Assembly: GCF_000143415.4 (NCBI RefSeq)
Contig: NW_003314274.1
Coordinates: 1,830,213 to 1,894,212, forward strand
DNA: 64,000 bases
Reading direction: 5' to 3'
Origin: Selaginella moellendorffii
Lineage: Eukaryota; Plantae; Lycopodiophyta
A program made the position numbers and the translations under genes. Of this stretch, positions 1 to 64,000 are shown piece by piece. Numbering within the stretch: the first letter of the stretch is position 1; each line of letters opens with the position of its first letter. Below the pieces are notes generated by a model, which was not told the DNA's origin, did not search any database, and saw nothing but the letters and a program-made list of their open reading frames with translations.

Positions 1-149
1 AAAAATTTCAGTTTTTTATCTCATTCCACCATTATATTCAAAAGTAAAGTGTTTTTATCCCTAAGTACTTAATTAGTTACTTAATTATAATTTCCATTAT
101 TACACCTTAACATCACTCTTATTTCACTACAACACGCCAACATTCTCCC

Positions 150-1300
150 GAAATTGTGTTTTTTAATGTTTTGATGTAAAAAGGATGATTAGCATGACAC
201 ACTCCTAATCAAATTAAATAGTACATTAATCAAAATATAAATTGGCTAAACATTAGTTGTTAGAGAAGAAAAACACTTTTAAATACCTTTTGAAAGTAAA
301 AGTAAAATGGGGTAATGATACTATACAGTAAATAGAGAATAGGAGCAAAAACAATTATTGATCAAGAATGAGTTTAAAATAATATTTAAAGAGTGAATAG
401 GAAAAGTTAACTAAAAAACCATCAAAAGGTGGATGCCAATAAAATGATGGGAAAAATCATTAATTTCCAAGGAAAAGAAAACTTTGGTGCTTTGGGGAAA
501 AAAAAATTCTTTAACAATAACTAAATGATAAAGCTATAAGTAACAAAATTAAGAGGTGATAAAACTTGATGAATGAATAGAATAAAAAATTAAAATATTT
601 TAAGGTAAATTCTGTTATGTAAAGGTTGAATAACCATCTTTAACATATGCAACCAGTTTGAAAAAATATATGTATAAGCAATGAAATTGTTAAACTTGAA
701 TTATAAATAACTTCAAAGGAGAAAACTACTTAAAAAATTTTACTATGTGGTGGGTGGAACTTAGTGTCTAAATTAGGTATAAAATAAACAAGAGGATAGT
801 TTTCTTGGGAAATAAAGTGTATATAATACAATGTGTATAGGAATATATTGATAACACATCTAAAAAATTGATTCAAGGAATTATATGTCAAAAATCCAAA
901 TGGTGGTTTTCTATTAATATAATTTGAAATTACTCTAGAGTAAGAAGTAAAGTGGAGATAGAGAAATATCGTTAGGGGATTTAATAGGATTTAGACCCAC
1001 AAAAAAAGGGAATTTAGGGGTTAAGCCCAAGAGTCAGAGGATATATTTTCTTTAAAGAATGTGCAAAATATAATATACATTCAGTATTAATCATTGACGA
1101 ATAGTGTCTTTATGAGAAAAATAAAATGGTAATCCTTAGAAAATAAATTAAGAGTTAATAAAGATATGGGAGTTGTAAAACACAAGCTTTAAGTCTTAAC
1201 ATGGAGCCAAAAATTTACCATATGGCAATAGCAAAACATAAATATAACATGTTTAGACCAAAACCTTTGACTTAAAAATTCAAAAGTGAGAGTGGAACTC
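150..1300 (+). mobile_element. Possible heavily decayed L1-type LINE ORF2 3' remnant
   Basis: Degenerate motifs occur in LINE order on +: HDTLLI (~193), FKYL (~278), WEKSLISKEKK (~448, cf. WxxxCxPKxxGGLG) and FTIWQ*QN (~1214, cf. WxIWxxRN). Many stops are present and the spacing is shorter than expected. Confidence 0.3.
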
Positions 1301-1329
1301 TTTAAAAAACATTTGTAAAACAATTATCA

Positions 1330-1850
1330 ATAGGGAAGGATTTTAAGGAAATTAGTGTGACAAAGGAAAGTTATATCTATATAATAAGTGATAATATGAA
1401 CATTGGGGAGTTTGAGGTTAAACTAAGCATGAATGAACAAATGGAGTGATTTAGTGAAGTATTCAACAATTGCCTCTATCTCTTTCAAAAGATTAAATAG
1501 TTGATACTATTAATCTAAGTATAAATAACATTACATATTTAAATACCTTATATGGCTAATCAAACTTCATTTTAGCCACATGGTTAGGTATTTTGATGGT
1601 TGAAGGCATCTACAATACTTCTGTTAAACTATAATATTTTGAAATATCATCCCAAAATCCTTGATTTTGAAAAGGAAAAAAAGTGATCTTTTTGCTTAGT
1701 AATCAAGGGTATAGTCACATAATGAAGTTTCAAAAGTTAGTGGGACTTACTGAACAAGCTTTTAAGCTCATTCAATAGCTATGTTAGTGAATAGAAGGGG
1801 TTTAACGAGGATTAAATAAAAGATATTAGAGGATAATATTTTATAAATCT
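1330..1850. repeat. Dispersed repeat, degraded copy of 63180-63740 (same orientation)
   Basis: Colinear matches include aaatatcatcccaaaat (~1642 and ~63519), cattggggagtttgaggttaaa vs cattgaggagtttaaggttaaa, and tagccacatggttagg vs tagccacatagttagg. Confidence 0.75.
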
Positions 1851-2032
1851 TGATGCATTTTAAGGATGTTAAAAAATGGTCATAGAGTGATCACTTATAA
1901 AATAGATGGTTTTGTTTGGTCTATGGTATATATGGTTTTGAATTACTAATGAGATAGTAAGAATGGATATAGCCTTAGCATAAAAGACTAGCATACTAAT
2001 GGTATAAACTTAGAAATGAAAAACATTTAGAC

Positions 2033-4786
2033 CAGTGGTCGACAAATGCCTCCTTCTCCCATATAAAAACCTGGAACTTTTTAAAAACTCCCGGGTAGAT
2101 CAAACCATGAAGGATCTACGGCCCGGGAAAAAAATCATGTATAAGGATTTAACCTTGGTTATTTGATATCAAGAGGATTTTATCTTGAGTATTTTAATAA
2201 GAAAAGGATTTTTTTGTTAACCCATATTAATTAATTGAAATATAAGTACATTTAACTTAGTGTTAAAGATGCTAGTAGAATATACTACATACCACCTGTC
2301 AGTGGAGTAGGTAGGTCATTTTCAGGAGCGAGAGCCCACTTGGTGACACGCTATATGCTACTTAGGTAAACGTGGTAGAATGCCAAAACTACCTCCAAGT
2401 AAAAAGAAGCATCCCTTAGCTACTGATCTTGCTTCTGGGAGGCAATCAACTCTAAATTTGTGAAAAGCTACTATGCAAACAGAGATTGAGAATGATATTG
2501 AGGAACTAGATGATGATGCAACATCAGGGCATTTTAAGGAGCCTTGGAAGCAGAGCTACCGTTGGTTAGAATTTGATGCAACTGAAGGCACAATGTTTTA
2601 CAAGATTTGCAAGGCAAATCCACGAACTAAGAATATTTTTGGCAAACAGGGTAGTAGTAATTTTCGAAAGAGTGCCTTACGCAGTCATGCTAGCTCTGAA
2701 GATCACAAGGAGTCTGTATTTGCTGAGGAGGTGCGTCGTGGGAAGCAACAATCAATTTTAGAAGCTACAACTTAACATCTACACCATGTTGAACAAGGGG
2801 TGCTTGTGTTATTTTATTTTGTTTATTATATTGCGAAAGGATTTGCTCCATTCACTCATTTTCCAGAGCTAATTGAACTTCATCGACTTAATGGGATGAA
2901 CATTCCAAGATATTATGACAGTGACAAAGGTTGTTCACAACTGATAACTTCTATTAACGAGGTATGTTTATGAGACCATGTTAATTGATTCTAACATGGT
3001 TCATGTTTCACTTCAGGTTATGGTTAAAAATATCTTACAAAAAGTCAGGGAAAGTCCCTATTTTGGATTGATGGTGGATGAATCGACTGATATAAGGTAT
3101 TCCTTAATTTGGATTTATTAGTTTTCTTATGATTTGATTTATTTTCAGCACTATGAAGCATTTGATCTTTTACGTGACTTACATCAAATGTGGTTCTGTG
3201 AAGACGAGCTACTTGGGGATTGTCAACATTGGTGATAGTGGTGTAGCAAGTATCTCTAACTGCATTAGTGATATGCTTAAGTAGTGGAACTTAGATATGC
3301 AGCGGTTCATGGGTTTTGGTTCAGATGGATGTAATGTCATGGCTGGTAGCAGGACAGGGGTAGCAACCAAGCTAAAGGAGATTAATCCCTTCTTAAGCAG
3401 TGTTCACTGTATGGCACATCGAGCTAATTTATGTGTGGAAGATGCTTATGGGGATGGAGAATGTGCTACACAATGCATGACGATTGATAAACTAGTGAAC
3501 AAGGTAGCAGCTTACTTCAGCAAAAGCTTGAAAAGGTTGGCTCAGCTAATGGAAATTGAGATGGAACACAATCATACCAAGCTTAAGCTGCAGTGCATAC
3601 AGGATATGAGGTGGCTAAGTCGTGGAGGGGCTTTTTCTAAGCTTTGCGAATGTTTGGAGCCAGTAGCTGAGCTTTTCAAACGAAGTGGCAAGCTGCAACT
3701 TTACAACAAGCTGAGAACTCTCAAGAACATGTACGTCTTGCATTTTCTGGCTGATATTTTACAGGTGATAGTAGTCTCAATCAGAAATTCCAAGAGAAGC
3801 TAATCGACATCACCATGGTTGGACCCTTGTGCCGAGAGACTATTGTGAAGCTAAACCAATATTACATCAGTGATGAGATTGATTTGAACAGTAATCCCAT
3901 GGATAGCAAATCATATCCATGCATCCCTGATGGTGGTAGTAAGGATGGCTTCCTCCATGCTTTGAGAGCTTCAGTTAAAGGAGATGTTTACAGAACTATG
4001 CAATTGATCCGATCAGAAGATGGAAGTGATCTTCAAGAAGCTATGCAGTTTCAAATCTCCTTTACTTCTGCTCTCATTGCAGCTATTAAACAACGATTAC
4101 AAGACATAGGGATACTCTCCAAGATGCAAGTTCTGGCTCCAGTTAATTTGCCAATCCTTGTCAAGGAAAACAAACGGTTTGGGATTACAGAGGCAAGGGA
4201 GCTTGCAGAATTTTATGGAAGGCATTTAGAGGTGGATGGAGTTCTTGTTAAAGGCATTGTGGATCCTTCAGCCTTCATGGAAGAGTATTCAACTTGGAAG
4301 CTGCTTGCCTCAGAGGAATGGAAAGGACGAAATTTTATTGATATGTGGAGCATCATACATAGTCAAGCAAGTTGGGCAGAGAGCTTTCCAAACTTGCTTC
4401 GAGTTGGTGAAATTGGGATGGTGTAGTGTGTTAGCACTGCAAGTTGCGAGTGAGGTTTTAGCAGAATAAACTTGATCAAGAACAAGTACAGAAATCAGAT
4501 GAGTACTGAAACAATTGATGCTCTCGTAAGGATTTCAGTTGAAAGTCCTGAAATTCAGAAGTTTAACTTTGATGAAGTTGTGGACCACTGGAAAAAAAGT
4601 GCACACTATCGGCAAATTTTCTCACAGTTGTAAGCTTGTTTAACCTTATGTTTTTTTTAATAAAAGGATTTTTACTTGAGAAAATTTTGATTAGAAGGTT
4701 TAATCCTGGGAATTTTGAAATATCCTTGGAGGTTAAACTCGAGGAGGATTTTTGCTTTGGAAGGTGAAAAGGTTTGTCGAACGCTG
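2033..4786 (+). mobile_element. hAT-superfamily DNA transposon with terminal inverted repeats
   Basis: Left end CAGTGGTCGACAAA (2033) and right end reverse complement CAGCGTTCGACAAA (ends 4786) match at 12/14 and enclose a transposase pseudogene. Confidence 0.8.
2380..4633 (+). pseudogene. hAT transposase (ZNF862-like) pseudogene with 2 short introns
   Basis: Zinc-finger region WLEFD..MFYKICK, GLMVDESTD, GFGSDG, HCMAHR, RWLSR and dimerisation motif CE*GFS are present. Introns lie at ~2962-3016 and ~3098-3148. There are in-frame stops and a frameshift near 3769. Confidence 0.9.
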
Positions 4787-6206
4787 TGATGCACCAACGT
4801 GTTGAAGAGTTACTGCATAATGGTGGCATCTAGAGCTGGCAGCAAAAGATCATTGGAGGAGAAGAAAGAGATACATCCCAGAGAGTTGATACAGGTTTTC
4901 TCCTTGTATCATTGTTTCCAGTGTGTAAATAGCTAATAACTTTGGGCAACCTTGTTGCACTTTTAGTGACTGTATTCCACCAGCACCAGTGGAGTAGGTG
5001 CCTCCAATTCTGGGAGTGGTGTGATTCCATAATTTGACTGCACTCTGAGGCATTTCTGCTAGTACTCCACATGATGCCTCAGCTGAGAAGTAAGTCATCC
5101 CATTGTGGTCACCAACTTTGCTGCACACTCAAAATCCCATTGGAAACTCTATCTCTCATTGGAAAATGCCATTGGAAAATCTGGAATAATCTGATATTTG
5201 GGAATACCTCTGGAATCATAGTACATCACACTCCCTACTGGCAGCAGAGGGGCTTAGGGAGAGCTGGAATGCACATAAAATGGCCCTACTCTTTCTTGGT
5301 ATGACAACTTGAACACCATCACCATGTCATGCTCGCTCCAATTTCACTTGACGAAGGCAAGGTAGGAGTCCACACCTTGGATGAAGGACATGCCATGATA
5401 GGTTTGGTTTCGCATGGTATGTGGGTGCTAGTGTGTATCCTCGTAACACTGTTCCAACCAGCGTCAAGGTTGGTTGGCCACACTGTTCCACCAGCATCGT
5501 AGCCAAAGGCGTGGGAAGTAACTACATGCATTTGATGGTTAATTGCGCATTGCAGCACGAAAACCTTGTAGGGTGGTGCTCATTGACTGTGGTCTTGAGG
5601 GACAACATGCGGATGATCTGCCCTCATGAGCTTGGGATGACAGTGGACAAAGACTGGGAAAGTTGTGTGATAGATTACAAAATTATCAAATATCTTTCGC
5701 TAATCGACAAGATTACTATTTACATAGTTTATACTATGTGGCTAGATCTTTGCCACAGTGTTTGGGCATAAGGATCAATGGGATACTTGGCACTGACTGC
5801 TCCTCGTTTTGCTCCTCCTCCTTTTTTCAGCACGCAATCTGTCAAGCTCCTTGAGGAGTTTAGCATCCTCCATGTCCTCGTCGCTAGAACTTTCACTCTT
5901 GCTCTCTTCGCTCTCGTTCCAGAGCGTCACACACCTAGTATCCAAATTCATGGCGTTTTCAACTCTAACCTCTTTTTTCTCCCCTGATCCCCTTGAAAAT
6001 GGCCCCTCCGTGGCAAACGCACAACCACCGCCTACACGTTGGTGCCATGCTACAAACCTTATATAAGGTAGGTCTAAACCCTACTTATTATAAACCGGCG
6101 GCGAATAAAGTGACAGAATATCCGTGAGTGCGGCAGGTCAGTTGGCAGAATATACGCGTTTCGTTTCTCTTTAGGGCTTCTCCCTCTCTCGAGTGAGTGG
6201 AATGTG

Positions 6207-8229
6207 ATGTTGGAGAAGGAGCTGCTCAACCAGCTGATCGGCGTGGTGTATGACACGCTGGGTGGGATCCAAATGTCCGGCAGGCACTCGTCCGCGAATT
6301 TCACTACCGCGGTTGTGGTGGGCGTGGCGGTCACCGCCGTCGCGGGGGTCGCGGTCGCCGTCGCGGTTGGGGGCACTGGATTCTTGAGCGATCGGTAAGC
6401 TTTCCTAACAATCCCTCTTCTCGCGAATTTGAGGCAAAATTCCCATCGATCGATGCCTAGAGAATGGAATGGAACTGGATGAATGAATTTCCTGGGATTG
6501 CTTTCCTTGTTCCTGGAGCTCTTTGCTGCCTTTGTTCCCACAGATGTGTGGAGATGTGGCGGTGTTGAGACCACTGGACATGGGGCAAGGCAATGCTCAC
6601 AGAAGAAACCAAGCTTATTGCAAGCCTTACTATTTCTCCTCCAAGAGGTAGTAGTAGCTTCCCCTCCCTCGAATTTTTTCTTCTTGCTTTCTTGTGTGTT
6701 TATTTCTTCTCTAAGCGGCTGGCCATCTTTTTGATCCTTTTGTTGGTTTCTTTCTCTCTTCCAGGGGGCCGTTTCGAAAGCGATGGAGGCGAAGGCGGCA
6801 TCACCCCCTCACCCAGCAGCAATGGGAGGATTTCTTCGGGGATGAAGGCCGTCTCTCGAATAACAGCACCGAAAAGCTCATTCACAAAGTTCGCTGGGGG
6901 GTGAGGTCTTTCTTCTTTTTTTACCAGTTTTTCCAGTGTTTAGAGTTGTCTCAAGGAAGAACTGTGATGTGCGTCGTGACAGGGCATAGAGCCAGGAATT
7001 CGAGCTCAAGCGTGGCCATTTCTGCTTGGAATGTAAGTGTGTTACAAATCCTTTCATACGTTCAAAGTTTCAAAGTTTGTCATACCTTCCATCAGATACG
7101 AGGTTGATAGCACCGAGGCAGAAAGAAAGGAACAAGATGCGAAGCTAAGGTAACGAGCAAGTTTCCGAAGATCCCATACGCAAAAAAACTAAACTTTGCT
7201 TGGAAACTCGCCTGCAGGAAGGAATACGAAAAGATACGAAGCTACTGCCAAGAAATCAAGCAATCACTCACGTCCAGAAGAGAAGGAGAGCATCAACAAG
7301 ATGGCATGGAAGAACAAGCAGAAGAAGAACACAAACTCATGCCATTCTCCGAGAGCCAGATCGAAGCATTCAGCAGCATCAACGACAGCAGCGCGTTCTG
7401 GAAGAAAGGACCCAAGGCAGTGGACGACATAGTTACCTGGCAAAGGATCATCCGCCTGGACGCCGTCCGGATGAACGCCGAGTGGGTTCCATACTCTCCG
7501 TCCCAGGCCAACGTGAGCGACGAGGAGACGTCCAAAGTAGCCCGCAAGGCCGGCCTGTCCGACGACGAGCACCTGGAAACTTGCCGTCGCTACCACGCCG
7601 CCAGGCTCGTCTCCATCCTCGAGGCCTACGCGCTCTACGATCCGGACACGGGCTACTGCCAGGGGATGAGTGACTTGCTCTCGCCGTTCGTCGCGCTCAT
7701 GGACGACGACCACCAGGCCTTCTGGTGCTTCGTGAGCTTCATGAGGACCGCGCGGCACAACTTCCGGCTGGACGAGGTTGGAATCCGGCGGCAGCTAAAC
7801 GGGACCTCGGACATCATCAAGGTGGCAGACCCGGAGCTGTACGAGCACCTGGTGAAGATCAAGGCCGAGGACTGCACCTTCGTGTACCGGATGGTGGTGG
7901 TGCTGTTCCGGAGGGAGCTGACTTTCGAGCAAACGATATGCCTGTGGGAGGTGATATGGGCGGACTCGACGGCAATGAGGACGGGCAAGGGACTGGGAGA
8001 GGCCCAGAAGAAGAAGAAGGCTCCCCCGACTAAGGACTTGCTGCTCTACACCATAGCGGCGGCGGTGTGCCGGAGGAGGAAGTTTATCATGGAGAACTGC
8101 AAAGGGATGGACGAGCTGCTGCGGGAGTGCAATGCCATGGCGGGGAACTTGGACGTGTGGCAAATGCTGGACGACGCTCGGGAGCTTGTGAGTCGAGTGC
8201 ACGGGAGAAGGCCAGAGACGCCTACATGA
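6207..8229 (+). CDS. TBC-domain Rab GTPase-activating protein with N-terminal hydrophobic segment
   Basis: Exons 6207-6394, 6765-6900, 6983-7032, 7096-7149 and 7218-8229 splice in frame. Motifs include GIEPGIRAQAWPFLLG, IIRLDAVR (Arg finger) and GYCQGMSDL (Gln finger). Confidence 0.9.
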
Positions 8230-8380
8230 GAAACGAATCCTGGTTTAGAGATAGTAACTGACGTTTACCTCGGGATAAGAGTCGGGCGGGCTTGTGCAAA
8301 GAGCCTGCGGCTTTTATTTTTCTTCTCACAATCATACAGCGCAGTGATCAAAGGTAGTATGCCCAAGAATGTAAAACGAG

Positions 8381-10425
8381 TCAAGATACCTTCTTTACGT
8401 ACACCTCGGTCGCCGAAACGAGCCGGTTCCTGTCGACGTACAGCTTAGCTATCCATCCGGCCAGGAAAATTCCCAGCAAAGCAGCAGTGCTGGACCAAAA
8501 GATGACGATCCACTTTGGCATTGGCTTGGGATAGAGACCTGGACGGAGAAAGAGCGCGCTCATTGCTGTTTTCGTCGTCGAAGATGAATAAAGGATGCTT
8601 ACCTTGGCCGAACTTGACACAGATGAGTACCTCGACAATGCAATTTGCAAGTGATAGCCAGCAAAATGCGCCAATCTTTTTCATTGGTTTTCTGAAAAAA
8701 AAAAAAAAAAACACACCACGAGAAGTAAATCAGGAGAAAAGCGGTGAAACTGGAGTACCTGTCCTGAAGGAATGAATTGTACTCCCGGATGGCTGGATTG
8801 GCTATAAGCCACCACAAGATGAGCCTGTACGAGTTTAGCGGGTTGCGTGGAGGCACCCACAGGCAAAACTTGAGGAAGAACGCATTGAGCTCCACGGTGA
8901 GGACAATGACAACAAGCCCCAGCACTTGGACAAAACGTAACGGGCCAGAGAGAGGATTCCATTCGTCTTTGTCCCAGTTCGCTGGAGTGAATTGACTTAG
9001 TGACCGTCTCACCTGAAAAAGTTATGAATGTTTATATGTTTAGATCTCCGATGTTTCACTTCTCACCTTCCCCATTATGGTTGGCTGACGACTCAATCCA
9101 ACCCACTCGTAAGTTTTTCCATCAAAGTACCGGACGGTTTTCATGCCAGACCAGATCCCTGTGGCTCACAGAATTAAAACCAGACATTTTCATACAAAGG
9201 AGAATTACGTACCAAACCAGTTGCAAATAAGAACGTCGAGAATGATACTGTCCCACCAACATTCATTGAAGTTCGGTAGCATATGGTTAAACGTCACCTG
9301 AAAGAAAATGTTCCAAGGTTTTTGGCAACGCTACTCTTTTCGATATTTACCTCCATCATCTCGAAGCCGATAGAAAGCATCCACAAAATTGGAAGACTAC
9401 GTAGCATGATAGCTTTTGCCCACCATCCCAGGACATGAGCAATAACAAATTCATCAAACAGAGTATCCTGAACAAACACACAGAAATTAGTGTTCAGCTT
9501 CACGATAGTTATGACATTCATACATAGACATTCTTAAACTTGTTGGGATCCTCGGGTGTGTAGATTCGGCAGTCTCCTCCATATGACCTTTCGGGAAGCT
9601 CTGAAAGAACAAAAAAAAAAAGAAAAAAAGTAAGACAACTTCCAGCTACACGAGCAAAGAAAAGACTTGCCAATTCCGAGATCCGGATGAATATATTTCA
9701 TGAATTGCCTTGCATCGTCTCTTTTCTGCAGAAAGAGCAAACCATTCAGAGGAATAAAAACTAGTGTCAAATACCTGGAACAAAAGGAAGGTGAGGAACA
9801 CTAGATAAACCACTGCGACGCCATGGATCATTCTCCAAAACGCAGGATGCGGTCGTATCAAGATCCTGTGAAGTGATAAAAGACGAAGAAAGAAGAATGA
9901 AATCGCAGCAGTGAAAATGCTTACGTGGGAGGAGCTTGGAGTAAGCAATATCCTAAGAACACGGCGATCATGGCCCATACTCCTCTAGAAAAATTGGAAC
10001 TCGATCACTCCACTTCAACCAAAAGAAAGAGTGAAGGAAACGAAAGAGCTTACCTCGTACCATTGACAGCGGCATTCTCGTCGGAGATCTCCGGTTGAAG
10101 CGCACCGCTGGCCCATCTACAAGAAAAAATTTCCAGAAAAACGAGTATGATCGATGAAAATAGCAGCTGTGGAGATTCTTTCTTACATGAGAGCGCAAAC
10201 ACCGGCAATGAGCACGGAGATCGTGCGTGGATGATACGCCCAGGCCGTCCAGGGATCCAAATCGCTCACTACAACAACCGGAGGAGGATCATCCAGCACC
10301 AAATCCGATCTCCGGCGCTGCTGGCGATGCTTCTTCCGGTGCTCCAGGGCAGAAATCAACAGAGCGCCATCGCTACTAGCCACGGCGCCATCGCTGCTAG
10401 CCACGGCGCCATCGCTGCTCGCCAT
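8381..10425 (-). CDS. PSS1: Base-exchange phosphatidylserine synthase (PTDSS/PSS1 family), multi-exon
   Basis: Exon peptides [40 protein letters not shown] and [16 protein letters not shown] are separated by short GT-AG introns. Confidence 0.92.
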
Positions 10426-10508
10426 CTGGCAGGAACAAGTGAAATATTTTTAGGGCTCTTCAAGGCATTTGGAGATATCCCAGTGCGGGATTAGAAGAGA
10501 ATCGATCG

Positions 10509-11288
10509 ATGGGAGGATCGTCGAGGAAGGTCTTGCGCCTGCTAGCGCGGATCAAACAGGATGGATTCCTCACACCAGATGAGCTCCAGGCCGCGGCCGC
10601 TGCCAAGGCGAAGATCTCGCGTTCACAGGCGTTGCGAAATTACGAGGAGCTCCGCGAGCAAGGGGAATCGCCCAGTGCCTGGGATGTCTCCGCGGCGCTG
10701 ATGGCGTGCGGGAGCTATAGGGATCTGGAAACCGGCCAGAGGATCCACGCAGAGATTGGAGTGGCGAACGATTCCAAGAACACCATCGCGGCATCGCTAG
10801 TGGCGATGTACGCGAAATGCGGCAAGATGGGCGAGGCGCAGCGGCTGTTCGATTTGATGGGCGCGAGGAAGAAGCCGCTTCTGGCGTGGAACGCCATCGT
10901 CCTGGGCTATGTTCGCGCCGGGAGGAGCGATCGAGCTCTGGAGATCTTCCATTCGATGCAAATGGAGGGCGTGAGGCCGGACGAGAGGAGCTTCTTGGCC
11001 GCTATCGGGGCTTGCGCGTCGCTGGCGGTGGATCCAGGCGCGGATCAAGAAGAAAAGAAAAACATTTCGGATCGGGTGAGAAGAATCCACGGTCTCCTGG
11101 AGAAGAAACTCGTGGACACGCGAGCTTGCTCGATCGTGACGGCAGCACTGGTGGATGCGTACACGAAGTGTGGGAGCATCGAGGAGGCGAGAGTAGTGTT
11201 CGAGACAATGCCCAAGAGAGATGATCTAGGGTTTTATGTGAGCGCTATAAACCCTAAAATTAACCTTTTACAAAGTTATAGAACCTAA
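10509..11288 (+). CDS. Truncated PLS-type PPR ORF (possible pseudogene)
   Basis: PPR motifs LVAMYAKCG, WNAIVLGY and LVDAYTKCGSIEEARVVF are present. Homology ends after FETMPKRD (~11225) and the ORF is out of frame with the next PPR ORF. Confidence 0.7.
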   Translation: MGGSSRKVLRLLARIKQDGFLTPDELQAAAAAKAKISRSQALRNYEELREQGESPSAWDVSAALMACGSYRDLETGQRIHAEIGVANDSKNTIAASLVAMYAKCGKMGEAQRLFDLMGARKKPLLAWNAIVLGYVRAGRSDRALEIFHSMQMEGVRPDERSFLAAIGACASLAVDPGADQEEKKNISDRVRRIHGLLEKKLVDTRACSIVTAALVDAYTKCGSIEEARVVFETMPKRDDLGFYVSAINPKINLLQSYRT

Positions 11289-11302
11289 CACTCAAAAAGG
11301 TG

Positions 11303-13258
11303 ATGGAGGAAATGCTAACCATTGAGCTTATCAACCAATGTAGCCATCTTGCTCAAGCAAGGAGACTCCACCAAACAATCTTGCAAAACGAGCACAGTGA
11401 CAACGTATTCGTCTTGAATCTTCTCATCCAAATGTACGGCAAATGCGGCAGCCTAGAAGATGCTCATCTCGTCTTTGACGGCATCGGGCAGAGAAAACAG
11501 AATCTCTTTTCGTGGAACATTCTCGTCCAGGCATATGCCCACAACGGGGATCCAAAAGCCGCTCAAGGAATATTCGACAGCATGCCCATGAGGGACTTGG
11601 TATCTTGGACAGCACTGCTAGGAGCATATTCTCAGGCAGGGAATGTAAGAGATGCCCACTGTCTACTCGACCAGATGCCCGAATGGGACACAGTCTCTTG
11701 GAACGCGATGCTCACGGCATATTCCCACATTGGGCATCTGGACAAGGCTGGGGGCTTGTTCCAGGCCATGCCCGAGAAGAATCTAATCTCCTGGAATGTG
11801 CTGCTCTTGGCATATGCCCAATCAAGGAATATTTCCGAGTTGCACGCTATGTTTTCAAAGATGCCACAGAGGAATGTGGTATCATGGAATATATTCCTAG
11901 AGGCGCATGCAGAGGACGTGGGATCAGGTAAACGAATCTTCGATGGAATGCCGCAATGGGATCTGGTGACATGGACAACTATGGTCCGGGCATATTCCAG
12001 TGCTGGGCATATGCGGGAATCCCAAATCGTGTTTGATAGCATGCCTGTACAGGACATAATCATATGGAACGCTCTTGTGGCTGGATATGCCCAAAACGGG
12101 CATATTCTTCAAGCAAAGGAGTGTTTTGATAAAATGCCCAAATGGAATACTATGTCATGGAACATTATCATAGCAATGTATGCCCAAAACAGTCTCACCG
12201 ACAAAGCGAAGCAAATGTTTCGAAACTTGGTTTACCGAAGCGTCATGACCTGGAACATCATGATCGTGGCTTACACGCAGCAAGGATTGATCGATCAAGC
12301 AAAGCTCATCTTCGATGAAATGCCAATCCACGATGTAGTTTCCTGCAATACTTTGATAGCAGCCTTCGTCCATGACGAAGCTCGAGCGTTGCAAGTCTTT
12401 GAAACGATGGAGCAAAAGGATATAGTAACTTGGACGTCGATTCTCCAAGTTTTTCTCAGCGAGGATGGCAGCGGCCTGGAGCGAGCAAAGCTCGTCTTTG
12501 ACACCATGATGCCCGAGTGGAACGCCATCGCCTGGACCTTGATGGTCTCTGCGTGTGGAAGCCGAGGACGTCTCGAGGAAGCCCGATGGATCGTAGAGAC
12601 CGCCCCCGAGAGAGATATCCGGCTCTGGAACTCAATGCTTTCCGCCTATTCCCAGTGCCACCACCTCCAAGAAACTCTCGAAACTTTCTCGAGAATGCCG
12701 CAGCGAGACGTTGTGTCCTGGAACTCGGTGATGGCGGCGTATGCCCAAGACGGTCATATCAGCGCTGCGAGGAAGATACTGGAGAGGATGCCCGAAAGGA
12801 ACGTCGTTTCCTGGGATACCATGGTAGCAGCCTATGCCCAGAGAGGTGACACCGATCGATCGCTGCAAGCTTTCCTCTCCCTGCTGCTCGAGGGACTCCA
12901 GCCCGACGAGATGACTTTCCGGAGCGTTCTCACGGCGTGTAGCTACGTTGGAGGCCTGGAGGAGAGCTTAAGCCGCTTCCACTCGATGAGTAGCGACTTT
13001 GGTCTGGCACCTCGGCGCGAGCACTGCTCCTGCATTGTCGATCTTCTCGGGCGAGTGGGGCAGCTCCAGGACGCCGAGGAGTTCGTCACCAGTCCAGATT
13101 CTTCGTCGGCTAGCTCGGCTTCCTGGGGAGCGCTGCTGGGAGCCTGTAAGATTCATTCGGACCCCGAGAGAGGAGGACGAGCAATAACGCATTTCACCAA
13201 GCTGGATCCCGAAAACTCTGCTCCATACTTGCTACTGGCAAGCACACTAGAATCGTAG
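11303..13258 (+). CDS. PLS-class PPR protein (tandem short motifs, partial E domain, no DYW)
   Basis: Intronless ORF of about 650 aa with ~31-aa repeats (VSWNAML.AY....G....A..LF..MP) followed by CIVDLLGRVG, WGALLGACKIH and PENSAPYLLL, then a stop. Confidence 0.93.
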   Translation: MEEMLTIELINQCSHLAQARRLHQTILQNEHSDNVFVLNLLIQMYGKCGSLEDAHLVFDGIGQRKQNLFSWNILVQAYAHNGDPKAAQGIFDSMPMRDLVSWTALLGAYSQAGNVRDAHCLLDQMPEWDTVSWNAMLTAYSHIGHLDKAGGLFQAMPEKNLISWNVLLLAYAQSRNISELHAMFSKMPQRNVVSWNIFLEAHAEDVGSGKRIFDGMPQWDLVTWTTMVRAYSSAGHMRESQIVFDSMPVQDIIIWNALVAGYAQNGHILQAKECFDKMPKWNTMSWNIIIAMYAQNSLTDKAKQMFRNLVYRSVMTWNIMIVAYTQQGLIDQAKLIFDEMPIHDVVSCNTLIAAFVHDEARALQVFETMEQKDIVTWTSILQVFLSEDGSGLERAKLVFDTMMPEWNAIAWTLMVSACGSRGRLEEARWIVETAPERDIRLWNSMLSAYSQCHHLQETLETFSRMPQRDVVSWNSVMAAYAQDGHISAARKILERMPERNVVSWDTMVAAYAQRGDTDRSLQAFLSLLLEGLQPDEMTFRSVLTACSYVGGLEESLSRFHSMSSDFGLAPRREHCSCIVDLLGRVGQLQDAEEFVTSPDSSSASSASWGALLGACKIHSDPERGGRAITHFTKLDPENSAPYLLLASTLES

Positions 13259-13362
13259 GACGCTATGCGTCGGTGACTTAAAAGACCTTTTCCACACGAA
13301 AAAGAAAAACCATTAGCACTGTGGAGTGGACGATCGCGCAAAGAAGTCTCACCTTGGGCGAA

Positions 13363-15558
13363 CTATGTAGGAGGCCAACGCAGGAACTTTAGTCCTCTCA
13401 AGCTCGAGGGCATGTAGTCCTGCTCCACAGGACCACTGTGGGACGGAGGATAAATGTAGCCCTTCGCGTATCCAAGATCTTTCATGAGTTTGGTCGGAGC
13501 ATTCCTGAGATGGAGTGGAACCGGCTCGTTCTGGCCCTTCTCACGCACGTACTGCTGTGCTGCTTGGATCGCTTGGTAGACCGCCACGGACTTTGGAGCC
13601 AAGGCCAGATAAACCACGCACTGCGCGAGATGGACGTTGCACTCGGGCATTCCCAGGAAGTGGCAAGCTTGATAGCACGCAATGGCCTGTGGTAGAGCCT
13701 GTGGATCGGCCAAGCCAACGTCCTCGCTCGCGAATCTGACCAGCCTTCGTGCGACGTAGAGCGGGCCTTCACCACCTTCCAGCATCCGTGCAAGCCAGTA
13801 AATAGAAGCATCAGCGTCGCCTCCTCTCATCGACTTGTGGAGAGCACTGATGATGTTGTAGTGCTCCTCGCCGGTCTTGTCATAGAAGACGTGGGAGCGT
13901 TGCAGTGCGTCCTTAACATCTGCTAGCGTGACCACCATGACTGACTTGTCGATCTCTGTTTCTAGCGTCGCAACTCGTCTATCCAACACTTCTCTGTCCA
14001 TGCTTGTTCCATCGGCCTCTTTGTCAGCTTCTATCACTGTTGTTGCTGACGCTGCGAATGCCACTCCGGCAGCGGCAGTCACGTTCTTCCCACCAACAAA
14101 TTTCTTGAAAGGCTTTGTGTACTCTTGCTGCGAGTGCTGGACGTTCTCCTTTAGAACTTCCAAGATGTTGAAAGAATCTCGCTTCATGATCTTTTCCACT
14201 CCACTGGGCTCTTTCCTCAAAGTTCCAGTCCTGTTATCCCACTCGCCAGGAACAGCATTGCCAGTAGCAGCATCACGTCTAGAAGGCGACGGTGTGTTGT
14301 CCATCTTCGCAGCTGGAAGAGCACTCTCCAAGGCGGCTTCGCCACTCTGGAACCTGGAGCTCGCTGCTAGAACGGCTATCTCCAGAGTGTTGAGTGCTGC
14401 CCGAGCGTCTCCATCGGCTGCCGCCGCTAGAAAAACCACGGCATCGTCTTCCACGCGCAGCATCTCTGGCGAGCTGATGCCAGCGGAGACTATAACACCT
14501 TTCTCCTTGTCCAAGACAGCGCGCTTGATAAGTTTCTCCAGATGCTCGGGAAGGAGCTTGTTCATTGTGAGAACTTTGCACCTCGAAAGCAGTGCCGCAT
14601 TGATCTCGAAGGACGGGTTCTCAGTCGTGGCTCCCACGAAGACAACATGCCCAGCTTCCACGTATGGAAGAAACGCATCTTGCTGAGCCTTGTTGAACCT
14701 GTGAACCTCGTCCAGGAAGAGCAAAGTTCGCTGCCCATACTTCTTGGCCTTCTTGGCCTCCTCTAAAACCTCCCGGACCTCTTTCACCCCGCTCGTCACC
14801 GCCGAGAGCGCCACAAACCGGTAAGAAACCGTCGAAGCAATCGCCCGAGCAAGCGTCGTCTTCCCTGTTCCTGGAGGACCCCAGAAAATCACCGAAGCCA
14901 GTGAATCGCCCTCCAAGAGGCTCTTCAAGATGCCTCGAGGCCCAAGAAGATGATCCTGCCCGAGTATGGCGTTCACACTCGTCGGCCTCATCCTCTCCGC
15001 AAGAGGAACCGCGGCCTTGGAGTTTTTCTTCGCCACCTTTGTCGAAAGAAACGGGAAAGATTTCTGCTGAGGCGATGGCTGCTGTTCTTCGTCTTGCTTT
15101 AGCTTCTTCGCCGGAGGCTCCACCAGAGCTGGCTGCTTCTGGATCTTCGCTACGCCACCTCCAACATCCGCATCCACGCTCTCGAAAACTCTATCGGTGA
15201 TCGTAAGAACTGTCCGCGTGGTAGTAGTAGCATCGTCGTCCTTGCTCTTGAAAAAACTGTTCTTGCGAGTCCCAATCTTCTTCTGCGATGGAGCCTCCTT
15301 CCCCCCGTTCTCTCCATCCGTGATGGCGACGAGAGCTTTCGAAGTGCTGGCCGCGAAGAACTGATCCACTCGTCCCTGGTGCTGCTGCCGCGAGGGAGTA
15401 GTAGTAGCAACACCGGCATTCCCAGCGCCGACGATCCCATCCGACTTCCTCTGGTTGAGAATCCACTCCGTGGCCTTGAACGTCGACTTCCCCCCGGTGG
15501 CCGCCAGCGCCTGCGCCGCGAGCTCACGGCTAAACCCCATGTCAGTCAGGTAATCCAT
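13363..15558 (-). CDS. WRNIP1: WRNIP1/MgsA/RarA AAA+ ATPase with N-terminal UBA-like domain
   Basis: 731-aa ORF with PLAERMRP, GPPGTGKT, FLDEVHRF, GATTENP, ISALHKSMRG and VPLHLRNAPT. The N-terminus LTDMGFSRELAAQAL is UBA-like. Confidence 0.93.
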   Translation of the reverse strand: MDYLTDMGFSRELAAQALAATGGKSTFKATEWILNQRKSDGIVGAGNAGVATTTPSRQQHQGRVDQFFAASTSKALVAITDGENGGKEAPSQKKIGTRKNSFFKSKDDDATTTTRTVLTITDRVFESVDADVGGGVAKIQKQPALVEPPAKKLKQDEEQQPSPQQKSFPFLSTKVAKKNSKAAVPLAERMRPTSVNAILGQDHLLGPRGILKSLLEGDSLASVIFWGPPGTGKTTLARAIASTVSYRFVALSAVTSGVKEVREVLEEAKKAKKYGQRTLLFLDEVHRFNKAQQDAFLPYVEAGHVVFVGATTENPSFEINAALLSRCKVLTMNKLLPEHLEKLIKRAVLDKEKGVIVSAGISSPEMLRVEDDAVVFLAAAADGDARAALNTLEIAVLAASSRFQSGEAALESALPAAKMDNTPSPSRRDAATGNAVPGEWDNRTGTLRKEPSGVEKIMKRDSFNILEVLKENVQHSQQEYTKPFKKFVGGKNVTAAAGVAFAASATTVIEADKEADGTSMDREVLDRRVATLETEIDKSVMVVTLADVKDALQRSHVFYDKTGEEHYNIISALHKSMRGGDADASIYWLARMLEGGEGPLYVARRLVRFASEDVGLADPQALPQAIACYQACHFLGMPECNVHLAQCVVYLALAPKSVAVYQAIQAAQQYVREKGQNEPVPLHLRNAPTKLMKDLGYAKGYIYPPSHSGPVEQDYMPSSLRGLKFLRWPPT

Positions 15559-16021
15559 GGCGCCAGCGCCCGATCACGTCCGCGCCCTAGCCTAGATTCT
15601 CGATCGCTCAGCTCAATCCATACCGCATTTCCGCCCGCGCGCCGCGCGATCTCAATCCCTCCCACGCTTGGCTTGCCCGGACCTAATAAGCGATTGTCCC
15701 GTCCGTACAGACACGTCAGCGATAATAATTTCTTGCCAGTAGTGGCTGGGCGATTTCTTCCTTTCGCTGTCGCCCTGTCCAAAATGTATAGTGGATTGGA
15801 TTTATAGACAAAGATCGACGACTCGATCCTCTCGCGAAAGTTATTGACACATTCTTTGTAATGCCACAGCTAAAGTTTCTACGGGTAGAACTATAAAACG
15901 TTTGTTCTTTCCTCCAGCGCGAGCGAGCGAGCGAGCGAGAGAGAGCGATCTTCTTCCACCGACACGTTGAATGGAGAAAAAAACACTCTCTCTCTCTCTC
16001 TCTCTCCCCTTCTTTTTCTCT

Positions 16022-17879
16022 TTACTCCTGTTTGTCCTCCTCTGTATCGTCCAGGCCAAACTTCTTCTCCTTGTCTGGCTTGAGAACAGCCTTTTCGATG
16101 TCAAACGAGTTTTTTAGTGTCCCCGTAGTCAGGCCGACAGCTTCGTCCTCGTCAAACTTCTCGGTGGATTCGTCCGAGTATGCGTAGCTGCGAAAGCACG
16201 GAAGTGTCAATTCGATTTCAATCCGGGAGTTTGTTTTTTGTCTTGATGATTTCATACCGCATTGAGTTTTGTGATGGAGCCCAGAGGACGCAAAGTACGC
16301 AGAGCAGGAGGAACGAGACGACGTTCCAGAACGCCGAGATGACCCACGCGTTTTGCCAGTTCTCGCCGAATGGATCGGAAGCCTTGAAGTACAACTGCAA
16401 TGTAAGGATGATTGTGAGCATGTTTCCAAACAAAACAAGGATGTAAAACAAAAGAAAGAGAAAAAACTAGCCTCGTAGCCAATCCATGCGACGGAGGCTA
16501 TGACCGCCAATGTTAATGAGTTCGTGAAGCGTCTGTAGAGCTCCAGCTTGACAACGAGCTTCCTCGCCTAGATTGACAGCAGAGATCGTCAAAGGATGAA
16601 AGAACAGCAGCTTTGTTCTTACCTGAAGCTTCTCCAAAGTTTTTGAGAGCGAGTTGAAGATCCATAGGATGAAGAACGCGTCCAGTATTGCCACAGGCAG
16701 AACCAGCAGCAGCCTTGTCTTATTTGACATCTCGTCAATCCTCCCAACGTGTTCGACCACGTCCATAGTCTCCAAGGCTGCGAAGTAAGTCGTGCCGAGG
16801 AGCAGAACCTTGGAAGTAAGACCACCTAGCGTTGGACGCACCACACCGTATCCCATCGAAACAACCAGCACCAAAAGCCGAGCGATGGTCTTCTTGAGTG
16901 CACCGATTGTCACAGCCCATATAGTTATACCCATGGGCCTGCCGCCTCGGATGTTAAAGTTGGCGTAGTCGAAGTACCAGAAGGACATCTCGGTCATCCC
17001 AAGCCCAATGACAAGCGTGATCCAGTTTTGAAGCTGCAAGATATCCTTCCAGAACCTCGAGTATTGAAGAAACCATACCAGCCCGAGTGCCAAGTAAGCC
17101 AGTGACATGAACCCGTAGAACGTCATGAGAGCCACCATTCTTCCCGGCAGGTATCCGTGCGGGTTCTTCCACACGGTCTTGCCATCGATCATCAAGCCGT
17201 CGAGCTGAGGATCGCAGTAGACGAAGTAGAGAATGTACATGCCTGACTTTGTGATCTTGACTTCCTCCACTCCCATGGTGGTGGTGAGATCGTTGCCGCG
17301 GAAGAACACATTGATGGCTTTCGGAGATCCCGCGTTCTCGGGGTTGTGACGGAGTATCACCTCTCCCTGGTTGCAGCCAACGTCCCTGGCGAGATCTGGA
17401 GTGCAGCAAAGCGCGAGGTGACCACCGTACAGAGAACCCCCGAGCAAATCTCTGTCCGCAACGTCGAAAACCACAGCTTGGACCAGCCCAGATTTGTGCT
17501 CTGACGCTGCATGCTTGGCAGCGGCTTCTTCCGTGCGAGTGAAAGTCACCGAGTGATCAAACCTGGCACAAACAAAGGAAAAAAAAAGGAACGAAAGCAC
17601 GATGTGAGTATGGACTAGAAAAAAAAACTCCAGGCTTCTTGGAGCTCAATAGTACCTGATGTAAGAACGACCGTTGCCAATCCCAGATCTATTAGCATTC
17701 GACGTGCTCGCATAGATTCCTTCGCTGCCGCCAAAGAAAATGTAGGCATTCCCTTGCCCGACAAAGTGTTCGTGCACGTATTCGTGGACGGACGCATCTG
17801 TGGACCAAATGCAAATGGCCACCACAGCCAGCGCCAGAATCCCGCCCATTCCTCGCAGCCCTAGCTGGAAATCCCCCAT
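16022..17879 (-). CDS. Lung seven-transmembrane receptor family protein (TMEM87/GPR107-like)
   Basis: Signal peptide, LCCTPDL, WKNPHGYLPG, VSMGYGVVRPTL and LWAPSQNSMRYAYS are encoded across several short introns. Confidence 0.9.
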
Positions 17880-18299
17880 CCCTGGGCCGAGAACCGAAGA
17901 TTACCTAGAATTCCAATGCAGATCCCGCTGGATCACGCCCGCATTGCGCGAGAATCCCCGGAATTTCGCGCAGATCTTGCCGATTCACGCCTGCATTGTC
18001 CCCAGGGCGCGACGATCCAGCGATAGACCTTGCCTGGAGCCTGCCGCTCGAGAATTCCTCACGGGAATTCTACCTGGACGACGCCGTGATCATACCGATG
18101 CGCTTGGCATGAACAAGAAAGAAAGAGGGCTGGAAGGAAACACCGACTGTTGTCCACCTAAAGCGTACGAAAGCGAGTGAGATTCGTGGCCAGTGGCCCA
18201 ACATCGTTAGGTGACTGTACGAAAGGGGGTGTATGGTATATATCTGGGGCCCGATATCGAACCACCACCGGCTGGTGTGACATCACCGAGAACACATCT

Positions 18300-18390
18300 G
18301 GACTGTTGGATTTCAACGGCTTAGATCTCTTCCGGCCGAAGTTCCGTTAAAATCCTGTGTTTTACCGGTCCCGTTAAAAAACTCTGTTAT
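18300..18390. promoter_or_regulatory. Cluster of MSA (MYB3R) cores upstream of the orphan coiled-coil gene
   Basis: AACGG at 18315-18319 and CCGTT at 18344-18348 and 18371-18375, with near-matches CTGTT at ~18303 and ~18384. Confidence 0.6.
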
Positions 18391-18506
18391 GTGTGCGCGG
18401 GATTCTTAGGGTTTGGGCGCGGCTTAGCTGGAGCGATCGACTGATCGCTGAGGTTTCGATCGATCAAGAGCCGCATTCTAGGTATCTTGCAAGATTTCTC
18501 ACGGCG

Positions 18507-20067
18507 ATGGATGGAATCGAAGCTGTGTATGGATCTTCCCGCGGAGCTCTTCGAAATCTCACCAATCGGACGAGGCGGCCCGGCCCCCCGGGGGGCCCGA
18601 CGTTCGATCCGTTTTTCTGGGAGGATAATCAGCATCGCGGAGGCGGGGCATGGGTTTCCAGGACGCCGGTGCGTTGGGATCGCGAGGGCGGCGGGATTCA
18701 AGAGATTTTTCCCGCCGGTCCGGTGGGATCTCCGCGAGAGGCCAGTCCTTCTGGCGTCCAGAACCTCATGCTCAATGCCAAGGACAAGGAGGCTTTGCTG
18801 GAAGAGTCGATCAGGCTGAAGCAAGCGATCCACTGCCAGGATTTCTTTCTTCGCCGGGACAAGGTCCACGTTTCAACTGTGGAGATTGAGAATCGGTAGC
18901 TACTTGGAGTTTGGATTTCTTATCTGGCTTTTCTGACGAATCGAGCTTCTATGACAGGAAGCTCGGGTTTGATATCAAAGATATGGAAACGCTAGGAAAC
19001 ATCAAGTCTCCACCCCGTGGAAGAAGCATACGTACCAGACTTAAAGGTAGAAGGAAAATCTAGCGTAGCTCGAGGTTTTTTTCTTTTCATAGAACTTGCA
19101 ATGCTCCTTGTTCTCTTTTTTTTTCTCTCTTACGCAGGACTAAAGATAAGATACGAAGACATGCGAGCTGTGTGCGACGCGCAATTTGACGAGCTATCCA
19201 CGATGCGAAGGGATTCACGGCCAACGGCGATTCAAGTAAGAACGAACTACTACTACTTCAGAACGTTTCAAACTAACCAGAGACATTAGGCTTGTCATAA
19301 AATCTCAGGAAATGGAGATGGACCGAGACGCGCTGCACTCTGAGATTTCCAGGTTGCACAGAGACGTTACCGGGTTGAAAGCAGTCCAAAACGCTCTCAA
19401 ATGCGAGCAGAAAGGCTTGTTTTGCATCAAGGAGAAGGCAGACGAGCTGGAAGAAGTCAACCATACTTTGGAAAAATGCATGGACGTGAGTAAACCAGAT
19501 TCGATCGACTAGGAACACTTCTGATATTCGTTCTATCAGGCCGTAAACAAGGAGCTTGCAAGAACAAGCCACGACATGGTTGTGTTCAACCAGAAAATGA
19601 TCGAATCGGGCCTGGAGGCGAGAAGAAATGCAAAGAGATTCAAAGACTTGGAGGAACACACGGCAGCACTGAAGATCCTTATCGAGAGGGAGAAATCCGA
19701 GAGGATAGATCTGGACAAACAGCTGGTGGGATTGGAGCAGCAGGTCAAAAAGGCCGAGCAGGAGCTAGTTTGCAAAGCAACAACAAAGCCCAAGGACGAA
19801 CCTCTCGCGAGCGCAGCGTCAAAGCAAGGAACCACCGCCGCCACTACTGCTACTGCCGCCAAAGGACTGAAGAAGGCTGCGAGCAAACCACCAACACCAA
19901 CGCCGGGAAAGTTCGATCCGCCGCTCAAATCGAGCAAACCATCGACAGCTCCAGCTCCATCGAGATCCAGAGCCGCGACGACCAAAGCGAGCTCGATCAA
20001 GCCCGCTGCGTCAACCAAAGTTGCTGCTACTAGTACCACTGGAGTTTCCAAAAAGCAACGAACTTGA
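18507..20067 (+). CDS. Uncharacterised coiled-coil protein (about 426 aa) with D-box and basic A/K/P/S/T-rich tail
   Basis: Exons 18507-18895, 18958-19046, 19138-19235, 19309-19485 and 19540-20067 splice in frame (1281 nt) with GT-AG introns. No family was recognised. Confidence 0.8.
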
Positions 20068-20130
20068 CTATGTGTTAGAATGTGAGGTAAATAAGTAAAA
20101 GAAAAGGAACAAATTCTCATCTAAAGTGAT

Positions 20131-21977
20131 TCACCTTCGAATCGTGTTTCTCTGGTCTCGTCTCGCTCCGCCGCTGTCCCTTCGACTGCTACCATCGCGG
20201 TGATCCAAATGTGACCACTCCGACTTGTAGCGGTCCCTGCGAACTGGAACTGGAGACCGGCTTCTCTCTCGATAGTCTCGTCCTCCTCCTCCCCAGCGAG
20301 GAGCATAAGGCGATGGCGGTCGTCTCTCGTCTCTAAAGCCTCCTGGGGGCGGCCCCCTGTTCTCGTGATAGTAGTCTCTTTCCCTCTCCCTGTGTCCACC
20401 ACCATAAAAACTTCCTCCTCTATCGAAGCCTCCTGGTTTATCAAATCTCTCCCTGTCGAATCTTTCGTGCTCGTATCGATGGTCGAAGCCTTCTCGAGAT
20501 CTCACGTCCCTGCCCGGATGGAAGTGCCTGTCCGGGAAGTGGTGCTCCGGGGGACCGAAGTCGTCGAAGGGTCTGCGCTCCCACATCGGTCCCGGCGGCC
20601 CGAATCCACCACCAATCGGTCTGTCCATGCCTACAGGCGGCGGTCCATCGAGGAACGGAGGTGGCAGTGGCCGAAAGTTTGGAGGATCCATCCGGAAGGG
20701 ACTCATGTCTCTCCTGGGCCGGCTGCAGTTGTTACAAGCGGTCCTTCGAGCAAAGTTTAGATTTCCACAGCTGCAGGAAAGAGAGAGAAGCGTAAAGAAC
20801 GAAACAGGAAAGCTTAACTCAGCGAGAGCTTACGTTGGTTCTGTGCATATCCAGTCGCCTTCTCTCGGAGCAACATTGGGATTGTTACGTCCAAAGCCGT
20901 CCGCACGGAAGTCGTCAGAAGGCCCCCGGCCTCGACCAAATCCTCCACCTCGTCCTGGTCCATCGTATCTCCGGCCTCTTCCTCTAAACGCCGCTCTAAA
21001 AGGGAAGTCACTGAACCTTCCTCTGCGAGGACTGAGGCTGGGACTGCGGCTTCGGCTTCCACTTTTCTTACGTGCCAGAGAGACTTGGATTTTGCTTCCT
21101 TTGTATTCATAGCCTGGTGATTGAAAGACATTAGTACAAAACCAACCACTGCCTACATATTCCATACGTACCATCGAACCATTTGATCAATCCCTTTGCA
21201 GCTTTTGGATCCTCCAGAACGACCTCGGCCTCGCAATCGCCACGATATGTCTTGAAAACTTTAATACCTTCTCGACCAACCTATTCAAAACGTTTCATCA
21301 GCTTTATTCACAGCAAAGAAAACTTCTACCTTCGGCTCTCCAGCTTCAGCGAGCAATTCCACCAGATTCTCCTCCATCACTCCGTCGGGAAGATTGGAGA
21401 TGTGGATCATATCTGCAAAAGAACGAAGCGTTATATAGACTCACAAGCCTCCTCAAACAGAAGAATGCAACTTAGAAACACAAATCAGGCACTTACGTGG
21501 AGGAGAAATACAGGACTAATGCAACTTGAAGCGAGAGATCCATACTCACTGGCTTCTAAAATCCAGCTAAAGGCTACAAAAAATCCCACCCCTCCAGTAG
21601 ATAGATTTCCCAGACCCTCCTCTACTCCCGAGCAAGCACACAAGACAACCCACTACTAAGCAGCCCCCGTAGAAACAGTCCTCTAAGCAATCTAAAGCGA
21701 AATTCTAGCCCAAACCTGCATCTTCCCGGAATCGATGCACCTCCCTCCTTTCAACCTCAGATCTCAGAGCACTGTTTAGCGGAGTAGACTCCGGCTGCTG
21801 AGATCCCTTTTCTCGATCCCATTCTCCTTCTTCTTGAGGCACTGCTGCTGCTACTTCTGCGGCTAATCCTTCCGGCTCCGCTGATGCCATACCTTCGTCC
21901 GGTGGCGCCGATCTGGCGAATTCTTCATCAGCTCCGCCGAGAGCGACGGCGCCATCGCCATCGCCTTCTCCTTCCAT
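20131..21977 (-). CDS. RRM plus RanBP2 zinc-finger RNA-binding protein (TAF15/EWS-like) with RS/RGG regions
   Basis: RNP2-like IHISNL, RSRSPSLSPRR, RGG tract, PREGDWIC.EP.CGNLNFARRTACNNC and an RD/RE-rich tail. Confidence 0.85.
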
Positions 21978-22073
21978 CCCACTCACAAACCCTAGGCTTC
22001 TTTATCCTTGTGTTTCCCGTTGGCTGGATAACTCGGGTTCGATTCCTGTTTTAAAGCATTAGGTCATGCCAAA

Positions 22074-24856
22074 ATGGTTGCGGGTTCGATTCAGCACAAC
22101 GCCAATGGAAGAAGAAGAGCGGCGATGCCGCTGCTCGCCATGGCGGCCTTTCTCATTCTCATCAGCGATGGCGCCTCCGCGGCGAGCGTCACGGCCGCGG
22201 AGGCGCTCCAGCTTCGTGACGAGGTAATTCGTGTGGAAATTTTGGATCTAGGCGATCGATCGCTCGTATTTTGCCCGCTTCCAGGTGAAAGAAATGTTCT
22301 ACCACGCATACAATGGCTACATGGATCACGCATTTCCTCTAGACGAGCTCCGGCCGATGAGCTGCGTTGGAGAGGACTCTCTCGGTGGCTATGCACTGAC
22401 TTTGGTAACGTAGTAGCGATATTTTGCGAGGGTTTTAGTAGTGAGTTTTTTGTTTGGTTTGTTTATTTCTTACAGGTTGATTCTCTGGACATGCTAGCCG
22501 TGCTGGGTGATCGAGAGAAATTCTTTGACGCTGTGAATTGGATTGGTAAACACTTACGATTCGACAAAGTACAGTAACTCTATAAAATGGCTGATGTTTT
22601 TTTCTTTTTCTTTGTTTCTCCTTTTTTTTTTTCACGAACGCCGCCAACTTGTTTCTTTATTTTGTAGAATAAGACTGTATCCGTGTTTGAGACTACGATT
22701 CGCGTGCTTGGAGGCCTTCTTTCTGCTCATATGCTTGTCAGTGACCAAGCCACGGTGAGAGAGCTCTTCCCTTAGTTTTGTTTCTCTTGCTTACTATCCT
22801 CACGACCACATTCAGGGAATGGTAATGTATGATTACAATGACGAGCTACTTAATCTTGCAGAAGACCTTGGTCGGAGGCTTCTTCCTGCTTTCGACACAC
22901 CTACTGGTACGTGTTTTTCTTTCTTGTATCCGGAATTGCTGACAGCCTTTGTCCAGGAATACCTTACGGTTCTGTAAATCTTCTCTATGGAGTGAGCGAA
23001 GACGAAAGTCAGGTATTGACGCAATTGTCTGAGTGCTGCGGCTTAGTTTGGTAATGACAGGTAACATCAACAGCGGGTGGAGGAACTCTAACCATGGAAT
23101 TCGGTGTTCTAAGTCGATTGACTGGCGACCCTGGTGATGTAGAATTTAATCCAGTTTTGGAAACTGACTTTGTCCGGCTGATTCAGTGTTTGAGGAAGTC
23201 TCTCGAAATGCAGTCCGTGGACTTTGGGCCCAACGTTCTCACATTGGTCTTGTTGGTGCTCATATTAATGTGCTTTCCGGAGAGTGGACACATAAAGTAA
23301 GCGTCTTTACTGCATTTCCACCTTTGTCGTTTAACCTGCTTTATACCAGGATTCCGGAATTGGAACGAGCATAGATTCGTTCTACGAATATCTTTTGAAG
23401 GTAAAGAATGGCTCTCTAATTTTCTCGGATATTGAATTGAGCCTGTTGCTCCTATGCATAGGCTTATTTGCTTTTTGGAGAAGATGAGTACCTGCATATG
23501 TTCAAAGAATCATACAAGGCAGTAATGCGCTACCTATTCAAAGATCCATGGTATTTTTTCTATTGTGTTGTTTTGATTTCTTTGAAATATCAACACTGCA
23601 GGTATATGGAGGTCAACATGAACAGCGCTGTTGTTGTTTGGCCTCTTTTCAATAGTTTGCAAGCGTTTTGGCCTGGACTACAGGTAAAGATGATGTGTTC
23701 CAATGTTTTAACATTTTGATTCCGATCGCCATAATCAGGTCTTGGCAGGAGATGTAGAACCCGCTACTCAAACTCACACAGCATTTTTCTCTGTGTGGAA
23801 GAAGTTTGGCTTCACCCCAGAAGGATTTAATCTTGCAAGCATGAGCATACAGGTTTGGTTTATTGTTCCTCATTTAGTTTCAACAGAAAAATGCTTTCTA
23901 ACTGGATTCTTGCAGCCAGGTCAAAGGAGCTATCCTTTGCGGCCAGAATTAATTGAGAGCACGTACTGGCTTTACAAAGCGACCAGAGATCCAATGTACG
24001 GCATCGAAGTTTTGGAGAAACGTTTTGGTCTCTAATTCGAAGTTGGCCGACTAGTTACCTTGATGCAGGTCGCGATATTTTGGCCAGCATTCAGTATGGA
24101 TGCCGCTGTCCATGCGGCTACTGCCATATTGCGGACGTTGAAACACACCAACAGGACGATCACATGGAAAGCTTTTTTCTCTCTGAAACTGTACGTAAAA
24201 CTTTCAGATCTTTTCATTATTCATTTATGTAACCTGTTTCCTTCTATGTAGGTAAAATACTTGTACTTATTGTTTGATCTTGCTTTAGGCGGTGATAACA
24301 TTGTAGAAAATGGACCTTACCCGTAAGTGTTGATCTAATTCTAACTCTTGGCCTGACAATGTGGCGGCTCCCGTCCAGGTACCTGTTTTCAACGGAAGGT
24401 CATTTGTTTCCTCTAACCCCGCAAATATCATTGCCAAAAGAGTGCTGCACGTATTCTGGAAGTTTTTGCCCAGACTCCTCGAAGTCGAACTGGATGCTAC
24501 ACAATGCAACGAATCACGTCGACGCTGGTAGTCCACTGAAGGTATTCCTCCTTCCATATTCTTAAAGTTGGAACGAGCGACTGTTCTTTGGCAAACAGGG
24601 AGCGTGTTCTCAGCTCAGTCTCTGGAGACGCCTCGCAATTGCGAACAAGTTTGCTAAGAAGACGAACAAGCGCAAATCGGCAAGGATGAGCAGTATACTG
24701 GAGGCGGTCGAGAAAGCTGGAAACGAGCTGGTAAATGTGGAGATTCAGACAGATGTAGCAGAGGCTTTGGAAGATGATCGCTCCACTCGGGAAGACAAAG
24801 GCCAGGAAATCGCCGCCGAAGAAACAAAAGAGAACGGGAACCTTTCAAGCGATTGA
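22074..24856 (+). CDS. MNS4: GH47 EDEM-like alpha-mannosidase (MNS4-like), many exons
   Basis: Signal peptide, EALQLRDEV, AFPLDELRP, VSVFETTIRVLGGLLSAH, YPLRPELIEST, MESFFLSET and YLFSTEGH. Confidence 0.9.
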
Positions 24857-25242
24857 AATCACTGAAATCTTCCTAATAACAGAATCTAAACCCTTTTTTC
24901 GCAAAACTTATTGGATCGGAATATGACTTATACTTCGAGACACACAGACGGGTCATCAGATGCATACTCTACGACCCAACAAGTTAACAAGTTTCTAATC
25001 TCGACTCTATTTAAACAAAAGTTTTACCCTCACGCTTGGGCATGTGGGATAATCGTGGCTGCCCTAAAACTTGCCCTAGTCGAATTTAGGGCAAGTCTAA
25101 TTGAATTGACACTAATGATGGGTTTCTCATAACTTTTTTGTGGAGCAACAAGAACACAAGGAACAACACAGAAATAGCTAATTCGCGAAAGATCAATCTA
25201 GGAAGAACACAAAAGAAATATATAGGAAGAGGAGAGTTGCTA

Positions 25243-26513
25243 TCAAGCAGCCGCAAGCGCCGAGATGCTCATGGGCGTCACATACTCGGCGCCTCCATTG
25301 TACCATCTCTGCGCGGCGATGGTGTTGAATGCCTCGGTGGGATGGACCAGGTCCCAAAACATGTACTCCCCGCTGTTGGCGCAGTGGGGCGCGTTGGCGT
25401 AGCACCATTGCATCGAGTTGCCAGTGCCCGGGCAGCACCCCTGGTGCACGTTGCTCAGCCCCACGCTCGAAGGATCAGCGATCGCCTCCTCCATGATCGA
25501 CGCCGCGTTCGCGTACACGGGCGTGAATCCCTGGTGCGCCTGCTGCATCGACTGCAGCATCGCCTGGAGCTGCGAGTTGAACTTCTGCGTCATCGACTTG
25601 CCCAGATCCGTGCACTTGTCGTTCACTTGCGTCGCGGGCACGCAGCCCACGTCCAGGATGCCCACCACCACGAATTTGCGCGCGCCCGCGTTGTACAGTC
25701 GCTGCGAGAGCACCCAGTGAGCGCGCCAGATTCGCGAGTTTAAAAATGTTTTTAGGGTTCTTGCTTGCTTGTGCTTACCTCCAGCTGCGTCTGGAACTGC
25801 GAGATGATCGACGCCGTCGACGAAATCGACATCATGTCATTGTTCCCAGTGCTTATGTAGTAGATCGAATTGGAGATCACGTCCGCGCTGAGACCCTTGG
25901 CCACCTGAGTGAACAAATCGACTTGATCCGGCAGCGTAAGAATCGATCCCTGCCAAGAAAACCACCAATGCTCCACTGCAATTGAGAAGATCACGATTGA
26001 TTTGCATACCTGTCCGGTGCTGGTGAGGATTCCCGAGCTGGCAGAGCCGAAATTCATCCCCTGCGCAGCGGCCGATGCATCAGACGAATACGGTGGCGGA
26101 TACGGCAGGCCCAGGTGCTCGGCGACCAGATCCACTGCGAGCTTTCCATCGCAAAACCTCCCGCTCGCCTCGTGCCCCGTCCACTTGAATCCATACGGCA
26201 AGTGATTGGCCTTGGCCGGAGTGTTGCGATTGTTGTTGTTCCCCGGATCCACGATGGAATCGCCAAACACAAACAATCCCTGGACTCCAGCGCTGGCGTT
26301 CTTGCATGGAGGACCCGGCGGCGGAGCCTGGGATGGCGAAGGAGCTGGAGATGGCGGCGGGTGGTGGTGGTGGTGGTGTCCAACTAGTCTACTCCCATGC
26401 CCGCGGTGGTGATGTCTACTCTTTCTGCCATTGTGTGCTTTCCTTGCATCGCAAAAACTAGAGAGACACAAAGCAATGAGAATCAAAACCACAAGCTTCT
26501 TCATCACCATCAT
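25243..26513 (-). CDS. Secreted GDSL esterase/lipase with His-rich and Pro-rich N-terminal extension
   Basis: FVFGDSIVDPGNNN, GRFCDG, GMNFGSA, GNND, LYNAGARKF and FWDLVHPT, with 2 introns. Confidence 0.92.
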
Positions 26514-26645
26514 CTTGCAACTACGATCAAATGAATTTTTTTTATAACCCAAAGTCTATCTATTTTATAAGCTTGGCTTCTACGGGGCAAAAATACACGA
26601 TCATATCTTTTAAACTATGCCATTATTAATTAAAACCATTTGTAC

Positions 26646-29600
26646 TTACACTTTGATAATTTGGTAATGGTGTGAGATTTGGAGCGGGGTTTCTTTGGAG
26701 AGTGATCGTTCTTCCGACCACAGCCCCAAGCTGCATTCCGCGCCGCCCCAATGCACAAGGCAAACACTTACTTCCTTGACGTTGAATCGGTTCACTACTG
26801 CGTAGCCTGATTCCTTGTCCACGAGCATCCACTCGCCTGGAAAAACAAGCAAATGGAACTCTAGAAACCATTCTCTCAGAAAAACTTGACGATTTCTACC
26901 GTTTGGTCTGTCGTCTCCGCGCAAGAACGTCTCTCCAAACGTGGCGCCGAGTTCTTTCTTGGCCCCGTTGACGGCCGTGAACTTGACAAGCGTTTCAGAG
27001 GGATGCGGCACCTGAAACGATGGCTGGACCCGAAGGCACACAATCCTGGTCCAAGAGAATCAAAATAATGTGAAGTGTATCGAGGTTTTGTTGCAGTACC
27101 TTGAGTATCCGCCAGCGCCAGCTCCAACAGATCTCGCTACAATCTGGGAGGTAATATGGACAACTTTCGGGGACTTCTTGTGAATGGCAATCTCTCTGGA
27201 CATAACCAGTCCGCCACCAAGATCACACTCCATAGACAGGACGTCCTCCCCGTTTATCTCTAGGAGGCTCCGACTGGCAGCCACAGACGTGCAAGTTAGT
27301 GGCAGAACACAACAATGTCACCAACCTCAGAACATTGTATTCTTCGGTGCAACCAGGGCCGCGGTGTTCGCTAGTGCTGTATTCCTCGTAGCCGCCACCT
27401 TCTACCCGGCTTGGGAAAAAATCAATACCTGCGTTTCAACCATCAGTACCAAATCCCGGCCGAAAACACAGACAGACCTGTTTCCTTGTGGACCATTGAA
27501 ATGATGCGACCACCAATCCAAGGTACCACCTTAAGCTGAAAGTCTGTGCCTGAGAGTTCAATTAAAACTCTAGGAGCACCAACACCCTTGAGCTTATCGT
27601 GTGTGACGTCGTATTCTGCCAAACCTTTCACTTTCGCTGCATTGTCAACTCATCAGCCAGACCAATTCAATATAAAAGCCATACATACCATTCTTCTCTT
27701 CGACTTGCTTGACCGCAGCTTCTACAAGCTTCCGCATTTCCTCGGAACCCGGCAGCTTCATCAACAGGTCATCTCCATCCTGGCCGTCAGCATTGATCTT
27801 CAAGATTTACGAAGAGGTTAGATAGGCAGGACATAGAAAAATTTGTGTAAGTACCTCAGCACGGTCGCCAATTAACAGACGAACACGAAGGGGTCGCTTT
27901 GGTCTCTTCAGAGCGCCTTGTACGGCTGCCACTTTGATCAACACTTCACTTCCGTTGCTCCTGCTCTTTGCTTCGTAATGCGTTAGTAAAAATTGTCCTT
28001 TCTGGTAACCAAAACTTTCTCCGTCGTCTTCGTAAAGTACACCCTCGGCATTACCTGCAGCTCTACGTCACCTTTTGGCAGCAAATGGAGCATTTCCTAC
28101 CGTCTTTGTCGAGAGCAATAATAAGTGTTACTGGGTCCTCAAAGTGCGCTTCGCCTAGGTGCTCAATTCGGGGACCAGCAGGTATGATGGAACCACCTCT
28201 CAAATGGAGAAGTGAAAGGTCCTGCGAATCCACGTAAAAATCAAAAGAAAAAAATATATTCTGATTTACAGGATGATAGTCATCAAAATCAAAGCGCTGC
28301 CATATCCCAGAAGGAAGAACAATTGTCTTTGGATCGACAACCTTGTCTGGATCGGTACTGTAGTAAATAAAAGTCAAACGCGTGGCGAGAAAAAGCAAAA
28401 GTCAGCTATACCTTGCGGACACTAGCAGAGAACCTAGCAGAAAGCTTGTCTCGACTTTCCGTAGCTTTGGATCTTTGCAATCTAGAACAGAAATAAAACG
28501 GTTACAAGCATTGACAATATTATTACCATAAACAAAGGACAAACCAGCAAAAAAAATTGGAGTCATCACTGGTAGTCCCTTAGTATGTGCAAAGTATACC
28601 AACGTGTATAAATGAGGCAGCAGCTGGTATCTTCGTAGCAAGGCAAGACGGCAGACATTCTTACACTAAAACAAAACAGTAATATGATTCTATGAGCAGT
28701 AACGTATCTCCGGCATTTACCTCATCACCAAACGACCACGGTTCGTGATCAACCGTCCCTTTCTCAGAATGTCCTCGAGCAAATGGAAACAGTGCCCCGA
28801 ATCCCATCCATCTACCAAAAAGTCTAGCAGTTGCATCGCCCGCAAAACCTCCGATATCAGGTCCAGTTAGTGGTGATCCACTCAGGCTCTGTGAAGCAAA
28901 AAAGTTAGCCACAGCAGACGAACAAAAATTCATGTACCAGATTGAGGGCCATTGCTATACTCATATGTGCGTGATCCCAGTTGGATGAATTGTCGCCTGT
29001 CCATGTAGCAGCATATCTCTGGCTTCCCATGAAGCCCGCTCGAGTAAGAACGAATGGCCGCTTAGTGGGGTTTGCAAGCAGCATTCCTTCGTACGTCGCT
29101 CTGGCCATCAGCATCCCATACACCTGAAAATTCAAAGACCAATCAGCAGAATGCTTGCAAAGAGTTTCATACGTTGTGATAGTGACGGTGATTTTGTGTC
29201 CCTCCGATTTCTGGATCTCCACTGTGCATATTATCTTCAGGCATTGTTTTCGACACTGACTGCATTAGTTTACTTAAGTTTTAAACTTGAACTCATTTTT
29301 TAAATACATTTGTACCTTGAAAACAGCGGGCTCGTTCATATCATTCCATATGCCATCGACTCCGTTAGAAACGAAGTCTTTTATCAGGTTACTCCACCAT
29401 GCACGGACTTTCTTTTGGGTATAATCCGGAAAAACGCAAGGTCCAGGCCAGACATCACCTGAAGGCAGCTTGCGTTTATAAGAGAGAACCAAATTACAGC
29501 AAAATGAGCTTACCAACAAAATGCTTTCCACTTGCATCCACAACCCATGCATCTTCAGAACACCCCTCATTGTATATGAAATAATCTTCATCCTTCTTAA

Positions 29601-30817
29601 TCCCCGGGTCAATCATCCAGACAGCTTTGAATCCCCTCCCACGCAAAGTCGTTGCAAGACCAATAGGATCCGGGAACTTTTCCTGAAACAGTAACGAAAA
29701 ATGGACGAGTTAAGCACATCACGGTAACGTCTCGCATTACTTTGTCAAATGTGAAGCAACGAAATCCGTTCATGTAGTCGATATCCATCCAAACAACGTC
29801 AGCAGGTATTCTGTGCTCGCGAAAAAGCCTGGAGATCTAATATAAAGAACTTGTCAATTGCCACGTGAAAACTAGAAACGCAACCTCGTCAACTCTCGAC
29901 GCTGGCTCGTAGCTATAGCGGCATTGGTGATATCCCAGGGCCCACTTCGGAGGCATATTCATGGTCCCTTTGAGATAATACATTACATCAGCACCACCAA
30001 GAACTAAGTAAAAAAGCTTACCAGTAGCGTTTGCCAGTGCCACCAGTAGATCTTCTGGTGCCGGATACGGTCCGAATACGATAACTGGATAGAAGCAATC
30101 GGCAGCAAATCGAATCGTTGATTCCTTGCGAAGATCCACCTACAGGAAGCACAATGGATCATCTTCGTCATTAATTTCTAGATCGCTTACTTCACACTTT
30201 CGGGTAGTGTCGGCCAGTACCCCCAGTACTTCGCCACTGGGAAGGACAACGAAGACCCAAGGGTGTGACTGATAAAGGCAGGGGCTGTTCTTTCCGTAGC
30301 CCCAAGAGTCGGTGTTCCACGTATACATCTGCAAAACGCAAGTAAAAACTTAGTTTCTTCACTTAAGTCTAATCCAACTTACTCTTTTTCCTGTTCGCTC
30401 TAGAGGCCCGCTGACTTCTCCCGTTCCATAGAACGAAGCTCCCGAAGGAAGCTGGAAATTTAGAGTGAGAGCTTTCAAAAGATAGAATCCACAGGATATC
30501 ATACCGCTAGGATTACTGTCTGGGTGGAATCGTCGTCCAGGCTAAAGAGAGGAACAAAGAGCGGCTTGACAGTCGATTCCAAGCGCTTTTCCCGCCTCTC
30601 GGCCGGCACAAACGAAAGAGAAGGGAAGCACTTCGCGCGACTCTCCTCGTCGCAATCGAAGCGGAGTATTTTGGCCTCTAGAACAGCCATGCAACCCATC
30701 TTCGATGCCGCCATAGCTCCGACCTTAATGCTGCTCGAGATCTGGGATCGATCGCATGAGAGAAGAGGAGAAGAAATGCCGAGAATGCCGCACCTTTTTA
30801 AACGGGAAGCACGACAT
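26646..30817 (-). CDS. GH31 alpha-glucosidase (heteroglycan glucosidase HGL1-like)
   Basis: MPPKWALGYHQCRYSY, VWMDIDYM, DGIWNDMNEP, WTGDN and GPDIGGFAG across about 20 short introns. The start codon is uncertain. Confidence 0.9.
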
Positions 30818-31250
30818 AGGCTCCACGCGCAGCGCCTCGCCAAGCGTTACACGCTGCCGACGCTCGCGACAAGCGATGGATAAAACAGCCGCGAGCAGAG
30901 GATCGGGAGGAGGAGCGCAAGGAAACGCATCGATCGGCTGCAGCGCAGCTGGAACAAGCAAGCATTCGATGAAAATCCCTGCATTGAAGAGCTTCTCCCT
31001 ACCGGATGCGCCAGCGCCAGCGCCACTCGCTCGCTGCTCGCTCGCGCTAACCTAAAACCGTTTAGCTTCTTTAGGGCGAATCACGAGACTCAAGTAGCAA
31101 TCACTTTGTTTGTTCACCAACGCGAATGCCGTAAATATGCCATGGCATCATAAAGATGCCATGCCACGTCATAAAGCGTCACCAGGAGAACTGGACAAGT
31201 CAGCGTAGGACACGTCATTGATTTAGGTCTTTGCTCTTGCTCCATCGGCA

Positions 31251-31943
31251 ATGGCTATGGCGACATTCGCAGCGGGATGCTTCTGGAGCGTGGAGCTCGC
31301 ATTTCAGCGCATTCCCGGCGTGATCAAGGTGCGTGATCTGTGATTTCTCTCCTTTAGTGTCTCGATCGATCGATCGATCAATCGGTGATCGATTGCGGCG
31401 GATTTTCCGAGAGGGAGTGATTGTGTTCGCATTCCTTGTGTAGACGACCGTCGGGTACACGCAAGGAAGCAAGGAATCTCCCACATACCACGACGTTTGC
31501 ACTGGCAGGACCGGCCACGCCGAAGCCGTGCTCGTCGAGTATGATCCAAAGGAGGTCTCGTACACAGCGCTGCTGGACGCGTTCTGGAAGAAGCACGATC
31601 CAACACAGGCCGATGGCCAGGTAAAAGTTTTAGAGACAGCGATTGATCGATCCACGCTCTCTTTTCACTTTTTCTTTTCGTCTTTTCACAGGGAAATGAC
31701 TTAGGATCCCAGTACCGATCCGGCATATACTTCCACACACCCGAGCAAGAGAAGCTCGCAAAGCAATCTCTCGAGCAAGAGCAGCAACGACTCGGCAAGA
31801 AAATCGTGACCGAGCTTCTTCCGGCCACAACCTTCTACCCCGCCGAGGATTACCACCAGCAGTATCTCGAGAAAGGCGGGCGAGGTGGGCGCAAGCAATC
31901 GGCTGCCAAGGGCTGCACGGATCCCATCAGATGCTACGGCTGA
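31251..31943 (+). CDS. MSRA: Peptide methionine sulfoxide reductase A, no transit peptide
   Basis: [40 protein letters not shown] and [10 protein letters not shown], with 2 introns. Confidence 0.95.
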
Positions 31944-32339
31944 GTCAAACGAGATCGCGAAACACACTACGAAAAAGAGGTAACGAACAACGCTGTGTGT
32001 AAACGATTTCATGCTTATCCGCCTGTCAACTCTCGTTGCAGGGAAAGTCCAAATAAGCAGCGCTCTTGTGGCTCGCTCTGGGTGGTGTGAAAATAAAAAC
32101 GTTCTTTCTTCATCATCTTGTGTCGATCGTCAGGGGGGCCACCAATATGAGATCTAGCACGCTACGCAAGAAAAACAAGTAAAAACAAAGAAAGCAGCGC
32201 CCCCCCCTTGAACAATCCGATCACTACAAGTAAGCATCGATCATCGACTCAACTCCTAAGTTTCTCTAAACTCTAAGCGACGACCCCCCCCTCTTCTCGC
32301 TGTCCCTCTCGATCGACTGACCTGTGGAGTGGTGGTGTG

Positions 32340-34036
32340 TCACTTACAGTTGCAGCGGACGGGCGTACACTTCTTGCAGCGCGAGAAGCATCCCAGGAAG
32401 GACTTGGTTCGCTCCGAGGGCCAGTGCCAAGTGTTGTAAGACATGGCCTTGCTGGACGAATCGTCGAGCTGCTCCAACGTGTTGACGATCTCTGGGAAGC
32501 CGGGCCTCTTGTCCGGATTAGCGGACCAGCATCTTCGCATCAGCGCGGCCAGTGCGCTTGGACAGTTCTCGGGCACCTCGGGCCGCGCGTCCTAGATAAA
32601 AGGCAAAGAAACTTCGATCAGGGCTGGAAGGAAGAAGACGATGACGACGACTTCGAAGAACAAAAAAGAAGCAAAGAAAAAAAGGCGAGAGCTACACACC
32701 TTGTGAAGAACAGCGTACGCGACTTGCACGGCTTGCATTTCTTGGAAGGGGACTTGGCCGGTGACGAGCTCCCACAGGACGATGCCGAAGCTGTAAACGT
32801 CGACTTTGGTGGAGCACTTGTTCTTGCCGCTGATCATCTCGGGCGCCATCCAGCGGTACGTGCCCACGTCCGCCTTGCCGACGCTGGGGGCGTCCGCCTC
32901 GCACCGCGCGACGCCAAAGTCCGTGATCTTGACGCACATATCGCTGTCCAGGACGAGGTTCTCCGACTTAAGATCGCCGTGGATGACGCGCTGCGAGTGG
33001 ATGTACTCCATCCCCCGCGCGATGTCCATGGCCATGCCCAGCGTCACCTTGAGTGGCAGCGAGCTGGGCTCGTTCTTGTGGAGGAATCCGCGCAGCGAGC
33101 CGCCCGCGAGGTACTCGGTCACGACGCAGTACACGGGTGGCTTCTTGCAAGCCGCGACGAACTGCAATGCAAAAGAACGAAGAAAGTGAGCGAGCGTTCG
33201 CGCAAAGTTGTCACGACCAAAATGCTGCTAGATCATCTTCTTTTCTTCGGGAGAGAAGAAAAGAAGCCATGAATTCTCAGAGAGAGAAAGAAGCCACGAA
33301 TCTCAGCCATGCCACTCGATCGAAAAGGTAAAGAAAATGCCGACAAGCACGAATTCTCGATCAAGAACGCGAGGAGGGGCCAGAGATTTAAGAGAAACGC
33401 TCGTCAAGATCAATCGAAAAGGAAAAAGGAGAAGGAATCGACCTGGACGATGTTACGGTGATGGAGACGCGAGAGCAGCGAGACCTCATGCGCGAATTGC
33501 CTATCCACCATCCGGGACACCTCCTCGTCCTCTTCCGGCTGCCTCATCACCTTGACAGCCACGGCCTTGCCTTTGTAGATCCCGTGATAGAGCCGGCTGT
33601 GCGCTCCCGACGCGAATTTGTGGCCCAGGAACAGCTGCGTCATGTCCACTACCCATTCCTCCGATCGCTCTACCGCCTTGACCTCGCCAATCCCTTCCAG
33701 GTACTGCGACCACGATTCCACGCGCTTGGGGACGAGAGCTCTCCCTGGTGCGTTCCCGTGGACGAATTCCTCCACGGTTCTCGCGGGCGATGCGAAGGGG
33801 GAGCTCCTGTTGCTGGAGGGGAGAGAGTAATCCGACGAGGAATCGATGAACAGCCGCTTCTTGGATATTTCGAGCGGGATTTCTTCGTGAGACCTGGAGC
33901 GCAGCGGCGGCTTACCGATCTTTTGATGCGGGAAGCAAAGATCGGGGATATTTCGAGCGTCGATCCGGTGGCAGACGGAGCGGGAGAAGCTGCAGCGGCC
34001 GAGCCATGCCGATTCCGAGGGATTCTCGCGCGCCAT
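32340..34036 (-). CDS. Raf-like group C MAPKKK (HT1/Raf36/Raf43-like)
   Basis: FASGAHSRLYHG, VAVK, IHGDLKSEN, DFG, GTYRWMAPE and DVYSFG, with 2 introns. Confidence 0.9.
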
Positions 34037-34959
34037 CGCCAGAAAAGAATGGAGGAGAAGACGAAGAAGAGGAAAGAAAAGAATCCAACTGCAAGAACAC
34101 GACAGAGGAGTATTCCAATCCCCCTCTCTCACACCGCGCCCTCGCCTTCCTGATCATCCATGTCAATCAGCCTCAAACACATCGTCGCTGAGAGAGAGCC
34201 CCATTCCTCCTCCTCGTCCAAGAGCCCTAAACTCCTCGCTCGCGCTCATATAGATCTCCGCCGTCGCTTGCGCGTATCTCACGGCCAGTGTGGGCCCGCG
34301 CGCCGTCACCGTCGGATGCCCGGCACCAACTGCTGGGATTCCTCCCCTACAAGATCATGTCATGCACGAACCACGCACTAAAAAATCACCGTTATTTTTT
34401 AATACTCCGCTAAACTTTCCTTGCAATAGCCGCGAGCAAGTTGAGCCTTCAAAGATAAGAGAGGAAACATTGCAACTTGTATGTAAAAGTTGTTTTGGTT
34501 GCAACTTGGCTGATCTCACAAAGAAATCCTCCTGGGCATTTGTCGTTGACTTGTTAGGGCTAGTGTTTGATCACGGGCGCCCGCTGCTGGGCTTGTGCCG
34601 GGGGAGTCAAATCTTTCCTGCCCGGGTTTCTTGGATGGATTTCAATGGCATGGAGAAAATATGGAACTCGTGAAATCGCATCTAGCGGGATCGCCTTGGA
34701 CTAAATTAATCTCGTGTATTCTTTTGTGAGAGAGTCAGTCCAGTACGGGGATGTACACGTACGGGTGGGCACGGCTAGTGACAGAGATGGATGGATGGAT
34801 GGAGACCACGCTCTTTTTCTCTTTCGGCCCTAGGGAGGAAAAAATGTGGCGCATCAAGAAGGTGGCGAGTGGTGGTCCATTCCAACACCTTTTGGGGTGC
34901 ATTGGATATTTCCTGGCATATGCAGGGTTGAATTGCATGGAGCTTGATTTGTTGGAATA

Positions 34960-35935
34960 ATCAAAATATTATTCCTATTTTAATGAATATTTTTTTAGTT
35001 AGTTTTATTTTTGGATCTATAATCTTTGTTTGGATATTAGCTACAAATTTGATAATTTAGAATTTAAAATTTTTCAAACCAAAACAATAATCAAGCTGTT
35101 GTTCACCAATCAAAATCATAATGAAGTGGCAATTATATATTTACGCCAAGAAAACTGTGTTTTGAATGTTAGATATCTTCATCTCCAGCAGAAACTTTAA
35201 TTTTCTTATTTTGATTTTTACCAAAATAATAACACATTGCTATATTATGATTTATATAATTCACAAAATAATTATCGTTATGAGTTTTGCCATCTAGCAC
35301 CTCATAATGCTATTATGTTCCATTAATTTGATATTTAAATGTATTAAATTTTAAATTATAATAACATTAAGCTATTAAATGACTATCTAAACTGCAAAGT
35401 GTCTTTATAGAAACTAAATTTATTAAATAATATTATTTTTAAAATTTATAATATTAAATTATAATTATTAGTTATTATTTGTATGATAATTTTTAATAAA
35501 TACTTGGATGATAAATTATAGAATTAATTTAAGAGAGACTTATGGTGAAGGAAAATTGATTCCAAATGATTTCTTTATTAATTTCTGAGACTGTTGAAGT
35601 TCCTAAAATTTATGTATTATTGTTTGCTAATTATTTCAAAGATATATAAATATAGTAACTATTTATCCCAAAGACATTTATAAACCATATTTTAAATAAT
35701 TAAGGTAATAAATTTAATATTTTAAAGCATATTCACTATTGTAATTTTCTATTTATTATGAGTAACATATTTTTAGTAAGTAGCTTAGCCTTGCTAGGTT
35801 TTGTCTAATTCAGATATTCTCTTTTATGTAAAATATATTTTTGTTGTTTAATATTAAAACGAAGAAACTTTTTGAGTATTCACGTGATTATTGTAAAGGT
35901 TGGCTAGTTTCCTATATGTTTTATATGATTTATAT
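34960..35935. other. Very AT-rich non-coding tract, probably decayed TE
   Basis: Abrupt switch to A/T-dominated sequence with no ORF and no recognisable motif. Confidence 0.4.
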
Positions 35936-36039
35936 GTTTACATTTTGGAAGCTAGAAGAGAATGCAGTGAAGGTATGAGAAAGAGCCCCTCAGGTGGGAA
36001 CATTATCCTATAACAAATTTGAATGTCATTATCCTCGCT

Positions 36040-36460
36040 TGTGCTCACGACGTTGTGTGTGAATATGAGTTCGGCACCAGCTGGTGCTCTGTTATAAGTC
36101 GCCGATGGATTTAGCCTTGCTAGTAAAAATCGGGCCTGGGACTCCACAAGAAACATTGAATCCACCAAAAGCCACAAACAGTTTTACCCGGGAACATACA
36201 CTACAAGATGGAGGCAATTCCGATCCTGGTGGAGTGCTCATGGAAGACGACACCAGGGACGGTTGAATCATTAAAAAGAAAGTTTTGTCAGTGTTTCTCG
36301 CATTCCGAAGTGTGCAGTCTCGTTGATAAACACCTGGAAAACAGCACATTGAGACACATGAAAACAAGTGGGGCAACGAACTTTGCTCAGACGGATCGTC
36401 TTTCCACCAATTCTAGGGCAAGTAGTCCGCTCCGAGAATCTTTGCGAGCTTGAAATCGTT
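36040..36460 (-). pseudogene. Sec23 (COPII) C-terminal fragment with deletions and frameshifts
   Basis: QVFINETAHF, MIQPSLVS, LLVDSMF and SQARFLLARLNPSATYN..LIFT occur in Sec23 order but in different frames. Confidence 0.75.
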
Positions 36461-36612
36461 GATGGCTTTGCACGCTCTAGCCAGCTCGAAAATGTTTTTG
36501 AGTAAATGAACCTAAAGGCTTTATGTATAGATCCGGTCAACAAACATTTGACCATCGTCTTGACTAGCGAGACATTGACTGCTCAATGTTTGGATGGATT
36601 TTTTTTGCACTT

Positions 36613-38339
36613 TCACGTTTTTTGCCTCACTCTTCTACCATTCACGTCGCCACCGTCGGAGAGTTGGCCCCAAATGTAGCCACCTTTACCACCACTTCCC
36701 ACGAATAAATCTTTCCCTACTCCAGCTACAGTCTTGAGCAGATCAAACAGCAGCACTGGACAGCTCTCGCGGAGATAGTCGTATCCCTCGGATTGCATCA
36801 CGGCTGGAAGCGCGAGTAAGAGATTTAGAAACAATCGGTCGATGAAAAGAGACTAGAAACTTACCCGAGAGATTGTCCGCGGCGTACTTCAGGCACACTC
36901 CTTTGAGCTGGGAAGCGTGGTGGAGCTCCGCGAGAGCCAGCGTTGTCGCCACTGTGTCCACGCTCACGGTCTCGCAGAGCTTGGCCTCGCACAGGAGTCT
37001 CAAGCGATCTAGTCCGTATCTATCGGCGGCTGCTAGCAAGTGCTGGTAGAGGAGAGTCGGGGACGAGGAGGACGAAACTCCCGAGAGCTCGGCCGTGTCA
37101 GGAAGAGCGTCCGTGTACATGAACTGTAGCATTGCCTGCAACAATATCGCAACTCATTCAGTCTAGCTTAGCATCGATCGTCAAGAACGAAAAGAAAGAA
37201 ATAAAGCGTGACTTGCGTACCTTAAAGACTGGAGCTAAAATGTCTTCTACTCGTAGAACATCACTGGTGCGCTCCCGGAGGGGCCCCATAAGCTGCGCCT
37301 TGAAAACAGGAGATCGGGCCGCAAGCACAAGCTTGTGAGCCTTGAACGTCTCCCCGTCCGCGTCAAAGGTGAGATCGGCGCCCTCTCCGCTCTCGAAAAG
37401 AGCTCCAAAGTGCTTACCAATATCCTGCTCCGGTGGCTGGATAGAATAGATCTTTGTGACTTGTGTCCACGACATGACGACGCCAACGGTACACGTTATG
37501 TCAAGGCTGTCGTTGTTCAAATAGTCCGACATCTCCAGCGCCTCTCGCCTAAAGAAACGCTTGTATCCCCTGGAACAGTACGAGAATATAAGAAGGAAAT
37601 TAAACAAATGTGGAAGATCAATTAGGAACATCACTGAGTAAACAACTCGAGAAAGCGCGAGAACAAACACAAACACGCAGGATCGAAAAAAAGGAAGCTT
37701 TTGACACCTCTGTACCATACGAATCCAGAAAGGAAGAACAAAACCTCTATACAAACAGTCACCATCCACGAAAATGATTAAAGAATCTTCACGAGCTACA
37801 AACTCTAGAAACAAACACAAAGCAGAAGTATAAAACTCTCCCAACCAACACAAAGAAACAAAGAACACAAAGAAAGAACCAAGAAATCTTAAACAAGCCC
37901 ACCAAGAAAGAGTAGAGAAAACTTCTACGTACCACATGCTGCCGCGGTACTTCAAAGTGTAGGGACCTCCCTCTAAAGATCGATCAAAATGGCTGTGGAC
38001 TTTGTGCTTGCCTTTCCCACTTTGATCCACCAGCGTGAGCTCAAACAGCGCCCGGACGTCGGTGCCGTCGCTGGCGAGCGCGATGAACACCGAGACGTAA
38101 AGAGAATTGTCCTCGGCGTTCTTCCCATCTGGATAGAAGTAAATCGCCCACTGGTAGCCGCCGACCGTGAAAGTGTTGCTGGCTATATACTTCCCAACGC
38201 CCATGCCTTTGGCCAGCGAATATCCGTTGATCGTAAAATGATGCGACCCATTCTTCGTCTCCGTCACACTACGCGATCTCGAGGGCGTGCTGCTCACAAC
38301 ACCTTCCTGCTGTAATGCCACTGCTGGAGCCCGTGCCAT
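36613..38339 (-). CDS. BPM: BTB/POZ-MATH CUL3 substrate adaptor
   Basis: MATH ([13 protein letters not shown]...GSMWGYKRFF), BTB ([25 protein letters not shown]) and C-terminal GRRVRQKT, with 3 introns. Confidence 0.95.
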
Positions 38340-38981
38340 GGAAATCCAAGCTCATTCTTCCTCCTCCAGCCTCATCGAGATTGATGATTCGCGACGGCGA
38401 CGGCGACGACGAAGAAGTGGAAGAAATCCGAGGAACTCCGCGGAAATATCCTAGGTTACCTTCGGCCGCGGTAGAAGCGAGCGAAATCGCGGCCCCAGCT
38501 GCGAGAATCACCGACGGATCTTGCGATTTTCCGCGGTGCACGGCGCCGATCCGTCCAATCCCTGGCAAATGCCGACCGGCGACTCCCGTGGCGTGGGTCA
38601 GGAATGCGAGTTTCTTTGCGCGGCCGCCATAGCCCTATTTGATTCCGGTCGCCATAGCCGTGCTCATGGATGCATGACCGTGATGATCCACCGTCGATTC
38701 GCTGATACGGACGGTTTAGATTCGAAAGGAATTTGCTTGCATTATTTCTTGTACGACTTATAGGTACGGACGTTTTAGGGCTCTCTTTGTGCCGCACTCT
38801 TTTGTTTGTTCGACCTGTGCGTCTTGCGGCGGTCGCCGCATTCTTTCTCTACCGATTCTCCGCACGGCGCGATCGATCCAATCGCTAGGTCCGAGGAATC
38901 GAGCAATCCAATCGAGGGATCGAGCGAAGATTATGAGGGCGTGGCTACATTCCCAGGGCAAAGATTGGTGAGTAGCGGAGC

Positions 38982-40722
38982 ATGCTACCATGGGGCGGCA
39001 TCACAATGTGCCTGAGCGGTGTGGCGCTCTATTTTCTCAGCCGCAACAGCGGCAGGTACCTTCGATCTTTCTTCTCATCGATCGATTCGCGATTCATAGG
39101 TTTCCATTTTTTGTTCTCCTTACAGAGACGCTGCCACGCTGAAAGCGGTCAGAAGGGTCGATCAATTGAAAGACTTAGGTCTGTAGTCTGGATTTCGTCA
39201 CGACACTTTCTTTGCTTATGGAAAATTTGGTTGTTTTGGCAGCACATTTGCTCGACTCGGCTTGCAAAGCTGTGCCGCTGGTCGTCACTGTCGCGGGTCG
39301 TGTTGGCTCGGAGACGCCGATCGGCTGCGACCATAGCAGCTTGAGGTGTGTCATTTTGGAAGAAACGGTGGGTGCTCCGATTTAATTCTTTTACTTTCCC
39401 GTGGATCGGTTCAGAAGCATTGAGAGTGCGTCGTTGCATTAGGCAGAGCAGCATTTTTTGAAGCACAATGACACCGGCTCCTGGATTCAAGACTCGGCTC
39501 TCATGCTTTCAAACAACAAGGAGGTTCCTTGGTTCTTGGTGAGTGTTTTTTTCCTTGTCTTAAACTATTTTTCCTGCAGGTTACACCTTGTCGAGCGTCT
39601 CACGTTTTAATTGCAGGAGGATGCCAGTGGCCGAGTCTTCATTGTTGGAGCACGGGGAGCTGCTGGCCTGGAACTCACGATCGCTAGTGAGGTTTTTGAA
39701 GAGTCCGGTCGGTCCCTCGTTCGGGGAACTTTGGATTATCTGCAAGGTCTCAAGGTGCCTCGTGCTTTTCGATTTTCTTTCCCGATTGTTTTTTTCACTT
39801 GCTACGCTCTGTCAGATGCTCGGAGTGAAGCGTGTGGAGAGGGTTCTACCGACTGGAACTGCTCTTACAGTTGTTGGAGAAGTAAGTACTCATGGTAGCC
39901 TTAATGGTTTTCTTCAATACAACTTTTAGGCAATCAAAGACGATCAAGGAACGCTGAGAATCCAGAGGCCACATAAAGGACCATTTTACGTTACTCCAAA
40001 AAGCATCGATCAGCTGATCGCGAATCTGGGAAAGTGGTCAAGGTGAGTGTGTGCCATCGTTTGGCAATGTATGAGATTTACAGATGTGTTTTGCAGATGG
40101 TACAAGTACATGTCTTTGGGCTTCACTTTATTCGGTGTTTTCCTTGTGGCCTCACATACCATCAGATATGTCATGGAGAAGCGGAGAAGAGCGGCCTTGA
40201 ACAGAAGGTATTCCTCTAAACTCACAACCTTTCTCGCTTGCCGGACTAACAAAATTAGTTTCTTGCCAGAGTAATGGAAGCTGCTGCACGAAGGCGTGAA
40301 CGGAAAGAGCACGAAGGCAAAGCCCGTCCTCTATTTTGTTTTTTTCTTTTTCTTTGCACTGATTCGTTTGCTTTCTTGTCTGTTATCAGAAGTTGGCGAG
40401 TTTGCCAAGGTGGAAACCGCAACAAAACGAGACGGGCGCCTACCCGACCTATGCGTGATTTGTCTGGAGCAAGAATACAACGCTGTCTTTGTCCCGTAAG
40501 TTCTGTCGCACCTAAAGATCTTTTTTTTTTTTTTTTGCTTTCTCTTCTCTCAAACGGGGGAAAGTGAAGTTTTCTTGGAAGAACTTGTGACTGATTCGCG
40601 TGTCCTGGATTGTTCGCAGATGCGGTCACATGTGTTGTTGCATATCCTGCTCCGCTCAGCTGCAAAATTGCCCATTGTGTCGGCGTCGGATCGAGCAGAT
40701 TGTGAAGACTTACAGGCATTAG
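38982..40722 (+). CDS. SP1: SP1-like organellar outer-membrane RING E3 ligase (MUL1/GIDE family)
   Basis: MLPWGG..CLSGVALYFL, GVKRVERVLPTGT, IQRPHKGPFYV and PDLCVICLEQEYNAVFVPCGHMCCC..CPLCRRRIEQIVKTYRH*. Confidence 0.9.
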
Positions 40723-41121
40723 AGTTTGGTGCGCTCGAACGCGAAAGAAGAACGGAAACGAAGGCGAAAAAAAACGAGTTTTTTCTATGGTTTGATTTGG
40801 AGCTTTTGTGTACATACAAACGCCAGTTTGGTTTGAATGTGGAGCGTAAGATTCACGTGTGTGATCCGACGGCCCACATCGAGCTTCCGCACCCCTCCAC
40901 GCGCTGCGGTACAGTGTACGGCTAGTGGACACGTCAGTGGCGGCGAATATTCGCGTGAGATATACCGCGAGAGAAGACTACCCTATACGATGGCGCTCTT
41001 CCTGGAAGGAGAGGCTGTTCGTCGAGTGACGAGGAGGACGACGAGCTGGCGATGCGCCATCGCCGCGGCGAGATTTCGTGAGTAGCGGGGATTTTCGATG
41101 GATCTTGGTTGAATCCGTGGA

Positions 41122-42447
41122 ATGCAGGCGCGAGTGAGGGCCAGGGAATCGCAGGTCGAGTTCCTGGCGATGGAGACGAGCAGTCAGGGGATTCCAGCTC
41201 CTCCGGAGGATTTTCGGTGCCCGATATCGCTGGAGGTGATGGCCGAGCCGGTGATCTTGTGGACGGGGCAGACGTATGATCGGCAGTCGATCCAGCGATG
41301 GCTCGACTCCGGCCACACGACGTGCCCCAAGACGAAGCAGGAGCTCCACGACGACACACGCCTCATTCCCAACTACGCGCTGCGGAGCTTGATCCAGAGC
41401 TGGGCGGCGGCGAATTCGGTGGAGCTCGCCAGTGGCGGCGGCGGGGGTGGCGGCGGTAGCAAGAGCAAGAAGAGCAGCATTTGCAGCAGCGATTCCTCCT
41501 CCAATCGCGCAAGGAAGGAGGCCGTGGAGGCGCTGGTCAGGGGGATCCTGGCCGCCAATCCCGCGTCCTTGATCCGGGACTCGGTCCGCGAGCTCCGGAT
41601 TCTGGCCAAGGAGAGCAGGACCCAGCGCGCGATGATCTGCGAGGCCGGCGGCGTCGCCAAGCTCCTCGACCTCCTCCTCGGCAAATCCCGGCCAGCCTTT
41701 CCCGACCTCCAGAACGAGATTGAGGAGAACGCGGTGGTGGCGCTCCTCAATCTCTGCGCCGACGACGAGAACAAGGTCGGCCTCGTCGCCGAGGGCGCGG
41801 TGGACGCCATCCTCCACATCCTCTCGCGCCACCACCACCAGGCATCCATCGACACCAGGGCCAGCGCCGCGCTCGCAATCACCAGCCTCGCCATGGTGGA
41901 CGTGAACAAGGCTATCATTGGGCGGCACCCGGGCGCAATGCCGGGCCTGGTCCGGCTGCTTAGCTCGGGCAGTCCGCGCGGTAAGAAGGACGCGGCCATC
42001 GCGCTCTACAGCCTGTGCATGCTGCCCGACAACCGGCGCCGCGCGGTATCCGCCGGCGTCGTGTCCGTGCTGCTGACGGCAGTCGAGAGCGACGCGCGGT
42101 ACTGCGCGGCACACCTTGCGGCACCGCCCGAGGGCGAGGCCGTGCTGGCGCTGCTCGACGTGCTTGCCACGTGTCCGGAAGGGAGGGCGGAGATGAGGCT
42201 CCGGCGGGGCGTGGTGCCCGCGTTGGTGAGGGTGATAGGCGCCGCTGGTGACTCGGCGGTACCACTGAGGGCGCGGGAGAGCTGCGCCGCCGTGCTGTAT
42301 GCCGTGTGCTGCGAGGACGCTACGTGGACGGCCATTGCGCGCGACGCCGGGGCCGCCGCGGTGGCGGGGGAGATGGCGCGCGGACTGAATGGGGAGTGCC
42401 GCGCGGCGCGAAAGGCCGCCAGCCTCGTCCAGCTGCTCAGTGCATAG
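41122..42447 (+). CDS. U-box/ARM-repeat E3 ligase (PUB), intronless
   Basis: PPEDFRCPISLEVMAEPVILWTGQTYDRQSIQRWL...CPKTKQ followed by ARM repeats. The start may be the ATG at 41170. Confidence 0.92.
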   Translation: MQARVRARESQVEFLAMETSSQGIPAPPEDFRCPISLEVMAEPVILWTGQTYDRQSIQRWLDSGHTTCPKTKQELHDDTRLIPNYALRSLIQSWAAANSVELASGGGGGGGGSKSKKSSICSSDSSSNRARKEAVEALVRGILAANPASLIRDSVRELRILAKESRTQRAMICEAGGVAKLLDLLLGKSRPAFPDLQNEIEENAVVALLNLCADDENKVGLVAEGAVDAILHILSRHHHQASIDTRASAALAITSLAMVDVNKAIIGRHPGAMPGLVRLLSSGSPRGKKDAAIALYSLCMLPDNRRRAVSAGVVSVLLTAVESDARYCAAHLAAPPEGEAVLALLDVLATCPEGRAEMRLRRGVVPALVRVIGAAGDSAVPLRARESCAAVLYAVCCEDATWTAIARDAGAAAVAGEMARGLNGECRAARKAASLVQLLSA

Positions 42448-42596
42448 TGAGCGATCTTCTTCCTCCTATCTTAGTCATAGCTAAATTATTTTTGTTGTAA
42501 CACCATAACTTCTCTTGTTATATAGCCAATGTATGTTGTAAAATGGCCAAAGATCTTGTTTACTCCTGTTTCTTTCGTCTTGGAAGATTTGGATTA

Positions 42597-43697
42597 TCAA
42601 TCGCCACCGCCCCGGATGGTAGTGTTCTTGACAATCTGGAGAAAAGAATTACACGTCAATACGTATCTATTGTCGACAAGAAATCTAGTCATGCAAAAAC
42701 ATTGGCATCCGAAGAAGAAGAAGAGATTGCGTAGCGTACCTGTCGGAGCATGTAGTTTTCTCTTTGAAGCGTCGCGTTTTTCTCCTCCAGCTCAGCGTTT
42801 CTAGTTTCCAGATCCTTGGCCTTTTGCTCCAGCTCGACCAAGTAAGCCTTTTTGCGCTCTCGGGCCTGTTGTGCCGACACGCGATTCCTCAGCAACCTGT
42901 TCAAACCACCAGAAAAAAAAGAAAAAAAAAAAGAGATATTTTTCTTAATATGGACATTTCTGGAACTTCTAAAAAGGAAAATTACCTCTTTAGTCGCTTG
43001 CCTTCCTTGTCATTGGAAGAGCCTCCGGATCGCCTTCTCGACGACGAGCTTCCACCGACAAGCTTCTGAGAGCGACCTTTGCTGCTCTTCTCTGGCAGCT
43101 CGGGCACTCGTCTGATGTCCGAGTCGCTATCGTTGCCTTCGTCTGCAATATTCAATCGATCGCGAGTAAACAAGCGAGCAACAGGAGAAAGAAAACGAAA
43201 GACCAACAGTCACGCACCGTCTTTCTTCATATCCGATGAGCCGGAGATGTTCGAAACAGAGGGCCTGTCTGATCCATGCCTCGATGACGAATTCGTCCTG
43301 TTGGACTCGCTCGTCCAATTCCAGGTGATGCTGTTGGTGGCGCTGTTTGGTGGCTCCAAAGGTTGGATTTTTCCGTCGATGACGGGCTTCCAAGCCCCTG
43401 CAAACGACTTGCAGCCGAAATTCGCAATGCTGGCCGCCGCCTGGCTCTCGTATCCAACAGACTCGATATCACACTCAGCTGAAGAAACCAAAACACGGAA
43501 GAAGAGCTCTCATCAGGATCAAGAAACGAATAAAAAAATCTAAACTTCTACTCACCTTTGAGGCTGCTCAAATCATCCACGACCTCGGCATTCTCCGCTG
43601 CTTCACCGCCAATCGAGCCTTTCTTCCGCGACAAATTCTCCACCCTGCCGGGATTGAAACTCGCAACCGGCCTCTTCACCGCGGACGCCGATCGCAT
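42597..43697 (-). CDS. HY5: HY5-like bZIP transcription factor with long N-terminal extension
   Basis: COP1-binding motif [12 protein letters not shown] and b[27 protein letters not shown]...MLRQIVKNTT are encoded by 5 in-frame exons. Confidence 0.92.
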
Positions 43698-44356
43698 GAC
43701 TGAATAGATACTCCTCACACCCCCGAGTCACCGCATTGCGATGGAACCAAAATTCACCGCCTCCCCCAAGCACTAGCTCGATCCGGACACCGAAAGCTCT
43801 TGGACCGCTTTCAGCTTCTCCGCCAAGAGAGAAAGATATTTCACGTGACTATAAGCTGTCTTTCACCGGCGGCCCCGGTTCCACCCGGTCACCCGCGACT
43901 GCGTCGAACTCACCCACGCGGCAGCAACCGGCCGGCACCGGCCGAGACGGTGAAGATCACAGAACCGGCCACGTCGCGCGGCCAATCTAAACCACGCACG
44001 TATAGAGAGACCACGTAGCCGGCCAGCCCACCGTCGGATCCCCCGGAGCTCGACGGCCCGATGCCGTCCACGAGCTCGAGGACCATCTTTTCATTTCCTT
44101 CGCTCGCAGCGCCAAAGCTCTAGACGGTTTTGCTGTCGCCATCCTCAAACACGAAGAGATCGTCACTGCGGAAAGCCGACTCGTCTAAAGTTGTGCTCGC
44201 CGATGCATTTGCCCGCGCTGATAGTGCTGTTGCCACTCAAAAGAATCTCGTCCTTTTCCTCCTTTACTTTGTGTCGCCAAAAACTTCGCCGCCCACTGTA
44301 CCAGATGATCTTTCGCTGCGAAGAGAGTGGCCAGACTTCTCCTTGCCGATGATTAG

Positions 44357-45979
44357 CTAGTCGCTGTTCTTTGTTCTTGTCCTTCCCGTACTACGGCAGA
44401 AGCAATCCGGTAACGGTAGATTTCTCCCGGTGAAGAGGCTTGAGCTGTGAACTTCCCACATTCGCTGAGCGAGCTCGGCACCGCTAAGTCCCGACGATAC
44501 TGAGGTTGCGAAAGCTTGCCTGTTGAGTACCAGCGTCTTGCCACTGCCGTGCATTGCTCGCATTGCCACCACCATCTTGTCCATGTTTCCGAAGTAAGTA
44601 GCCACGTAAATGTCGCTGTGGACGGCTACGTAGTAGTCCACTGCCGCTTTGCTGTTGCCGTGCAAGCCTTTCAGGGCGTCGGGGCCGAGGATGGCGAGCT
44701 TCCGATATATGTTGGGGTATACTCTGTAAAAGGCCGTCTCCTCGAGGAGGCCGGAGCCGGAGGCGAGATAGATTGGCATGGTGGTGGGAACCCTGAGTGC
44801 CTGGAGGACGAACGCAGCTTCTCCGGGAGTAAGCGGACACTTTCCCCTGTTTCTCCACGATTCCGCGAGGCTGCCGGTGAAAGGTGCTTTGTTGTCGCGA
44901 GCGGCTTCGATGGCGTCTAGCGAGGCCTTCGAGAGGTTGGAATACGTGCACCTGCTGTACGCGATCATGTCCGGCTCAAATCTCAAATGGAGTGCTAGAA
45001 ACGGACGGGGAATCGCGTCCAAGACCGTTTGAGCTGTGTTCTCAAGACGCTGCACGAGACGGAGAGCTTTATAGCAAGCTTGACACCGTGACGCTTTGGC
45101 CCATAGTGGATACCTGCATGCATATACGGGAAGCAGTTGAAGCCTCTCGAGAAGAAATAAAAGAGAAAACCACTCACCTGTCCGATCTTTGGCTTGCCGC
45201 GGGTCGAATGATTACTACTTTCTCTTTGAGTAACACGGGCAAAACAGCCTCAACGTAATCAAAGAGCTTCTTTTTCTGGCAGTCGATCAGCACCGGTTTC
45301 TTGGAAGCGTAAGAGGGAGGAAGCTCCTTTACAAAGCGAACGTAACCCTTCATAGTTTCGATAAAAAAATCCGCATCGAAAATGTCTGAAAAGCCACTAA
45401 ACCATCACACAGTCAGAGATTGATTGTCTGAAAGAGAGAAACTCTAGAAAAACTATGAGTCTTCGTTGCTTTGAGTAGCATACACACCTTGAATCGTTCC
45501 AATACGGAGTTCCTTCAAATTGAGGTAGCAGCAGTGTCGCGTTTAGAAGACGCGCAACTCCAACACCATCACAAAACTGCACGAAACTCGTGAGCTCTCA
45601 ACACGCATTGAAACTGTGACACTTACATCCCTTCGCATTTGATTGAGGCCCCCATTGCAATCCACAATAATGTAGCCATTGCTCACACCGGGAAGAGCTG
45701 CAAGAAAAATCCATCCATTCAACCAAACTTGCACAATCTCACAATCCTACCATGCTGCCGATCATTCCACCACGAGCATTGTTCGAAATCACGCCTAGCT
45801 CTCGGATCACTCCACCAGATCTGATTGTAGGACACTCCGCTGACAAGCAAGAGATCAAAAGATTTCTCCCTCACGAAGAATGCGCATTTCACTTACATCC
45901 TGGATCTCGGAAGCGATCGCAGCGAAGCGATCAAGACGAGCAGCGAGAAGAATCCCGCCACGAGCAGCCCTCGCTTCAT
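44357..45979 (-). CDS. O-fucosyltransferase family protein (DUF246/GT106)
   Basis: N-terminal TM segment, DCNGGLNQMRRDFCDGVGVARLLNATL, FLALHLRFEPDMIAYSRC, GKCPLTP and AAVDYYV. An extra 5' exon up to 46091 is possible. Confidence 0.9.
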
Positions 45980-46434
45980 TGGAGAAATGGTAAATAGTTT
46001 TAGGGCTTACAATAAAGTATAGAACTCGAATCGAACACACGAAGGCATTTCGGCCGGACAGGATCGACGGCTGAGAAAAACGCAATGACATAGCAGGCAG
46101 ATCCTAGCCGTTGGACGCTGACGGGTTTGGTTGACGGCTGGCCTTTGCATTTTGACGGGCAAGCGGCCAGTAGAAGAAACACACGACTGGAAGAAAAGGA
46201 GCTCCATTTCCCAAGGATCATATGGCCGGGCAGCGATCCAGGTAACAGATCACGCTCGGCGGCGCCGGGGGCGGGGCTAGGGCGCTGATCCAGCGCTGCG
46301 TTCGCTCGATCTGACGCTTTAGGGTAGGAAATCATGGCGGAGAGCAGGAATTCGACGATCCAGTGGAATGCCAGCGTCGTAATCCTTCGCACCAGGTTGA
46401 AGTGAGCCATGGAATCACGGCCGCGAGCGTTGGA

Positions 46435-48969
46435 ATGGCTGCCGTGATGCCCTCTATGGCGATCGCGCTTCAAGACGCCCCTGCCAGAGCTTCCGCGATG
46501 TCGGCAAGATCTAACAAAAAGCAAGATTTGCACGCCGCCGGGAGGCGCCGGGTGAGTGATTCCTCCAAATTTCTTGCGGAAGTTTTGATCTTTGTTTCTT
46601 CTCTCAGCTTGAGCAATTCAAGAAGAACAAGCGTGAGAAAGCTACCAAGCAAGCTTCTGAAGAACAGCCTTCCACTTTCGAAGCTCTAGAACCGGTCGAT
46701 TCAAATGGGGATATCTACACCGCGGCTTTTCCACCGGCGGCTGGCCAGGATCAACACTCTCAGATTTTTCCGAGCGTCCAAACGGATTTTCCGAGCGTTC
46801 TTCCTCCAGATCAATTCGAGCCACCTCCAGCTGAGAACTCCGACCCACCGAGCTATGCCACCACCTTTGGGAATTCCAACTTCCACTCCACTGACCTTGT
46901 ACACTCGATCGTGGATGCTCGACACGCCACCATCGACCAACTTCCACACCCAACGACCGATCCTCTCCCACACTCCACCATTGCTCTTCCACTGGAGGGT
47001 GAAGAAGACTCGAGGTATAAGAAAACTTTTTCCGGTGACCACTTGGGAAAGGAAAAGCCGGGAACGAACATTGCCGGGAGTGAACAACGGCCAGCAACTC
47101 TATTCCAACCGTCGTCAAATTTTGCCGCTGCGAAACAAAAGCCACCTCGTTCGCACTCCTCGGACTCTCTCTTTCGACCTCTTCGTGCTGCTGTGCCCGA
47201 AGTAACGAATGGTGATGCGGCTGTCAAGTCCACGCCAGTGACAAGACATCACATAGACGAGCCACGGTACGAGGCACAGAGACCACTAGCGCCTTTTGCG
47301 AATGATGAGACACCTTTGAGTTCCTCCCGCAAAGATGACTTCGCTGCATTGGAACAGGTAAGAGATATGGTTCTTCCGCGATTGCTATTGACTGAAATGC
47401 ATTTTTTTTACAGCACATTGAGGACTTGACGCAGGAGAAGTTTTCTTTGCTACGCGGTCTAGACAAGGCTAAGGCGTTGGTGGAGACACTGACTCAAGCC
47501 AACTCTGCTCTCACGGAGGATTATAATCAGCAGGTTGTTTCAATCATCCTCAAACAGCTATTCTTGATTTTATCTTGCTGCATCGAGATCAGCTGTTTGC
47601 TATCCAGTGTGATAATAGTGTCGGTTCAGTGCTTTGCAGGGTGCCAAAGTAAACGAATTGAAAGATGAACTTGCAAGATTTCAGCAAGAGTTTCGCTCGC
47701 AAGAGGTATGCATGCACCGAACACATGTGAGCAAAGTTACACACCCTGTGTTATTGTTGCAGGCCGTGCTTAAAAATCTAAAGGCGGAGAGGGACAGAGC
47801 AGTTCAGGAGAGCACCTCAGCAATTGAACGTTCTCGAGGTTTCGCTGCAGAGATTGTTGGCCTTGAAGAGAAGGTCAGCTCGTTTACATGTTTCATTTGG
47901 ATTCTGATCGTCAGTCATCTTGTTGTACAGATTTTGAAAACTCGATCGCAAGAGCTAAAGTCGCAAAAAGAAGTCCAGTCTTTACGTGCGGAAGTTGAAT
48001 CATGCAGGTCAGCTTTGCAATTGCATTTCAGTTCCTTTGTTTTGATCAAAATACTCTAATTTTTGCAGAAGGCAGATTCTATCAATAGAAAAGGATCGCC
48101 TTAATGCCATTTCTTTGAATGACGCATTGCAGGAAGGTTTGTCTCGATCACGTGTTACTTGTGTGATGGCTGACTGGCTATATTTCAGAAAAGAAGCTCC
48201 TGCTGTCTCGCATTCGTGAAGCGGCAGATAAAACGTATCCTATCAAGTCAGCATCCACAGAAGACGCTTCAACCTCAACCGACGATCTCGGTAATTATTT
48301 CTGCAAGATTTGGCTAGTATATTGTCTCCGATTGTTTCTTTTTGCAGTTATAGAGCGCGAGCCTCAGGCATCGGATTCAGATCAAGAGCCGTCCGTCTTC
48401 GCGTATCCAACCTCACTGCCTGAAGACCAGTTGGGAATTATAGAAAGTATCAATGCTCTAGTAACAGAGGTACGCCAAAAAGATTTCTCCTCGCTGGTAA
48501 AACATGGTTTCTTTTTCTTTTTAATAGTTGGGAGAAGAAAAGGAGGCACTCTTAAGATTACTCAGGAATGAATCGAATGCGGTCACTCAACTAAAGGTGT
48601 AACTAGTGGATACTGTTTCTTGCTGTCTAATCAAAATCGGTGCTGGTGCTGCAGGTTGAGAACGCCGAGTTGATGCAAAAATTAGAGAGCCAAACGCAGC
48701 AACTGGAGCTCGCAGTGGCCCAAAGCATGGCTCGCTCTGCACCTTTGGTGTCGCCTATAGCTTCTCACCAAAGTAACGAGGAACTGGATTACATTGACGA
48801 GGGAGACGAGGTGAGAGCTTTACACACACAAAGTTCATCTTCTAAAGTCTCTCTTTTTGTTTTGTTTCCTCCCCTATTTCCCCAGGTTGTTGATCGTGTA
48901 CTGGGCTGGATAATGAAACTTTTCCCGGGCTCTGGCTCCTCTAGGCGTGGCGGAAGCAAGCATTTGTGA
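46435..48969 (+). CDS. BLI: BLISTER-like coiled-coil protein
   Basis: AGRRRLEQFKK, DDFAALEQHIEDLTQEKFSL and C-terminal DEGDEVVDRVLGWIMKLFPG. Confidence 0.88.
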
Positions 48970-49989
48970 AGAGAGCTAAGTTGATTCTTTCCAATAATTT
49001 GATTGGTTTTGCGTCCAGATAATAAACTGGAAACTAGTTTCTATTATCTCTTCAGGAAATCAAGCGTTTTTAAGAGGTACGATTTAAGAGAACTCAAGAT
49101 AACATGATCTATAGATTGCTTGAAGTTTCCAGTGAAAACCCAATACCTCCACCCGTACCATCCACTGGTTTTGAAGGAAGCGAACCCATTGAAAGATACA
49201 ACTTGAAAGCACTGGAGGCTCTCTTCAAAGAAGCTTGTGCTTGGAGTTGGATCTTTGATTTCCCATTCTTGAAACTCCACATTGAGCCACCGAGCGATAG
49301 CGTTTTGTTTGTTTGGATCTCTACACTCTTGGATTTGTTGTGTGCCTCCTGGCTGGAAGTTGTAGTTAGCTGTTGTTATAGTCGTCTTGTTGATCATGCT
49401 CTTCATGTAAGTAATGCGTCACGGGACACCAAGAAGATGTTAGAACTATTGCAATCATTATAAGTATCTGAAATCTCTCCATGTTAAGAATCTATTCCAA
49501 TCTTTAATTATTTATAGTCTTGAGTCTTTTCGTTTTAAACAGATTATCTATTTTCTTGTATAATCTTGAACGAAAACTTAAAAAGTGAAAAGGTGAAAAG
49601 TTTTACAATTCAATTTCTTTTCTAAGCAGTGCTACTTCTTTGGCTGCAGCTGTAAGTTCATACCTTCATAAAATCCTTCATTGTCTCCAGCTTTGAGTTC
49701 GTGTGAATTCTCAAACACTCCAGGAGCCAAACTCGCAGTTCACAGCCAACCTGAAGCACACTACAGAGAACTTATTTCCTCCAGAGATAAGTCTAATGGG
49801 CTTTGCCATACTTGGGGTACTACAAGGCCACCATCATCTTCTTGCTCACTCCCCACAAAATCCCTTTCTTCAGTGATACTTTGTGCTGTTTAAAACTTAC
49901 ATCTCCTTCTTAAACTACAAGAAGAGCCACTGGATTCACTAGAACCCCAACTGCACTAACTTACTTACACTTTACAAGAAAAACAAATA

Positions 49990-51110
49990 CTCTAATTTCA
50001 GAACTAATATTAGACACTACAATAGTGCCCTTGCATTTGCATCAATAGCTACTAACATTGACACTTTAAGGGGTAACAGTCTTTACTACTTTAGAATTCA
50101 TGGATAGATTTACCATAATATTATGTCATCACACTTTTCTGGTGATCAAAATCCATCTTATGGGCAACATTATATACCAGATATACAAGGAGCCACAAGT
50201 ATAAAGCATCAAAACCCATTTAATACAAATTGTAAGTGAGATTTATTATTACATCTTGATATACTCTTCAGTCATATTAATCCATATGCACAGACTTATA
50301 GAATGATGTATGAAATGGAACGAAAAGAACTTTATAAAGTAGTAGTTACAGGCTGTCCTTTATGTGGTGTTTATATGTTATTAAGTAATGAAAAAATTGA
50401 TAATCGATTCTATAATATACAGTAAAAAAATTATGTTGCTATTATTCTTGTTAATGACAATGGAAAACCCCCACATAGACATGAAATTTATATATATCCT
50501 ATGGCAAATCTTTCTAGAAAGATTTTAACTCTTGATGTTTATCCTTTGATATTTCCTTTTAGTGATAAAGGATGGCACGCAAATATTTTGAATATATGAT
50601 AACATTGAAGTACATTATTTCTATATTATACATATTGTTTATCTAAAAGAGACACATTGCAATTAGGTTTCAACCAAATCTTACATGCTGGTAAGCTTCC
50701 TCAACAATACAATGTTAATGCCTATATTAAAGTTGAGAGTAATAACTTATATTCTTATTATACCCACCAAAACAATTATGAATAGAAATGTATACTGGTC
50801 TTATGGATTATGGTGCAAATCATGCTTCAAATGAAAATATGAACCTTAGTAAGATTGTTATACTACCTTCAAATTTTGATGGTGGACCTGAGCAATGCAA
50901 TAAAATTATCAAGATGTAATGACAATTGTTGTTCATTACTCAAAACTGGATATTTTTATTACTTTCACTTACAATGATAAATGGCCAGAAATTATAGAAA
51001 ATTTATATCCAAATGAGGGCCCAAAAGACTGTCCTAATTTGGTAAACTAAAGAATTTTTGAATGACATAACAAAAAAGACATATATTTAGAAAATATATA
51101 GTATAGTGTA

Positions 51111-51173
<63 letters not shown>

Positions 51174-53815
51174 GAGTTCCAAAAAGGAGGTCTCTGATAT
51201 TGTCATTTTCTAGGAATTTTAGCCCATGAAAATAAAATTAGACATCATGGTAAAATTAATCAATATATCATGGCTGGATTACTAGATCCTTAAACTCTAA
51301 CTCTTTGAAATAGTTAAATTGCATTTGATTCATGGACCATATGGACTCTTTTATCCTAATAATTCTTGAAAGGTTTTCCAAAAAACTTTAATTATGAAAC
51401 TATATTTTCTGTTAATGCATATCTAAATTATTATAAACCAGACAATGGATATATAATTTTTAAAAATGGTTGTCATATGGATTACCTTTGTAAAAATATA
51501 AATCTTATATAAATATTAAGATATGTACAACTATAAAAAGTATTAAATATCTATCTCAATATTTTTCCAAATGGTATGATTGTGTCATTATTGAAATTCA
51601 TTCAGCAACTCAACAATATGATAATAGTTTATATTGGGATGAAGTTTCAAGGTTTTCAAATACTTATTATGTTTCTGCTCCAAAAGCTATATGGAGACTT
51701 TTTCAATTAAAAATGCTTCTCCGTTCAACACTAATAATCTGTTTTCTTATTTATCTAGAAAATATATAAAATATTTATTTTATCAAAGGTAATGAGCAAA
51801 TTTCACTTTAAAGAGCTACTCAAAATAGTATTATGTTGACAAAATAGTTTGAATTAAATATATATAATCCAATTGCAAGATAATATACATATCCTGAATT
51901 CCTTTATATTATACATATAATAAACACACTCATCATTGGCAGATTAAACATCGACAAAATATTATCTCACAAATGTATTATGTGTCCCCATTTAATATTC
52001 AACTTTATCATTTATGCTTTATAATGCTTCACAGAAGAGGGGCTACTTTTGTTAATGATTTAAAATAATTTATAATACTTATTTCAAAACATTCCAATTT
52101 AATACATTCATTATGGGTCTTTTTGTAGATGATACAAAATAGGAAAAATATTTAAAAGATGCTTACTCTTTCAAAATGCCATTATAATTAAAAAATTATT
52201 TGTGTTTTAATGTGTCTTTTATAGTCTAAAATATCCTTATTCCTTATGGGAAAATTTAAAAAACTATTTTTCTAAATATTTTGTGTTAACAGATGCATTA
52301 CTTTATTTTGAACATGCTTTATATGATATAAATAGCAAATTCAGTCTATATGGAAAATCCAATCAAACGTATTTATTTTCTTTATCTTTTATAAATTTTG
52401 ATACAAATAGTTATATTAATTTGACACAATTTAATCATTATGTTTAAAAAAATTACTTCAATTTAATAATGAACAACAAGTTCTATATTATGATATCCTC
52501 AACACAATTAACAACCCAACCAAGAAAAATCTATATATTTTCATTGATGGTCCTACTGATACTGGTAAAACTTTCTCCTTAACACTCTTATATATACATT
52601 TTAACTTTTAAACAAAAATGTAATTAATATAGCCTAAACAAGTATTGCAAGCACTTTACTATATAATAGTTAAACATCACACATGACTTTCACACCTCAT
52701 ATGAAACTTCTACTTCTATATTTATCAACATTGTTTTTAGAATCTATTATATTACTTTACACATAAATAATAATGTCCTTTATTGTTGATTTTTTTTTCT
52801 CATCTTTATAGGATATTTTAAACCTCTATATTGTCTAATAGAGTCATACTTACCCCACTTAATAATAATAATATTCCCATTAATAATGCTATGGTTTCTT
52901 CTTTACTTAGTGATATATATATTCATAAAAGTGTTGATTTTGTTGATGCTAAACACTCAGAAGATTTTCCAGTTGAATTCCTAAATTCCATTATTTTTTG
53001 GTCTTCCACCATATAAACTCTTGCTTAAACAAGGTGTTATCCATATTCTATTAAGGAATATATATGCATTGGCTGGACTATGTCATGGTACATATCTCAT
53101 ACTTAAATATGCATTACCAACAGTTCTAGACTATGAAATTATATTAGGTTAATTCAAAAGTACATGATATTGTATCCCTCAAATCACAATCACACCTTCA
53201 AACATAGAAAATTCATTTAAAAATGTCCAGAAGGCAATTTCTAATGTGTTTAGGGCATTGCCAGTGTCAAGGCCAAACATTTGAGCAAGTTAGAATACAT
53301 TTAACCATATCCAATTTTCACCCATAGCCAGCTTTATGTGGCTTTATCAAGATGCACTTCACGAATAAGACTAGGTAGTAAAGTCACTCCAAGGGTAATT
53401 ATTCCCTTTGAGTCCTTTTACTTTCACCATCAACATACTATATAAGGAGGTTTTATATTAAATATTTTTACCTCCACTAATTTCTTGTTGAGTTTGATTC
53501 TTGCTCCATGTTTTCTAAAAGAAATTCTAAAATACTCTAATTCCAGTTCCAAAAATGGTCTTGAGAAGTTTGTATTATAACTATGACATTCAAAATAGTA
53601 TTTACTAATAGGAAGCAAGTGCTATTTATATCATAGTTTATAGTTACTATATAAAGTATAGTTGTAGTAATTACATTATTTAATATATAGTTATAATGAG
53701 GAAATTTTTTTGAATATTAATTTATTAAAAAAGAATATTCATAGCATATTTAAAAAACTGTACTAATAATTTGCTATGTGTTGCAAGTAGCAACGGTTGG
53801 TTTGCTTAATAGTAG
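49990..53815 (+). mobile_element. Decayed Helitron (Rep plus PIF1 helicase relic)
   Basis: Ordered motifs FRIHG*IYH, YPLIFP..GWH, ILPSNFDGGP, DIFITFT.N.KWPEI, IEFQKGGL, VSAPKAIWRLF, FIDGPTDTGKTF, PVEFLNS, CQGQTF and FTHSQLYVALSR. A short hairpin gttgc-aagta-gcaac at ~53780 may be the 3' terminator. Confidence 0.9.
51119..51170. repeat. (TA)n microsatellite inside the Helitron Rep region
   Basis: About 26 TA units directly before the IEFQK motif. Confidence 0.95.
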
Positions 53816-53892
53816 TGTTATTTCTACTTGTTAATCCAATTGATCAAATAAAGTTATTATAATTATAAGCATGTTTAAATACAAGATTAATT

Positions 53893-54848
53893 TTATTGCA
53901 TATCAACCATTAAATGGTAAAATAAAAAAGCATGAGAATATTTTTCGCAATCAAAGTCCCCACCAATGCCAGAATATCTTCTCTTCACTCCATAATGACT
54001 CCTCCTGTGTGCCATCGTTGTCCCATTACCACAATGCTTAACAATCCAAGGATGTGCAAGCATGGCATCTAGAGTCACCCTCTTGCTCTGCTCCACAGCT
54101 AGCATTCCCTGGATGAGATCCTCTGCTTCACAAGACGCAAAACCACTCGGGAATGCTCTGGCTCTTAGAAAATCAAGTTCAACTCTCGATTGATACCCTC
54201 TCAGCAGCTCATACGCAACGACTCCCAGCCCCCACACATCCACGGCCACCATGTAATTCACTCATCCTTGGGCTCCATTACTCTTCACCATTACCACCTC
54301 GGGTGCCATGTACTTTGCTGTTCCACAATACTGCTGCATATCCCACTGCTTGTCCGTGGCCATGCCAAAATCTCCAATCACCACTTCATCCACTGCAGTG
54401 GCGTTGAGCCTCTCAAAAATGTTGTGAGGCTTGAGATCGCGGTCAACAACCCCTCTCGAGTGCATCCACTTGAGTGTCTCTGCTAGTGATTTAATAGTCT
54501 TGGCTGCTTCTTCCTCAGTCACTACCCCACCCTCGATCAATCACTCTGCCAAACTAGGGCTGCAAAGCTCCACCATGATGGTCCCATAGCACCTCCCGGC
54601 CTCTCTCTCCCTCACAAAATCCTCAAAGGCGACGACTATAGGGCAGACGTGAAGCTTGGACATGAGCCGAGCTTCATTCTCGGCATTCCACATCGATTCA
54701 ATCAATTTCCCGCATACTTCTTGCCAGCCCTACGACGAGCACTCAACAAATAGACCTGCCCTTCGCTGCCAGATCCCAACTTCTCGCCCCGCCTGTACAG
54801 CTTGAGGAGCTCACCACAGTCGTCCTCCCCAAACTCGCACGCCACCAT
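53893..54848 (-). pseudogene. Intronless CAMK/Aurora-like Ser/Thr kinase pseudogene
   Basis: KLGSGSEGQVY, VDRDLKPHN, DFG, CGTAKYMAPE and DVWGLG are present, with stops at ~54541 and ~54262 and a 5' frameshift. Confidence 0.85.
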
Positions 54849-55324
54849 CGCTCGCCAATTTTTTGACACAGCTTCTCGCTAACGGGTACAAATCGACGGC
54901 TGGAATCGCGTTTGATCGACGGTGACGATCTTGTGAAAGACGGAAGCCCTAACCTGAATTTATTTCAGAACATTCGTTATTTGAATGACGCATGCATCCT
55001 GTGTTTTACACGCTAGTGGCTCCTGCCGGATCAATCGCCCTCAAAGCACCACCAACACGATCAGAGAGTTCACCACGTCTCCAATCAAAGGGCTGTAGCT
55101 TGGCTCTATAGAACAAGCGACCTACACACGGATCTTGCATTAGAATCATCAAGTCAGCCAGCACTGGCAACAAACAAACCAAAACCAAAAGAAGAAGAAA
55201 AGGAAGAGGAAGGGCACTTACTTGGAAGAGTTGCTTCAAGTTGACAGTATCCTTGAACGCAGCATCCACAATGAGGGTAAACCTGGTGCGGTCACTGAGA
55301 TATATGGGTGCAAACAGCACCAAT

Positions 55325-55685
55325 TGGTGGTGATCCTATCTATGCTCTCTTTCCCATGGGTAGAGCTTTGTTTGAAGATGCAGCAGGAATGCTTCCATTT
55401 ATGGGAGCACTATTGATTCTCTCTGGACAAGGTTGCAATTTTTAAACTTTTCATTTTCGTCTTGGATTTGTAGAACTATTAGCTTGGCTCTATTTGCTTC
55501 AGGAGTGTCTTCGCAGCAAGGCATATCCATTGCTCACTGGCTGTGCACAGTTTCTCTTCAATTGGCTCACCGGAGATAACCACAGAATGCTCGTGACTAA
55601 TCCCTCGACGTCTCCAGAGCATATGTTTATAGCGCCGGATGGAAAACAGGCATCAATGAGCTATACAAGCACTATGGACATGGCG
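55325..55685 (+). pseudogene. GH95 alpha-L-fucosidase (AXY8-like) internal fragment with retained intron
   Basis: ALFPMG and HLWEHY*FSLDK, intron ~55432-55502, then KAYPLL.GCAQFL..WL and VTNPSTSPEHMFIAPDG...STMDM. Confidence 0.85.
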
Positions 55686-56212
55686 AACGAAAAATTAAAA
55701 AGTGAAAGTTTTACGTGCTTTGAAATTCAATGAAAAGGACAAAATGTATGAAAGAAAACAAATTATTTTCTTTTCAAAGCGAGTATTTCTCAGAGTGTTA
55801 AACACTTCGCCCTTGATCGCGTCCTTCTTTCCTTCTTGAGCTTTTGTTGGAGGGAGCGTATCTGTGAGAATTCTCCCCGTGAATCTCCTTCTTCGAAAGC
55901 GAGCTACCAGGATCGACGAGCACTTTTTCCAGAATTGCCATAGCCATCCCTGCCAAGAGGCAAGACAAGATCTTAACAGGATGAAACTCAAAGAAAGTAA
56001 AAAAGAGCTCTGAACGAAAACTTGGGACCTGTGATTGTGGGGGGGGCCTGGGAGGGTGGAACTCCTTCAACCTGCAAAGCAAACACTTGCACACGGCTGT
56101 TAGTACCCGGCGGCCAGCGCCGCTTTATTTTGGCCCATGATCTGGGCCTTACCGCGCCAGAGCATGGACCGCATGCACAAAAACTAAAAAGAAAAAAGAA
56201 ATCAATCAAGAG

Positions 56213-57833
56213 TTACCGAATGCAGCGGCTGTTTAGCGCACTGGATGAGGCTTTCGTCCTGACTGCTGTTGCCTTTGTTGTGTCGGGTGTCCCGAACACC
56301 TGCCAGAAGCGCAAAGTCTCGTCGCCAGCGGCCGATGCCACAGTATAACCATCGGGACTCTGCAAATACAAAGGTATGTCTCAAGCACTTTCCTAAGAAA
56401 GAAAGAAAAACTAGGGAGCAGACCTGTGCCATATGCAGGACCCTCGAGGTGTGCCCGGTCAGCTCCGCCATCTTCACCATCGACGGGTACTTCCAGAGAA
56501 TGAGCTGGTTCTGGCTGAAGCCGTGAGAGCTCAGAAGCTCCCTCTCGTGCTTGCTCCACTGCAATGCGCACACCTGAGAGGCCGTGTCCACGCTTTGGAT
56601 GCAAGCTCCAGTGTGCGTGTTCCAGAACTTGATGCACCGGTCCGCGGTACCTCCTCCGGAAGCCAAGAGATTGCTCTGGAAGGGACACCACGCCAGCGCT
56701 TTCACCGCTGCCTGATGCTCGTCGAGACGGTGGAGATAAGTGCTGTTTCCTCGTGAGGCGGCCGCGGCGGCATCCCAGACGTAGAGAAGGTTGTCGTTGC
56801 CACCGCTCGCTAGCTGCTGTCCGGAGGGTGACCACTTAAGACCGCAAACCTCCTGCTGGTGTGCCGCCATCTTGCCAGTGACATGCTCGCGAATCCTCAC
56901 GTCGTGGTTGAAGATGACGTTGTCGCGACCGCCGGTGCTGAGGATGGGTCCGTTCCAAGCAAGACTTCCAACTCGGGCGGTATGAGCCTTGAGAGATCTC
57001 ACCTGCATGAACAAACCGTTTGGTGAGTACAAATGCTTCCACTCTATACGTGAATCAATCACACGCAAGTAAAGAAGGCAAAGATCTACAGGAAACGAGC
57101 AACGAAAAGTACCTGGCGTAGAGAAAACGCATCCCAGAGTTGAACGTCCGCATTGTTTAACCCGACCGAGATGTGCTTGCCATCCGGCGCCCAGGAAACG
57201 CTGGTGACGGGACCATCATCCTCGCTTACTTGCATGAGCTCTTCGATACCACCGGTGGTAGCGTTCCAGAGATAGACAGTGTGTCCCAAAGCAACAGCGA
57301 GTATGTTGTTCGTTCCCCAGTCCAAAAGGTTGAGATAATAGTCGTCTAGAATCTCTGGCGCATCGAGAGTTCTCTCGGGAGCCTGGAAAGGGTAATTGGA
57401 TCAGCGGAAAAAAAGAAACGATCGAACAAAGAAATCGATGGAAGCTTACCTGAGGGATCTGTCTAAACATCCTCCGGGGCTTGGACGCGCCTGGAGCAGT
57501 GTTCTCGGAGTAGAGCAGCCTCGATTCTCTCTCAAACCCCTCTGGTGGCGGCGGCGGCTTGCTCTTGAAGGCGAGGATCCGGCTCTTCTTCTGGAAAATA
57601 TTGGCGTCGCGCAAGAGATTCTCGGCCAGTTGCTTCTTGTACTCTTCCTGGGAGCAGTCGGATCGAAGCGGCTGCTGCTGGAGCTGCGAATTCTCCTTTC
57701 CAAGAACAAGCATGTTGGCGACGTCGAAATTCATGGCGCTGCGATCCGGAATGAATCGATCGATCTGTGGCAGCTTCTTTGCGGGCGTTGCAGCCGGATC
57801 TTTGCCGCCGTTGGAGCTGATCAGGGCGGCCAT
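56213..57833 (-). CDS. CDC20: CDC20/Fizzy APC/C co-activator
   Basis: C-box DRFIPDR, KEN, RILAFK, WD40 repeats ([32 protein letters not shown]) and terminal IR*, with 3 coding introns. Confidence 0.95.
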
Positions 57834-58032
57834 TTTCCTGCAAAACAGAACACAACAAACCCTACCGACGAGAGAGGAGAGATCTAAGCTCTACAAGAAT
57901 GCACGCAATCAAACCAATCGAAACACTGGCCGATGAATCGCTTTGCGTCTTCCCGAGATCGCTGGACAATCACTTGCTTTGAGTCGCTTCGAGAGTGATT
58001 TTAGGGCTCTTCACAGCGGATGTATACAAAAG

Positions 58033-58042
58033 CTCCAACGGC
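58033..58042. promoter_or_regulatory. MSA element upstream of CDC20
   Basis: CTCCAACGGC about 200 nt upstream of the ATG. CDC20 is a known MYB3R/MSA target in plants. Confidence 0.55.
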
Positions 58043-61000
58043 ACAATTTTCTGGCGGCGATCATCGCAACCGTGAGACATCTCTACGCTCATCACAGCCG
58101 TCTATTTAGATCTTACAAACAACAAAGGGTCAAACTGTTCTAGGGCACCAGAGAAACAGCCTGTTTAAAGGCAATTAAAGGCAATCCTATAATTGCCTTT
58201 ATAGGATTCGAGGCCAATTATTCTTAAGCATATGAAGGCGCAGGATTAGCCCTTTCCAGTGGGCGAAGAATATGATAGCTACGGTCACACCTCTTGAGTT
58301 CGTCTCCTATGATTCCCGCATCAAAGTCAACCCGTTGACCAAGCTCTTTGTCATGCTTGACGAGCCTGATGTGAAGCCTGGCACGTCATGGCTGGGTCTC
58401 GGATCGTCTACCTTTTCTTGTCCAAAGGGGAGTTGCCAATCGAGGACAAAGGGTATTCTCTTAACGTGGAAGGCGTGTAATGTATAATCCATTGCACGTC
58501 CAGGTTACAAGTCCCAGGATTGTGCTTGCCGAAGGTGGGCTGTATGTTCTCATGTACTTCTGTGGTCCTGGTAGTAGTGTCATGATGGTGTATGACATTG
58601 ACAAATGCTATTGCTTCTGTCAAAAACTTTAGATAAACTAAGGAATAAATAGAAATCAATTTACTAGTTTGGAATGGTACTGAATAGAGGATAGTACACA
58701 GATAAAGTTATCGATTAATCAATCAGGGAGTATTGAAATAAAGCCAAGACCTTAATACAGCTTTCCAGTAGTGGTGACCTTTCCTCTGAATAGAGCAATA
58801 GTAAGAGAATTCTAGAACTAGAGCTCTAAAACGTGCATAGGCCTAGATGTTAAACACGTCAAATGAAGATCATAAGTATATTTTAGAATATTTTTCAATC
58901 CAACGGTTGTGATTTTCTGTTCTTAAACTTTTCTCTCACGTTTTTTATCACTAATGTTTAAATTAATAAAAAACAGTAAGATAGCAAAGTCTTGTGAAAG
59001 ATAGTTTAATGGTGGTTCAACTCATAAACATTGCAGTTTTAGCACTACAGAATCTTTGCTTCATGACTTCTAGAGGCTGTGATGCTTCTGGAAGTCGGGG
59101 TTCATGGCTTGTATGGCTTGGTGCACCCCTAGCATCAGGTTGGCTGCGGAAGCCTCACAGTTTGATCACATTGGCTCGCTCAAGGATCACTTCCGCAGTC
59201 TTACTCCTGCACTAGCTTCATCTTCGAAGTTATTAATTTGTGTGGATGTTTTAGAAGTTGCCAAAGATCCTGGAGTCATTGAGGTTTGTGGTCCCAACTA
59301 AGGATGTGTATGGCTTGGTTTAGGTTTTTCCTCCCTTCTTATATTTTCTTTTTTATTTTTATCATTCTCTTTATTATTATGGCTAGATTGAAATATATAA
59401 ATCATGTCAAGATAGTATTCTTACTTTTTCTGATCTTATTGTGAGAACTAATAATATACTAGAACAATATTTAATTTATAGTAATGAAGTGTCATCCCTA
59501 GGTGGCATGCAAATCCAAATAAGCAAATGAGGCCCACCCTAAATAAAGGGGGGTTCTGAATTGTGCATTCTACCCCTCCATTCGTCAATTTTTCATGGAT
59601 TCCAAACTTTCTTATGGTGCTCCAGATCCTTCATCATCGTTGTCAAAACCTGGGAGGAGGATAACAAACATATGACAAGAAGATGTATGACAAGAAGATG
59701 TGCAAGTACCAATCTAACTTAGGAAATGGTTGCCGCAGATTATACAACTCAAGGTCCAGTGCAACCACTCACATAGCAGTGTAAAGAATTTCAAACATAA
59801 AAAAAATGCCAAGGTTAGGTTAAAAATCATTAAGAAAAACCTGATACTTCTGCTTAAAATGTTGATCATAAATATTAGAATCCCAGGTAGTTAGAGCACC
59901 TTGTCCTCAGCTTTAGTAGTCTTCGTTCTTTAGCTTCATCCTTCAGCCAGACATAGATTCACTCTTCTGATCACTTGGGAATGTATAGGTTCTTCCTTGC
60001 TCTTTGTTTTTTCTTCACTCACATGCCTTGTGTTTTACAAGCTCACTCAAGCATTCATGATTGCATGCATCTTGGATTGTTGTGAGCTTCATAGCTGATC
60101 CTGCTAGATGGCAAGTCTCCCATTACTGAAGGAGTCAATATTAATCTAAGTATACACTCTTATTAATGGTCTACATTCCAATTTCAATGATTTAGATTGA
60201 TATCAGGCTATTATTTCATTCCTTAAGGTGCTAATAATTATTATTATGTTAAAAATATTTTAAAATATATCAAACTTATAGATATAATTGACTATATTTA
60301 ACTCTATATAAATGGATGTGGATATAATTATTTTTAGTTTTTTAAATAATATAATTATTAGAGTTTTATATAATAAAATTATAATTAATAATAATTAATA
60401 TAGAGCTATCATATTAAGAAAAAATATTATCCATTGATTTATCTAGTCCATTTATTTAGAGAATTATAGCCATTTTATTATTTTAAAAATATTTAAAGAT
60501 AATTTTTGTTCATAGGTTAAATTTTATATATTTATATATTTATGGATATATATCTATATATTTTAGACCATTTCCCAATTTTTTTTCTTTAGTTACTTAC
60601 ATAGATGCCCATTCATATATGTAGTAGATTTGAAATAGAATCCTAAAATATTCTTTATATTTCCTTATACTATATATATATATAGCATGAAGTACACCTC
60701 AAACCTTTGGTTATGGGTAAATTGCTTTTCAATGCTCAATATTAAAAGGGGGTTGACGTCATGTATTCATTATTTTTTATATATTTATAGAGAGTGTATT
60801 CACTACTATTGGCTATGATATGAATTAAACCTGGAACTTAAGAGCTACTATACAAATAGATGGGCATGAACCTATATAGAGATTAGGTTTTTAGATTTTT
60901 ATGGTCCAACCTATTAGATTAATTGACTATAGTTAAGCCCTTAATTTTAAATTGGACAAATTTAAAGAGTTTACACAAAAAGTGTAACATATATTATCTT

Positions 61001-62740
61001 GTAGTTAACCGAAATAGTGGCAGTTGCTTTTAGTGGATGTATCAATATATATAATTTCAATTTTAGAGGTAGAAATATACCTTGCTTAATGTTATATTAT
61101 ATTTTAAGTAGCTATTAATAAATGGGAATCAAACCCATGTTATTTTCTCTAATACTATATATAGTGTATAATGCACTTTATTTTTTTCTTCTTAAGCCAA
61201 CTAGAAAAGGGGCAATTGATTGATGAAACAACTTTAAGTGGTTATTTTATCCTCATTTTCCTCTAATGTATCAAAGATCAATGATAATAGTATATTCGAA
61301 TCTCATCCCATAATTAAAGGTTTTAAACTAATATAAGTATGTATATTTTTGTATTCCTATATTGATGGAGATGAGGGACACCTTTAACAGTCTTTGAGAA
61401 GCATTTGCATTTGTATGCATGTCTTGGGATTCCTATCAAAAAATTTACTAAATGAGAGGTTTGGTAATAGGACCAAAAAAAGTTAAATCAACTATCAATT
61501 GGGTACATAGCATTAAATAATTATAATAATTGTTACTTTATAGAAAAAAGGAGGATGCTACTACAAAAGAGGAGTCTATTATCAATCATGAATGCCAAAG
61601 AAGATAAAGAAGAGAAAAAATAGCTTATATGCTATCATTTTGGGAATCAAAATATTGCAAGGTATCTTAGTTATCTCCATAATAATAATGATCTAAAGAA
61701 TAAATTTGAAAAACAAAAAGAGTAAAGAAAAATAAAACACAAAAAATGTGACTGAAAGGGTTTAAAGATAAGGCTTCTTTTCCAATCTTGGGATGGTGAA
61801 TATACTATTTATAAATACAAATAAATAGTGAATACATGATATCATCCCCTCTTTAATACCGAGCACTGAGTGGCAACTGAAGTGGTGTAGGAAAAATGTT
61901 AAATGAATAAATACTGAACACTAAGTGGCAATTGAAATGGTGTAGGACTAGGTTTAGATAAATGAAATTCACAACCAATTTAGAAGCATCAAAAGTAAAC
62001 TTTCAACTGGCGTAGGATTAAGCTTGAGTAGATATCACCAATAGTAATTTACAACCAACTTGGATGCATGAAAAACAAACTCTCAAATACAATTGCTAAA
62101 AACATACCCAAGATAGTCCACTTTTATTCATTTACATGATACCATAGTTCAACTTAACATATAGTTTATTCATCCAAAGGGTATTTAGCCACATGTAAAG
62201 TTTCAAAATTATTTTCCAAAGTTATAGTAGAAAATGTTAATATAATAGTTTAAACTAGCAACAAAGTTAATAATTCTAGTGGTTGGGTGAGCCTTGTAGG
62301 AAAAAGGCATTTGGAAGTGGCTTCTATCCCATTCCAAACATTGATAATCTGTTATCATTAATAATTAACTATCTTTTCTTTTATACTATAATAAAGATTA
62401 TATAATTGGCTGTTTTTGGGAACTCATAATCCATTCTAGTTATAAACCAAATAATGAATATTTTTTTTAATTTTTCCATTCACCACCTCCAAGTAATGCA
62501 TCCCTTTGTGAGACATAAATCCTTAAGCCCCAAAGTGGAGTTGAGAGGGTGCCATATGATAGTGGCCGAAGTGGAAGCCAAATGAGCAAAACATATTTAG
62601 ACTAAAAGATTTAACTTGAAAAGTCAAAAGTAGAAGTGAAACTCCCAATGAAGTGCTTGAGAAATGAGTATGAAGCAATCAATAAATGAACTTCCAGAAA
62701 AAAGGACATAAGAGGACCAATATATAACATGTGAAAGTGT

Positions 62741-62840
62741 NNNNNNNNNNNNNNNNNNNNNNNNNNNNNNNNNNNNNNNNNNNNNNNNNNNNNNNNNNNN
62801 NNNNNNNNNNNNNNNNNNNNNNNNNNNNNNNNNNNNNNNN
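62741..62840. other. Assembly gap
   Basis: Run of 100 N. Confidence 1.
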
Positions 62841-63120
62841 GAAAGAGTTTGAGATGGCTTCCGAGTTGGAGTCTAAGAAGGAGTTCGAGATGGAGTCCAA
62901 GGAGGAGTTTGAAATGGAGTCCGAGGTCTAATCTAAGATGGGAACCAAGACCAGATCCGAGATCAAGGCCAAGACCAAGACCGAGATTGAGACCAAGACT
63001 GAGACCAAAATTGAGATTGAGACCGAGACCAAGATTGAGACTAAATCTAAATCCGAATTTGAATCCAAGTCCAAATTTGAGTTTGAGTCTGAATCTGAGT
63101 TTGAATCCGACTCCAAGGGT
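62841..63120. repeat. Degenerate 6-bp, 12-bp and 24-bp tandem repeats
   Basis: GAGACC/AAGACC/GAGATT hexamers and gagtt(t/c)ga(g/a)atgg units next to the gap. Confidence 0.8.
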
Positions 63121-63179
63121 GAAAGCCCAAAATGATGTCTCATAGACCCTAGGAGGTTTGGTGAGCTCTAAAAGGATAG

Positions 63180-64000
63180 TAGGGGGAGGACTCTAGTGGA
63201 ACCAATTTGGTTAGGGAAAGCTAATATGACCAAGGAAGTTATACCCATGTGGTGGGTGATGATATAACCATTGAGGAGTTTAAGGTTAAAGTGAACATAG
63301 ACAAACAAATAAAATAACTTAGTAAAATGTTCAAAAGCCAACTTTAGCTCCCTTGGGAGATCAAATGGTCAATACTCCCAATCGAAGTGTGGGTGGCATT
63401 ATTTACTGGGATATCTAGCATGGCTCATTAGAACCTTGCTCTAGCCACATAGTTAGGGCACCTAAAGGTGGAAGGTGGGGAGAGTACCCATGAAGTTTGC
63501 ATAGGGCTATGGTATTTCAAAATATCATCCCAAAATTTTAGACTATGGAAAGGAAGAGGAGCAATCCTCTTGCATAGTGACCAAGGGCTTGGTCATGTGG
63601 TGAGGAAGTCCCAAAGGTCAATAGGACTTAGTGGTTGGGCCTTCAAGCCTTGACTTAGTGGCGGTGTTAATAAGCACTACCATGGACAAAATAGAATTTA
63701 GAGAGGACTAATGGAGGGATATTAAGGAAAGGTGTTCCCTATGTCTTCGGGCATCCTAAGGGTGCTAGGGTGTAGTCAAAGGATGACAATTCATAGACGG
63801 ATGGCCCAATCTTTGAGAGACAAGTCTGTGGTATGGGTGGTCTTGGACTACCAATGAAACAAAGGTGAATGGACATAGCCTTAGTGTAATAAGTTGATAT
63901 GTTAATTGTATCATTGACTGTCTGTGTCGGGATCAGACACATGGAGTACTTGATCAATGCAAAGGCTAAGTGGCATAGATGCCATTTACGGGGCTGTCAA
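63180..64000 (-). mobile_element. Repeat-family member, possibly non-LTR retroelement C-terminal region
   Basis: Homologous to 1330-1850. The minus frame reads FWDDILKYHSP...SIDHLISQGS*SW with stops, loosely resembling the L1 zf-RVT region. Confidence 0.4.

Follow-up and report, generated by a model that had tools for sequence, protein, structure and literature searches.

The Selaginella moellendorffii locus at positions 18300–20067 (plus strand) of the 64,000-nt stretch analysed, here called the window, is a real transcribed gene of five exons, the conserved frame of which encodes 426 amino acids. Its features are as follows.

18315–18375, three Myb/MSA cores AACGG at 18315 (plus), 18344 (minus), and 18371 (minus), clustered upstream of the RNA 5′ ends
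18382–18506, plus, 5′ untranslated region (approximate; bounded by RNA contig ends, not mapped transcription starts)
18507–18895, plus, coding part of exon 1 (residues 1–129 and two bases): conserved helix preceded by a disordered head rich in G/P/R
18540–18566, plus, D-box-type motif RGALRNLTN (RxxLxxxxN, residues 12–20), with RGALGNLTN in paralogue A as the only conserved counterpart
18606–18653, plus, short motifs DPFFWED and GGGAW, matching in alignments the family pattern of a hydrophobic then W-acidic stretch followed by GGxW
18753–18893, plus, family signature helix (KDKEALLEE...VEIEN), the region that identifies remote relatives
18958–19046, plus, exon 2: basic linker with SPPR at 19007–19018
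19138–19235, plus, exon 3: first part of the second long helix
19236–19308, plus, intron 3 as placed by homology; RNA contigs instead excise 19236–19289, with exon 4 starting at 19290
19309–19485, plus, exon 4: heptad-periodic coiled coil
19540–19794, plus, first 85 residues of exon 5: third long helix or coiled coil
19795–20067, plus, basic A/K/P/S/T tail with TPGK at 19900–19911, and the stop codon (20065–20067)

Transcripts of the locus are present in assembled contigs of 20 runs from 11 studies. The most 5′ contig end is at 18382, and the 5′ ends span 18382–18436. Introns 1, 2, and 4 were confirmed by RNA contigs, with joints including 18895 to 18958 (4/4 runs) and 19485 to 19540. At intron 3, the acceptor in every spliced contig is 19290, which lies 19 nt upstream of the conserved frame-keeping acceptor at 19309, and the resulting frame shift leads to a stop at 19341–19343 after 17 codons. 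The intron is retained in some contigs (runs X4 and X8). Because the RNA is spliced to 19290 and not to 19309, the single 426-residue ORF rests on homology and not on RNA. Eight of the nine coding differences are non-synonymous; with the frame-breaking acceptor, this makes the full protein a putative product in the sampled tissues.

These observations, and the absence of a protein of this exact locus from the protein collections searched, would fit a decaying or mostly unproductive duplicate, with transcripts that usually carry a premature stop and with the function residing in paralogue A (see below) or other members of the family. We consider this improbable. The frame is open through the five exons, including 233 codons beyond the alternative stop. 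The two coding indels seen between accessions each span 9 nt and so keep the frame, and all the family motifs are intact. Paralogue A has the same two-acceptor layout at intron 3, which suggests a maintained feature. Moreover, RNA contigs display the commonest form only and are compatible with a minor or tissue-specific productive isoform. The splice pattern of intron 3 may gate production of the protein.

The preliminary description regarded the gene as an orphan. Sequence comparison instead places it in an uncharacterised coiled-coil family of streptophytes, with paralogues and with relatives across seed-free land plants and Ginkgo. There are at least three paralogues in S. moellendorffii (A, B, and C), of which A and B have the same five-exon layout, and relatives are found in Marchantia, Riccia, Calypogeia, Physcomitrium, Sphagnum, and Ginkgo. 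Word-based protein searches were constrained by a length filter and swamped by coiled-coil words; exon 1 recovered paralogue A only, and a four-sequence profile returned 6 of 8000 scored candidates. The profile search of 1.84 billion representatives gave 23 matches, of which 13 were unnamed Logan or JGI fragments; the named matches were from Selaginella, Riccia, Marchantia, Calypogeia, Physcomitrium, and Ginkgo. Sphagnum proteins and further Physcomitrium proteins or isoforms were recovered by a region-restricted Physcomitrium query. E-values with the exon-1 profile were 8.5e-70 and 2.3e-40 for Selaginella paralogues, 6.6e-12 for Riccia, 2.3e-7 for Ginkgo Gb_29134, and 3.9e-4 for Marchantia Mapoly0023s0053, while exon-wise blastp to the orthologues gave E-values down to 1e-29. 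Exons 1–5 map in order on residues 31–368 of the Riccia protein and are also collinear with the Sphagnum, Marchantia, and Physcomitrium proteins. The locus gene thus conforms to the family layout, which consists of a disordered head (W-acidic, GGxW, and SPR motifs), an RDKESLLEE-type helix, and two more long helices.

Heptad periodicity is significant in exon 4 (reached in 1/500 shuffles) and in the first 85 residues of exon 5 (7/500), which bears out the coiled-coil-like region described earlier. In the AlphaFold2 model of the Sphagnum orthologue, residues 128–187, 199–274, and 281–377 are helical, and the pLDDT of the helix matching the family signature is 85–90. The basic tail of the locus gene, put at about 100 residues in the preliminary description, comprises 90 residues with a pI of 10.97 and 79% A/K/P/S/T. 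A long basic tail is not a family feature and varies by lineage.

The earlier view that the protein falls in no characterised family stands. Searches of Pfam with each exon and with full-length orthologues gave no family above the cut-off; the best matches were generic coiled-coil noise, such as a Nuf2_DHR10-like match with 17.8 bits against a cut-off of 28.4. The best hit of the PDB profile search was the MAD1 coiled coil (E-value 0.012). Foldseek on the Sphagnum model gave no match at E ≤ 0.001 and yielded generic rods only (vimentin and the MAD1 coiled coil), and the ESM Atlas was uninformative, giving bacterial coiled-coil look-alikes only. The MAP65, TPX2, NDC80/NUF2, shugoshin, borealin, geminin, and other characterised spindle, phragmoplast, or kinetochore families, as represented in Pfam and the PDB, showed no profile or fold match above threshold. 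UniProt labels the Marchantia member as a CCDC113/CCDC96 coiled coil (Pfam DUF4201, PF13870), a ciliary family, and the label hints at a flagellar link. However, it was not reproduced by current Pfam, which has no match to the Marchantia, Physcomitrium, and Riccia proteins even at E ≤ 10, and the assignment was rejected.

The N-terminal motif RGALRNLTN is a good match to a cyclin-type D-box, and its setting is predicted to be disordered; the pLDDT of the N-terminal 127 residues of the Sphagnum model is below 50. In exon-wise shuffles, RxxLxxxxN occurred anywhere in 6.8% of the trials and in the first 30 residues in 1.0%. The D-box is conserved between the locus gene and paralogue A although their heads have otherwise diverged. 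It was not found in paralogues B and C or in the Riccia, Marchantia, Physcomitrium, Sphagnum, and Ginkgo relatives examined. Full CDK consensus sites are present at SPPR (19007) and TPGK (19900), as described earlier, and additionally at TPVR (18663); the three sites compare with 0.70 expected (P = 0.029). The exact sites are not conserved across the family. By eye, no fit was seen for an ABBA motif, a KEN box (absent), a PIP box, or a helix of the geminin or CM1 type.

The three AACGG cores form the cluster previously read as MSA elements, 7–67 nt upstream of the first RNA contig end. The first core (18315) matches 9/10 positions of YCYAACGGYY. The triplet within 60 nt is the sole instance in the window, and random placement of the 53 cores of the window produced such a triplet anywhere in 5.9% of the trials. 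Counted from the ATG, the four Selaginella paralogues have sites with at least 9/10 matches to YCYAACGGYY at −192, −227, −256, and −370 (all within 400 nt), compared with a background of 11 in 89.5 kb (0.049 per 400 nt), 4 of which are at CDC20. The window CDC20 (about 56202–57833, minus strand) has its own MSA sites, as had been noted. Conserved synteny with CDC20 was rejected, as tblastx gave no match between the window CDC20 and the WD40 gene adjacent to paralogue A. No clear MSA or proximal cluster was seen upstream of the Riccia, Calypogeia, and Marchantia orthologues, for which the flanks were scanned without known transcription starts. The motifs of the preliminary description are thus conserved in part: an MSA-type site is kept in all four Selaginella paralogues, while the D-box is shared with paralogue A only and neither the exact CDK sites nor the tail is kept.

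AACGGYY is also compatible with the DUO1 consensus RRCSGTT (AACSGYY on the other strand), and the sites may therefore not be MYB3R sites. Each Selaginella paralogue promoter contains one site that fits the DUO1 consensus, and Marchantia has AACCGCC at −126. Accordingly, the family could encode a post-mitotic structural protein of the spermatid, acting in the spline and multilayered structure, the basal-body apparatus, or nuclear shaping, with AACGG read by DUO1 in place of MYB3R and the D-box-like motif incidental or otherwise used. A phyletic range that fits motile sperm and the strong antheridium enrichment of the bryophyte members (see below) agree with such a role, and the H1-like A/K/P/S/T composition of the tail would suit binding to condensing sperm chromatin or to the microtubules of the spline. 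We nevertheless judge it unlikely. The C or CC preceding AACGG is conserved among the paralogues and fits the MSA consensus but lies outside the DUO1 motif. AACSGYY occurs by chance about 0.2–0.5 times per 500 nt, so frequently that it carries little information. In addition, the D-box is retained in two paralogues with otherwise diverged heads, and the tail is not common to the family.

Three common identifiers, Mapoly0023s0053 = MARPO_0023s0053 (P0020), Selaginella 404786 (P0024), and Gb_29134 (P0008), equate the family with “Group-75”, a candidate spermatogenesis family that also includes Chara and nine Selaginella models (Koshimizu et al., bioRxiv 10.1101/2021.07.25.453666, Suppl. Table S1). 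The locus gene is probably one of these nine models. The identifiers of the family genes gave nothing in the article main texts searched or in the supplements of Romani 2026 and Gomes Pereira 2020. All eight bryophyte genes of Group-75, the Marchantia genes Mapoly0023s0053, 0031s0069, 0031s0154, and 0139s0023 and four of Physcomitrium, are antheridium-enriched, and three of the Physcomitrium members show 0–0.6 TPM in gametophores compared with 25–75 TPM in antheridia (bioRxiv 2021.07.25.453666). The pipeline screened against animals and Chlamydomonas, not flowering plants, and only BLD10 was functionally tested among its candidates (bioRxiv 2021.07.25.453666). Absence from angiosperms therefore rests only on our single profile search, which depends mainly on one 50-residue helix and, although the library contains many angiosperm proteins, gave no named angiosperm among its 23 matches. 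The named members, from liverworts, mosses, Selaginella, and Ginkgo in our searches and Chara in the Group-75 list, all come from plants with motile sperm.

The preliminary description proposed a general spindle, phragmoplast, or kinetochore protein. A protein of this kind would act in all dividing cells; its antheridium enrichment would reflect a high mitotic index, and its angiosperm relatives would have diverged past detection. Antheridia divide fast, so enrichment there is expected of any mitotic gene, and known mitotic genes, AUG7 and one encoding a PAKRP2-like kinesin, were likewise selected by the antheridium filter (bioRxiv 2021.07.25.453666). The MSA-type elements in the four paralogues, similar to the CDC20 sites, the combination of D-box, CDK sites, coiled coil, and basic tail in the locus gene, and the spread of transcripts over the sampled runs and studies, which suggests no restriction to a rare cell type, also agree with a general role. 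We find this alternative doubtful. The three Physcomitrium members are nearly silent in gametophores despite the dividing cells there, no likeness to known spindle, kinetochore, or microtubule-associated protein families was detected, neither the D-box nor the tail is conserved family-wide, and no angiosperm was named among the relatives. The antheridium enrichment of the moss and liverwort members and the naming of the family only in swimming-sperm plants point to the male germ line and not to a general mitotic role.

Our preferred reading, in which we have about even confidence, is a G2/M-timed coiled-coil scaffold, possibly under APC/C control, that is linked to divisions of the male germ line. 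G2/M-phase transcription would come from the conserved MSA-type Myb sites close to the transcription start, and in the subclade of the locus gene and paralogue A the N-terminal D-box would allow APC/C-dependent removal at mitotic exit. Proline-directed phosphorylation may tune the disordered head. The protein itself would be a dimeric scaffold or adaptor, presumably acting while the male germ line divides rapidly, and the basic tail could anchor it to a polyanionic surface, either microtubules or chromatin. To our knowledge, no plant divisions other than those of the male germ line build centrioles and centrosome-like poles. A more specific and distinctly less probable extension is that Group-75 is a plant-specific scaffold of the de novo centriole or centrosome (bicentriole, blepharoplast) in spermatogenous cells. 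Myb-driven transcription in G2/M, joined in the Selaginella subclade by APC/C destruction, would set its level once in each division, and productive splicing would be confined to the male germ line.

The de novo building of centrioles, basal bodies, and the microtubule spline in the swimming sperm of land plants is poorly understood at the molecular level. The present analysis gives Group-75 a first description, covering its signature helix, head motifs, and three-helix rod, the Selaginella Myb/MSA element, and the subclade cyclin-type D-box. These features yield testable predictions on cell-cycle timing, APC/C control, and action in spermatogenous divisions. The locus gene is homologous to the Group-75 members and collinear with them over five exons. 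The Group-75 paper is confined to membership and expression values and contains no analysis of domains, motifs, or function. Three features set the locus gene, or the subclade that it forms with paralogue A, apart from Group-75 as a whole: the D-box, the triple Myb-site cluster, and the 90-residue basic tail.

The plant G2/M regulon under MSA and MYB3R control includes CYCB1, KNOLLE, CDC20, and NACK1. The locus gene resembles it in having YCYAACGGYY-type sites near the transcription start, as at the window CDC20. It differs in that the bryophyte orthologues examined have no obvious MSA and the locus sequence fits the DUO1 consensus as well; G2/M expression and MYB3R control are here predictions from the promoter sequence. 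Yeast Fin1 and animal NuSAP, HURP, and geminin are APC/C substrates in which an N-terminal D-box is followed by a coiled coil and a basic region that binds a lattice. No sequence or fold kinship with these proteins was detected, and the likeness is one of architecture only, in that a disordered head bearing a destruction motif is combined with CDK sites, a dimerising rod, and a basic tail. The animal centriole-assembly factors SAS-6 and STIL are removed by the APC/C, and cell-cycle-coupled destruction limits such factors. BLD10/CEP135 is Group-230 of the same screen that defined Group-75 (bioRxiv 2021.07.25.453666). No homology was found to BLD10/CEP135, SAS-6, or STIL, but Group-75 shares with BLD10/CEP135 the character of a long antheridium-enriched coiled-coil protein in plants with de novo centrioles. 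If the centriole scaffold reading were true, Group-75 would be a plant counterpart of the animal cell-cycle licensing of centriole assembly factors.

The gene consists of five exons on the plus strand encoding a 426-aa product, and its introns (54–91 nt) are GT..AG throughout. The exons were joined in silico for the frame check and variant placement; searches, fold work and look-ups were run per exon.

Features of the gene in the window
18315 (+), AACGG core upstream of the gene
18344 (-), AACGG core upstream of the gene
18371 (-), AACGG core upstream of the gene
18507–18895 (+), exon 1 (coding)
18540–18566, D-box RGALRNLTN, residues 12–20 of the product
18958–19046 (+), exon 2
19138–19235 (+), exon 3
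19309–19485 (+), exon 4
19540–20067 (+), exon 5

Most exonic words were present in 20 of the 24 listed RNA runs (11 studies). Contigs assembled from four public runs (X1, X4, X8 and X19), which reveal the commonest form only, were aligned to window positions 18000–20500. Joint 18895|18958 was supported in all four runs, and joints 19046|19138 and 19485|19540 in two runs each. The 5' ends of the contigs lie at 18382–18436. Wherever a contig is spliced at intron 3 (in X1 and X19, plus one loose end in X4), 19235 is joined to 19290 and never to 19309. The former acceptor (19289/19290), 19 nt 5' of the conserved one, adds 19 nt and shifts the frame to a stop 17 codons on, at 19341–19343. The 19235|19309 junction (..TAIQ|EMEMDRD..) aligns with Riccia ..RTR|EVEVERD.. 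and Marchantia ..CR|EIEFERD.., which makes the 426-aa frame the conserved one. A productive isoform, minor or tissue-specific, may exist and would be compatible with the contigs. A CTAAC branch-like site lies inside intron 3 at 19273–19277. Intron 4 is retained in contigs of X4 and X8 (19447–19569, with a 9-nt deletion at 19503) and introns 1–3 in contigs of X8 (18895–19165), which could represent unspliced RNA or DNA carry-over. The divergent neighbour (16467–18079, minus strand) is a lung seven-transmembrane-receptor-like ORF; its contigs, far deeper than those of the gene, end at about 18079, and the intergenic region common to both is only about 300 nt.

Eight of the nine coding single-base differences between contigs and window (18598–19921) are non-synonymous, among them F37V, which turns DPFFWED into DPFVWE, the form found in the paralogues. 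This fits relaxed constraint, as expected of a decaying, mostly unproductive copy, but both coding indels (18686 and 19926, 9 nt each) keep the frame, and a fast-evolving reproductive protein fits the pattern equally well; we consider decay improbable.

The preliminary description of the gene as an orphan was incorrect, as it has paralogues in Selaginella and relatives in liverworts, mosses and Ginkgo. A word search with exon 1 retrieved a 140-aa S. moellendorffii protein (55% identity), whose locus (L001, 2860–10475) carries two complete paralogues, A (plus strand) and B (minus strand), tail to tail and each with the same five exons. Paralogue A is covered by two NCBI models (140 and 729 aa), split about where the window RNA loses frame, and has the same two-acceptor layout (L001 about 6729–6803) with a spacing of 20 nt. 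Its tail ORF exceeds 650 aa, with K/P/S/A/E repeats, and that of B is short. A WD40 gene lies directly upstream of paralogue A and gave no tblastx match to the window CDC20 gene; shared synteny was accordingly rejected. A profile of three exon-1 sequences gave 23 matches (13 of them unnamed fragments) among 1.84 billion representatives. The named ones are the fourth Selaginella paralogue (P0002/P0024), Ginkgo Gb_29134 and proteins of Riccia (1154 aa), Calypogeia, Physcomitrium and Marchantia (Mp2g10870/MARPO_0023s0053, 373 and 376 aa), with no angiosperm among them. Sphagnum and additional Physcomitrium proteins were recovered by a separate search. The Calypogeia fissa orthologue (L007 4001–8460) is also annotated as two genes (239-aa N-part, 210-aa C-part), split at a different place: its C-part starts within the exon-2 region, and the second model of paralogue A at exon 4.

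Exons 1–5 are collinear with full-length bryophyte proteins. The head of the family conserves a hydrophobic..W-acidic motif, GGxW and an SP[RK] site; it is followed by a signature helix (consensus RDKESLLEEIIDLKxAL.DQ..HL...K.........ENRK) and two further long conserved helices. In the AF2 model of the Sphagnum orthologue, the head (1–127) is predicted to be disordered (pLDDT below 50), and helices span 128–187, 199–274 and 281–377 (pLDDT about 85–95). No Pfam family reached the cut-off for the window exons or orthologues, and the UniProt label "DUF4201" on the Marchantia protein was not reproduced by the Pfam scan. A PDB sequence-profile search and Foldseek yielded no relative, and the ESM Atlas nothing useful.

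The gene had been credited with a "full mitotic signature" and a CDC20 gene about 36 kb away with its own MSA (Myb-type element, core AACGG, consensus YCYAACGGYY). All of these elements were located, which confirms the sequence features listed. The AACGG cluster lies 7–67 nt upstream of the first contig end, and no other such triplet occurs in the window; when its 53 cores were placed at random, 5.9% of trials produced a triplet at any position. Of the shuffled sequences, 1.0% have a D-box (RxxLxxxxN) among their first 30 residues. Three full CDK sites (TPVR, SPPR, TPGK) compare with 0.70 expected (P=0.029). Exon 4 shows significant heptad periodicity (1/500 shuffles), as do the first 85 residues encoded by exon 5 (7/500), and the 90-aa tail is basic (pI 10.97, 79% A/K/P/S/T). 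CDC20 lies at about 56202–57833 (minus strand, ATG at 57833; ORFs with C-box, KEN and WD40), with TCCAACGG-type sites surrounding its start. Four of the seven best MSA matches in the window (57016, 57808, 58037, 58902; region 56202–58906) are found there. These sites are an internal positive control, marking a canonical G2/M gene in the Selaginella genome. Two more matches (at least 9/10) lie at 45025, within an O-fucosyltransferase-like ORF (44357–45055, minus strand), and at 46108.

The signature as a whole is not conserved: the promoter element held among the Selaginella paralogues, and the D-box, exact CDK sites and tail did not. Scanning 89.5 kb of Selaginella DNA for YCYAACGGYY (at least 9/10 positions) gave 11 sites, four of them at CDC20, and each of the four Selaginella paralogues has one <400 nt upstream (-192, -227, -256, -370), which is very unlikely by chance given 0.049 sites per 400 nt. 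Riccia, Calypogeia and Marchantia promoters, searched without known transcription starts, gave no proximal MSA cluster. Paralogue A alone keeps the D-box, as RGALGNLTN; neither paralogue B nor C has it, nor does any of the bryophyte or Ginkgo relatives compared. Every member has a cluster of SP/TP sites in its head, immediately N-terminal to the helix (three full CDK sites in Ginkgo), and the exact CDK sites of the window gene are not conserved in relatives. Tails of the Selaginella paralogues range from about 25 to >650 residues; bryophyte C-termini have a short basic, lysine-rich run and an aromatic G[FWR]F[FG] end. The bryophyte proteins P0037, P0038, P0049 and P0032 end in GWFG, GFFG, GRFF or GSFF, an ending that the Selaginella members lack. 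The AACGGYY sites also fit the DUO1 consensus, RRCSGTT (PMC6290024), as would suit a post-mitotic spermatid structural protein, a reading we regard as quite unlikely. Assignment to MYB3R is beyond the reach of sequence alone, although the conserved 5' C/CC fits the MSA consensus.

A supplement search with the Marchantia identifier identified the family as "Group-75" (Suppl. Table S1, Koshimizu et al., bioRxiv 10.1101/2021.07.25.453666). It comprises Mapoly0023s0053 and three other Marchantia genes, four Physcomitrium genes, Chara g36891, nine Selaginella models including 404786 (P0024) and Ginkgo Gb_29134 (P0008). For all eight bryophyte genes, expression in antheridia exceeds that in vegetative tissue; examples, with the vegetative value first, are Pp3c24_11790 (0.6 and 74.6 TPM), Pp3c9_23290 (0.04 and 59.6 TPM) and Mapoly0031s0069 (1.9 and 41.8 TPM). 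Group-75 was one of four final spermatogenesis candidate families and was "reserved for future analysis" because of its four copies per species; the pipeline excluded families common to animals or Chlamydomonas, not to flowering plants (10.1101/2021.07.25.453666). Our search of later literature found no paper naming these genes.

The known mitotic genes AUG7 and a PAKRP2-like kinesin also passed the antheridium filter (10.1101/2021.07.25.453666). Antheridia are mitotically very active, and angiosperm absence of the family rests on a single profile search; a general spindle, phragmoplast or kinetochore protein, as originally proposed, is nevertheless rather unlikely. We rank highest, at about an even chance, a cell-cycle-timed coiled-coil scaffold that would work in the dividing male germ line, on the basis of four lines: conservation of the Myb/MSA element, a cyclin-type D-box specific to one subclade, antheridium enrichment of the bryophyte members, and a named range of the family that coincides with plants whose sperm swim. 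The gene belongs to an already catalogued, uncharacterised family, to which the family anatomy, conserved promoter element, subclade D-box and frame-breaking splice form are new additions.
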